From Dimorphilus gyrociliatus (Eukaryota; Animalia; Annelida), in the NCBI GenBank assembly GCA_904063045.1, contig CAJFCJ010000015.1:558001-622000 (forward strand): a stretch of DNA of 64,000 nt, in the 5' to 3' direction. The position numbers were made by a program, and so were the translations under genes. Of the stretch, positions 1 to 64,000 are shown piece by piece (position 1 is the stretch's first letter; each line of letters begins with the position of its first letter). The notes under the pieces were generated by a model. That model had not been told where the DNA came from. It saw only the letters and a program-made list of their open reading frames with translations, and made no database searches.

Positions 1-10
1 AAAACTAGGA

Positions 11-2476
11 ATGAAAGATTATAAAATTCGGCATGGTATAGCCCAAAAATGTAAATATGATATTAGACGATTATCTTGCATGAAAGACGCCGGAAAGCAC
101 ACTTATCAGCAAGTTAGATTGGCACATATTTTACAATGCTTGGAAAATGCTTTAGAGGAGCCTGAGGAATCCCTAAGACCAGAGTGTTTAGTCGAAGTTC
201 GAAATTTAAAGAGAGAATTATTAGAAGACTATTCAATAACACCAGAAATAATGCTAAATTGTCAATCAGAGATTAAAGGAATTTGCAAGGGTTTGGAAAG
301 AAATGGCAAAACATTACACTGTCTTATGAAAGCATCTATTCTTAATGAAAATCATCGTGGAGTAAATGAAACTTGTTTTGAAGCTTTAAAGAAATTAATG
401 GATATAGCAAGACCAAATTCTGATTTTAAATTAGATCCTCTTTTACACGAAAGTTGTCAGTCTGTTGCGGAAAAGAGTTGTTCTGATATTCAAAGTTCCA
501 GAGGTGTTTATGAATGTCTTCTTTATAAAATTGGAACTAAAGATATGACCGAAGTTTGCGAAGCTAGACTGATTGAAATGGAATACTTTGCACAAAGAAA
601 TATCCGGTTACAGCCAACACTATATCGCGTTTGCTATGGAGATATAAAAAAGCTTTGTAATCCATCAGAAACAAGCGACTTAACACCATCTCATATCTTT
701 GCTTGTCTATACCAAAAACGACGTGGCGCAGATGAAGTCGAAAAACTATCGCCCGATTGTGAACACGGAATAAAAAAAACTATGCGCTTGCGTGCCCTAA
801 AAGTCCAATTGGATCCGGAACTGGAAGAGTATTGTATAAAAGACCTGAGTTTACATTGTGGTGACAAAAGAGGAATAGGTGAAGAAATGAACTGTCTTAT
901 TGAAAAATACACGTTTCTTTCTAACACGACATGTAAAGAGGCTATAAAAGAACGTTTAGCTGATAGAATGGAGGATCCATTGGATTTGAATCAAATATTC
1001 GCTAGAGCTTGTGCTCCAATGGTAGCTAAATTTTGCCATGATATTGTTGAAGAAGAAATTATAACTTGCTTAATCAAACACAAAACAAAGGAGGATATGG
1101 ATGAGAAGTGTGCTAGTGGAATTGAGCATCATCAAATTTTAACATTAAGAGATTATCGGTTTTCAAGAAAATTCAAGCTCTCTTGCTCAAACTCAGTTCA
1201 AACTATTTGCGCAAACATAGTTAAAAAAAATGAAGTAATTCATTGTTTGTCGGAAGCTATTCATAAAGATACACTACTTGATAAACAGCAAAGAGTTGAT
1301 AAAGCATGTCGTAACCAAATTAAATTTGAAATATTATCTAGATCTGAAAGTATTAAACTTGACGCACGTTTACAAGAAAGTTGTCGGATGGATATACAAA
1401 AGAATTGCAAAGGAGTTAAGCCTGGCAGGGGACGAGTTCTTCGATGTCTTAAAAAACATATTGACAATTTGATGGATAATTGTTATAAGTATGTGTTTCA
1501 ACAAGAAAAAGATGAAAGTAATATAGGAGAGGTTGCTGATTATAATTTTATGCGTGCGTGTGACGGCATGATCAAATTTCATTGTAATAATCAAAGGCGC
1601 AACATTTTAAAATGCCTGAGAAGATTTAAAAATGAACCTGATTTCGATAGTGAATGCCGCAATGCCATACTTGAAAAACAAGAAGAACGCTCGAGATATA
1701 TAGAATTGCAGCCAGGTCTGCATAAAGCGTGCCAATCTGATATAAAAAAGCTGTGCTCTGGAATTTTAGCAGATAAGCACACAAAAGATTCGATGATTGG
1801 TGGTATGGTGATGAATTGCTTGAGGAAAAATTTTAGAATGAAAAAATTGTCGAGATCGTGTAAAGATGAAGTTGCAGTTGTTATTAGACAATCAGCTATG
1901 GACTATAAACAAGACCCTATTTTGGCTAAACATTGCGAAGTACATATAAAACAATTATGTCTGGAAGAATTATCTGGCGATTTAGATGCCGACGGAGCAG
2001 TTGTTAACTGTTTAAAAAAGAATTTCCAAAATGGAAATTTGCAAAAAGTTGACCCAAGAGACACTAATCTATGTGTTCAAGAAGTTGTTCGCGTACTCAG
2101 TGAAAGCAAAATTGATATTCATTTTGATCCTATTTTATATAATGCTTGCTCGGAAGAATTGAGACATCATTGTCCTGCTGTTTCAAGAGGAGAAGGTCGT
2201 CTTTTGTCTTGTCTCTTAAATGTTTTAAATGAAAAAAATGAAAATCTTGCTGACAAGTGCAAAAAAGAATTGGAATCAAGAAAAGAGATGTGGGAACTAG
2301 CCGCTGAGCCTCAAGTTGCTCAAAGCTTACCTGAGATGGCTCAACATGTTTCAATTAGTCCAGTTAGGAATCAATTAATGGTGTTTGGTCTGCTAATAAT
2401 TGGAGTCATTTTCCTTGGTGGTCTTTTCTGTGGGAGAGTAACCAAAAGAGTAGCTCAAGTAGCCAAAGACAAGTAA
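11..2476 (+). CDS. GLG1: Golgi apparatus protein 1 (cysteine-rich FGF receptor / ESL-1 / MG-160), C-terminal part; frame is open to the window edge, so 5' truncated
   Basis: Tandem Cys-rich GLG1 repeats (e.g. DP.L...C..DI...C, 'GRVLRCLK', 'GRLLSCL'), a C-terminal TM helix and the tail GRVTKRVAQVAKDK (human RITKRVTRELKDR). One uninterrupted 2.47 kb ORF. Confidence 0.95.
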   Translation: MKDYKIRHGIAQKCKYDIRRLSCMKDAGKHTYQQVRLAHILQCLENALEEPEESLRPECLVEVRNLKRELLEDYSITPEIMLNCQSEIKGICKGLERNGKTLHCLMKASILNENHRGVNETCFEALKKLMDIARPNSDFKLDPLLHESCQSVAEKSCSDIQSSRGVYECLLYKIGTKDMTEVCEARLIEMEYFAQRNIRLQPTLYRVCYGDIKKLCNPSETSDLTPSHIFACLYQKRRGADEVEKLSPDCEHGIKKTMRLRALKVQLDPELEEYCIKDLSLHCGDKRGIGEEMNCLIEKYTFLSNTTCKEAIKERLADRMEDPLDLNQIFARACAPMVAKFCHDIVEEEIITCLIKHKTKEDMDEKCASGIEHHQILTLRDYRFSRKFKLSCSNSVQTICANIVKKNEVIHCLSEAIHKDTLLDKQQRVDKACRNQIKFEILSRSESIKLDARLQESCRMDIQKNCKGVKPGRGRVLRCLKKHIDNLMDNCYKYVFQQEKDESNIGEVADYNFMRACDGMIKFHCNNQRRNILKCLRRFKNEPDFDSECRNAILEKQEERSRYIELQPGLHKACQSDIKKLCSGILADKHTKDSMIGGMVMNCLRKNFRMKKLSRSCKDEVAVVIRQSAMDYKQDPILAKHCEVHIKQLCLEELSGDLDADGAVVNCLKKNFQNGNLQKVDPRDTNLCVQEVVRVLSESKIDIHFDPILYNACSEELRHHCPAVSRGEGRLLSCLLNVLNEKNENLADKCKKELESRKEMWELAAEPQVAQSLPEMAQHVSISPVRNQLMVFGLLIIGVIFLGGLFCGRVTKRVAQVAKDK

Positions 2477-3128
2477 AGTCTTAAACGAAATATTAAAATT
2501 TCCAGTATTCCTTATTTAAGTTACGATGTTTTTATACGTTTTATTTTTCTAGTCTTATTTTGTTATATTAAGTTCTTTTAATGTTTTAAATAATGAAACT
2601 CTAGATACTTAATATTGAACTGGGAAGCTTAAAAAATTTATTGTTTACTTAATTATAATTGTTATAAACAACCATCGTTTTTAAATATGCCTTTTACCTA
2701 TTTTTGGAATCAAAATTAATTTTTGTTTTATTAGATTATTGCTTTAGCAACTAACTTGATAAAAGTGTGCGTTTATATATATTATAAACAAATTGAACAC
2801 AATATAGTGCATATAAGTACGCTTTATTCAGAGAATTGTTGCAAGAATCTTATTCTTAAATGCTTTATGCTGAGTCTGTTGTAAAGTGCATGTTTCTATA
2901 CGTTTCACCTTCGTCATCAAAGCTTTATTACATTTATATCGTTCTAATGTAATGTTTTTAAAAATAATAAATACATAAATAAATCAAATTAAGTTTAAGT
3001 CAACCGATTTATAACAAGATATACAAATCACTAAATTTGACTTCTTGGAATATTTGTAAAAACTGAAGGGAACTGCCAAAAATTTACGTAACATGGGAGA
3101 CATTCGTTTATGAGTCTCTGTAGTTACC

Positions 3129-6100
3129 TTATACCTTGCATTCTTGGCTATCTTCATCTAGCGTCAAATCTATAAAAATATCATTAGGCTTTTGTGAAAC
3201 CTCATCATCAGATAATTCGATTACATCCGATTTCGTTTTCCTGGTATTTGCCACGTCTATGGCGCCCTCCTTTCCAATGCTCAAAAGTGACGTAATAATT
3301 TCAGTTTCAAATTCTTTAAGATGATGTTCCTCAATTGTTACTGGTGCTTTTGGTACGTATTCAACTTCAATTTGAGAATTATTATTCTGTAATACTTGAA
3401 TTTGGCTGTTTGGCTTGAAAAGATTTTCAAAAGTAGTCATTAAGTAAACCACATCACCGTCCCCAGTATCCTCATCAACAACATCAAAATTATTCAGAAT
3501 GGAGGATTTTGTAAAATCCTTTTGATTATGGTTAACCCGTAGATGAATTAACATGGAATCAAGATTTGACAAAATATTTCCGCAATGCAAACATTTATAT
3601 TCAACCTTTTTAAGATCGATGATTTTCTCGGAAGCTCTGAACGGTTTCGAGTGAAGTCCAGTTGAATGCTGAATTATAGATTCTGTCGAAGTGTCATCAA
3701 AATCACAGTGACAACATGAAAATTTTGTTTGCGTTTTGGGCAATACAGCAATTCTATTTAATAATCGTTGTTTGAACGCTTTGAGGAAGTTCTTCATATC
3801 CGAGTTTAGATCGTCAGCACCTTTCTGATTATGTTTAATTTCGTTATGCATTTGGAAAAAGACCCAGTGTTTCGAAGAATAGTTACACTTAAAGCATCTA
3901 TGTATATTTTTAGTATCAAGATGAGATTGGTTATAATGGGTATTGAGATCTGTTTTAGAAAGTGCATAATATTTGCACTTGAAGCACCGTACTTGTAATG
4001 TGAATTCACACTTATTTATTAGATGACTGATAATTTCTTCTCGAGTTCCTGTAAAGTTACACGCCTGGCACTTTAGATTAGGTTCCGCAGTTTCCACTGG
4101 TAGTGAGTGAAAATCTTCAACATGGCTATTTAAAGCATTTTCTGATAATGTTCCGAAAGTGCAAAATTCGCATACAATGAGAACATGCCGATTCATGTGC
4201 TCTGGCATTTCCGCTTCAGAGACTAGGGTAAAACAAACTTTACACATACTTGATAGTGAAGAGGAAGTGGTTGGTTCGCATTTTACAATTAAAGTAGCAG
4301 GTTCGTCTGTTTTTTGTGACACTATCGACGATGATTGACAAGCAACATTAATACTGATTGATTCTGATGAATTACAACTCTGACTAATATTTTCTGAACG
4401 AACAGCAGATATCATGTCCTGCACTTTTTGTTTTTTACTAGTTAACTGTTCCTTCGAGGTATCTGCCTCTTCAGCAATAGCTTTTGTTGATTCAAGATTT
4501 TTGTCAGGTGTTTCTTTTTCTTCGGAAATTATATTTTCTTTATTTTCTATTTTATTGTTGGAATTCGATTTATCATTCCCAGGAGACTTTGTTGACTCCA
4601 CACAATTATCCGATATACTGGATGTTTTGGCACTTTCTTCAGAATTTTCTGTTATTGAATTGTTGTTTTGCTTATTTCCCTGAGCTTCAATATCCAGAGA
4701 TTTCGCCATTGGTATCTGAGTAGACGAATCTGTTGAGGTTTTATTCTCTATTAGAAGTAGGCTTAGGGGATTATTTAAAAGTTGAGTAATTTTGCTGCTC
4801 TCTCTTTTCTTGTCCTTTACAGGGCTGCTTAGCTTTTCTCTTTTATCAGCTAATATCTTGTCGTTAGATTTTGTATCATTCGCGATTGATTTAGGAACTT
4901 TCATTTTCAGTCCTTCAGTAATCCCCGTTTCAGTCTCGCTACGTTTTCTTTTTATATGTTTTGGTTTAAATTCAACAGAATGTTTCACTTTTTCAAATCT
5001 AAGGAGCAGCTTTTTATCTTGCTGATTCTCCTGACAATTTTCAATTGATTTCGAAGACTTAGATTTAGTTACACAATATCTTGGAAGACATGCTTCGGAC
5101 GAGTTTTTTGGCTGTTCGGTTGTTTGCTTCGTTGATGTTTTGGTAAGACTAGAGGAGGTACTTGAAGACTCAGAATTTGAATCAGTAGAGTTACTATCTG
5201 ACTGTTGGAGAAGATAGTCTACTTTATCAGTCAATAGATAATTCCAGACAGATACACAAGAACTTGTAATTCTCTTTTCCTTTTTCTTTTTAAAGTTTTC
5301 AATTATAACTTTCGGTTTCTTAAACATATGTAAGTATGTGATATGAGCAACTAAATCATGAAAATTTTCATCTTTGTGGCAGCATATCAAACATTCATAC
5401 ACATCTCTCTTCTTAGTTCCAGATATTGAGTCAGATAGTTGTTCTGACTTCCAGTGAAGGGCTAAATGTCTTTTCTTTCCAACATTGGAAAATAGCACTT
5501 TAGAACAGATTTTGCATTCAAATAAATCATTGTGTTTTTCTTTTATATGGCTTTCTGTATCTGCCATGGAAACATTCTTATGATCACAGACTGGACACCT
5601 GAAGATTCTCTTAAAGCATACTTTCGAGCCATGCATGAAAGGACGATAATTCATGAAAATAAAGGATTCACTTCGCTCTCGGTATAACTCCTTGAATGTT
5701 TCCCTTATATTAAGTTCATGAATAGTTTTTAAGTGGTGCTCGAATTTCGATAAAGATGTGAAACCTTCTTTGCAGAGGTAGCAATCAAATACTAAGTTAC
5801 AGATATTATGTATTTTCCTTTCATGATTCCTAACCCGAGCAACACTCTTCCCTTTGAAATTACAAAGAGCGCATCCTAAAGGCTCAGTGCATTTTTCTGT
5901 CTTACTAAGTTTATGAAGAACTAGCTTGTCCAATTTAACAAATGTTTTAGAGCAGGATTTACATATGAGACTCTCCTTTTCCTTCTTTTTTTCAACCTTT
6001 TCTTGGGTTTTTTTTAATTTTTTCGAAGAGTGAGGTTTTAAAATTTCTTTATTCTTTATACTTCTTTTTTTGTTTCTTTTTGGCTTTTTTGAAGTAGGAT

Positions 6101-6560
6101 GCCGCCTAAAAGCCATATGTAATAATACTTCGTACTTTGTCCAAAATCTTCGATTACAAACATTACACTTATATCGTTTAAACCACTGGCATTTAGACTT
6201 TTTTGCAAAACGAGTAATTGCAATCTTCTTAAACAGTTTTTTCACTATGGGCATATAATTTCTGCGAAGGTGAAGACTTTTCTTTCGTTGCTTTTTATTT
6301 TGGCTCCTATTTTCCTTTACCAGCCTCAAGTCATCTTTTTGAGGAGAAACATGTTCTTTCTGCTCTTTGTTATCAAACTCTAAATCTGGAAGCTCATCAA
6401 ACGCATTTTCATCAATTGTTATATCTTCTGCAACAGGGGGATCCCATTCATCTTCGATTGGTATTTTTTTTTCCGGAATTCCGTGCTTTCTTATAAGGTG
6501 TGTTCTGAGGGAATCTGTTTTCTGGTAAGACTTTTTGCATAACTTGCATTGAACTGGCAT
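3129..6560 (-). CDS. Large multi-C2H2 zinc-finger protein (1143 aa, single exon)
   Basis: Many CxxC-x12-H-x3-5-H motifs in N- and C-terminal clusters, separated by a Ser/Lys/Glu-rich linker; Lys/Arg-rich NLS-like stretches. Confidence 0.9.
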   Translation of the reverse strand: MPVQCKLCKKSYQKTDSLRTHLIRKHGIPEKKIPIEDEWDPPVAEDITIDENAFDELPDLEFDNKEQKEHVSPQKDDLRLVKENRSQNKKQRKKSLHLRRNYMPIVKKLFKKIAITRFAKKSKCQWFKRYKCNVCNRRFWTKYEVLLHMAFRRHPTSKKPKRNKKRSIKNKEILKPHSSKKLKKTQEKVEKKKEKESLICKSCSKTFVKLDKLVLHKLSKTEKCTEPLGCALCNFKGKSVARVRNHERKIHNICNLVFDCYLCKEGFTSLSKFEHHLKTIHELNIRETFKELYRERSESFIFMNYRPFMHGSKVCFKRIFRCPVCDHKNVSMADTESHIKEKHNDLFECKICSKVLFSNVGKKRHLALHWKSEQLSDSISGTKKRDVYECLICCHKDENFHDLVAHITYLHMFKKPKVIIENFKKKKEKRITSSCVSVWNYLLTDKVDYLLQQSDSNSTDSNSESSSTSSSLTKTSTKQTTEQPKNSSEACLPRYCVTKSKSSKSIENCQENQQDKKLLLRFEKVKHSVEFKPKHIKRKRSETETGITEGLKMKVPKSIANDTKSNDKILADKREKLSSPVKDKKRESSKITQLLNNPLSLLLIENKTSTDSSTQIPMAKSLDIEAQGNKQNNNSITENSEESAKTSSISDNCVESTKSPGNDKSNSNNKIENKENIISEEKETPDKNLESTKAIAEEADTSKEQLTSKKQKVQDMISAVRSENISQSCNSSESISINVACQSSSIVSQKTDEPATLIVKCEPTTSSSLSSMCKVCFTLVSEAEMPEHMNRHVLIVCEFCTFGTLSENALNSHVEDFHSLPVETAEPNLKCQACNFTGTREEIISHLINKCEFTLQVRCFKCKYYALSKTDLNTHYNQSHLDTKNIHRCFKCNYSSKHWVFFQMHNEIKHNQKGADDLNSDMKNFLKAFKQRLLNRIAVLPKTQTKFSCCHCDFDDTSTESIIQHSTGLHSKPFRASEKIIDLKKVEYKCLHCGNILSNLDSMLIHLRVNHNQKDFTKSSILNNFDVVDEDTGDGDVVYLMTTFENLFKPNSQIQVLQNNNSQIEVEYVPKAPVTIEEHHLKEFETEIITSLLSIGKEGAIDVANTRKTKSDVIELSDDEVSQKPNDIFIDLTLDEDSQECKV

Positions 6561-6857
6561 GTTCTTCTAACTTAACACTTGGTGCAACCTTCTAAATATG
6601 TTCTTAAGCCTTATACAAATCTACCACTACGTAATGCATATTCGACCCTTTAAAGTCCACTTTTTTCAAATAGTAACAAATTTTAAACAGTAAATAATGC
6701 AATTGCGTCAAGAACAGCCATGGGGTAAAATTGTAATATTTCCCCTGAACTACCAGTTTTCGTTGACGGAAATGAAATGGCGATCAAAACAAAAACTTTA
6801 GAAACAGCTTTTAACCGATTATACATAGAGATCTAATTATTTTAAAAAGTTAAAATT
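6561..6857. promoter_or_regulatory. Probable bidirectional promoter between the zinc-finger gene and SNX20/21
   Basis: 297 bp between divergent start codons; YY1-like AAATGGCG near 6775. Confidence 0.5.
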
Positions 6858-7977
6858 ATGAAAATGTCTTCGGAGGTGGATCAGTTAACGGATGATTTGA
6901 ATCAAGGACTATCATCAGAGGATGCTGAGCTTTCACTTCAAGATGATACAGAACAACTTGCCAGCTCAATATCAGGAACATTGACTTTGTCATCAGCAGC
7001 CACTTCGAACAGTGTCTTATCAAATAGCCGAGGTGTACTAAAACTATTATAATTTGGTATAATTTTGTCTAACTTTTGCAAAATATTTTATAGAGAACAA
7101 TTTAAGAATATTAGAAGAAGATTTCGATTCTATGGGATTAGATGAACCTTTCAATTTAAGATTTGATGTTATCGCAGCTAATATTGTAAGAGAAGGACCA
7201 AGTAAATTTGTCGTAAGTAATCTAAGCCCGACAGTAATATTCCTTTTCTTTCTGCTTATCCTATTTTCTTTCCAACAGGTATATAGTATCTGCTTATTTG
7301 AGTCAGCAAGAGAAAGACCTCAAAATATCACAATTGAACGGAGATATTCACAGATAGAGAGACTTAACCAATCATTAAGGAAGCGTTTCCCTCATGTAAT
7401 GACACATATTGCATTTCCTGAGAAACATTTTATTGGAAATTTTCGAAATCAAGTTATAGCTAGTCGTAGTCGAGCATTCGAGCAATTTCTTACGCATGTA
7501 TCAAGTATAGACAATCTGAGACAATCAGATGAATTTAATCGTTTCTTCTATGGATCGGATTTACGAAAGGCTTGTAAACTTATGAAAATAGAACATTATA
7601 AGGAAGCAATTCCTTTGCTTCAATCAGTAGCTGTATTGCAAAGAAAATTGATAGGCGGAACAAGTTTTCTTTTCCAAACAACTTTATCTGCAATTGTTGC
7701 TTGCTGCAGCGAAGCTGAAGAAAACGATTTAGGAGCTCACTATGCTAGGCTTGCTTTGAAGTCTATAAACAATAATTGTAATTGCCCTCTCTTGCCTCCT
7801 CTGTTGGAAACTACTATTAGAATTTACTGGAAATCTGGGGAGGAAAAGAGAGAACTGGAGGAAGAGCTAAAAAGTTTACAAGATCGGGGTGTAACATCAA
7901 AAATTCGAAAGCTTCATGAAATAAGTTTGGAGCATCTGATTTGTCAATTGGAAGAGAAAGTTGCTAATGTTGTCTAA
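6858..7977 (+). CDS. SNX20/21: Sorting nexin 20/21-like (PX + PXB domains); exons 6858-7032, 7094-7212, 7279-7977
   Basis: PX motifs 'ERRYSQIERLNQSLRKRFP', 'FPEKHFIGNF', 'RSRAFEQFL'; acidic N-terminus; canonical GT-AG introns with compatible phases. Confidence 0.85.
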
Positions 7978-8267
7978 TACTGGTGTAGTACGAGATGAAA
8001 GTTAAAATTATCTAAAACTTTCCAATATAAAGAGAAAAGTTAAAAGTAAGAATGAAAAGAGAGGATTTTGTTTTAAAGTGTCCATAATAAATATCAATGT
8101 ATAAGAGAAATGTTGAATAATTTAAGAAAACACAAAAGTTGCGGCTTCATATGCATAATTGAACACTGTACTCTACCAGTTTTCTCAAGGAAATACTTCA
8201 CCAAAGTAGCAGACAACAATCACCAAACGTGTGCTTTGGGTGAAGGATAGAGGCAAAATCATTTAAA

Positions 8268-8855
8268 ATGATGGCTCTGCGGAAATTTTGGCAGCGAAGC
8301 GTGCACATAATTCAAAATACCGCAATATACACACCGGCAGCTAATTTTCATACGTCAGAAGCTCTTTGCTCTGCCCCGATGAAGAAGAAGAGGAAACTGG
8401 ACATCAATATAGTCATTCAGAAGGAGATAAAGAAGAAAAGAAAATTAGAGAAGCAGATTAGAAGATTGGAAGCCAAAGGAAGGATTCTTAAGCCTATTGA
8501 TGAAATCGTTGGAGATCGCTCGATAATGAAAACAATAGAATCTAGAAAGAGACCCACTGACAATGAAAATTCGAAGAATGAGGAAGAAGTTAAGGCTTTA
8601 CAAAGGCGATGGGCTAACTATAAGTTTGATCAACATGTTAAAGAAACTAAACAAATAAGTGACGCTATCGACTGTCAAAATGAAGCTCTAATCGAATTGC
8701 GAAAGATTTCGGAAGACCTGTATCAACTTGCAATACAGACTGATAATGACTTAGTTCCTTTCAAGAGAATCGGACCAGTATCAACTCCACCTATATCAAA
8801 TTATAATCCTCCGGATGGTGAATATATTGACACAACAAGGAAATATGACAAGTAA
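8268..8855 (+). CDS. MRPL40: Mitochondrial ribosomal protein L40
   Basis: Transit-like N-terminus, 'PMKKKRKLD', 'KRKLEKQIRRLE', 'LKPIDE', 'GPVSTPPISNYNPPDGEYIDTT'. Confidence 0.92.
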   Translation: MMALRKFWQRSVHIIQNTAIYTPAANFHTSEALCSAPMKKKRKLDINIVIQKEIKKKRKLEKQIRRLEAKGRILKPIDEIVGDRSIMKTIESRKRPTDNENSKNEEEVKALQRRWANYKFDQHVKETKQISDAIDCQNEALIELRKISEDLYQLAIQTDNDLVPFKRIGPVSTPPISNYNPPDGEYIDTTRKYDK

Positions 8856-9005
8856 ATTGGGAAGGTCGACCGAAGGTCGGACTGTTCCTTTGGATTTATT
8901 CTTTAGTTTACATAAATGACATGTTTATTTCATAACTTTGAAAACTTAATAAAAGTTTCGGAGACAATATAATTAACAAATGAGTAGACTTTTTTTATGG
9001 CAGCA

Positions 9006-9249
9006 TTATATTTTAAAACCCATATCTCTCATACACTGTTTGTGGGCTTCAATCTCTTTTGAGCAGTAACTTTCTCCTTTCTCCATAATGCTATATTTAA
9101 ATAATTTAATCACTTTTAGAATAAGAAAAATAGAGGTAGTTCTTGTGAAATACTTGCCATGCGTCTCTAACTTTTTTTGTTTCAGGACACGCACAACACG
9201 GTTTTAAAGGTTTTTTCTCTCCTTGGGCTTTTTCTTTGCAGTCCGGCAT
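9006..9249 (-). CDS. COX17: Cytochrome c oxidase copper chaperone; exons 9158-9249 and 9006-9090, GC-AG intron
   Basis: Spliced product [58 protein letters not shown], with the CC motif and twin CX9C. Confidence 0.95.
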
Positions 9250-9538
9250 TATTATTTTATTTTTTTCAGATCAAATAAAGAAATTTAACTTCAGAAAATA
9301 CTTTGATTTATGTATTACAATTAATAATACAGGCGTGCTCGAATGCGCAATCAGAGAACGCAACGAAATGTGAAATGTTCGTGAGCTTTTCTGTAAAGTT
9401 CGTTTTCGTATTTTGATTTTGTCATAATGAAAAACAAATAAGATTTATATTTGCAAAAATTATATTTTGCAGGCTTAAAATATTTTCAGGAAAAATCTAC
9501 AAAATTTAGTAATATTTTGCTCATTATCAATAACAAAC
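9250..9538. promoter_or_regulatory. Probable bidirectional promoter between COX17 and TAF13
   Basis: 289 bp between divergent ATGs. Confidence 0.5.
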
Positions 9539-10080
9539 ATGGCGGAAGCAATAGATCCATCAGTAATAGATTTAATTTAAGTATAATATTTCCTTTATAC
9601 CCTCCATTTTTTCTAGCAGTTCGAAGACGATGATGATTTAGATGATGGAGATCAACTATTAGAAAAGAAGAAAAAGATCTTTACAAAAGAATGTATGCAA
9701 AAATTAACAGATTTGTAAATTTTTAAAAATAAAATATTATTTATAATATCTAGTAAGGTGTATGCTTTACGGCTTCGGAGATGATAAAAATCCATATGCA
9801 GAGTCTGTTGACTTGATGGAAGATCTAGTGATAGATTTTATCACTGAGATGGTATGTTCTCAAAAAAATAAATATAAATTCCCATAATCGAAATCCTTTT
9901 ATTTAGACTCAAAGAGCTTTAGAAGCTGGTAGGCAAGGTCGAATTAGTGTTGAGGACATAGTCTACGTGGTTCGAAAGGATGTTAAAAAGTATTCACGGG
10001 TCAAAGAACTAATGATGATGAGCGAGGAATTAAGAAAAGCTAGAAAGGCATTTGATGAAATTAAGTTTGCTGGTAAATGA
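9539..10080 (+). CDS. TAF13: TFIID subunit 13 (4 exons; not in the ORF track)
   Basis: Spliced 'LRCMLYGFGDDKNPYAESVDLMEDLVIDFITEM-TQRALEAGRQGRISVEDIVYVVRKDVKKYSRVKELMMMSEELRKARKAFDE', the TAF13 histone-fold signature. Confidence 0.95.
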
Positions 10081-10441
10081 GAGATACTGAGTACTGAAGA
10101 GGTAACCTTAATCTTTAAGCTCTTTCATTTTATACTTTTTTGTTTCTTCTACTAAATTGGCAAAGGCGATTTAAAAAACATGAATTAAGCTATACTTTTT
10201 ATAAATTTTCTAATGTATATAAAAAAAACGTTGTTCCTATATCGTCGAAAAGACTGCATTTTACACAAATAAATATTGTTAAAATTAAAAAAAAAGACTG
10301 TAGTGTCACTTGAAGTGCAACTGAAAATTGGCAATTAAAACAGAGCATATTGAGGTCTTGATTCTACTCTGTTAACCTTAACCTTTTAATTAGCAGTTGA
10401 AGAAAGCCTCACATCTGTTAAATTTATCTTAAACTTTAGCA

Positions 10442-11359
10442 TCATGCATAGTCAGTCCTAACTTTGAAAGTTTTCTCAAAACTATCTATGAACAAAGGCA
10501 ACACTTCCTCAACTGGGATTTTCCTTCCAACCTCATTACTGAGAGACGTCACGCCTTTATCTTTTATCCCACAAGGTGTAATATGATTAAACCATTTCAA
10601 GTCTGTGGCACAATTTAATGCTAAGCCGTGAGAAGAGATATAACGCCTAACTTGTATACCTGTAATAATTATAAAAACGATAAGGATATTTTCCATTAAG
10701 AGACTACATAATGTTACAAAATATACCTAAAGCACATATCTTATTATCTCCTACCCATACACCTGTATGCTGAGATCGTTTACCGCAGATATTGTAATTT
10801 TTGCAGGTTTCAATAACAGTTTCTTCCAATAGTTCAGTATATTTTCGTACTCCAATTTTTAATGATTTTAAGTTTAGTATAGGATAAACAACAAGCTGTC
10901 CGGGTCCGTGGAATGTTATAAGTCCCCCTCTGCTGGTTTTATAAAATTCAGCCCCCAATGACTTTAGATAATCTTCTTCATATTGCGAAGAATAATCGCG
11001 AATTCCTATTGTATATACAGGTTTATGTTCTAAGAGAAGGATGTAATTAGCAGCTTTCTCGTTAAACACTAGCTTTTCATATTCTTTTTGCAACCGTAAA
11101 CCTCTTCCATAACTAATTATTCCGAGGCGAACTACTTTCAATAAGTCCCTGAAATATAAAGATAATTTTAAGTTAAAATGGTCTATTACAGTTTTCTATT
11201 GAAAGCTTGTCGATGAAAATGAAGAAAATTGCAGTGCAGTCTAAGGTTAATGGAGCAAATATTATATATAAAAAAGAGAATAGGGAGGAATATAAAGAAT
11301 TGAAAAAAAATAGAAAATTTCGCAACATGCAATACTATAAGAAAAATTATTTACTTCAT
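10442..11359 (-). CDS. LIPT2: Octanoyl-[ACP]:protein N-octanoyltransferase (LipB/LIPT2); 5' exons tentative
   Basis: 'LLEHKPVYTIG', 'RGGLITFHGPGQLVVYP', 'TGVWVGDNKICALGIQV', 'SHGLALN', 'FNHITPCGI'. The start MK/LHCNFLHFHRQAFNRK/LDLLK is inferred from phase-compatible splice sites. Confidence 0.9.
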
Positions 11360-11684
11360 TTTTTGATTGTTGTAGGGTTTTTTGGCAACATCGATGGGTA
11401 ATTTGAAGTGACTGCTTCTATTAAGAGAAACGTGATTGTTGTAATCAGATTTTAGTTCTAGCGTTGATAAAAACCTGTCGTTTATATTTGGTTTTTACCG
11501 ATGACAGTGTTTTTAATAAGATATTATATTTTCAATAACTTATTTAAAGGACAATTTATATAGTATATTGAATTAGTAGGGTGTCACGTTCCTGACACCA
11601 AGTTAACTTTTATGATTGCGAATTTTTCGTATTGTAATGAGAACCAGTCAGCACGAAAAATTCCGAATTTTTTTTGTTATTTAC

Positions 11685-11692
11685 ACTTCCGG
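11685..11692 (+). promoter_or_regulatory. ETS/GABP-type motif (ACTTCCGG) in the LIPT2/ZC4H2 divergent promoter
   Basis: Exact motif 5 nt before the ZC4H2 ATG in a short head-to-head interval. Confidence 0.35.
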
Positions 11693-11697
11693 GAATC

Positions 11698-12635
11698 ATG
11701 GCAGACGAAAAAGATCCAAGCGTCATAAATTGTTTAGAAAAATTGGAAAAAATCAAGGAGATAAGGTATATTCAAGGATAATTTAGCTGTGAAAGTCTAT
11801 AGAATGGAAAGATTCAACGTCGTACTGAAAGATTATATATAAATTTTTATAAATTTAGAGAAATAGAAAAGTTCTTTCAGATCGATATTTCGGCTTTATG
11901 TAGATTAGACAAGATAATCAAACGATGCATGTATTTACCCTTACTGCAGAGGTGCTACTCAACATGTGGAGAAGCTGAGGGCAAAACTAAAATCGGAATT
12001 GGAGAGTGCTCTAGATGAAGAGAAACACTTGTCAGAATACAAAACTGAATTAGAGTTGTTGCTCCAGGAAAAAATGGCTCATGTCGAAGAGCTTCGTCTG
12101 ATTCATGCAGACATAAATCTTGTTAGTATTTCATTTTGGACAACGTTACGCTTCTGCTATTATAGAAATTTTGTTTCTAATTTAGATGGAATCAACGATA
12201 AAGTCGGCCGAAGAAGAAAAAAGTAGAACAGTACAAAATGCTCGCAATCTATTAGAAGAGTTTGTGCCTTTGAAACATCAAGTCGATTCAATGCGTCTAG
12301 TATTTGGGTTAGAAACATTACCTGATTTAGAGCACGACTTGGCTTCAGCTTTAGAAAGACATGGAAGCGTCGTTCCACAAAGTAACGAAGAAGTAACTCA
12401 AACGGCTCCCCCACCTCTTATCTTACCTGGTATGGGATCTAGGCCAGTAGCAGCGAAGGAAACAGCCCCAGCTGCAATATCGAGACCAGGCTTTAGACAA
12501 CAGCCACCACCGATGAAATCGTGCCTATCGTGTCATCAACAAATTCACAGAAATGCTCCAATATGTCCGCTATGCAAAGCCAAAAGTCGTTCTCGTAATC
12601 CAAAGAAGCCAAAAAGGAAGAGCAATGACGACTAA
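11698..12635 (+). CDS. ZC4H2: Zinc finger C4H2 domain-containing protein (3 exons)
   Basis: '[21 protein letters not shown]' and '[43 protein letters not shown]', near-identical to the vertebrate protein. Confidence 0.97.
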
Positions 12636-13324
12636 TTTTTTGTTTATTGTCAACAGCTTGCCGTTAGTTCTTTGTGTGTTTAGGATCTGCTATTGTTATA
12701 TATATATATATATTTTTTTAAATATTAAACAAATTTAATAATCTCTTTTCTTCAGGTTAGTTTTTATTCTCGTTTTTTTGTACCTATTTATGCAGTTTTG
12801 TGGTATCCTATGAGATATTGGATTTTAATGATTTAGGAGCTACGTTCTCCTCTCATTTTTTTCTAGAATACAACAAGGGCTCTTTACTAGGCCAGTCTTT
12901 TCTTAAAAAAAATATAGCCGAAGAAATATCTTGGGAGCTCTATAGTTATATATAGTGAGAGTTTTATATAAAATGAGTGTCACTTACGGATTAAGCGAGT
13001 CAATGAAGCCAAAAGGGAAGGAATAATTTTAATAGTAAATAGGTGTTTAAATGTTAAGGAGGTTAAGAAAACCAAAGGTAATTTTTCCGAAAGAGAATTA
13101 GAGATTAATTCTGTTTTCTTTGCTCTATTTCTCTCAATTTAAGATTAAACAAAATACACTTGGCAAAAAAACTAAATTCCTTACTTTCATATCATTTAAC
13201 TTCAAAAGAAAACTCTACACTATTAATGATATTGCTCATAAATGATTTATAATGAAAAATTTATAGGTATCCATGTGTATTTGGCACAACAAGTAATAAC
13301 ACCTTGTTTAATAGTACTTTTCTT

Positions 13325-13953
13325 TTATTTGGCCGCTATTTGACCGATAGTACTTAACCGCTTTCTGCCAACATCGGAAATTGGAGCGAGTGTCGTACTG
13401 AAACGTCCTTTAACACTTCCTTGAGCAACTGACGTAGTTCTACTATCCTCTTGATTTGTTGTCTCCTGTAAAAGAGAAAGAAAATCATAGACGTGAAAGA
13501 CGAATAATCAATTAATCAGTCAAGTATAAAAAAATAGTTTGCAATTAGACGAGAACTGTAGAGAGTGGGAGGATTTGGAAATTAATGGAAATAATCATTT
13601 ACACTAGAAGGAGTGGAGCAAGATGGAAGACAAAAAATGAAAAAAATAACAGTAAAAAGTATTTTTGTAGATGAAATAGTCAAAAATATTTTTTTAAAAA
13701 AAAAAAAATAGTTAAAAAATTACCCTCATATCCTCAGCCTTTATATACAGTATTTTCACGTGTAGAGATGTGTAATAAAAGGTCAAGGCAAAAAAAAAAA
13801 GGGAAAAAAAACAATCGATTAGAAAAGGTTAATTTTAAAAATAGATTACTATATAAAAAACACTTTACGTTTTTCTACAATATTTACAAAATATTTACAA
13901 ATATCTAGAAACAGACGAAGCGATGAGGCGATGAAAAGACGGAGAGGGAGAGG

Positions 13954-13990
<37 letters not shown>

Positions 13991-16900
13991 GAGGAGTCAA
14001 GAACGATAAATACACTACATTAAATACTTTAAAAGACATATTTAATATCACCGATAAAGTGAATTTTTGACCCATATATACATATTTACCCTTGATTATT
14101 TAATAGTAGAATAAATAATTATTTTAATATACCATAGTATGTATATATGATAATCTTTTTTTGACATTATAAAACATGCAATAGTTTTCCCTACAGAGGT
14201 AGAACCATTTTTAGGGCGGGAAATATAATGAAAAGCTAAAAAAGAACTTTACAAAATGAAATTAACAACGTCTAAAGCGAAACATAAGTATACTATATTT
14301 TCTTTTTGAATAAGGTCCCTACCAATTTATTACTAAAGAATGAAGGCTCTGTTTCGGAACCTTCTCGCAAATTGAATTCCGATAAACGAACATCCCTAAC
14401 GTCAGATGAAAAGGTCGAATTTCGGGATTCCATTTTTAGCTGCTCATTATACGAGTTAGATGTATTTTTTATGGTATATATTTACTGTTTATTAATATAT
14501 TTTAAACTAGTTTTTCACCATATAAAGTAATTAGGACATTTCTTGTAAAAGAAACCATAGACTATACACAGAGTATTAAAAATTACAGTTAAAAATGAAA
14601 AGATGAAAAACTGTAAAAGATAAATAATTCTGAAAGATGAAAAGATTGTGTATTGGATATACAGTTGATAAATATATATCCAGATGAGAGAATATGAGAA
14701 AAGATGAGAAAATATGTAATTTTTAAAAAAAAATACTATAAATGCTAATTGGATTATTAATATAGAGTTTAGCGGTTGTTTTGTTTGAAAAAAAAAATTG
14801 AGTAGACCTATTTACGTTATGGTGTTTTTTTGCTAACGTAACGAGAAAAACAAGAAAAGAAACGCAAAATTAATTAGAAATAAACATATCTATTGATTTA
14901 TATATACTTCTTCTATATGTAGTCATTTATATAAATATATATATCTATCTCTCTATATATTACATTATTATTAAATAAATAGAGCATACCGTATCAGTTT
15001 GTTCTTTATCCTGTTTATTTAAAAAAAAAATGTTGAACCAAAATGTAAAAATAAAAAATTTTTTCTTTAAAAAAAAAAATTAATTAAAAAATGATTTTTT
15101 TCTAGTTTTTTGTGTTGAGGTAACAATTTTTTTTGTTTTTTTTTGTTTTTTTTATAAAAAAAATTGAATAATTGAAGAAAAATATTAAATATATACAAAA
15201 GTATAGTATAGTTTTGCTATTAACATGCAATGGTTGATTTGTCTCTTTTAGTTTTTTTTTTGTTTAAAAAAGTGATCTCATAGTTTTTATTGTAAGTGTG
15301 AGGGTGTATACATCTCATATATATCTCTAATATATATATATATATACTTTGTATGCACAATGCCGTTATTTTAAATTAATGTTTGTGATAGGTGAATTAA
15401 AAAAAAGAGGATGATATTGAGTAATGAGAATGAGGGATGGGCGGGGACTGGGATGTAATGGGAAGAGGTTAAGGGACTATGGGTTGCAACTAAAGACTGA
15501 CCAATTTGAGATTGTTTTGACCATATCTGTTAGAAAAGTAAATAAATCCAAAGGTTTCTTTTTTTTTTTAATCTCTTAGGTTACTATTGGTTTTTTTTTG
15601 TTTCTTCAACTTAGCTAGTGATTAGCTTATATAAATTATATAATGTGAGTTGTATAGATTTCATTAACCTTATTATTTCCCTGTTATCAAATATTAAAAA
15701 ATATACTACTTACCTTCCACTTAACACCCTCTGTTAGTGTAAACGTAAACGTCACCATATTAGATCCTTTTGGTATTGCTGGAAGTGGATGAGCTTTGGC
15801 TGAGGGAGGCTTCCAACTTAAGAATGCTTGCAGTTTTGCTATTCTCTCCTGCTCTTCGGTTGAGAGAGGTCTTTCATCAATTAATGCTTCTGGTTTCCTT
15901 GAAAAGCCTGCCCAGTATGGCAACAGCTCTTTAAGACATTGAAATTGTATCTCGTCAAACATATCTTGTCTATTCTCTTTCCCAGTTAGATATCTTTGAC
16001 AATGTCTAATGCTTTTCTGAGCTAATTCAGGAGAGCAGTCTACCTGAACCTCGGGAGGTGTTGAAGACTGCAAGTAACAATCAATAATCGATTGCAATTT
16101 ACGCCTAATCGTCTCTTCGTCAGCGTGCTGATGATGACAATCCTTGAATTTAGTTGCTTCGAAATAAAAGAATAAATCCTTATCGATTTTAGGCATGCCA
16201 TCCTTCAGGCCATGGTTTCGAAGATATTTGTAAAAAAGCAACATTTCTTTTTGCAAACGACCTTGAGAGGCAATTCTAAGAGCTTGCATGAATTGAACTT
16301 TATCATCCGCCGTTGGTTGAGCTCTACCATCAACCTTTGTTTAAAAAATAGTAGTTAATTTTCTATTAAACTTTTAAGTTAAAGTCTTTAACATTTTCTT
16401 TTTAAAAAAAGTGAAAAAAACACATAAAGGAGGTTAAAAAGTTTCGGATATTCTAAAAAATGCATTAGCCAAAGGAACACAAAACTAAAAGATGAAAATC
16501 ACCGCAAAACATTATAATTTATAAATTATCTCTGGAAGAGTTTCTTCAGGAAAAAAGTCAAGAAGTTTATTAGGATTCTTACTTTCAAGAGATAAGAGAT
16601 AGGACAAAAGCTATTATTTAAAGAGATATGATGAGAATGAGATATTTTCTTTCTATGATTATTAAATACTTTAAATACGAAACTTTCACATAAAATAGGG
16701 AAAGCTGAAGGATTTACTAAAGCTCTTTAGTTTTCTATATTTAATAGATTAAAAAAGTTCGCCCAAAAATAGAGATGTTGAGGAAAAAGATAGACGAACA
16801 CATTAAAAAATTGGAAAGGAATAAAGTATTAATAGGTTGAAGAATGAGAGGATAAATTGTAAAGATTTGAAGGAATAGAGTCATATGAGTAAGGGCGTGG

Positions 16901-19900
16901 GAGAGAATGAATGAAAATTTTTTTTTAGAAAAAAAAAAGAAAAAAAGAGGTCTTTAAATGAAGCGTTCCTCTTCGCTGATAAGATGCTACCTTATAGTGA
17001 ATTTTAGTGTTAGATCTCGACAATTTGTGCGATTCGTGACTAGCTTGTGAAGTGAACGTGCCTTCCTGCGTTGAGTTAAATCATGCACATAAACAATATT
17101 ATATATTATACATATATATATATATATATACTGTATATTTTGGTACACAGTATAGATTGTTATACTATAATATATACAGTATACAGTATACTGTATATTG
17201 CTTTTAAATAACAATCACTGTGTTTTCTTCATTCATTTATATAATTTAAATTTAAATGTCTTTTAAAAAAGATTTGAAAATCAGCCAAAAATATATGTTC
17301 CGAAGAGAAAAGAGGATGACTTTAATGATAACAAGAAAAATCCTTTAAATGCACATGGGGATAAAACAGAATAAAGATTCTCCTTCATTTTATTTAATTG
17401 AATAAAAAAATGAAAGAAGTTGAAATCTGGTTTGGAAGAAGGAGTATGTGGTGAAGGAGGAGAAGTGGGTGGTAGATGAGGAGGAGGTTGAACTCTAGTG
17501 TTCTTAAATAAATAATTAAATGGGATCAAGGTCAATTCAAGTACCACGGGTTTGTTAGTTAGCTCGACGTTCTCTTTTCCACTAATAAATTTTACATGCG
17601 GTGAACTATACAGTGAATGGCGTTTTTTGTGTCGTTTCCTTACGGTTCTCACTACTTTTGTCTTCGTTTCTAGCGAATAATCCGAAATACTTTTGCATTT
17701 CTTAACGTCTAAACGACGTTTCTTCTTTCGCAATAACTTCGTGGACAATAGTGTGGCTTGTAGCATCGCTTTTAAATACTCTTGCTCCTCCGTCAAGTTG
17801 GTCTTATAAATTAGAGTTAGAACCATTACACAAGGTGTTAAGAATAAACATAATAAAGGGAATACTCTTTAAATCATATATACAAATACAAAGAATAACA
17901 ACTTGTAAAATGAATGAATAAATAATATCAATCTCATTCTGATCTGACTATCTGTCTCTCTTCAGCTTTAAACTTAAAAAATTTCTTTCTCTCTCTCTGC
18001 CTCCTTCACTGGCTCTCTCCTTTCTCGCGTCTTTTAATCCTAAGCAAATATAGATTTATGCTCTATATTTCTTCTGACTGATTCCCTCTATCTTACTCTT
18101 CTACTCTGATCTGTTTTTTCACTCATTTGTTAACACATTTTTCTCATCCTTCTATCCCTCATACCAATATTCGCTGATTCTTTTATATTTACTTAAGTAT
18201 CTATCCATACAATTACTCATTCTTATATATAACGATTTTTTAATCGCTTACCTTACTCTTCCCTCTTTTCCAATTTTTTATTAGCATTGGGTCGTTCTCT
18301 AAGGCTGAATCGAGTCTCGATCTCCGAGCCGTAAGCGATTTTTTATCGACCCCTAGCTCTGCTGTTTGGCTCTCCCAGAAACTGGAGAATAACTCGTTGA
18401 TTTTTGGTAATATGTGATTTTGGGCTTCTTTCAAAGTGGCTGTTCTTGGCCTATCTTTTTCCGTTTTCAGTCTACTGTAGAATTTCTCATTCATTAATAT
18501 TTTTTTTTTCGCTGTTTGATCAAAGTAAGATCTGATTTGGAGAAAAAAAAGACATTTATAAAATAGAATCCTTCCTCATTTAAATTGAAGCAACCTTTAG
18601 ATTCTTACCTACTAATCATTACAGCTTGGGCATCCTTTCTAGGCTTTTGTGTACGATCCGAGCCAAGACGATGGTAAGAATCGATATCGAGGTATAGATC
18701 GACTAAGTTTCTACTCTCTTTTCCTTCTCTCTCATTAATAAACTTTTTAAATGTTCCAATCAAGCTATTTCGTGAAGGAGAAAGAAGAAAATTTAATTTT
18801 TATTTTATGCAACAAAGGAACCCGGTTCGAAATTAGCTACTAACGGTTTATCTAATATGATTTCCTTAAAGGTTGGAGGTTTATCGTCTTCTTCCTCATT
18901 TTCGATTTCATCGTCATCTTCTTCTTCACCTTCGTCATCTTCGTAGCTTTTTTTAGTGGTGGCTGCAGAATGGGATGATTTCTTTTCTTCGTCTTCATCT
19001 TTCTGTTTTTTGTTTAGGATAACGGAAATTGGATATTAATGATATCTTTTTAATCGATCTTCTTTCTGGCATTACTTTTGAAAACACTACGTAACATTGT
19101 AATACATTTATACAATACACAATACAAAAAGTAATACACTTTGTATTTAGGCTTACTTGAAATGACACGCCTTTTCTCATTTTCGCTTCTTTTTGTCTCT
19201 TTCTAGCTGCTCTAATAGCTTTCTTCCTCTCTTTTTCCATTTCCGCCCGCCTCTCTTTTGCTTTCCTCCTAATCTCAGCCTGACGAGCTTCGTCAATACT
19301 CTCAGCCAAAGACAAAGCTGTACGTAAACGTTCAGCTCTTTGTGTATTTGTCGAAGAAGGCTGACGTCCTATCCATGGTCTTTGATGTCTGATAACGATT
19401 TGATGATGGTCATCAAGAAATACTTCGATTTCTTCCGCTGTACTGGGAGGTGAAGTAATACGAATATGACAGCATTCAATGAAGTGTTTAGTATCCTCTT
19501 TCAAGTAACGTATCCATGATTTTTCCAATTTGATCATACAGTAATCTCTAGCGCAATCAAAGATTTCCTTTTCAACGAAATAATCAGATTTTTGTAGATT
19601 TCGATAAATCTTATCAATTTCATTACTATCTAAACCGATATACATGTAACTGTTGTATGCAATATATTTATTATATACGTTCCAGGCATGAAATAATCTA
19701 AGTAAACGGTCATTTCTACCCTCTTGAGTAGCCCATTCCTCAACTTCTTGCCAGAAGAGTAAGCCACAGAGTAATTCATCTTCCTTATTTCTAATAAAAG
19801 AATAACATTTTTCCATCAAGTATTTTAGACATAAAACGAAAGAAACATATTCCTATTAGTGCAGTTAAATATATCCTTAATGGGAGATATATATGCGAGT

Positions 19901-22900
19901 GCAGAATGCAATATATAGATATAGATTGAGAAAGTATTTATAGATTTTTGTACTATATATATACATAAACATATATATATTAATATATATATATAAATTT
20001 ATATATATATACTAATATAACACAACTAAATAGTTCTTCCTAGGGAAGATACTTTAGAGTGATTCTGTACTGTAATATGTATACCCGACAATAGAACCAA
20101 AGAAATTGACTTGTTGAAGTATGAGATAAACGGAATATAGTCATATTTACTTTTCATATAAAAATTCATACAAGGTCATATACCTGTTTAGAAATCTAAG
20201 AAAAGGTCCCCCAGCATCCTTATCCATTTTCATTGCGTTTAGTTGCTTTTCATACATTGGAGACCATGGTGTTTTAACTTCAAGCATATCGGATATAGAT
20301 TTGGTAGATTTCTCAACAGATAAACTCCTTCCGGGTTTCTCTATCATCTCCCACTTATCAGTGGCTGCCATTTGTTCTAATACGTTTGGTTTGACAGGCA
20401 TTGAATTAACAACAGACAGCTTAGGGCAATAGAAAGGAGTGCTGGATTGCCTCTTGATATTGTTAAGGGCACTACCATTTCTGCATAGAATATATATGTA
20501 TAGATTAATATATGCATTATATACAGTATGTGCACTATAAGATAAGATATACTATTTTAATAGATATACACTATATACTGTATACTGTATATACAGTATA
20601 TACTAGTATTAAGAAAAGCGAATTTATATACAAAGAGTATTAGCTAAATTTAATAAAAGAATTTATAAACAAGACACCAACCCCAGTAACTCTGTTCGTT
20701 CTTTATGGATTAAAAATCTAGGTAACCAATAAACCCTCAATCTCCTCAATACATCATATTGCGTTCGTATAAATACAGTATGAGATAGATTAGCATTTCT
20801 GGAGGCAGCGTTTATTTGTTTTTGAGCATCTTCAGTCAATTTCATTCTATATTTGTCTTGAATATCACGAAACAATTGATTCCTGACGGCTGTATTTTCA
20901 ATTTCATTATATTCCTCCATTGTATCTGCAAAATATTCGCAATCCAACCAAAAGTTAATCAAATGTATGCCACTGGTATCGGAGAGGAATTCTTTGAACA
21001 TTTGCATTCCGTGAGCCTGTAATAATTAATAATATAACTTTTTCTTTCATTACTCAATTAGATTACTTTAATTATTCTACGTTAGTTTCTGAGGGATACT
21101 AATGACATTACAAGGAAAAATAAATTGCAATTCTGTTATCTAACTTGGTTAAAGACATAAAAATATCACTTATTGCCGAGAAAAGACCCCCCGAGTGTTG
21201 AATTAATGCTATGAGACTTTTAAAAGTTTCAAGAATGTTTTTTATAACTGCTTTTGAAGTATATTTGATACTCACTGATCCTATAAATTGCTCCTTCAAT
21301 TCACGTATGGACAAGTTATGCCTTCCAATTATTGATTTAAGATCAGATTCCGTTTGTCTTTCGTCAATATCATTTGTTTCAAATTCAACAACTGCTTCTT
21401 CATCTGCCCATTCTTCTTGACCGAGATTTTCGTAGTAATCGTGCTTAACGGGTGATGTACCCAGCTCAACTTCGCTTGGTGATTTTACTCTGACAGACCT
21501 TGAACTCTTTCTTTCGCTTTTGGCACTTTTAAGAGCGCTTTTCCTAGATTTTATGGATTCTAAAAGACCTTCTTCAGTTTCCGTGTTAGACACGGAATAA
21601 ATCGGCTTATCTTTCATAGCAAAAGTTGTTTGCCTAACAGCTGGACCAGGCGTCGAACCGGCATTTGCATGACGTCTTTCGACTACATCTTCATCGTCGT
21701 CTGTTACGTCCGTTGTCTTTTTACTAGTTGTCGTAACAGGCCTGTGGGATTGTTTGGTATCAGATTCCGTTGTAGTTTCCGTTTTTGTCCCGAACGAATC
21801 TATTTAAAATATCAGATTATACCCAATTATTTGGCGATTAATGTAACCGACTTAACAATCCCAATCTAGGGGGTAGACTATAGGCTCGACTACCGGGTCT
21901 TTTGTATTTGTAGAGGTTGGCTCTATCAATTTCAGTCCATCGATCGGTATCGTCTAGGTCATGTCCTCCACTATTGTCAGCTGAATTGCTTAAACTCGAA
22001 ACATAGCTTTCGGTTTGTCTACTATAACCTCGAAGGAGACGGGACGAAGCCCTAGATGGAACTTCTTCCAGGTCTCTAAGTAACAGTTTACATAATTTCA
22101 TCTGACGAAACAGAGGAGACCTGTTGTTGGTAATTACATTTACAAACTCGAACTAGTTTTATTTATTCTCATATGATGTTTAATCTCTATTGACCGCCTT
22201 AGAGATGACGTGAAATGTCAAGACCACTTTGAACTTACTGTCGGAAAAGCTGTAATCTCTCTTCCCGGCACCATTCTAGCATTCTATCTCTTTCTTCGTC
22301 AGTTGCTCCATAGGGTGGAGTTTCAGGTCTTTCCACTAAAGATACGCTCCCCGATGATGACAAAGTATTTGGCAGTTCAAGAAACGTTCCCGTTAATCGA
22401 TTATAGTACAAAGGCTTCGGGAAAGCCTATTAGATTATTAATTAATTATACTAGATGGATAATATTTCTAATATACTCACAGGAAGAGCTAGGAAGGCGT
22501 TAAAAAAATCTAAGAATAGGTCATCGAATGTTAATAAATCTTCTAAATTCTCATCGTTTACTTCAAACGCTGGAAAAAATATGTTTTTATTTTCTCTTAA
22601 AAATATTATTTTAATTTTTTTTTAAAAAAAAAAACTCAAGGGTAGAGAATTACAACAAAGAGGAAGAAAAGAAAATCGAAGAGAAAGAGAAGAAAGATAC
22701 ATGAATAGAATATTTATTAGAGAAATAATTAGAAATATTATAGATATAATAGTAGTTTTAAGTTCGGAAGAAAAACAGTAAGAGCAGAAAACACATAGGG
22801 TAAATTAATATTGAGGTAAAAGGGATTACTAACTATCACATAAAAAATCATCCTCTTGATCCATTGTTTTCGCTCTCTACTTGTTTTTTTATTTACACCT

Positions 22901-22921
22901 TTTATCATACCTTTATGTTGT

Positions 22922-22964
<43 letters not shown>

Positions 22965-23197
22965 CAATATATACAGTATTTATACATATAGTTATATAGA
23001 TGCTAAATTTATATATGTATATATACTAATATATATATATATATATGTATATGTATTGAAAATATTGAATACCTCAACGCATAGTAGATTGAAATTTTGA
23101 AGGAAAAAATAATACACTTAACATTCAAACGAGAACAAGCTCAATAAACTTAAAAATGTAAACTCAATGTGAATTGAAGAATAAACTAACCCTTCAT
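13325..23197 (-). CDS. RGS22: Regulator of G-protein signalling 22-like, multi-exon, several RGS domains; first exon tentative
   Basis: N-terminal 'LEDLLTFDDLFLDFFNAFLALP-AFPKPLYYN' matches RGS22. RGS-type segments 'GIHLINFWLDCEYF', 'LLFWQEVEEW', 'DLFFYFEATKFK', 'FTFTLTEGVKWK'. Last exon ends ...GQIAAK*. Confidence 0.85.
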
Positions 23198-24401
23198 TAC
23201 TGATTTATCCAAGTTGGGTATATAGACTTAATATTAAAAAAAAATAATAATTAAAGTGTTTAACTCCGACAACCCGAAAACCATGTTTTTCTAGTTGCTA
23301 CGAAGCGTTCATATCGCTCTATAGTTACTGGCCTGAACGCGATCAATCTCTCTCTCTCTTCTGGTAAAGAAAAATCTTTATGTTCTCTGTTCTATGTTTT
23401 TTTTTTTATATATATATATATATATAGATATACAGTATATACAAATGCTGTAGTTTTATGCTATCAATAGGCCTACGATTACAACTTAATCTTTGACTGC
23501 TGTTGACTTTACGTAATATTTATTGTATTTATTGGTTATCCTGCGTATCACAGTTATATACTGTATGTACACATATTAGATTGTAAAATACTAAAAGTTG
23601 TATAAGTCTATTGACTTTTTGTGCATTATTAATTCATATTAATTTGTTACACGAATACCTCTTACTCTTTGAATAATTTTCACACTCATGAATAATTCAT
23701 TAGGGAATTATTTTTTTTTATACAAAGATTTTATTGAAAGCAATAGATGGCATTAGCAACGGAAAGGATTTAGATAGGATGTAATGAAACAAACTAATAA
23801 CTCCTCAAGAAAGATCATTAGTTTGTAACAATAGCGAGCATTGATGACTAGAGAGTTACTATTACTTTTTAATCAAAAATATATTTAATTCACTAACATA
23901 GAGTGTTTATTTCCTGACAAACCTCCAGTTCGAAATGATCAGCATATAAGTTAAAGAGATGTGTACAGGAAAATTATTCAAATCAATGTTTTCTGTTTTC
24001 TCTACCAATGAAATATAGACGAGCAAATAAGTAACGAATCAGATAATATAACATGAAAAAGGAAAATCCCTTCTCCGCCAGACCTTTAAACTTTATCAAC
24101 CATGAAAAGCCTAACTTGCTAACAAATCATTTGTAGTTTTCCTTTGTCTAATACCTGTCTAAATAACAATTCCGCCTTCACTTTCTCGTTTCTCTATCGT
24201 TCTATCGATCTATTTTCCCCTGTATATCTTGTATACCGCTCTCTTTAGCATGAATACTTATGTCTAGTATCCATTTCCAACGCATAAATATTTCTCTCTA
24301 TCAATTAGTGTGAAAAAATTTTTGCTGATACTTAATTAATGTAAAAATTTATGCTTTCAATCAATGAAGAAAGGAGCTTGAGAATAGTATAAAGAAAAAA
24401 T

Positions 24402-24590
24402 ATGGAAAGAGAAAGAAAGAGAGAAAGAGAGAGAGGGAGAAAGAGAGAGAAAGAGAGAGAGACAGAGAAAGTGAGAGAGAGAGAGGGAGGGAGGGAGGGA
24501 GGGAGAGCAAATGAGACAAACAAACATATAGACAAACAGAGCAGGAGGGTAAAGGAGGAGAAAGAAGAACCAAAGAAGAAGATAGAGAAA
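24402..24590. repeat. GA-rich homopurine/low-complexity tract
   Basis: (GA)n/(GAAA)/(GGGA) runs; source of the spurious ORFs at 24332-24692. Confidence 0.85.
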
Positions 24591-26195
24591 GAAGGATTGT
24601 ATAAAATACTTATGAATATTACTCTCTTTATTTTTGTCAAACATCATTTAGGTGAAAAGTTTAAGATTAAAGAATTTCTGAAAATTACCTAATCTAATTA
24701 AGTCCTATGATGACGTTCCACTATGAGATCTCTCGATGCACTCACCTCTTTTCTCTCACTCTCTTTCACCCATTCTTTATTACTCTACTTGCTTCCCCCC
24801 TCCCACCTTCTTTTTCTTATTCTCTATTTTTAATATAGTAACACATTTTTTCCTCTTCCGCCTTTCCTCTCAAGAAGGGTGAGAAGGGAACATAAAAATA
24901 AATATATGGTATCGGTTCTAGGCCTAGACATAACAGTTTTCAAATTATATGGCCCCTTAAGGCGCATAGATGAAATAGGCGATTTATACTTTATAGAAGC
25001 TACGTAGCTGAAAGTATACTCAAACAAAATTGCAGTTTCTATTATATAGTTGGTATAAAATAACAGTAAGACCATTCTACCAGCGAATAGAAACCAGTAA
25101 ACTTCGGAAAAGTAAGATCGATTGTAAAAAACGACGTCTTTTTCCGAAGTAGCCACGTAACAGTCATAAATATATATAAACTGTGTCTAATACGTATTCG
25201 AGCCACTTATAAGAGACTTAACTATAAGAAGAGTTTATAAAGAAAGAATATTCGCGTGAAAAAAGAAAAGAAAAAGATTGTGAAAGTTAAAAGAAGATTT
25301 TTTTTATATATTAATATATATATACCGTATATATACTGTATCTATATAAGAATATAGGTCATATACTTAAATACTCAAAATCTTAGTATACTATTTTTTT
25401 TATAGTATATCATCAATAGGAGTTTTATTAAGATATCTAAAATATTGAATTCTTTACAAGTAGTATTATTTTATACAGTTATAGATACAAAGTAGCATTC
25501 TAATGTGTAAATATACTTGTAATATACGTGTATACATGATACGATGTTTGGTGGACTTGCATACTTTTACACGCTTATAAATACGAATGTAATACATTTA
25601 TGGATTATGTTATTTTTTTTTTATTAATACTCTCTATGCCTTTCATCTATCACTCATTTTATCATTCGATCGGGGTCGTTTCTTTTATGGCACGCATCGT
25701 TGCATAGTTTCGAAAATCAATTTGATATTTTACACGCATGTACTTGAATCAAGGCTTTCTGATTTCATAAAAATGAAATATAATCTTTTAATGCAATATT
25801 TTCGTCGCTAAGAAGGAAAAGGATAACAAAAACATAGGAAAGAGATGATGAGCGGCTAAAGCGCTTTTACTGTGGTTGAATGAGAAAAATAAAAAAAAAA
25901 GAGAGAAAGGAACCTTTCTGTTTTTTAAAACAGAAAAAACCCTTTTAAACTTTCCCTAGCTCTAGGTTTTTTTTTTGCTGCTCTTTACACCGGTAATAAT
26001 AATGACAATCATTATTTAGGAACCTATAAGAATAGGCTACTTAAATGTGAATTATAAACATTCTATAAGTCATTAAAAGCTATAATTAAAGTTTCAGTAC
26101 TGAAGTAGGAAAATAGAGAAAATGAGTCTTTATTAAACTTACATAATATGTTATAATGTTTATCATGTACACGGACTTATAAATTTGTTAAGCGA

Positions 26196-27254
26196 TTATG
26201 AACTAGTTTTATTTGTCTCTTCCAATTGTTCGCTAATAGGTCCAAGATAAACGGTAACGTTTTGATCGAGCGCTATTGTTGATTGTACTGCAACTGGCTG
26301 ACTTTGTGCAGGTGTCATCCTTCGACATTCTGCTGTGACGGACGTTTTCGCTCGTTTTTTCAAGATGGCTGGACAGAAATCAAGCATAGCCGTTCGGATT
26401 TCCGTTGACATTGCACCATAAACTAGGGGTGAAGAGCACGTAGCTACGCCATAGAAGACACTTACTATGACATATATTTCCGCCGAGAGAGTATTAGCCT
26501 TATCGAGATTCCTGACTATTGAATAGGGTATAAAGCCACCCAGAATGACAAGAAAAATGACTCCGAACATCTTGGTTATCTGCAATTCACGTTGTTGAAG
26601 AGCATTTGGTGATGACATGCGCTTTGAGACCTTCACTACCGAAATAAAAATTGCTATGTAACAGCAGACGACAACGATGCAGGGAATAAGAACTTGAACA
26701 ACTGTTACCGAAACAATTCTCCCGAAAGATGTAGGCTTAAGAATGCAGCGCAATAATTTAGCCACGTAGACAGACGATTTAAGATCAATTCCAGGTAAAG
26801 CGGCAGCGAATGGTATCAATCTAGCAGCGATTAAAACGAAGGCAACATAAGATTTCTTTGACATCCTTTTATAAACCGTATTGTGGACGACAACTATATA
26901 TCGGTGTATACCAATTAAAGCTGTATGCCATAGGCTACATCCAACAAAAGCAATGGTAAATTCCGGATTTAATTTACATAAAACATCCCCTGCAACCCAG
27001 GATCTCATCACGTAAGATTGGACAATCAGTACAACAACCAAACAAAGAGTTAATAAATCGTTTAAAGCCAATGAAGCGATAAACAAGTTGATAATGTTTC
27101 GATATTGCCTTTGAGAAACAACGGCCGCTATTAACCATACATTACCTAAAATACCTTCAATTAGAAATACGGTCATTACACTAGCTCCGATAGTCGTTCC
27201 GATTGCTGTCGGCCTCTCGTCATTTGCCTCAGTTGAGTTATTATAATACGACAT
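26196..27254 (-). CDS. Class A GPCR, Moody/Tre1/GPR84/melatonin-receptor-related, intronless
   Basis: Seven hydrophobic segments; GN (TM1), LALND (TM2), TM3/ECL2 cysteines, 'IGIHRY', 'ELQITKMFGVIF' (Moody-like EWRITKM), 'SPLVY'; N-glycosylation site NNST. Confidence 0.9.
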   Translation of the reverse strand: MSYYNNSTEANDERPTAIGTTIGASVMTVFLIEGILGNVWLIAAVVSQRQYRNIINLFIASLALNDLLTLCLVVVLIVQSYVMRSWVAGDVLCKLNPEFTIAFVGCSLWHTALIGIHRYIVVVHNTVYKRMSKKSYVAFVLIAARLIPFAAALPGIDLKSSVYVAKLLRCILKPTSFGRIVSVTVVQVLIPCIVVVCCYIAIFISVVKVSKRMSSPNALQQRELQITKMFGVIFLVILGGFIPYSIVRNLDKANTLSAEIYVIVSVFYGVATCSSPLVYGAMSTEIRTAMLDFCPAILKKRAKTSVTAECRRMTPAQSQPVAVQSTIALDQNVTVYLGPISEQLEETNKTSS

Positions 27255-28734
27255 CTTTCAATTCAATCTTCACCGCCTACTCCTCCTCCAAAGAATTTTC
27301 TTTTCGATCCAATATTTTCCTTCCACTCTAACAGGTTCCAATTAGAGTTTCCTTAAATTAATTTGTTTTCTTCCTTTTCCCAACAGGAAGAGTAAGAGAG
27401 AAATGCAAATGAAAATTTGAAGAGAAAGAAAAGAAAAAATATCTAAATAGAGATTTTTTCAAAGATTTATATCTTATAGAAGAGAAAGCAGCAGAATATA
27501 TAAAAAAAAATTCTGAAGAGCTAAAGCGTTTCTTCCTTCTTTTTTCCTTTTCCAAAAATTGAGAGAAAAAAAAGACGACAGCAAATTTTTTCTCTAGTTT
27601 ATTCTCTTGCTCCAATGTTCTATACGCTGCTTGCGAGAGCAGTTCGCATTCGACTGCAAAGTGCGTTTAGTTCATACCACACGCGCGCCATCGACCGACG
27701 AATGAGTACTGCAAATAATTCGTATTTTTAACAGTTTCTCTCGCTCAATTACTTAATTACCATCCCTTTAAAAACAGTATTTTTTAACGATTTATTTATG
27801 GTAATCATAGTTTATTCCAAAAGCAAAAATTATACTTTATGGCATTAATGGAGAAGATACAGAAAGAGAGAGAGAGAGAGAGAAATAGGTAAAGTTGATT
27901 TATCCAGTAAAAATATACAGTACACAAATAGTACTCCAAGAATATTTGTAAACAACCTTACATTCATTAGTCACAAGGGGAAACGGTTGGGTGGAGTAAA
28001 AGGAATGTTTATTAGAATTGATAAAACGCTTTGAAAAATGACAAAATTTCGAATTCATTTGAGTAGAGTAGAGATAGACTGTGATGGATAGAGAAAACAA
28101 GTATTGGCTTACGAATAAAAAAGGCCTATACAAATATATATATATATATGTTATAAGACTTTTTAAAACCAAACTGACAAGGAGAAGTCTTAAAAAATAC
28201 GTAGAAGCTTACGATAAAGTTTATAAATGTCATTAGTATCTTTGCATTTTCTGTTATTAATAAAAAATTATTTAATAAGTTTGAACTTTATTTTAATTTA
28301 TATTTAGTAATTTTCATCATCAATAATAAATTACCATCTAATCGCTAATTGAATACTCGAAGAAAGATGATGTTTATAGGGAAGTAGGAATTTGCGTTGA
28401 TGACTTACTAAGGGAATTATATACATACTATTATATAGATATGTATTTATTCTTATCCCATACGTGTCCAGGTGAAAAGTTATAAAGTTTTCAATTTTTA
28501 CAATAATTAGCAATCTTTCTTTCTAGGTCACAGATATTCATATTAATAAAGTTAATAATAGAATGTTAACAAGAAGAGGCTGGTATTAATAGAGAAAGAT
28601 GTAAAGAAGATTTGAGTATAGGAAACCATGAGAAAAAGGAAATTAAGGAACACTACAAAAAAAATCAATATATTCAATGAACGTAAGACATTTCGTTTTT
28701 ATGCCATATTATCCGTTATACATGAATTCTGTAC

Positions 28735-28774
<40 letters not shown>

Positions 28775-29116
28775 TAGATAGATTTGTCTCTCTCGCTCTT
28801 CCTCTCATTCTCACTCCCGATTACCAATCAACGATAAACATGCCATTTAATTTAATTTTCAACTCTTTTCAACTTTATAAATTTATATTCAATACTAAAT
28901 TTCCATGAAATGATTTATAAAAGAAATAATTATTTTAAAAAAAATGGTAATAACGATGATAATGAAAAAGAAACCGTATTTTTCTATTTTCTTTCATATT
29001 GATATTTATATACACAATTACTTGTTCAATATCAAATTACTCCTCTAATTACAGGATACACTTTAAAAAATATGCTAATGTAAAATTTTATGTGGAAAAT
29101 ATACCCTAACAATATA

Positions 29117-29119
<3 letters not shown>

Positions 29120-29185
<66 letters not shown>
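29120..29185. repeat. (TA)n microsatellite
   Basis: About 65 bp of pure AT dinucleotide repeat. Similar tracts near 22926, 28742, 31840, 39328, 57706 and 61870. Confidence 0.95.
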
Positions 29186-29187
<2 letters not shown>

Positions 29188-31564
29188 TATACTGCTGTAT
29201 AGTTTGCCTATCAACTGAGAAACAAAGTGATGTATGTTCATAAATAAAATCATTTAAATCTGTTTTTTATTTCCTTTTCCATAAACACGTTTATTCTATT
29301 AAAATTCTCATTAAAGTTACATCAATATCTTACTTCAATTCTTCTTTTTCTGTTTACAAAATAGTTTTATACTTGATATATGTAGTTTTGCTGTAGGTCT
29401 AAATAATTGCATTCATTTTAACGATTTCTTTGTTATTCTTTAGACTTTAGTTCGATGATTTAGTGCCTTTATACGTCATTTCGATAAAGTTTAAACATTT
29501 TTTTAAGATCTTATCCTTATCGGTGAAAAAATGTGATACAGATATAAAATTTTAGTTCTTTTAAAAAATCCAACAAATTACCACAATAGACTAGTATTAA
29601 GGGTAAATTTGAGTGATAGGGTAACTATGAAGAAGGTGAACTAAAAAACAGAATGAAAAAGAGAATATTTTCTATCGTTTCCTCGTTTCTGTTAACAACG
29701 TTTTAATAAATTGTCAACTTTTGTATATTTATGGAAATTTAGAGAGCAATGAATCTATTATTATGTTAATAGAATCTTACTTAATAGAACAATTTTTTTG
29801 TCAATTCTTTGCAGCGATTTCCTGGAGAGAATAAGTGGAAGAGAAGGCTAATCTATTCTAGTCACCAATGTCATTCGCTTTCTATTAATTAATTGACTGT
29901 TACCAGTTGCGTCTGATCCCTTTATTCGCTTAGTAGTATATACAATATGTATATATAACTTTGTAATAAAATTACTAAAATATATGCTTAATTTTAAAAG
30001 TACTGGTACATGACAAAACCTGTAAAAGTACCGGAAACAATGATACTTATTGGCATTATTTGGTCTCTTTTTTTGTTTTTTATCAATCTATTAATTTCTA
30101 ATTTACCTTTGTTAACATCATTCCAATATCCCCACTCCCCCTCCTCCCCCTCGACTTTCCACAGCTTACAGAGTAAGCTTTTTATAACAAACTATACCAA
30201 AGTCATATTTACGTCACAGGTTTACTGTTTACAGGGTATTACTATATGTCAAACGCCTTCAACCCATGCCTCAAAAGACAATTACAGGAACTTTACGTGT
30301 TATATCTCTATTATAGAAATATATCGACTAAAAAACAACTGCAGACTCAACCTTTTTCTATTATTATTATTATTATTATTATTACTTTCCCTTTTCTTGC
30401 TATTTTCCATTTCATCTTTCTTTGAAGTTATTCCTTTTCTTGCTTCTCACTATTCTCGCTATCCTTCCATCTATCATCTCACTTGTATTTTTACTCTACT
30501 TTAATAGTTGGTATTTAAAAAGATTTTCATTTGTCTTCCTATAGGCTGAAAGTCTGGTAGTACTTTCGCTAATAAACGATACCTAGATACTTCTCTGCGT
30601 AAAGATTTCATTAGGGAGTAATTATATTGTCAATTTAATAATATCAGTTCAATATGTTATTATATGATACTGACTTCTATCGTTCATGTATACTATAATA
30701 AATATATATTGTATGTATATTGTATACTATTGCGAAACCTACCCAACTGTATTTGCTTTATAAAGTGTATTACTATACAGACAACAGCCGTAAATAATAA
30801 AAAACAGTAACGGTAATGATTCTCTTTCTTGTCTTTGTTTATCTTTGGTTTTAAAAACTATGTACCAGAATGCTAAAGCAGTACACTAAGACCTGGGTAT
30901 GGCATATTTACACAAAAGAACATAGTACCTATACATTTATAAACTATCTACATTATACTTAAAAAGAAACAAGATAAAAAGCTTGTACATGTATTAGTAA
31001 TTTTTTTATATGTAGTATGTACTAAAAAAAAGCTCTATTGAAGATGCTTTCTCCCTTTTTTAGTAACATCTGACCTAATCACGCAAATATTTCTCGTATA
31101 TTTCTCAGTAAGAAATCAAGAAGAGGGGTGGAGTACGCGGTGGGGAGGATATTCAACCATTTTCATCGGCTCTAGAGGAGCGTTAAAGAAGATAAAAAAG
31201 GAGATTCAGGAGGTGGGGGCTTATTTATTTACGGAAATCGAAATCAAACCTTTGTTTAATTAGGGAGTGTAATATTATATGCTTCGACTAGAGTAATTAT
31301 AAGAAATGGTTCCGATGTTAGAACGAAACTCAATACGACACTTTATCACGTAGTTTCTTCTCTAAATTCGTTAGCAACACGCAATAATTAAACCTAATTT
31401 AACCTGAGAATGGATGCTTCGTTAATGAATTAATATTTATTATAAAATACTGCCTTTGTATAATCTGTTAACAATTTATAATACAAATATTGCCGTTAAT
31501 TTCTTTCCCTTTCTGTTTCATTTTCCTTTCCTATTAAAATAATAGACGACACGATAATAGGTAG

Positions 31565-32802
31565 AGTGGCGCGAGGTTTCGAGAGCAAGGGTCAACGTAC
31601 AAATTAAAGCCTAGAATCTGGTAATCATCCGATCAAACTATAACATAACCTACCACTGTATGGTGTTTATGAACGAATATATGTTTTTCTAACATAAAAA
31701 ACGTATATTTTTTTATCCAAGCGCCAAAATATTACAGTGGTTTCAAAGTATTTTCACTTTATCAATATATATATATATATTATACTAATATACTGAATTG
31801 AAAAGTATAAATCTATACATATACAGTATATATATACACTATATATATATATATATATATATATATGTAAAATACTTTATCTATACTACAAAAACATCCA
31901 GTTATATACTTACAAAATTAAAAATATGATATGGTCTACAGAGGATTTTCTATCATTGCCAATTTTCTTTCACTACATTTTCTTAACCAGCATTCAACCT
32001 CGATCTATAATAGGCGATCATAGAGGCATCAACCGTAGATTAACGCCTAAAAAGGCGTCTACTAAACGAAAATGGCTTACAAATTGGACAAAGAAATTCC
32101 TTAAAAGAAATGAACAAGATGACGATGAGCATGGTTCGGTTTTAAAGAAATATAAAGCTCGTGTAAGTATATTTGATATAAAATAGAAATTGTACTAATA
32201 TTCGTCTTATAGTCTTTATTTAAACCTTTTATCTAATTTTTTTTACTGATTCTTTTCCTTATCTCTTTCTATCTTACCTATCTATTTGTCTAGCTACATT
32301 TTTTTTTGCACTTTGCGTGTACATACCCTTCTTATTTATTCTACCTTCCTTCTCTCCTTCTCTCTCTCTCTTTCCTAATACTCTTTTTTTTTTCATGCAC
32401 CCTATCAATTCCTTTTTATTTTTTCTAAGCGAAAACAATCCGCTTTTAAATAATTGCAGTACGCTCTTTACAAAAGACTGCCTTTGAAAACGCTCTCCAG
32501 ATGGTGGGGAGCTTTTCACAGTTTGGAATTACCGGTATGGTTAAGAACTCCCGCCTTTAAACTATACATATGGATGTTCGGCTGCAAGTTAGACGAAGCA
32601 AAAGTACAAGATTTAAGGCGATACAGAAATTTATGTGAATTCTTTCGGAGAAGTTTAAAGCCAGGCATTCGACCAGTCGATGGAGCCTTTCACTTAGTAA
32701 GAAAATATATAACTTTTTTTATTTAAACTATATGTTTTCGTCTATTTAAACTGTTTCTTTCTCTCTGTCTATCTGTCTGTCTATCTGTCTCTCTCTCTCT
32801 CC

Positions 32803-32833
<31 letters not shown>

Positions 32834-33974
32834 GCTTCCGTAAGCATAACAACAACCGCCCTTTCCTGTTTTTTTTCCTTTTTTCCCTGATTATAATTTA
32901 CTATATTTACTAATATTTCTAGACTAGCCCTTGTGATGGAAAAATCCTTAGCGTTGGCCGGGTTAATGAAGACGGATTGTTGGAGCAAGTGAAGGGAGTG
33001 ACGTATTCCTTAAAGCAATTCATAGGCACCGAAATATGTGCAAAGAATAAACATTTTCTGTACCACTGTATTATCTATCTAGCCCCAGGAGATTACCACC
33101 GTTTTCATTCTCCAACCGATTGGACTGTGAAAGAACGACGCCATTTTCCTGGTATGATTAACGCCTATTTTCTCTTTCTCTCTATTCTATTCCCTTATAT
33201 CTAATTTCTTTGCTACAACGCACATACACATACATACTCATTCTCTAGCTTAGTCAATCATTCATTTATTCATTCTTTCGTCCACCCCGCTCTCTCTCTC
33301 TCTCTCTCTCTGCGTCCCTTTATTTCTTTCTCCCCTACGTTTTACCTTATTTTTTCTCATGCAACTATTTATTTCTATATACAGAACAGTATAGCACTCT
33401 TATACATATTGTAGAGAGCGTCTCTCTCTTAACTTTTTTCCCATTAAACTAACATAAAAAAGTTCTTGGTGTATAATTTTTAACAGCTATTAAATGATGT
33501 GCAAATAATTTTTAGGACAGTTATTCAGCGTTAATCCCGAAGTGGCAAAGTGGCTTCAGGGAATATTTAACTTCAATGAACGAGTGGTTTACGACGGTAG
33601 ATGGCGTTATGGCCGTTTCATTATGATTCCTGTTGGAGCAACAAATGTAGGGTCGATAAATGTCTATATAGATCCGGTAGGAGAAATGACTTTAATTAAT
33701 CTTATTCATTTAATCAGTTTCTTAGTCGGATAAAATATGAATTAAACAGATGCTACAAACAAATGTTAAATCGGTAACTGAACCATCGAGCAAGACATTC
33801 TATAACCGAAAAGGAAAAGGTATCGATGTTAAAAAAGGCGAATTGTTTGGTGATTTTAACCTTGGTTCAACAATTGTTTTGGTTTTCGAGGCACCAGAAA
33901 AATTTCGATTTAAGATATCGGCTGATCAAAAGGTCAAGTACGGTCAACCTCTGGGAAAACTATGCAAGATTTGA
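31565..33974 (+). CDS. PISD: Phosphatidylserine decarboxylase proenzyme; core exons from 32460, 5' end unresolved
   Basis: '[15 protein letters not shown]', 'SPCDGKIL', '[10 protein letters not shown]', '[13 protein letters not shown]', 'NERVV', 'VGATNVGSI' and the autocleavage motif 'FNLGSTIVL'. Confidence 0.93.
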
Positions 33975-34338
33975 CAAAAATTATGCAACAAAGTTTAAAA
34001 AAAAAAAAGTCCAACAGATGGCAGATTAATCGAAAAAAAGACAAAATAAAAGAAATTTAGTATCCTTGGCAAGCAAAATATTTAATTAAGATGATATGAC
34101 AATAGATAGTAGTTATGAATTAACTATATTCAGTATATCGTATATCTTTCATTGTTTGAATATGCTCATTAAGTCTTCTTCGCTAGCATATACGTCTCGT
34201 TAAATGGGTTAATTAGCTTTCTGATTGGATAAAGGTACTCTTTATCTTTTATGAATTTCACATAAAACTCAACGAATTATACTCATAAAGTAATAATGGC
34301 AGTATAAATATACAAATAAAAAATTAATAAATTAGTTT

Positions 34339-34341
<3 letters not shown>

Positions 34342-34373
<32 letters not shown>
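34342..34373. repeat. (GA)n microsatellite
   Basis: Pure GA repeat. Similar GA/CT tracts near 13965, 32780, 33290, 46207 and 48280. Confidence 0.9.
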
Positions 34374-34377
<4 letters not shown>

Positions 34378-34807
34378 CGTGTTTGTGCATCTGTATGTGT
34401 ATGTGTGCATGTACGTTTTAGTGAGTGTGTGAGAGATCATAAGATATAAAGAATTTCTGTCTATATTTCCTGTACCTACTTTAATCTCCTAAGAAGGGAA
34501 TTACATACACGTGTCAATTTAATAAGTTTCATTCTAAAGAAAGAAAAAAAAGTGCGTCTATCCGACAGCGTAATTACTGAATAAGCCGATAGATTTACTA
34601 ACAATGAAAGGAGTTGGAAAGATTTCTATAATCCTTCGTCCATTAACACCCTCCGTCTACTCGCTAGTTGATATAATCTATGATAATGTATATATATATT
34701 TTATGCGAATAGACGCCACAAAAAATATCCCTAAAAACAAATACGCATACATACATTCAGAACGGTTTGGAAGCTAGCTAGAAATACAAACAAAAAAAAT
34801 CAAAGAC

Positions 34808-35065
34808 ATGAAAATCGTCTTTCCGATATCGATTGCACTTTTGGCAATTATTTCCTTAAGTATGGCCAATGAATCATCAATGGAGGATAATGAAGAACTT
34901 TACGATAGTGGACTCGCCAAGAGAATTCCACCACTTCATCTACTTGGTAAAAAGGACAACAGTATCGACGGTTTAATATATGATAAAAGAGCTCCACCCC
35001 TCTATCTCTTGGTAAAGAAAATTCCACCTGTTCACCTTCTGAATGGTTATAGAAATAAAAAATAA
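34808..35065 (+). CDS. Putative neuropeptide precursor (85 aa)
   Basis: Signal peptide MKIVFPISIALLAIISLSMA, acidic spacers, and three related peptides bounded by basic pairs: KR-IPPLHLL-GKK, KR-APPLYLLV-KK, KK-IPPVHLLNGYR. Confidence 0.85.
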   Translation: MKIVFPISIALLAIISLSMANESSMEDNEELYDSGLAKRIPPLHLLGKKDNSIDGLIYDKRAPPLYLLVKKIPPVHLLNGYRNKK

Positions 35066-36457
35066 GGTAAAAATTTAGTTACCTGTAACAATACGTTGTT
35101 TTGTCACTGTATCATTTATTTTCATAGTACTAATAAATATTATTTGTCATATAGAACTTTTATCTATATAATAAAAATATAACTAAAAGTTCAAAAGACA
35201 GAGTAGGAAGAAGATATAACTCGAAAGATAGAGAGGGAGAGAGAAAGTAAAAGAATGGATGGGAATGGATGAAGGGGAAAAAAAAACAGTCAAAGTTAGC
35301 GTAGGGATAAGATAGAAGTAGTTAAAAAAAGGAAAGGAAAGAGAAAGGTTAAGGGAAGAGGAAGTCTTTTAATTAAAAGAATAAAATATTACCTACGTTT
35401 TAGTTTCTTATTCGAATATTTTCTTAATGAAAAAAGAAAGAGACTATAAAAATAAATAAAATAACTATTCTTCTACTCCTTCCGAATACTTCTATGAATA
35501 ATAAATAAAACGGAAAGTATACGGGATCTTTTAACCGTAATATACTAATAAGGGCAACTAGAACACAAGCCCCTTACAGACAGTTTTTTCTATTAACGTC
35601 TTATTAGATATTATAGTATTTCGTATTAGACGCTTTAAAAAGTCTAGAGTATATTGTAAATGATTGATAATTCTTCGTCATATTACCCTTAGCCTTTCAT
35701 TAAGTAGAATTAGATGGAGAAAATATTAACTTTCTTATTATTATTATTATCTGTGATAAATACTAATTTATGCAATTTTTTTGACTGAGCCTAAAGGGAG
35801 AAGCGCATGCTGTTTATTTATTCAATGATCACATGTTCATTGGAAGATAAAATAATACAGAAAAAAAGGGTCGAAATTAAATTACGAAGTAGATTACAGG
35901 ATTAATAATAGACTTTTGAACGAGTTATAAATTTAAAAAAGAGATTTATTACCTTTGTTTTTCATTTAAAAAAATGTATAAGATAAATACTTTATATTTC
36001 CCATTTTTAATAGGGCGAAAATAAGGAGATATGAATTAAGCGATTTCGGGAAAATATGTATTCGAAAATGAGGACACTATTACGAAAGATGACGCAATAT
36101 TCAATGTATTGCTAATCTTCACAACCTTTTTGTTTATCCTTCCCTCACTCCCACCTTTTATTCACTCTATTTAAAAGTTCAATAAAATTCAACCAAAATA
36201 AAAATTCAATATAACCACTGATTGCTTTCTAGAGCCATCTTTTGGCTATTACTTTAATATAATTTTCTATAATCTATTCAAGTATGTATCTAGAAAAAAA
36301 ATCTTATCCTCTAAAGATAAGATTGCCCTTAATTTGACATTTCATAATCTAAAAGACATTCGTAAAGACGGCAAGAATTTTTTGCGGAGGTGATTTTTCG
36401 GCTCATTTCAATATATTGCCTAATTAGATAATTAATTATAGACAATAGAAGATAAAA

Positions 36458-37106
36458 ATGGCAGAAAGCTCGGAACAAACTACCGTTATCATTGCGATTG
36501 ATAAGAGTAAAATTGCCGAAAAGATGTTCGACTGTAAGTTGTCTAGCATTCTACTATTTAATTGTTATACTATATTATCGCTTCTATGCTATTTAAACAT
36601 GGAATATCATATCAATTAAAGAATGTAAATAGTCCTATTTAATGTTAATGGATTTGTTTAGGGTATGTTGATCGACTTCATAAGGCCAAGTCAGACATTT
36701 ATCTTGTCTATTGTGTTGAAGGAGCTTCCTTGGCAACTTCCGGTGAATTATAAACAAAATTAAACAAATATGTTTCAAAGTAAATAGTGTTTAAACTTGT
36801 ACAACAGAGGGAATGCGTCTATCCGAAGGGGAATGGCAAAAAATGTATAGAAAAGAGATGGAAGAGAAAAAGTTTATCGAGGAAAAGTATGAAAAGATAG
36901 CAAAGGAGAAAAACATAGCAATAAAATTTGATATTCGCTATGGAAAACCAGGGGAAGCTATCGTATCGGCCGCCAAGGACTTAAGAGCATCTTTCGTAAT
37001 GATGGGAACTAGAGGAATGGGTACGATAAGACGTACTATCCTAGGTTCTGTTTCTGATTATGTTGTTCATCATTGTCACTGTCCAGTTATAGTACATAGA
37101 GTATAG
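36458..37106 (+). CDS. Universal stress protein (UspA family), 3 exons
   Basis: N-terminal 'TVIIAID' strand, 'GKPGEAIV', ATP-binding motif G-x2-G-x9-GS in 'MGTRGMGTIRRTILGSVSDYVVHHCHCPVIV'. Confidence 0.93.
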
Positions 37107-37528
37107 ATTAACGTTTGAATAAAGGAACGAAAGTATAGAATGGATTATAAAACAGTATATATTGCATATATATATATATATGTATTTAGTTAATCCCTTC
37201 AGAATTAACATACAATTTACATAACACATTCTTGAATTAAGATATAATTTTGTTTATAATATTCATCATAAAAATATAAGCCTTTAAGCTTTTGGAAGAA
37301 AATCTCCAAGCACCAAATACCGTTTTATGACGATGGAGTTAGGTTTCATTAACAATACTTATATACCCTTCTCCTCAAAAATCCTACAATAATTATACAT
37401 TAGGACAAATGAATACTAGGTGATCGGTGATCTTTAAACAGCAGAGATCATAAGGAAAACCGAAAAATGGACGTAAAAATATAAAGTTTGTGTTTTTATC
37501 TTCCTCTTTCCCCTCTTCTGATATCTTG

Positions 37529-38317
37529 TCATTTTTGGAAGCAAATATGATTTTCATATGCTGCCCTTAATTGAGCTAAGGAGGCTTTTAGATCTCTGTT
37601 TTCTTTGGCCAATTTTTCATTTTTGATCAGCTCATTTTTCAGTTGCTGAATAAAAGAAGAGAAATTAGCTTAACAGTTTTATCGTAAAGTTTTATAAAAG
37701 TATAAATATAAGTTACTTACTTCTTCAATTTGTTTAGTTTCATCCTTTTTCTTGTTACGAAACTTTTTCGCCGCTTTTCTATTTGAAGCCTTTCTTCTCT
37801 CAAGTCTCTCTTGTTCAGACAACTTCCTCGTTCCTGTTTGAGGTGTATCAATAATGCTCTGTTCCTTTTTATTCTGTTGTGGCTGTTCTATTCTTTGAAG
37901 GTTATATTCTGGTGTTTCTTCCATTTCTAGCTTTTCTTGTTTCAACTGAAGCAGAGTGTTATTCCGTTCTTTCGGAGGAAGTTGATCACTATCCCAAGTT
38001 TCGTATTGAATTTGATCAAGGTTATTTGGAGTTCGTTGTTCATCTTGTGGAAGTGGTGTAAAAGTATTCGAGTTAGGATCGTTGATATAGTTCATAATAA
38101 AATCCAAATCAGCATTGAATATGACATTATCATCATTTAAATTTTCCGGATAGCTCGTGCTCATGTTCTCGCTGTCTCTTATTCCAGTAGTTGTCTGGAG
38201 AGGACTTAATACACCTTCGAGAAAATCAGTGTCAGAACAATTGTTTTTATTCTCTAATTGCCCATTAGGGCAGTGGGAAAATAATGTTGTGTCCATGTTA
38301 ATATGGACACACCTCAT
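37529..38317 (-). CDS. bZIP transcription factor, ATF3/Fos-like but divergent; at least 2 coding exons, start tentative
   Basis: Basic region 'ERRKASNRKAAKKFRNKKK' spliced to zipper exon 'QLKNELIKNEKLAKENRDLKASLAQLRAAYENHICFQK*'. Confidence 0.8.
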
Positions 38318-39323
38318 TGTATGATGACTTCGATCAATATTTAGCGAATCTGTACAGGAAAAAATAATGATAGTGATAATAAGTAAAATGAGAAATAGGA
38401 ACATCACATTTATATATTGTAATTTGACAATAAAAAGTAGACTGATAGCAGATTAGAGATAAGAGAAGAATAACCATATAAATAACGGGTTATGTTTTTC
38501 ATTTTAACGATAATAAGAATAATATAACATATTATATTCTTATATATATATTTATATATAATAGAATATAGTATAAAATTAATATTTTATCTATTAATTA
38601 GAAAGTTAAGTAGACTTTAAAAAACAAAAAAACTTTGATTTTGCAGAAAGATAGATACTATATTATAAAATAACCACGTGTCTATTTACGGTATTTTTAG
38701 GAAACCGGCTTTCACAATAAAACGCAATAATCGAAGAGATAGTTGCTGTAAAAATATATACATGTACTAATGTAATAATAAAATACCTTATTAATACAAA
38801 AATATGTAGAACAATATATTACGATTTCTCGATATAAGCAAACTGTAAGAGTTCTGTTAGCTGGTTAAATTTTTCTAGCTAGTCTAATCGCTACGAGCTA
38901 TTGCCGTAAAATGAAACGGAAATGTGTAGTAGAAATTTTCGTTATGAATAGATGAATATTCATTTGACATATGGTTTTATTAGAAGGCCAATATATAGGC
39001 AAGTTTAAGCGTGCCCGTTAAGGAATGTACAAGAATAAGTCATAAGAGTTCTTTAAAAAATTAACCTAATCAATTAAATGTAAAAGATTGAATAAATAAA
39101 TAAGAAACTGTTGTTGATATAATATGATATATATATAATATATATAACACTTTACAATCTCTTATGTCCTATCTTAATGTATATGTATAAAAGTATAAAG
39201 CGTGTCTTCATATACATTTATAATTATAACTAAGAAAAATTTGGAAGCGTTCCAAACAGGCTTTAAAGTTTATCTATAGTTTTCATTCTAATTACCGATT
39301 CGTATCTGTCAATTTTTTTTACT

Positions 39324-39359
<36 letters not shown>

Positions 39360-42300
39360 TGTATATAATTTTTTTTTACATACCAGGTTAGCTTTTATTC
39401 AAGCATTTAGGCCTATGTCTATTTAGCAATAAAGCAGTTAATATCTGTTTGATTGTACTTCCCTTCTTTGTTTTATTTTCTTAATCTGTTCCTTACGTCT
39501 AAGTTACCTGGTTATTTTTTTAATACGATTATTGCACAAATTAGAAATGAACTATTTTAAGAAATAGGTATACATGAGTTTGAAGAAAAAAAACTGATAT
39601 TGATTTCTGTTTCGTTTATATATATATATAAATAGCTTTTAAGTATGATTAATTATCTCTCTATTTCAGGCATTTTTTAAGAGGGAAACCCTTTTTTTTA
39701 TGCATTTTAAGAGAATTAATGAATCATTCAATCCATTTGAGTATTTCTTTCTTGAAAAATATCATGTAAAATTCAGAATATATATATATTAGTATATATA
39801 CTAAATTTAAAAAGATAAGAAAAAGAACAGTCCCAGTTCTGAAAGCTTGAGTCATTACTTTTTTTTTTATCATTGCCACACCTATTCAAAAATACCTTAC
39901 TTTTAGTTTGTCACGATTTAATGCATTATAGTAAATCTGTTTGTACTTTTTTTGATAATTAATAAACAAGTTACTTTTATTTGTTTGTACTAGATTTTTA
40001 AATGATAAAAGATTTGCGTTACTATTCCGACAAACTGTTTGTTTAATAGTTGTTTACCGATCTATTAAAAATTAACTACAACGTAAGAATTGTTGAGGTC
40101 AAGGTTATTCTCATTTTAATATGCGCAATTAATAAGCATCGTGAAAGTAGCTTGTTTGAAGAAATATGTACAAGATATAATTTCGGCACGCGTCTCCTTA
40201 GGCTTAACTAATCTATATAATACAATCACTCAATACGCTTTCTTAGCCATTTAGCATTGAAATTTTCTCTACACACCCTTAACTTTTTGTTCGTATGGAA
40301 ATGAATAACAATATAACAAGATAGAGTACCTTTTGATACAGTTGCTCCTATCAAGTCTTGAAGGAATTCTTCTGATATTCTCTTCAAAGTGTTTTCTTCC
40401 AGAATCACTTAACGCCTATAAGTTTATCTTCCTTTAGCAAACTTGAATAACTCTTTTATTATCTTTTTTGTCCGACCCGTTAAACAAATGCAGAGCTAAA
40501 TAAGAAAAATATTCATATTTCAATATATTTGTAAACTCTTTGTAATCGTCACAAGAATACGTTTTCAAGCTCATTTGCATATCGCAATATAAAATTAAAT
40601 GCCTGGATTAGTATCGCTGATGTAATATAAACATTGTTTTTCTTAATATTTTTTAATAAATGTAAATATTATTATCATAAAATATATAAAAACCTTATAT
40701 TTACTTATAGTATTTAATTAGTAATTAATTAATTTAATTATAATATTTTTTTTTAATTCTATCAATATTCATATTAAATATTAAATATATTCAATCAATA
40801 CTTTCTAACTAATTGCGTAATATCTATATAATTATTTTGAAATAGATCAATATTTACGTTGTATATTAATATTTTATTTATTCTTTTAGTTTTGTTTAAA
40901 AAAAAAAAAACAAATGTTTCTACTTTCAATTAAAACTTTATCCTATTCTATTTTTATTATAGAACGTTACTGTTGCAACATTACGAAGAGAAATTGTTAT
41001 TATTTTCTAGAATGTTCTACCTTTCCCGCCTATTGGTATATTGCTTCCTATGATTCATTTAGATTGGAAATTCCAGTAAAAAGTTTCGTTAATAATGAAT
41101 TTAATACTTTCAATAGTATAGATAAATATGGTTGATTTTTTAAAGTAAATATACATATATTTACATATACACATATATATATATACTGTATAAATATATA
41201 AACACACATATACATATATATTTAATATTTAGTAAGTTTATTAACATTTAAGAATAATTAAAATACAATATTTACTATTACCTTTGAAATTTAAAGGGAA
41301 AAAAGTCATAAAAAAGTTACAATAACACATACGTATACACATTTAGTTTGAAGACGCCATTTTTTATTTTCACTAGGCCAATTTTTTTTTGTTTTCCTGA
41401 TTTCTTTAAAAAGAGAGAATATATGGAATTTATGTATATTAATTAATAAAAATATAGCTGTAACAATCATCTTTTTAATTAAAAAATCTATTTTTAATAG
41501 TAAAAAAAATGATTTAACGTAAAAAAATTACGAAAACTACTAATTAATTAATTATCTATTAGAAATTTCAATGAAGGTCAAAATATTGTTTAAGTGAGAA
41601 GAAACAATTGTAAGAAAGTTGAATTTTTCTTTAGTTTCTCTTTCATTTTAATGTTTATGATAGTGTATTAATTATTTTTAATTCTTTTAATAAATATGAG
41701 AATTTGTGAAATTTTTAATGAATATTGCATTTATTCTTTTGTATTGCATCAGAAATGGTTATTTGAAGTGTGACATTACTTTCGTCCCTCAAATTTATAG
41801 ACTAGTTTTTTATTGCAAAGTTTATGTACTGTGTTTATTTCTTCAAAATCAGATAAAAAACAAGTCTTTAGCTTAGTGCATGATCTGTTTATTCTGTCAA
41901 GTGAAGATAGATAAAGAAAATAGAGCAGAGAGATAGGAAGATCAAGATGATAGAGAATGAAGCAAATGATGAATTTTTAAGTAGTTTCTCAGAAATAATA
42001 TGCTATCATAAAAAGTTATGTGCTAATTATAGAATACTTTCTTGAATTACCCTTGAATAGATTATCAATATTTCAGAAAGTCATATTTATGGCAAGGACA
42101 CGTCACACAAACAGTTAACCCCGAATCTAGTTCAAAAATAAAATTTCTAATATCATGTTACAATGAATATTCATAAGCAAGAATATATAGAATATATATA
42201 TATTAATATATTTGTCTTCTTACTATAAAGCATATATTGGAGCGCAGTTGAAATATTAAATCGTAATCTATATATAGATCTAGCATAATAGCACACATAC

Positions 42301-43942
42301 GTTGTTTTCCCTGTTAATTAGTCATTTATTTACATAAAATATGTTACCAACATACGTAGAAATGCGTTGCATATATAAAAATTTATCAGAAATTGAACTT
42401 TTCTTTTTGTTATTGGAGAGAGAGAGGGGTCAAGGGTACGCTTCCCTATCCTTTTCACGGAAATCAACGCGTTGTTGTTTTTTACTTTATATATCATTTT
42501 TCTTTGTATCTTTATACTGTATATATATATTTAAACAATTTACACTTATTCCCCCCCTTTTTTTAGGGGATTGTTGTTATATGTTATAAAGTTAATTCTT
42601 GGCTTTCATTAACAGATTAACTCCTAGCTATTCAAAGAATTTATATTATATTGTCTTTATAAGATATATATACAGTATGTTTATATTTACTATCTACTAT
42701 AAAAACACTTATATTGTATAATTAAAAGTAAATTCCCTTTATTCTTATAGATATTTTAAATGATGTTAATCATAAATAAAGCATAGCGTAATTAATGATT
42801 ATCTTTAAAGAATCGAAATATGAAGGCTTCTGTTATTAAATAGGACAATAATAATCTCTAGAACAAAAGTCTTTGTTAGTATGATTAAGCTAATTAAACT
42901 GAATGATAAACACTTATATAAATGTAGACTATAAGTTTCTTTTTATGAATTTTAAGTATCAAACAAAAAATCTAAGTAACTTTATTATACTAACAAGTTT
43001 TAGAATACGTGTGGAATTGAATGAAGGAGTGTAAAAATTGGAACAAAAGGAACATTAATGTCATACGACGAATAAAGAAAAATAAACCACTCCTACCAAA
43101 ATAATTCGATATCTCCTTCTTTCGCTCTCCGTTCCGTTCGCTCTATTTCACTTTCCGTGCTAACAGGTGTTTCATTGTTTTCCTACTCGGTGATCGATTT
43201 TTAAAGATTTTTTTTATGTATGTAAATAAATGCGTAAAAATAAATGCTACATTTTTATATACTGTATATAATATGTGAATATATGGTGTATGAATTTTCT
43301 TTCCCCTCTTAATGGTCTACGCAAAATCACGAAAACACATAATTACTAACTAAAGAAAAGTCGTAAACTGACTTTATTTTACAATATATCTAAATATTTA
43401 TATCCATTAAATCTTATTTAATTAATATTAGATGTTATAATATAACTGATTGACGCGGTAATTATATAGATTATTAATATCAACAGTTATTTAGTATCAA
43501 TTGGTCGCAATCGATTATATCTTATCAATTTCATTGAAATATATATGGAGATATAGGATTTGTATATACGTATATCATATTAATACTAATATGTAAAGTC
43601 AAAGCAAAGCAACACTATAATAAATTATACGTAAAAACTTTTGCACAAAAAGCGTCATAGTAATCCGTGCAACTCAGAATTTCCTTTTATTATTCATCCT
43701 ATGCTATATTTCCTTTATTGTGAATAGTCACCAGTAAAACATGAATATACCTTAGCATGAAAAAGAGAAAAGAGAATACTAGTATTTGTTGTATTCTTAT
43801 GTAAATAAAAGATATAATTTGGTCACTTTTAGCACGTATGGCAAATTAAGTATATTAACCTTTTTATAAAACATATATCTTTACGATTTTGTTTTTGTCC
43901 CTTATAAAGAGGATTTAATTGGAAAATCAATGTAGTCTCTCT

Positions 43943-46789
43943 TTATCTTGATAGAATGAATGAGGAAAAGAAATTAGTAATAATTAACGTAATCAATATG
44001 GCATTGTAATAATTGGAAATTGCTACAGATTGTTGTGGCGGTTGTTCCTTGCTTTCGTACTCCCATTCTTCTCCATTACAATGACCGTTCAATATAGGTT
44101 GGGCAGGTATTCCACGTCTAAGAGATTAACCATACATTAATCGACGTACACATGTTATGTAAAGTGCACATATGCTTAGTTCTTTCTTATTATTAAAGTT
44201 CTATTAAGCGGAATTAATTTAATTGTGTCGATGTAGAAACATTAATAATTAATAAATATTATTTATAGTGCAAAATCTTTAGGTATATACCTTATCATTC
44301 TGCAACGATGCTCGTCTAATCTAAATTTAGCATCTTCAATATTATCAGCATTTTTAGCACTCCAAAGACGTTCTGCTATTGCCGATGCTCTTGGCCTATA
44401 GTATATATAAACTGTATATTAATATGTTTTGTGTGAAATCTAAACTTTTAAGATAAAATGAATGGGACATAAATTAATAAACAGTATTGAAATTAATATA
44501 AAATAATATAACGTATCACCATATTCTTGAGTGTATATTGGTACCATCAACATACTCTGCCCACATACATGCTTCTCCTCCTTTTACCAGTTTCTTTTCG
44601 TTTTCATTAGCTAAAGACAAATATATATGATCGAAATGATTCACTCAAGTTTTTTATATTCACTACTTGTTGATATTTTAGATTGATTGTTTGTTTGGTT
44701 GTTTGAGCTATTATAACGTTTATACAAATATATATATATTTACATGTAAAATCTGTTGGCTCAATTTCATAGTAGTTCCTCCAATCCTGTCCATAGCTTA
44801 TCATATTTAAATACCATGGAGAAGAGAGAATAAAATTGTAACCCAATTTAGCAACTTCTTGAGCGTATTCTTCCCAATTTTTAACTGAAGGATTATTAAC
44901 ATCGTTCTTCTTATCTTTCCATACTTGTATAATCGTCTCTTTATTAAACTGGAAATTATTATTTTTTTAATAATTTAATAGATTTATATAAAATAAGCGT
45001 TTTATATCATTTTTTTTTATTATCATTAATTTTTTAATGTCTAAGAGATTCTACTTACTGTTACGTTATTCTCAAGGGGATCTTGCCATACTATTGACTT
45101 TAGGCCTATTTTGTCAACTATTTTAATTAGTCTCTCTGAATAATACTGTTCTATTTGATTGTACGTCGACATGTTTCTTTTTGACATCCAATCTGAGACG
45201 TTTGGACTCGATTGCCTGTGAATAATGGGAAAGAGGGCACAAAGTAAGCAGACGAGACACTTCTGATATATAACAATAACCAGCATGCGTAATAAGCTTC
45301 GTCCATTCCTAAATGAACGTACTCATCCGGAAAATCGTCTCTTATTTCCATATAAAGATCTCTCATAAAATCAAATGTACTTTCCAAGGTTGGGTTTATT
45401 ATTTCTCGAGGCCCATGATGGGGATAATTTGGCGTATCAGGACGACCTTGGCCCCAGCAAGGGGTCAATAGCTCTGGGAAAGACTTACCCCAAGAAAAAG
45501 TATGACCGGGTGTATCAAATTCGGGAATTACTCGAATTCCTCTTAATCTAGCTTCCCTCTTTATCCTTTCAATATCATCCCTAGTATAAACAAGTTTCGG
45601 GTGATAAGCGCCCTTTTCAGCCATTTCCGGAAACTTTCTCAGTGTATAGGGAAAGGATTGATCGTCAACTACATGCCAATGGAACACATTGAACTTGTTA
45701 TATGACATAGCATCCTTAAAAGGAAAAGAATACTTAGATACTTTGGTTATAAAAATTTATCACAATTCATAATCCATTAAAAATTTAATATCAATATACT
45801 TACGAGAATTTTAGTAATGGTTTTCATAGGCATAAAATGTCGAGCAGTATCAAGCATTACGCCCCTATGGGCATATCTAGGGTAATCTTCAATATTCGTT
45901 ACATTGATCAGGTTCTGCATGCAGAAAGGGGAGTGGGAGGTTAAGAAGAAAAAGGACGTAATAAATAATTATAGTATGTTATTTATATAAAAATTAGACG
46001 CTTACCCCAGCGTCTTTGTTGCGCTTATAGACTAGTTGGCTGAAAGTTTCTAAACCTAGATAGACAAATTAAGAGGGTAGAATTGAAATGATGTATACTT
46101 AAGGAAACTCAAATAATTAGAATTTGATGATATAACCTCTCAACATTCCCCAAATCGTTACCGAACGGATGACACTCTCATCTTCAACGATATGTATGGA
46201 ATCTTAAGAGAGAGAGAGAGAGAGAGAGAATTGTTGATTTACTTATAAACTTTATTTTATTTAGAATTGATAATTTCTTGGCTTACAAGCTTCGTTAGAT
46301 TGTATATTGGGATAAGAATTTTGGCAAGTTCTATTTTCGATTTGTAATCGAACTGTTCCCAACCTTTTTATCCCATCAACTGGTTTTCCGCCTTCTAGTT
46401 GCCTATTTATTAGATTAGCGTATCTCTTCTTTGCCTCGTCGATGACATCACACGAAAACGTGCTTGTGAACGTTATTGGGAGAGAAAAGGTTAGGAGCGA
46501 CGTTGAATTCATCCACTTTTGAGGCAGAGGCCAAGGGGAACCCGGCGGCGAAGGATTACCCTATAATAAAAAAAAACACACACACAAACCCATATAATCA
46601 AAATTCTATTTTTTTTCATTTATAACGTCATCTAATTTTCTTTGTACTTTTTGATTAAATTTGTTTATATTATATAATAACTTTTAAGGGTAATCTTGTA
46701 GCGATCCATGTTATATAAGTTTCCGTTGGATTAATAGCTATCCAATGGAGGATTAACGTTAATATCCAATATATGTTATGCCTTTCCAT
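43943..46789 (-). CDS. Beta-N-acetylhexosaminidase (GH20, HEXA/HEXB family), multi-exon, with signal peptide and hydrophobic C-tail
   Basis: 'PWPLPQ', 'RGLETFSQL', '[18 protein letters not shown]', '[12 protein letters not shown]', 'PEFDTPGHT', catalytic 'HLGMDE', '[13 protein letters not shown]', '[14 protein letters not shown]'. All junctions I checked are GT-AG and in phase. Confidence 0.95.
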
Positions 46790-48279
46790 CTATCTGTATT
46801 TAACGGCTCAAAAGTCTATAACAGTATATGTTAAGTATACGTCAAACAATTTAACAAAAATGTCTAATCATTATTTATTAACGTCGATAAATCTATGCTA
46901 AAGGATTTTTTAGATAAATATCGATAATAGTATAAATTTGTTTTATCGTCAAATTGACTGAACAAAATGCGACAGATGGCGTACCGTAAAAGAAGATGTC
47001 GCGAACGTCAGTAGCTCTTTTGTTGTGTAAATAGAACGGCGTCTGGAGATCTATTGAGGCGTGTAAAATAGCAAATTGCTACACAATTTACGCCCCGTTC
47101 TCCTCTTCATCATTCCCTAAACAATCTGCTGTCAAGCGTCTTTATTCTTTCATATTAACTATACGAGCTAGTCATATCTATTATAGATATAGCTTTTACT
47201 TATTCGTTATCACACTCTTCTTCCTTTCCATATTCGTTTTCTTTTCCTTTTTCTTTTATAACAGAATCAATTTGTTTTCCTTCTCATTTTGGGAAAATTT
47301 TTCTGCTAATTTTCACATACCGTTAAAGAGTCAAAGGTCAAAGTTGGACCAATCATCTCGGTCCTATTCGCGAACGTCATCGTTGGAATTGCATATATGG
47401 CGTGATATCACGCAAATTACTCGATCTCTTTGATGACGTCACGCTTCGAGTGTAATTCGCATTATTTTTGTATTATTATTGTTTATTCACTGGGCGCGTG
47501 TCTTTCTTTATAATTGTCCTTTTCCGCTCATTATACTCAGTGTGTGTGCCATTTTTCCCCTTTGCCGAGCTTATAGTTAATTTATTACAATTTGACAGCT
47601 GCCGATGAACAAGAAGATAACAGAATGATTATCGGTAGTAATAGAAATCTGCAGTGTTTTTTAATAATAAACACCTACCACTATAAAATATAAAAAGCGA
47701 AAAGAGGATGGGAGGGGGGCTGATTTAGAAAAAAAGAATTTGAAGAATAGGGGGCGAAAAGAAGAAGGGGGGCGGTTGGCATAGAGAGAGATGCAGGATG
47801 CGTATACTCTATACTTATGTTATAAGTATATTATATCATATTCGAAAGGCGGTAAGGGAAAAAAGGAAGTTCTTTGACGCTTTTGCAGCTAAACATACAC
47901 TTGAAGTGTTACAAGAATTGTTCGGCTAACATGACACAACCGTCTCTGAACGCTTTTTTCTTTTCACTTAGCGGCGTCTTCAAAAGTAGCTTTTCACACC
48001 TCTTAGACCACCTGCTCGACGTCCGTAAGCCGACGTTCTGTTTATATTTCATTTTTTCCCACAAAATATGACTGATCAAATTTGAGGAACAGTAAAAATA
48101 GATATAAACCGAAAACTAACAGTTATCTGTAATATTGTCCGATTGAGTGAATTGCAATTAGACACTAATAATTAGCAAGTAGTTAACCACCCGACTAATT
48201 ATACAGTCGACTGAGTGAAAGACTAATGATTGGTGTCCATCTGCTTCGAACGTCACTGTTCTTTTTTCGCAATGGGGCG

Positions 48280-48314
<35 letters not shown>

Positions 48315-51300
48315 CCCCTCTCTGCATCCACCCCCCCCCCGCTTCTCTCTCTCTCGATCTAGGCGGGCGTCGGATCAATCTCGTTACACGGGCAATCGAA
48401 TGAAAAGTAACGCGAGAGATGAGGCTTATGCAATTTACATGATTCGCGCTGGAGGTAATCACTTGTGTCAATCGACCGACTACGGGTTTTTCTTTCGCGT
48501 TCGCCTACTGCATTCGATTCACAGTCTATACAATACGAGCCGTTTCGGGCTGTCATTTAGGAGAACGGACGCTGCAACTCACATTTCAATTAGGCGAATA
48601 ACTCAACTGGAAAGATTTTACTTCTATTTAAAGATAGAGAAAGGGGAAGAGGAGAGATGGATAGAAAGGAGAGGAAGGCACTACGAGAGATAAAAAAAAA
48701 AAGTATAAAAAAAATAAAAAGAAATATTTCACTATAGATCTCTCTTTAAAAACAAAAAAAACTGCTCCTAAATATAAAACACTGCAGTATAGTGCAGTAT
48801 TGAACGCCAACGCTTATTTGCGGTAAAATGGATAAATAGAATAGAGAGAGTATATGCAATGTATATTTATTTATGTGTATATTTCGGAAGTAATTAAATC
48901 GATAATAACGGCGCTTAACGTTTCGAAATCAATATTCCTATCGGGCAATTCATCATTCCCTAAAGAAAGAATATGTCAAGTCACCGAGCGGAAAGATAAA
49001 GTGATGATTTTGGTATGTTGAAAGCGTCTTAGGTAACGGCGTTAAATGGAACGTGCGAAAATTTGAAAGGGTCTAAATATGCAAAGGTATGGAGAAATTT
49101 CGTTATTTAGACTGAATTTATAAAAACATCTTTATATATACAGCATATAAAGTATATATATATATATATATGTTTTTACTATTTAAATAATATTTATTAT
49201 ATTAAATATACGTGTTTGTATTTCGATAGATTTTATACTATGTAACGGTCATGGCCTTAAAAACTCTAGATAGCCTGGTGTGAATTTGTTATTTTATAGT
49301 AGGGCGCTTCAATCAATAATGACTATATGACTGACAGTTGCAAGACATCATTATAGACTTACTGAGGCATTGTGGAGATTTGAATACTGCCATTGTACTT
49401 TAGTGTCTTGTCAGACACGCCTCTTTTTCGAACGATATACTGGGCAGATTTACTTTCAAGTTAAAAGGTCAAATGTGCGCGAGTATTAAGGAAGCTGATC
49501 GAATCCGATAATGCTGTTTGCTTCCCCGTGTTGCATCTTTCATCTTATCTATTGACGCATGCAGATTCTTATCGTATTCTCAGTGATTTCTCCTGCTTAA
49601 TTAGACCATTAAATCGCCGGTTCGTCGCCAGATGCCGTTTCCGGCGTTTATCAACCAATCATCTTCCAAGTTGCCACAAACTAGGTCGTCTTGAATTACG
49701 AAACAATTTCTGTTTATCTGACCCATCTCTCCTCTTGCAAACAGATGCGTCTTTTTATTCCTTTTCTTTTTTTGGATAAGGCGATTATTCCATAATTAAA
49801 TACGCGCGGATGCATGTTCCCAAGCATCGTTTATTTTTATCGCTATTTCAGCTCTTAAATACATAATGATCAATCGATTATGCTTATTCATATACATAGT
49901 CTGGTTTTTATCAAATAGGCTTTACTTCTTTTCTCTTTTCTTTTATTTGCTATTATTTTTTTAAACCTCTTTCTCAGGCATATCTTAGCATGCAGGGGCA
50001 GCGGGGATTCGAAGAGCGATTCGCCGTATGTGGTAAGGTAAATGGCGAAGAAATTCCATTAGTGTTGCTCGTTGAACGGTCAAAAGTGCGGTGTGTGAAC
50101 AGGCTTTCGAGTGAGTTATAATAGCACGCCTCGTCGAACGCCTCCATTCTAAAAGACTTTTACTCCTCAAATCAACTTAGGCACGCTCGTTTCACCGACT
50201 AAACAAACCAGATGGCGTGGGGAGGAACGTTCAAGTCCCCGTAAATAGCATTCTGTATAATGAAATTTATTTTCGGGGAACAGATCCGTTTTATTTACAA
50301 AAAAACAGAAATGAAAATCAAGAAGATGTTTAAGGGTTTCGAATGAATACGAAACAATGTCTAAAAAAGCATTTAAATCTCTACTCCTTTGTGTAAATAA
50401 GAAGAACGTCTAGTGTTCGAAAATGGCTTCGGGGAACGTCATGAAAATGTTCTTTTTTTCAATATACCACACGTAAAAATGGAAGAATATATGTATTTAT
50501 GTTTATAAATCACAACAAAAACTAGACTTATACACGAAATCGACTATAAATAGAAATATAAAAAGAATGCGTTTCACCTGAATTCACAATAACGCGTCTA
50601 TCATCTTGCAAAATCGAAGTTTTGACGAAAGAATGCAGCCTAATTTAAGGTGCCACTGAATCGTATCAGCAAATCGGTGGCCGACTCGACGAAAGAAGGG
50701 GGAATTTCGATCGGCGCTCGTTATATGCTATGATATTGCGCACCGATGTAACGCAATATTTAAATTGCGGGCTTGGAATGCCGAAAGGTGAACGATTGAA
50801 TTTCATCTTTTATTTAGATTGCTCAGGTAGTATAATCTCGAATAAGTTCCGACACGTCGACATTCTCCTTAGTCCATTACTCTATCCAATTACCCTCGTT
50901 TTGCTTTTTCCTACAGATACTATCCACTAAGTATACTCATACCAAATGTTCTATATACTACAGCTACACATATAAAAACCCAAAATTTACAGTACACGCA
51001 ATATATTCGTATAAATAAGTATATAACTACGTTTTTATACATACTGCATAAACAATACTTGTGCTATATTTATCAACAGAAAGGAAAAAACAATTTATAG
51101 ACTAATTTAACACCTTTGCTAACTTTTGAGTATATACACCTGCTCTGTCTACTGCAAAAGCTGCAAGCTGTTACGCTTATATGTACATCTTGTATTCAAT
51201 TTCCTCCGTTCTGCCGCCCCTATGAAAGAGTCGACATAACGACCGAATACACTCGAATGTGCGAAACCGCTTTCAATTACCATCTAACAACGATGTCCTA

Positions 51301-54300
51301 TTGTCCCGCTGTCATGTTTATAAGCTATATATATATATACGTTATGCATCAAATTCATATGCACCATATATACAGTATATAAGTATGAATGTATAAATAG
51401 ACAAACTATTTTTAATATATTAATAGATACTTGTAAATATATAAATTAGAATCTTATGATTGTTTAAAAACACGTTCAATAAGGTTTAACAGTTTTATCA
51501 TGCATCTGTAATATTTATTAATATTTTATTCGATTATAATCATTAAAACAAAATGACTCTCATAGGGGATGTATACTGCATACGAATGTACACTTATTTA
51601 TAGGATAAGGAGGACTAAAAAGGGAAAATGTGGGAGAAAAGGCGGGCTATATTGGTGGCGGCGCTACTGTTGAAAGTAGAGGTGATCCATCATTGTTGGT
51701 TAGACGTATTTAGGTCATTATCGTCCAATGACGATTTCAGGGCGGATACGTTAGCAAAGGAAAAGGTTATAGAAAATTATGTGGCGCTGATGGTGCACCA
51801 TCTGACACCGGCGGTCACTTCAAAGTAAAACATCACTTACGAGCCCAGTTCAAAGCTACCTGAACAATGGGGCAATTATAGACCGTGTACTCTTTACAAA
51901 GTTCTTGTTGGGTGCCTTAGTGCGAGATTTTTTTCTCCCCAACACCATAGTATATAAATAAATATCGGTATATACATGAAATATAATATGTTTATATAAA
52001 AACGAAATCAGTCTACAACTCTCGTTCGGACGCGTTCAATTCTTAGCCTCAAGCATGAACACTATATATAAGACTTTATTTAATACCAAAGTGATATGGT
52101 TAGATAAATAGAGAGCATTTTGTAAACGGACAATACAGTATTATTGTATGTAATTGAATGTCTTTTTACATATGGCGAGTAGGTATTGACTGTTTTTACT
52201 AAAGCTAAAAGACTTAGAATTGATATATTTCACAAAACCGTTCGTCTATATAATTTCCATTGTAGGCAATCGTCTTTATTTTGTCAACGGATTAGTTAAC
52301 TGAAAGGATATAGTACATTTTTATAAGTCACTCACTCTACCAACCACTTTCTTTCTTTATTTTACCACCATATAAACTATATATATATATCTGATTTATT
52401 TTCTATAATTTACTGTCTTTTTCTTTATTTTCTTTCTTTCTCTCTCTATCACTCACCCACTCACTCCCACTGTACTCCTTTCTCTCTTTTTAACGCCTGC
52501 CCCTTACCCCCCTTCTTCTCCCTATGTAACTTTTTTTTTGTTTTTTTTTATTTTATTACGCTACTTATTCTCAGTTCCACCCCAGACTCTTACCCCCTAC
52601 CCTCTAACATTTACATAATCTATCGCTGCCGCCAACTATCGTCAAATACCGCCCCCTTCTTCTAATCTACGTCTTCATCGCCGTCGCCGTTTACCCTTAC
52701 GGCTTTACGGCAGTGTTCAAGCATTCTCTTAAGAAAACTGTCACGTGATTTTCTACTCGATTACGCATGCGCTCGATTACGTCATTTCCACTATACTGTG
52801 AGCTCATCATTTACTTGGTTCACGCTGGGAATGGCACCTTAGAATGGTGTTGAGAGCGCCAGTCATGGACGTGGGTGGGCAGCATTGAAATCACCAATTG
52901 CCCCTGTGTTTATTTTTATTTGTTGTGTATAAATTGTACGGTTTTCCTTTTTTCAAGGCGATTTTTTAAACCAATTTTCCATTCAACATATAAGCTTTAT
53001 TATATGACCTCGATTTTTTTTCTCATCACACCATTCAGCCGATCAATGAACGAACTAAATCGGTAGAATCATTTTCGATATAATACTCTCGCCCATTATA
53101 GCACTTATACCCTCAATACTGATCAACTTTAATCAAGTAAATGATCGCGTATTGATCTGCTTTACCCCCGAGGCCGGCCAATAGTTCAATTCCATGCTAT
53201 ATTTTTCCGTTTGCATTCTGAATGATCTTTATAGAATTTTTGTCGGTTTGCGTTGTTTACTTTATTTGATATATCGGATTTGGAGTTTTTTGCAGGAAGT
53301 TGATGTTGGCACAAAAAATTTTCAATTATTTGAAAACATTGGCAAGGTTTTTTTTTTCACAAATAAGAGCCACGCTGCACATCTGCTTTCACTCACAAAC
53401 ACTTTAACTAAGCTAACTTGAGAGTATCTGCCAGATAAAGTTTCAACCAACCGACTCGATCGGGATGTTCCTTAGTTGAGAAATAACTAAATCTAGGTCA
53501 ATCGGGACGTAGATAGCGGGTTACAAGGAGCACGATCCTAGAGAAAAGGGGCGGGCTCCTTTACTGATTTATGGTGACATATTGCCGGTGGTGTAAAACG
53601 GCGCCGAAAGGCTTCCATAATACATATAAATTCCGTAGCAGGGCTATAATCCGCTGCCGCGTGTGGTACGTCACAAAGCCACGTCAAGTAAAAGCTGAGA
53701 AGGGACGATGCCCCGCGGGCTAGAACGAAACGGAAAGAGTTTCATTGCTGTTTTGTTGACGTTTAGGATTGGACGGCCATTAGCCCATAGAGAAAGAGTT
53801 ACGACATCGACGCCGTCTTCAATGCTCGTGAACTATGTGACATTTGCTATACTTGAAAGTAACGCTCGCCCTTGGCGTTTATATTTTTATACATATGAAG
53901 CGTACAACAGATGCGTGAAAATATATATTTGGCTATACTTCAATTTGGCGCATGCGCATGAAAACAAGAGAAAATAATAGATATACACAGGAATATTAGA
54001 TATGAATTTAGGAGAGTGCATTTATATGGCCTTTAGCGCGCTCTCTATAGGAGGTACGCTAACTCGCATAATCAGGCTATATCACGCCATTTTTATTGTA
54101 TATTCATTGGGCACCTGTCATATCGAGATGGCTGCCCTTCTAATTATGCATGTAATATCATAATGGAATTGAATTTTTCAACGAATACTTCCATACGATT
54201 GCTAAAATAACTTGAAGAATAGTGATGAATGTACAACTGTACAGACTTTAAAGCTAGCATGCAAAGACGCCCTTATATACACATAAGAGGATAATTAGCG

Positions 54301-57300
54301 CTTGTACAGCAAAGATGGAACGCATGAGCTGTGATGAACGTAGACACTCATCTCTTCTCTTCTAAACCGATCACGCCACCCTAGTTATCGAACTGTATTA
54401 GTCGTATTGATTTCTTTGTCAGTTTTTTCTTATGTTGTGTAACTTAGAAAGTTTGCCTCTTCTCTAGCTTTATAAACATGCGTACTCACGAATTATATAT
54501 ATACGATGTGACACGAGCACGAATTATTCGGAAAAAGGTTACGTAAGGTTAACCGAACGCAGGAAAGGCCATCTGGAAAAACGCATCCGCGTTGCGACAT
54601 TGCAGTTTGACCTGCGTCAATTCGATTACGTCACAATTCCTGACACGTCAGACGAGTGCATGTTTTTATATGGAATTTTTGTGGACGATGACGTGATGGT
54701 TGGAGTGGGAAGGTAATTAAATAAGGGCACGATACATTTTATGTCTTTGTGTCCGCGCAGTCAGGCGAACATCACGCACTCAATGGTCAGTCTGCTGCAG
54801 GAAAAGTGCTATTTTATTTAAAAATTTCTTCCGTTTACTACAAAGCAACCGACTTCCTGTTTGTAGCGCGATTTGCTTATGCTTTGTTTGTCCGCCGCCC
54901 TTTTAACGTTCTGCCGTAATCCGACGCCCTGTTTGTCGACGCATTTTTACTTCATTAGACGCATCGCGTCAACCGTTTTGTCGCGTTTGCATTTGCGAAA
55001 CGTTACGATTTCCTTTTCCTCTTTGTTGTTTGTTTTCTTTACGGCGCACGTGCGATGATTTTAATTCAATTTCCCGCTGTTCCCTTTGAAGATGGATGAT
55101 GCATGAATGTAACCCCCGCATATCTTTATAAGAGCAATTCACAGCATATACATGTGCATATAGTGTGAACATGTCAATACAAATATAATTATAAATATAC
55201 GTAAATTGTATATATATATATACACATGTGAATGTCTTTATTATTTTGTCCTATTTTGTAATATTTATTTAAAAGGATATTCTTAATACTTATATATAGT
55301 CTATATATTTTTATTTATATAAATATACTATATATAAAGTCGCCTGAAAAGCCCCTTTTTATACGTCGTATAATATAGATATAAAGTGACCTATTAAATT
55401 TCAGCATCGTAATTTCTTACTATGCATTTTTCTGACAGGAAAGTAGCTATATATATATAAGTGACCCGACTAGTTATATGTTATATAAATAAAGAAAGAG
55501 AAACTGTGGGGTGAAAATTGTCTAACATTTGTGCAACGGTAATTAGCTGACAATAGGAACCTTTTTTACTATAAAATTTTCAACATCCTGACAATCTAAG
55601 TGAAAGTCCTCGATGACAAGCGCTAAAGAACTTTTTGTCTGAAAACGAGCATAAAAAATATTCATTATTCATTTGTCTTTTATTTTCTTTTTCATCCATG
55701 CCCCTCTAACACTCGACATCCATCTAACATGCAACGACTATAACGAAGTATATATAAATGGAAAAAATTATATAAAAGAAAACTGATTCCCGCAAATTTG
55801 CTTAGGGCGGTTATTGCGCAATATAACAAAACGAATATAACGGATAAGCAGTGATTGATGTAATGACAGTGTTAATAATTAATCATTTAATAATATGCCC
55901 ATGTGGTCAGTGGATAAAGAAACATGATAAAAATAATCTAAAGCAACTACCACAAGTGTTTAAAACATTTATAATCAACACGTGCTAAACGGTACGATGT
56001 CATTTATAATTCCACATATACATACAGTACGTGTTGCTATGTGTATATCATTTCACATTCATTATTGAAAGCCAATTATTGTACTATGTCGATTAAATGT
56101 ATACGGTGTATATAATGTAGATGGGTAGTACATTATCTCCTGTTGAGTATGTATATGTATGTTAATTTGGTAGATGGGAGGAGGGGGGGCGAGGTATCAC
56201 CATATAAAGATATCCATCTAACCTAGTTTCAACAGTAACAATTAAAAACAGTTGTAATAGATATTTATTCGTAGTATATGCTTGTCTTAAGAGTGTGTGT
56301 TTGTGCGTGTCTGTTATGTATGTATGTATGCATTTCATCTATATAGATAGGTGGGTAAGTATGAATGTATTCATGTAACTACAAAGTAGTGTTGTACAAA
56401 GTACTGAACTCTCTCTTTTGATATCTATTTCTTTATTAATATATACAAAAGATGATAGTAGTCTATAGTTAGTAAATTAGAAGTATAATCTATAATTAAA
56501 AAATTATCACTCAAGTAAAGGTAACACATTTAAAGACGACAATGATACTGAATACAGCGCTAATTTAAGGCATATGAATTAGTAATGCGTACAAGTTGAA
56601 GAAAGGGATAGACTATGTAATTACTCTCAAATATTCCCTCTTTATAAGTTAATTTGCAGCTCGTTACCATGTTGCCTATAATATTTGTACCCACACCCAT
56701 AAATATTTGTATGGATAGATAAATATTGTCGTATAGGCAAACTTTTATATAGATAATAATCACTCATTAATTAGGGATAATCGGGTACAATTTATCTCAT
56801 AAAGGCAGTGCAATATGTATGGTAAAACGATTATGGCATAATTATTATACACTTGCGATAAACTGACACTGATTAACAGAGAGCAGTCAAGCGACAATTA
56901 TGCGAATATACAGACAACTAATATATTATATGCTACATTACATGGCATTTTGAAATGAACCGTAAAAATACATAAGGTTTCCTTAGGGAATTTTTTTCCT
57001 TTTTTTCGTTCGTCTTTTTCCAACTAATTCGTTACTCTACTTACGAATTATGTCATGTATCTTTTACTTTTGAGATAATAATACGAGTAATACTAATTAT
57101 TTCGTAGTAGGTGAGGACTAGAAGGACTATAATTAGACCAAACGACAAGTATAGTTAATTATAGTACAGGCTGGTGTTAATTGCTATCGAAAGACTTGTA
57201 TGATATGCCCGTAGTTCCTTTAATTACTATGATCTTTTGACTAAATTATGCGTTTGTAATAATAGGGTTTTTGTGTCAATTCTAAACCTAGGTCTTATTA

Positions 57301-57703
57301 AAGTATTTATTATTCAATATCGAGTGCACGAATCGGCGGCGCTTAGACGGTAAAAATAATTGAAAAAAAAGGAAGGAGAAAGATCGACAGAGAAGAAAAG
57401 AGAATGAAAGAAAGAGGGGGAGGGAGTGTGACGGATAGAGAGAGAGAGACAGGGAAAGAATACAACGCGGTGAAAAGTTTTTCAATAAAGAATTTCAAGA
57501 GAAAATACTTTATCAAGATATCAAAAATATTTGTAATCGACTAAATTATAATGTATGCACAAAAGAATTAATTAACGCGGTATATAGTAGTCATGCAGGT
57601 GCCAAAAAGCCTATGTATATATATGCACATAAATATACACTTTATATACACATACATATACATATATAGGAATATATATATATACACGAAATAAAGATAA
57701 ACG

Positions 57704-57746
<43 letters not shown>

Positions 57747-58077
57747 TATAATGTATACACAAAAAATGCATATATACATCCATATATTAATATATATATA
57801 TATTCCTATCATATTTGTATACATGTATATGTCAAAAATACAAATACATATATATATGTATATATAATATATATATATAATTCTTATTGTTTTACAAGTA
57901 CATACATGTATATATGTATTTCGTAATATATGTATATATATACTGTATATAATGACTATAAGTTCTTTTTTCTTTTTACAGTATACAAAGTTTCTAACAT
58001 TACGAGCTTTCGGCATTGGTATTGTAGCGTCTTTGTCCATGGCATAATTAAAGCATCGTTATACAGGCAAATTCCAC

Positions 58078-61000
58078 TCAACGAGCCGACTGAACGTGAG
58101 ATAAATTAAGCGGTGAATTTGCAGAAGCTGTTGCGGCCGCTGCCTGAGCCAAAGTCTGAGTCCTAGTCGACAAATCGTGAGGCTGGTGTTGGATGCCTAA
58201 AGGCGGTGCAAACATGGGAAAACCAGCCAATCCAAACGGTGCTAGAGGAGGAAATAGAAATCTAGGATGATGAGCTAAAAAGTCTCTAGGCAGCAAATCC
58301 GTGGGAGGTCTGGGAAATAGCGGTTGGGCGAAAGATAATCGCGGACTAGGACTAGCGCTACGTCTTTCTTTTTCGCTAGATGAAGCTTCCTCCTTGGTAA
58401 CTTCTTCCGACCCATTATCATTAGTTTTGGTTTTAGGCGTAGCGGCAAGATCATTTTGTTCTGACGACGGTGGAGGTGTTGAGGAAAAGTCTGAATTCGA
58501 ATCTCCTGGGTCTATGAAGGAATCAGGTGTTTCGGCTCGTTCTTGAGGATCGCTTAGAGATGTGGAGCCTTCAACTCCCGGCGAGACTGGAGGCGATCTT
58601 GACGGTGAATTTCTATCGGCGTTCTGCAATCTGTTGCATAAAAATCGTTCTTTATAGTGTGAACAATAATTTCAATGTAAAAAAAATATATATATACTGT
58701 ATATATATATTGTTTAGACAAAAAAACAAAAAATGTACACGTATACTTTCAATAGTTAATTCTGGGGCTATGAATGTTGGTGTATTGAACATTTTTCTAA
58801 GCGTGTGTGCGTGTTCGTCTACAAGAGCGTCTGTGCATACATATAAAAATTTTATAAAATGAATGTAAGATATAAAAATACAAAGAAAAGTATATATATA
58901 TATTAGACGCTATATATATGACGTCTAATTAGGCTAATTGTTAGAACATACAGATCAAAGGGCATTGAAAAGATAAGCCTGCTTCGTATTTCAGATTAAT
59001 TCACACCCAACACCTTTCGTGTGACACGCAAAATGACGCCGAAAGAAGGACGCCTCAGCGGCTTTAAGCGACGCCGCCAATCATTCTAAAATACCGCGTA
59101 ATCCGTGACTTTTTCAACTTATCCTACTCAGATTTCATTTAAACGCCGATCGCATTTTGTGTTATCTTAAGCGGGGCGGGTGGACAAAAATTTCCCTTTG
59201 CGTTTTTCTTTTGTAGGTTGAATTGACTTTAAACGGTTCACTTTGTCAATCATTTCAACGCTTTCAGTAGCCTTATATAAAAGAAATTGTTTACACTATG
59301 ATTGTTTGCCGAAGACTCAGTTACGTCGCGGCCATTTTGAAAAAGTACCTCTCTACAATTATAAGGAATATACATGAAACTCGTCTTGTTTGTACATGCT
59401 GTTTGAACAGGCTTTGTGCTTTTTGTATTCTAGCTCCGGGCTTTAAACGATACTCGATTCCTTTCAAAAGCGACGGTAACGTTATAGCCTTGTGAATATT
59501 AAAACCTGTTGACGTATGCAAAAAAGAGTGCTAATGAATATACAAAAGTTTTTTAACGCCGACTATCATCAAACAGGTCAATAGATAAAATTAAGAACTA
59601 ATTCCGTTGAATTATGACGTAATAACGTTTAAACGTCGTTCAACTTAAATTGACCTAGATATTAATGGAAACGATAGATCGAATCGTTCAATCGGGGGAG
59701 GGTGATTTCGTGTTGGAACGGCGGGGGGTTAAGAATACAAAAGAGAACGGCTTACCGCTAAAAAGGGGGTTGTTATTTCACCCTCTGACCTACTTTTATT
59801 CTCCGTGCACATGTTCAACTTAATATCTTCAATACGCTCTATTCACGCAGCGTTCGTCAATTAAATAAATAATATATCATACATTCGTTTATTGACGAAG
59901 TCCCGTCTATATACGCCCCGGATAGATATTAGTTCTTTTGCAGCTGTATTTACACGAAATGGGCATATATAGACCGCAATTGCAAACGTTTCATTAATTA
60001 AATTACATATACAAAAGCGAATTATCGCTTTTTCTTAAATAAATATATTGCTAAGCGGCCAGACGTATAAGCGTTTTCATTTGTTTGCCCAGTGCACGGT
60101 GATAATGGCCTCATGGAACGCCCCTTGAACGACTATATTGAACTTCCGCTCTATTAGACGCTTTGAATAGCGTCGCGGCGATGTTTTTGTTTGTCGTACG
60201 TCGTCCACAAAACGACGCATATGTGCGACGTGTGTGTTTGTATGTCGTCTATATCTTTTTAAATATCTACATAAATTATACCTAAGTGACTTTATATGTT
60301 TTCTTAACCAATTACCAACCTCTTATCATTACGAACGATTTGATACAATTGAGCGCATTCGGAAGCGTTTGAAGTGAAAAATCCGAAAATTACACGCCGA
60401 TAAAAGGCTAAAACGCCGCTCTCGGGAGAATGATAAAGTATATAAAAGCTTCGCTTTATAAAGATTACCCTTTAGCGATACGTAACGGAAATCGAAATTT
60501 CTATGTAGGAAAGTGTTTTAATAGAGCGTCGTTCTGAATTTTTCGCAATCTTCACTATCTGGTATGTAAAGTAGACCGTGCTTTGTATCTACAAATATAT
60601 AGGTAACATTAAGTACGCACTGGTAAACTATAAGTTAAGCCTATTTTTCCATCAGCCTATTAGTCCATATCTAATTGGTATGCGAAGTACGAGATGTCGG
60701 CCATTGTTTTTGACACGTTTATTACTTAAACTTCGAGCGAGTCCAATTGCAATGTCTACGGCATTCTTTTGTCAAACAGAATTGAACAAAACATTTCTTA
60801 AATCCCTTATAAAAAGCGTGTTAAGAGCGGAAAAATTCGCTACAGAAAAGTGTGATAAACAAACATGGCGGCTAACTGAACTGTTAGGAGTCTAAGCGAT
60901 TGTTTACGCTGAGGATTTGACCTAAATGCCTTAAAAGTATCTTGAAAAGGAATTTTTCAGATATTCGCTCATATGTACTATATTGTTATTACAATGGGTT

Positions 61001-61861
61001 GAGCATGCTTTGCTCTATTCATCATATATAATAAACCAAGCCCCTATTTACAAGATAGGAATCAACTGATAAATTTTCATTGAAATATATGAAGTTGAAA
61101 TTTGCAGCGCTTTTTTTAATCTCGTTATTGTTCTAAACTAAATTTATGTATAATTAAGTTGATAAGAAATCAATGGACTATATTTTACATTTTTAAAAAC
61201 CGTATAATCGATTGCAGAAGCTCGTGATCACTTAGAGTAGAAGTTATATAATTTTTACATTGTGTATTTGTACCGATCGTGCGTAAAATATTCAATTTAG
61301 TGTTCTAATTATATTTGCTGAGCGGACATCATTTAAAGCGTCAGCTGTTTATTATGCGTGTCCTGAATCTATTGCATATATATAGAATATATAGTTATAG
61401 GAATACATACAATATATATATATAAATATATATATTTATAGATACATAGATATTTTGTGTGTATTTGAGTATGATTGTGGTTTGTGAGGAGAAAAAAAAA
61501 GCAATTTGCTGTGCATCAAAACAGAAAATGCACCAACAGCGCAATTATTTAAATTGAATAAATGAGCAGTTATACGTGTGCGTATGCTTACATATATATG
61601 CATGTATTGTTGTATTTATGTATATGTACTTAGCCGATTAGGGCCTACGTATGTTTTTTTTGCGTCTTTAAGCGTATCATATTCGATTCTATAACAATTG
61701 CGATAATAACGAAAATACATGCTTATTACATGGTCTATATATATATAACGCGGCTTATGTATACATTTTTCAAAGCACAGAATATATGTATATATATATA
61801 TATATATAAATGTATACATATATTTGTATATAAAGATATCCACAGATATATAAATATATAT

Positions 61862-61905
<44 letters not shown>

Positions 61906-62631
61906 ATGCATAAAGAAGGTGTAATTGCCCGGAGTAAAACGATAATTATTTGCATATAGAGAGCGCAAAGTAATTATATAAACTAACCTATTTTTGGCAG
62001 CCGCCGCTCTATCTCGTTGCCGTCTATTTTTGAACCAATTGCCAACTTGTGTCGGCGTGAGTCCGGTAGCTTGGGCTAGTTCTCGCTTCTTGGCTGGGTT
62101 TGGATAAGGATCTTGTAGGTACCATTCTCGCAACAAGCTCCTTGTTCTTTCCTTGAAACAGTGTGTTTTCTGCTCCCCATCCCATATTGTGCGAGGGAGT
62201 GGATACTTTTTACGTACACGGTATTTATCGACTGGTCCAAGAGGTCTACCGCGGAGACGTTCGGCTTCTTGATAATGCGCCTCGAGCCACATAGCTTGCA
62301 ATTTCGGGTGCGAATCCTTGTTGAATTTATAATTCTCCAGAATGTGGTATAAGTCCTTGAAATTTCCTGTATGGAAAGCGACTAAAGAGCGAGCTCTGAG
62401 GATTGATTCGTGCTTATTTAGAGCCTCCATCGCTGCAGGGTTTACTGGAAGGGACCAGAGAAATCTCCCTAACCGTTCAATATCACCGGATTCCTCCAAA
62501 ACTTCGCACACTTGAGCTATTTGAGGCGGGGTAAAATTGATGGGAAGAACCGATGGGGCCGCCATAAAATTTCTGCAATGTGCCAAAAAGTTAGCTGTCG
62601 CACTCTGCTGTTCTAGTCGAGAAGCATCCAT
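58078..62631 (-). CDS. SIX3/6: Six3/6 (Optix) homeobox transcription factor; exons 61988-62631 and 58078-58630 (~398 aa)
   Basis: SIX domain plus homeodomain with the Six3/6-diagnostic QKTH tetrapeptide ('[12 protein letters not shown]...[17 protein letters not shown]'); phase-2 intron joins to [10 protein letters not shown]... Confidence 0.97.
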
Positions 62632-62706
62632 TGCAGATCGTTGGAAAAGAATGCGCTAAACTGTGGAAAGTAGTATAGTTAACAATTCCATAGTTAGACA
62701 CGCAAA

Positions 62707-62796
62707 CACGTGACATGACACTAATCGTTGATTGGTTGAAATTCGTAAGCAAAATATCATCGTCATAGCGACGCTCCGCCCCTTATTGCTGATTGG
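62707..62796 (-). promoter_or_regulatory. Six3/6 proximal promoter elements
   Basis: E-box CACGTG (62707), two full NF-Y boxes AACCAATCA and GACCAATCAG (ATTGG at 62731 and 62792 on +), and a GC box (62776), 75-165 nt upstream of the ATG. Confidence 0.6.
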
Positions 62797-64000
62797 TCGA
62801 GGCAGTTAAATAATGAATATACGTATTCAATACATATCGGTCTACATAAATCGGGCTTGGCGCTACCGTAGCTCCATGATAGCGCCATTTTTGACGCTTA
62901 TATCGAATTTTTCAACGATTCCTTGTTACTCTAGCGTTGTTTTATTGTTTCAATCAATTGTATTGTCCTCTTTATTGTATTCAGTATCGAAGCCCTCAGG
63001 GAACATTCGTTCTACGCAAACATCTGACTTTTACACTCTATTAAAAACGCAAGGGCGTCTGACGCGTGTTTTATTTTTCTTGTGGCTCAGCAATATTTGT
63101 CAAAATATCTCTGAGTTAAAATGACGATTAAACTTCATTAATTACTCAAAGAGGAAGGTGTCAGAAGCGATGATCACAGTGCGTAGTTCACACCTGATTC
63201 AAGAACTAACTCTCGGCGGTTCAATCAAAGGGTGGCACAAGCCAATTAGTACGTGTTCTATTGCTGACCACCATGCTGACCACTCTCTCAGAGCATGTGT
63301 GATAGATTTTGTTCGAATCTGTGATTGTTGATCGCAGCATTCACAATTTGACACTTTCCTTTACTTTCCAAACAGTCTACTATTTCCTGTTATTATTAAT
63401 CTACTACTTTCAATCTAATTACGTCACGACACAATATTACTGCATTATCTTCTCCAATTTCAATTACAGATACATATTCATACTAACTACTATTCTTTTT
63501 TTCACTGATTAATAAAATCAATGTCAAAGCATATCCATATCTTGTTGTTTTTTTTTATTTAAGAGGAGGGTAAATATATTAATTTAAATACATTTACAAA
63601 TATATATCTATGGAATAATTATATCTTTAAGGAAAATATAAATTTGCTTATATTTATATATATATATATCAATGTAATTATTTAAAAAATCATATTTGTC
63701 ATATAAATAGAAATTAATATTAAATCTTTTATATCAATGAGTGAATGGGTTATTTTTGAACCATTATTTTTTTATCGATACACCCTATTATAACTTTTGG
63801 CTTTTTTTTGTTTTTCTACATCTCTTTTAATTGGAAATATTCTGCATCAATAATTACTTTAATCGATAAAATTATCTACCTAGTTAATTAGCAGACTGTA
63901 TCGAAGCGATTACAAAATTAATTTATATATCAGAGAGAAAAGACCGAAAATATAAATTTGCTTATTAAAAGATTACAATCTCTCAGCTGGCATAAAATGC

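Follow-up and report, generated by a model that had tools for sequence, protein, structure and literature searches.

Gene content and layout of the locus

The window (the whole 64-kb stretch of Dimorphilus gyrociliatus DNA that was analysed, with a G+C content of about 30%) holds a short open reading frame (ORF) that lies alone in a 2.5-kb gap between two forward-strand genes: a multi-exon phosphatidylserine-decarboxylase-like gene on its 5' side (labelled by eye from its sequence, a single exon having been scanned without a Pfam match) and the gene of a universal stress protein on its 3' side (Table 1). The ORF occupies a single exon, runs from ATG to TAA and encodes 85 amino acids; as the nearest in-frame stop 5' of it is found at position 34775, no longer frame enters it from that side. 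Translation bore out, in coordinates as well as in sequence, the anatomy that a sequence-only reading of the same DNA had described (an N-terminus resembling a signal peptide, followed by three related peptides set among acidic spacers). Following Met-Lys, the protein presents a 15-residue hydrophobic core ending in SMA/NE (the stroke marks the predicted cut), an acidic spacer, KR-IPPLHLLG-KK, a second spacer, KR-APPLYLLV-KK and IPPVHLLNGY-RNKK, after which comes the stop codon. Likewise as described before, the first copy is followed by GKK, the third copy reads IPPVHLLNGY (the GKK and the NGY being kept in the orthologues introduced below), and the second copy has Val in place of Gly, the codon of this invariant Val69 (GTA) being one base away from GGA.

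Table 1. Coordinates of the peptide gene, its parts and the other features noted in the window
Feature	Position	Strand	Remarks
Golgi-apparatus-protein-1-like ORF	11..2476	+	long, single exon; 11 Cys-rich FGFR repeats
Rhodopsin-class GPCR gene	26196..27254	-	intronless, 352 aa; Pfam 7tm_1, E = 1.8e-28; 7.5 kb upstream of peptide gene
Phosphatidylserine-decarboxylase-like gene (5' neighbour)	32454..33974	+	stop at 33974, in the last exon
(GA)n/(CT)n microsatellite	34283..34440		~400 nt 5' of peptide gene; comparable tracts at other places in the window
TATA-like hexamer	34689..34694	+	~115 nt 5' of ATG; weak evidence, AT-rich DNA
Whole coding sequence of peptide gene	34808..35065	+	85 codons plus TAA; single copy; two 85-aa orthologues
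Predicted signal peptide, residues 1-20 MKIVFPISIALLAIISLSMA	34808..34867	+	predicted cut after SMA; 13/20 columns invariant
Deposited model P0001	34862..35065	+	begins at Met19
Acidic spacer 1, residues 21-37 NESSMEDNEELYDSGLA	34868..34918	+	8/17 columns invariant
KR + IPPLHLL + Gly (amide donor) + KK	34919..34954	+	predicted IPPLHLL-amide; 12/12 columns invariant
Splice-like site TTG/GTAAAA	34944..34950	+	codons of LL-G-KK
Spacer 2, residues 50-59 DNSIDGLIYD	34955..34984	+	columns 50-58: only 2/9 invariant
KR + APPLYLLV + KK	34985..35020	+	predicted non-amidated octapeptide; 11/12 columns invariant
Splice-like site TTG/GTAAAG	35010..35016	+	codons of LL-V-KK
IPPVHLLNGY, copy 3	35021..35050	+	C-terminal NGY extension; 9/10 columns invariant
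Basic tail RNKK + stop codon	35051..35065	+	orthologue tails KNKA, KSKA
AATAAA	35132..35137	+	67 nt past stop codon; second at 35170; weak evidence, AT-rich DNA
Universal stress protein gene (3' neighbour)	36458..37106	+	Pfam Usp, E = 1.6e-20; ATG at 36458
bZIP protein exon	37679..38407	-	
Six-class homeobox gene	61735..62631	-	SIX1_SD plus homeodomain

The motif shared by the three peptides is confined to this ORF. Within the six-frame translation of the window, PP[LV][HY]LL occurs three times, each time inside the ORF, and a DNA pattern for [KR][KR]xPP[LV][HY]LL was matched three times in the 78-Mb genome (77,897,245 bases in 349 contigs), again exclusively here (the reversed pattern, which served as control, gave one match). 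Neither a protein search nor a degenerate DNA pattern detected a paralogue of the gene in its own genome. The codons at the LL-G-KK and LL-V-KK junctions resemble 5' splice sites (Table 1), and an alternative spliced isoform that makes use of them is possible; the unspliced reading was used for the ORF because the peptide located 3' of the splice-like sites is conserved at the protein level.

Conservation in two orthologues

A word-index protein search with the ORF product recovered three proteins: P0001 (discussed below together with the start codon) and two orthologues from Logan assemblies, P0002 and P0003, whose sources are most likely other dinophilid annelids, for which genomic and transcriptomic reads have been made public. 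Both orthologues are 85 amino acids long (matching the window protein at 75% and 72% identity, respectively, and each other at 80%), and both keep all three peptides together with the dibasic sites KR/KK/KR/KK. In the alignment of the three sequences (window protein, P0002 and P0003), the peptides and cleavage sites (KR-IPPLHLLG-KK, KR-[AV]PPLYLLV-KK and [IM]PPVHLLNGY) are invariant in 32 of 34 columns, as against 12 of 31 in the rest of the propeptide, made up of the spacers and of a tail with one invariant column in four (Fisher p = 2e-6). Furthermore, comparison of the three repeats with one another over their seven core codons yielded pS values of 0.63-0.81 and pN values of 0.07-0.27; with pN well below pS, the copies are old and held at the amino-acid level. 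These observations mark a real gene in which purifying selection acts on the peptides, and the combination of conserved peptides and variable spacers is the signature of processed peptide precursors. The standard prohormone architecture claimed by the sequence-only reading has a real anatomy behind it, to which the alignment adds that the peptides are selectively conserved. As each copy is separately invariant, the C-terminal half of the protein may alternatively work as one unit.

The residues that set the copies apart are conserved as well: Val69 in APPLYLLV and the NGY extension that closes the third copy are invariant in all three orthologues, which argues that the predicted mixture of amidated and free peptides is old and maintained, and that it does not reflect a recent slip from Gly to Val. 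Of the mixture proposed earlier, then, the residues that define it stand as an ancient trait and no one-base accident, while amidation itself keeps the status of a prediction. The dibasic site of the tail (RNKK in the window protein) is not conserved in the orthologues.

These data also bear on the notion that the ORF is a chance frame or a non-coding conserved element, a notion to which its shortness, its AT-rich intergenic setting and the lack of a Pfam match lend some weight. In view of orthologous ORFs of the same length, of conservation that operates at the amino-acid level (the repeats being near-saturated at synonymous sites) and of the fact that all three motif matches of the 78-Mb genome fall in one ORF, we regard it as effectively excluded.

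Start codon and predicted signal peptide

The third protein recovered by the search, P0001 (NCBI/UniRef, 67 amino acids), which is located on a contig of 1.43 Mb, is 100% identical to the ORF product from Met19 onward and is the deposited model of the same gene; beginning at Met19, it has no signal peptide. By contrast, each of the three orthologues opens, in the 85-residue form, with an n-region that contains Lys2, a hydrophobic core of 15 residues (mean Kyte-Doolittle value over residues 3-17 of 2.5-3.0 across the three, and of 2.75 in the window protein) and SMA or SMG at positions -3 to -1, features from which a signal peptide is predicted by composition and by the -3/-1 rule. The 18 codons located 5' of Met19 are open, begin with Met-Lys (the start Met being conserved) and stay strongly hydrophobic in both orthologues. 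We favour the 85-residue form as the more likely product, and consider the deposited start to be probably mis-annotated, because the hydrophobic core encoded 5' of Met19 is maintained within an open frame that begins with Met-Lys, 13 of the first 20 columns being invariant.

If the deposited model were correct, the gene would encode a small cytosolic protein with proline-rich linear motifs, translated from Met19. Such a reading could draw on the sequence PPLY in the second copy, which fits the PPxY pattern of WW-domain ligands, and on the provenance of P0001, as the deposited annotation leaned heavily on transcript assemblies and had its transcription starts refined with CAGE data; moreover, Met19 is invariant in all three sequences, and a transcription start situated between the two ATGs would, if so, yield a protein without a signal peptide. 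We nevertheless find it highly improbable, given the conserved hydrophobic extension described above, the presence of the Tyr in only one of the copies, and the alternation of variable spacers with invariant peptides enclosed by dibasic pairs, which would be unexpected in a cytosolic motif protein.

Relation to known peptide families

Taken as a whole, the 85-residue protein resembles generic annelid multi-copy pro-neuropeptides in being a small precursor with a predicted signal peptide, acidic spacers, repeats bounded by KR or KK and a Gly-KK motif, and in having conserved peptides and variable spacers. The precursors published for Dimorphilus are often 76-100 amino acids in length and show frequent GKK or GKR (Supplementary file 5, PMC7854359). 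It departs from this published set in that xPP[L/V][H/Y]LL fits no listed family and in that the amidation Gly is present in only one of the three copies.

Searches for relatives were negative throughout. Pfam assigned no family to the ORF product, and a HMMER profile built from the three orthologues, run with no length filter against 1.84 billion cluster representatives, reported at E <= 0.001 only their own cluster. Among JGI metagenome contigs, 361 stretches matched the pattern and none of them encodes a relative. The neuropeptide list published for D. gyrociliatus, covered in full (Supplementary file 5, PMC7854359), contains neither the gene nor its motif; a text search of supplements on Platynereis precursors and the Platynereis secretome disclosed no xPP[LV][HY]LL precursor, the matches to PPLH, PPVH and PPLY found there being rejected since they fall in unrelated proteins; and a literature search brought up no neuropeptide paper with PPLHLL, IPPLHLL, PPVHLL, PPLYLL, HLLamide or LLamide. 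The family was thus seen only in the D. gyrociliatus genome and in two related assemblies, within collections whose coverage of annelids is uneven.

At the level of short motifs, two known systems come close, and it may be asked whether the peptides are a very divergent member or offshoot of one of them. The first is myomodulin. The published D. gyrociliatus myomodulins 1 and 2 were reproduced by ORFs of the genome (one peptide DNA pattern for each, with one match each), so that two canonical myomodulin genes are placed elsewhere in it, on contigs C25 (myomodulin 1) and C5 (myomodulin 2). Myomodulin 2 holds LPPLPRI-G-K and myomodulin 1 several copies of APLPRL-G (PMC7854359). With these minor peptides (LPPLPRI-amide and APLPRL-amide), those of the window share a start in PPL or PL, their length, an aliphatic C-terminus and the GKK/GKR grammar, and BLASTP aligned IPPLHLLGK with LPPLPRIGK at 5/9 identity. 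They differ in lacking the endings -MLRM, -MLRL, -PRL and -PRI-amide, as well as the general myomodulin ending -[ML][RQ][LM]-amide, and their penultimate residue is neither Arg nor Gln; they terminate instead in -HLL-amide (predicted), -YLLV and -HLLNGY. BLASTP against the two Dimorphilus myomodulin exons gave E values of 0.26 and 0.07, which, as single pairwise comparisons that reflect mostly cleavage-site grammar, are not significant.

The second is the PPLPamide pro-neuropeptide of Platynereis dumerilii (GenBank KF515950), an orphan with no orthologues reported outside Platynereis (PMC3890597), which was compared by eye on the published text. Its copies (FIPPLPGKK, E[ET]PPLPGKR and ..PPLPNKR) unite Gly and non-Gly (Asn) forms in one precursor (PMC3890597). 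An x-P-P-L core placed right after a dibasic site (FIPPLP-G-KK against IPPLHLL-G-KK) and the mixture of Gly and non-Gly copies are common to both. On the other hand, PPLPamide ends in Pro-amide immediately after PPL, whereas the peptides of the window add [H/Y]-L-L and in no copy end in PPLP; the PPLPamide precursor has ~330 amino acids, at least 10 copies and long structured spacers, which are unrelated to those of the 85-residue one. PPLPamide was also not reported by the profile search of the 1.84 billion representatives. In the D. gyrociliatus genome, no multi-copy PPLP[GN][KR] gene was found, only scattered singletons; two PPLPN-K matches were rejected as PPLPamide-type, their ORFs not being precursor-like.

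A derivation from either family would accord with the 5/9 identity to myomodulin 2, with the xPPL core, GKK/GKR and mixed copies of PPLPamide and with the lack of a separate multi-copy PPLP[GN][KR] gene in this genome. We deem such a derivation improbable in light of the non-significant E values, the differing endings, spacers that share nothing, a profile search that came back empty outside the family's own cluster and the fact that Dimorphilus already possesses two canonical myomodulin genes; neither link is supported well enough for filing the peptides under a named family. As far as its sequence and the searches go, the gene is best read as that of a candidate pro-neuropeptide that is lineage-restricted and belongs to an unnamed family. 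In line with this, the earlier suggestion of a lineage-specific or undescribed family stands, its relatives being the two orthologues only and the published Dimorphilus list lacking it; BLAST, motif and profile searches gave no clear hit to a named family. The accompanying statement that the peptides match none of the bilaterian or lophotrochozoan families considered there agrees with the negative outcome of the Pfam, profile, list and literature searches, and requires amendment in one respect, namely that the motif-level look-alikes PPLPamide and PPLPRIamide/APLPRLamide had not been considered.

Proposed processing and function

In the processing scheme that we propose, signal peptidase would cut after Ala20, prohormone convertases would cleave after K38R39, K48K49, K60R61 and K70K71, and the basic residues would then be trimmed by carboxypeptidase. 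Peptidylglycine alpha-amidating monooxygenase would convert IPPLHLL-Gly into IPPLHLL-amide, while APPLYLLV and IPPVHLLNGY would stay free acids, the latter perhaps with extra tail residues, as the orthologues end in KNKA or KSKA and have no dibasic site at that point. The mature peptides would presumably act on a putative receptor. Secretion, cleavage, amidation, neuronal origin and receptor signalling are all predictions made for this precursor. What the protein does display are the features of the prohormone class: short repeated peptides between dibasic sites, a Gly amide donor (the canonical Gly-dibasic signal, Gly-KK, follows the first copy and is present in 1/3 copies only) and the conservation of peptides and sites over variable spacers. 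The ESM Atlas model of the precursor is disordered (pLDDT 0.28), and its feature neighbours in the Atlas include the precursors of PDH, DH31, protachykinin, allatostatin and neuropeptide S, all with scores below 0.9 and to be regarded as leads only.

A precursor processed in this fashion at dibasic sites and secreted might serve outside the nervous system, for example as a peptide of glands, epidermis, reproduction (pheromone-like) or defence; anatomy and conservation speak to secretion and processing and not to cell type, and neither Pfam nor the profile search showed homology to a neuropeptide family. We judge a non-neuronal role unlikely, although not negligible, since these short, hydrophobic peptides carry no charge and so do not resemble typical cationic antimicrobial peptides, since a Gly-KK signal together with strictly conserved 7-10-mers is most typical of receptor ligands, and since the size and grammar of the precursor match those of published Dimorphilus neuropeptide precursors. 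The reading that we consider probable is that this real gene, with one exon and one copy in the genome, encodes a small secreted pro-peptide, which we take as a candidate pro-neuropeptide or peptide hormone.

Whether the xPP[L/V][H/Y]LL peptides truly act as bioactive neuropeptides and form a family, unnamed until now, that only Dinophiliformia possess is a further and more demanding proposition, which we put forward tentatively and hold to be slightly short of probable. If it is true, a miniature annelid whose neuropeptide complement has been called canonical (PMC7854359) also carries lineage-specific signalling peptides, and the division, ancient and conserved, between one amidated form and two free acids may address different receptors. 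The gene would add one conserved, lineage-restricted candidate ligand to the inventory of a miniature annelid used for studies of genome and nervous-system reduction and would correct a public gene model that is devoid of a signal peptide; it also suggests that the D. gyrociliatus neuropeptide catalogue is incomplete for short orphan precursors. Orphan precursors restricted to one lineage are frequent among annelids, with more than twenty in Platynereis (PMC3890597), so that the gene would interest a specialist without coming as a surprise. In practical terms, it offers three peptides that can be synthesised for raising antibodies, for bath application and for the deorphanisation of receptors.

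Processing machinery and other genes

The machinery that the proposed scheme would call upon is plausibly present, given that 7B2 figures in the published D. gyrociliatus list beside dozens of precursors with Gly-KR/KK, such as the MLQL-GKK of myomodulin 1 (PMC7854359), and that Cu2_monooxygen domains (PHM/DBH-type) exist in the genome. The matches to this domain are many and occur in tandem clusters (C5:2135587-2145757; C2:3215970-3220169 and 3497125-3499687; C224:8903-11503), which include a 1023-residue open frame with two domains; copper monooxygenase genes thus appear to have expanded locally.

As for the other genes of the window, the closest solved relatives of the intronless GPCR (Table 1) are the melatonin receptors MT2 (E = 6e-20) and MT1 (E = 4e-19), followed by NPY1R; it was rejected as a receptor for the peptides, being melatonin-receptor-like and offering no reason for linking the two. 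The Golgi-apparatus-protein-1-like, bZIP and Six genes are ordinary and fit a compact animal genome.
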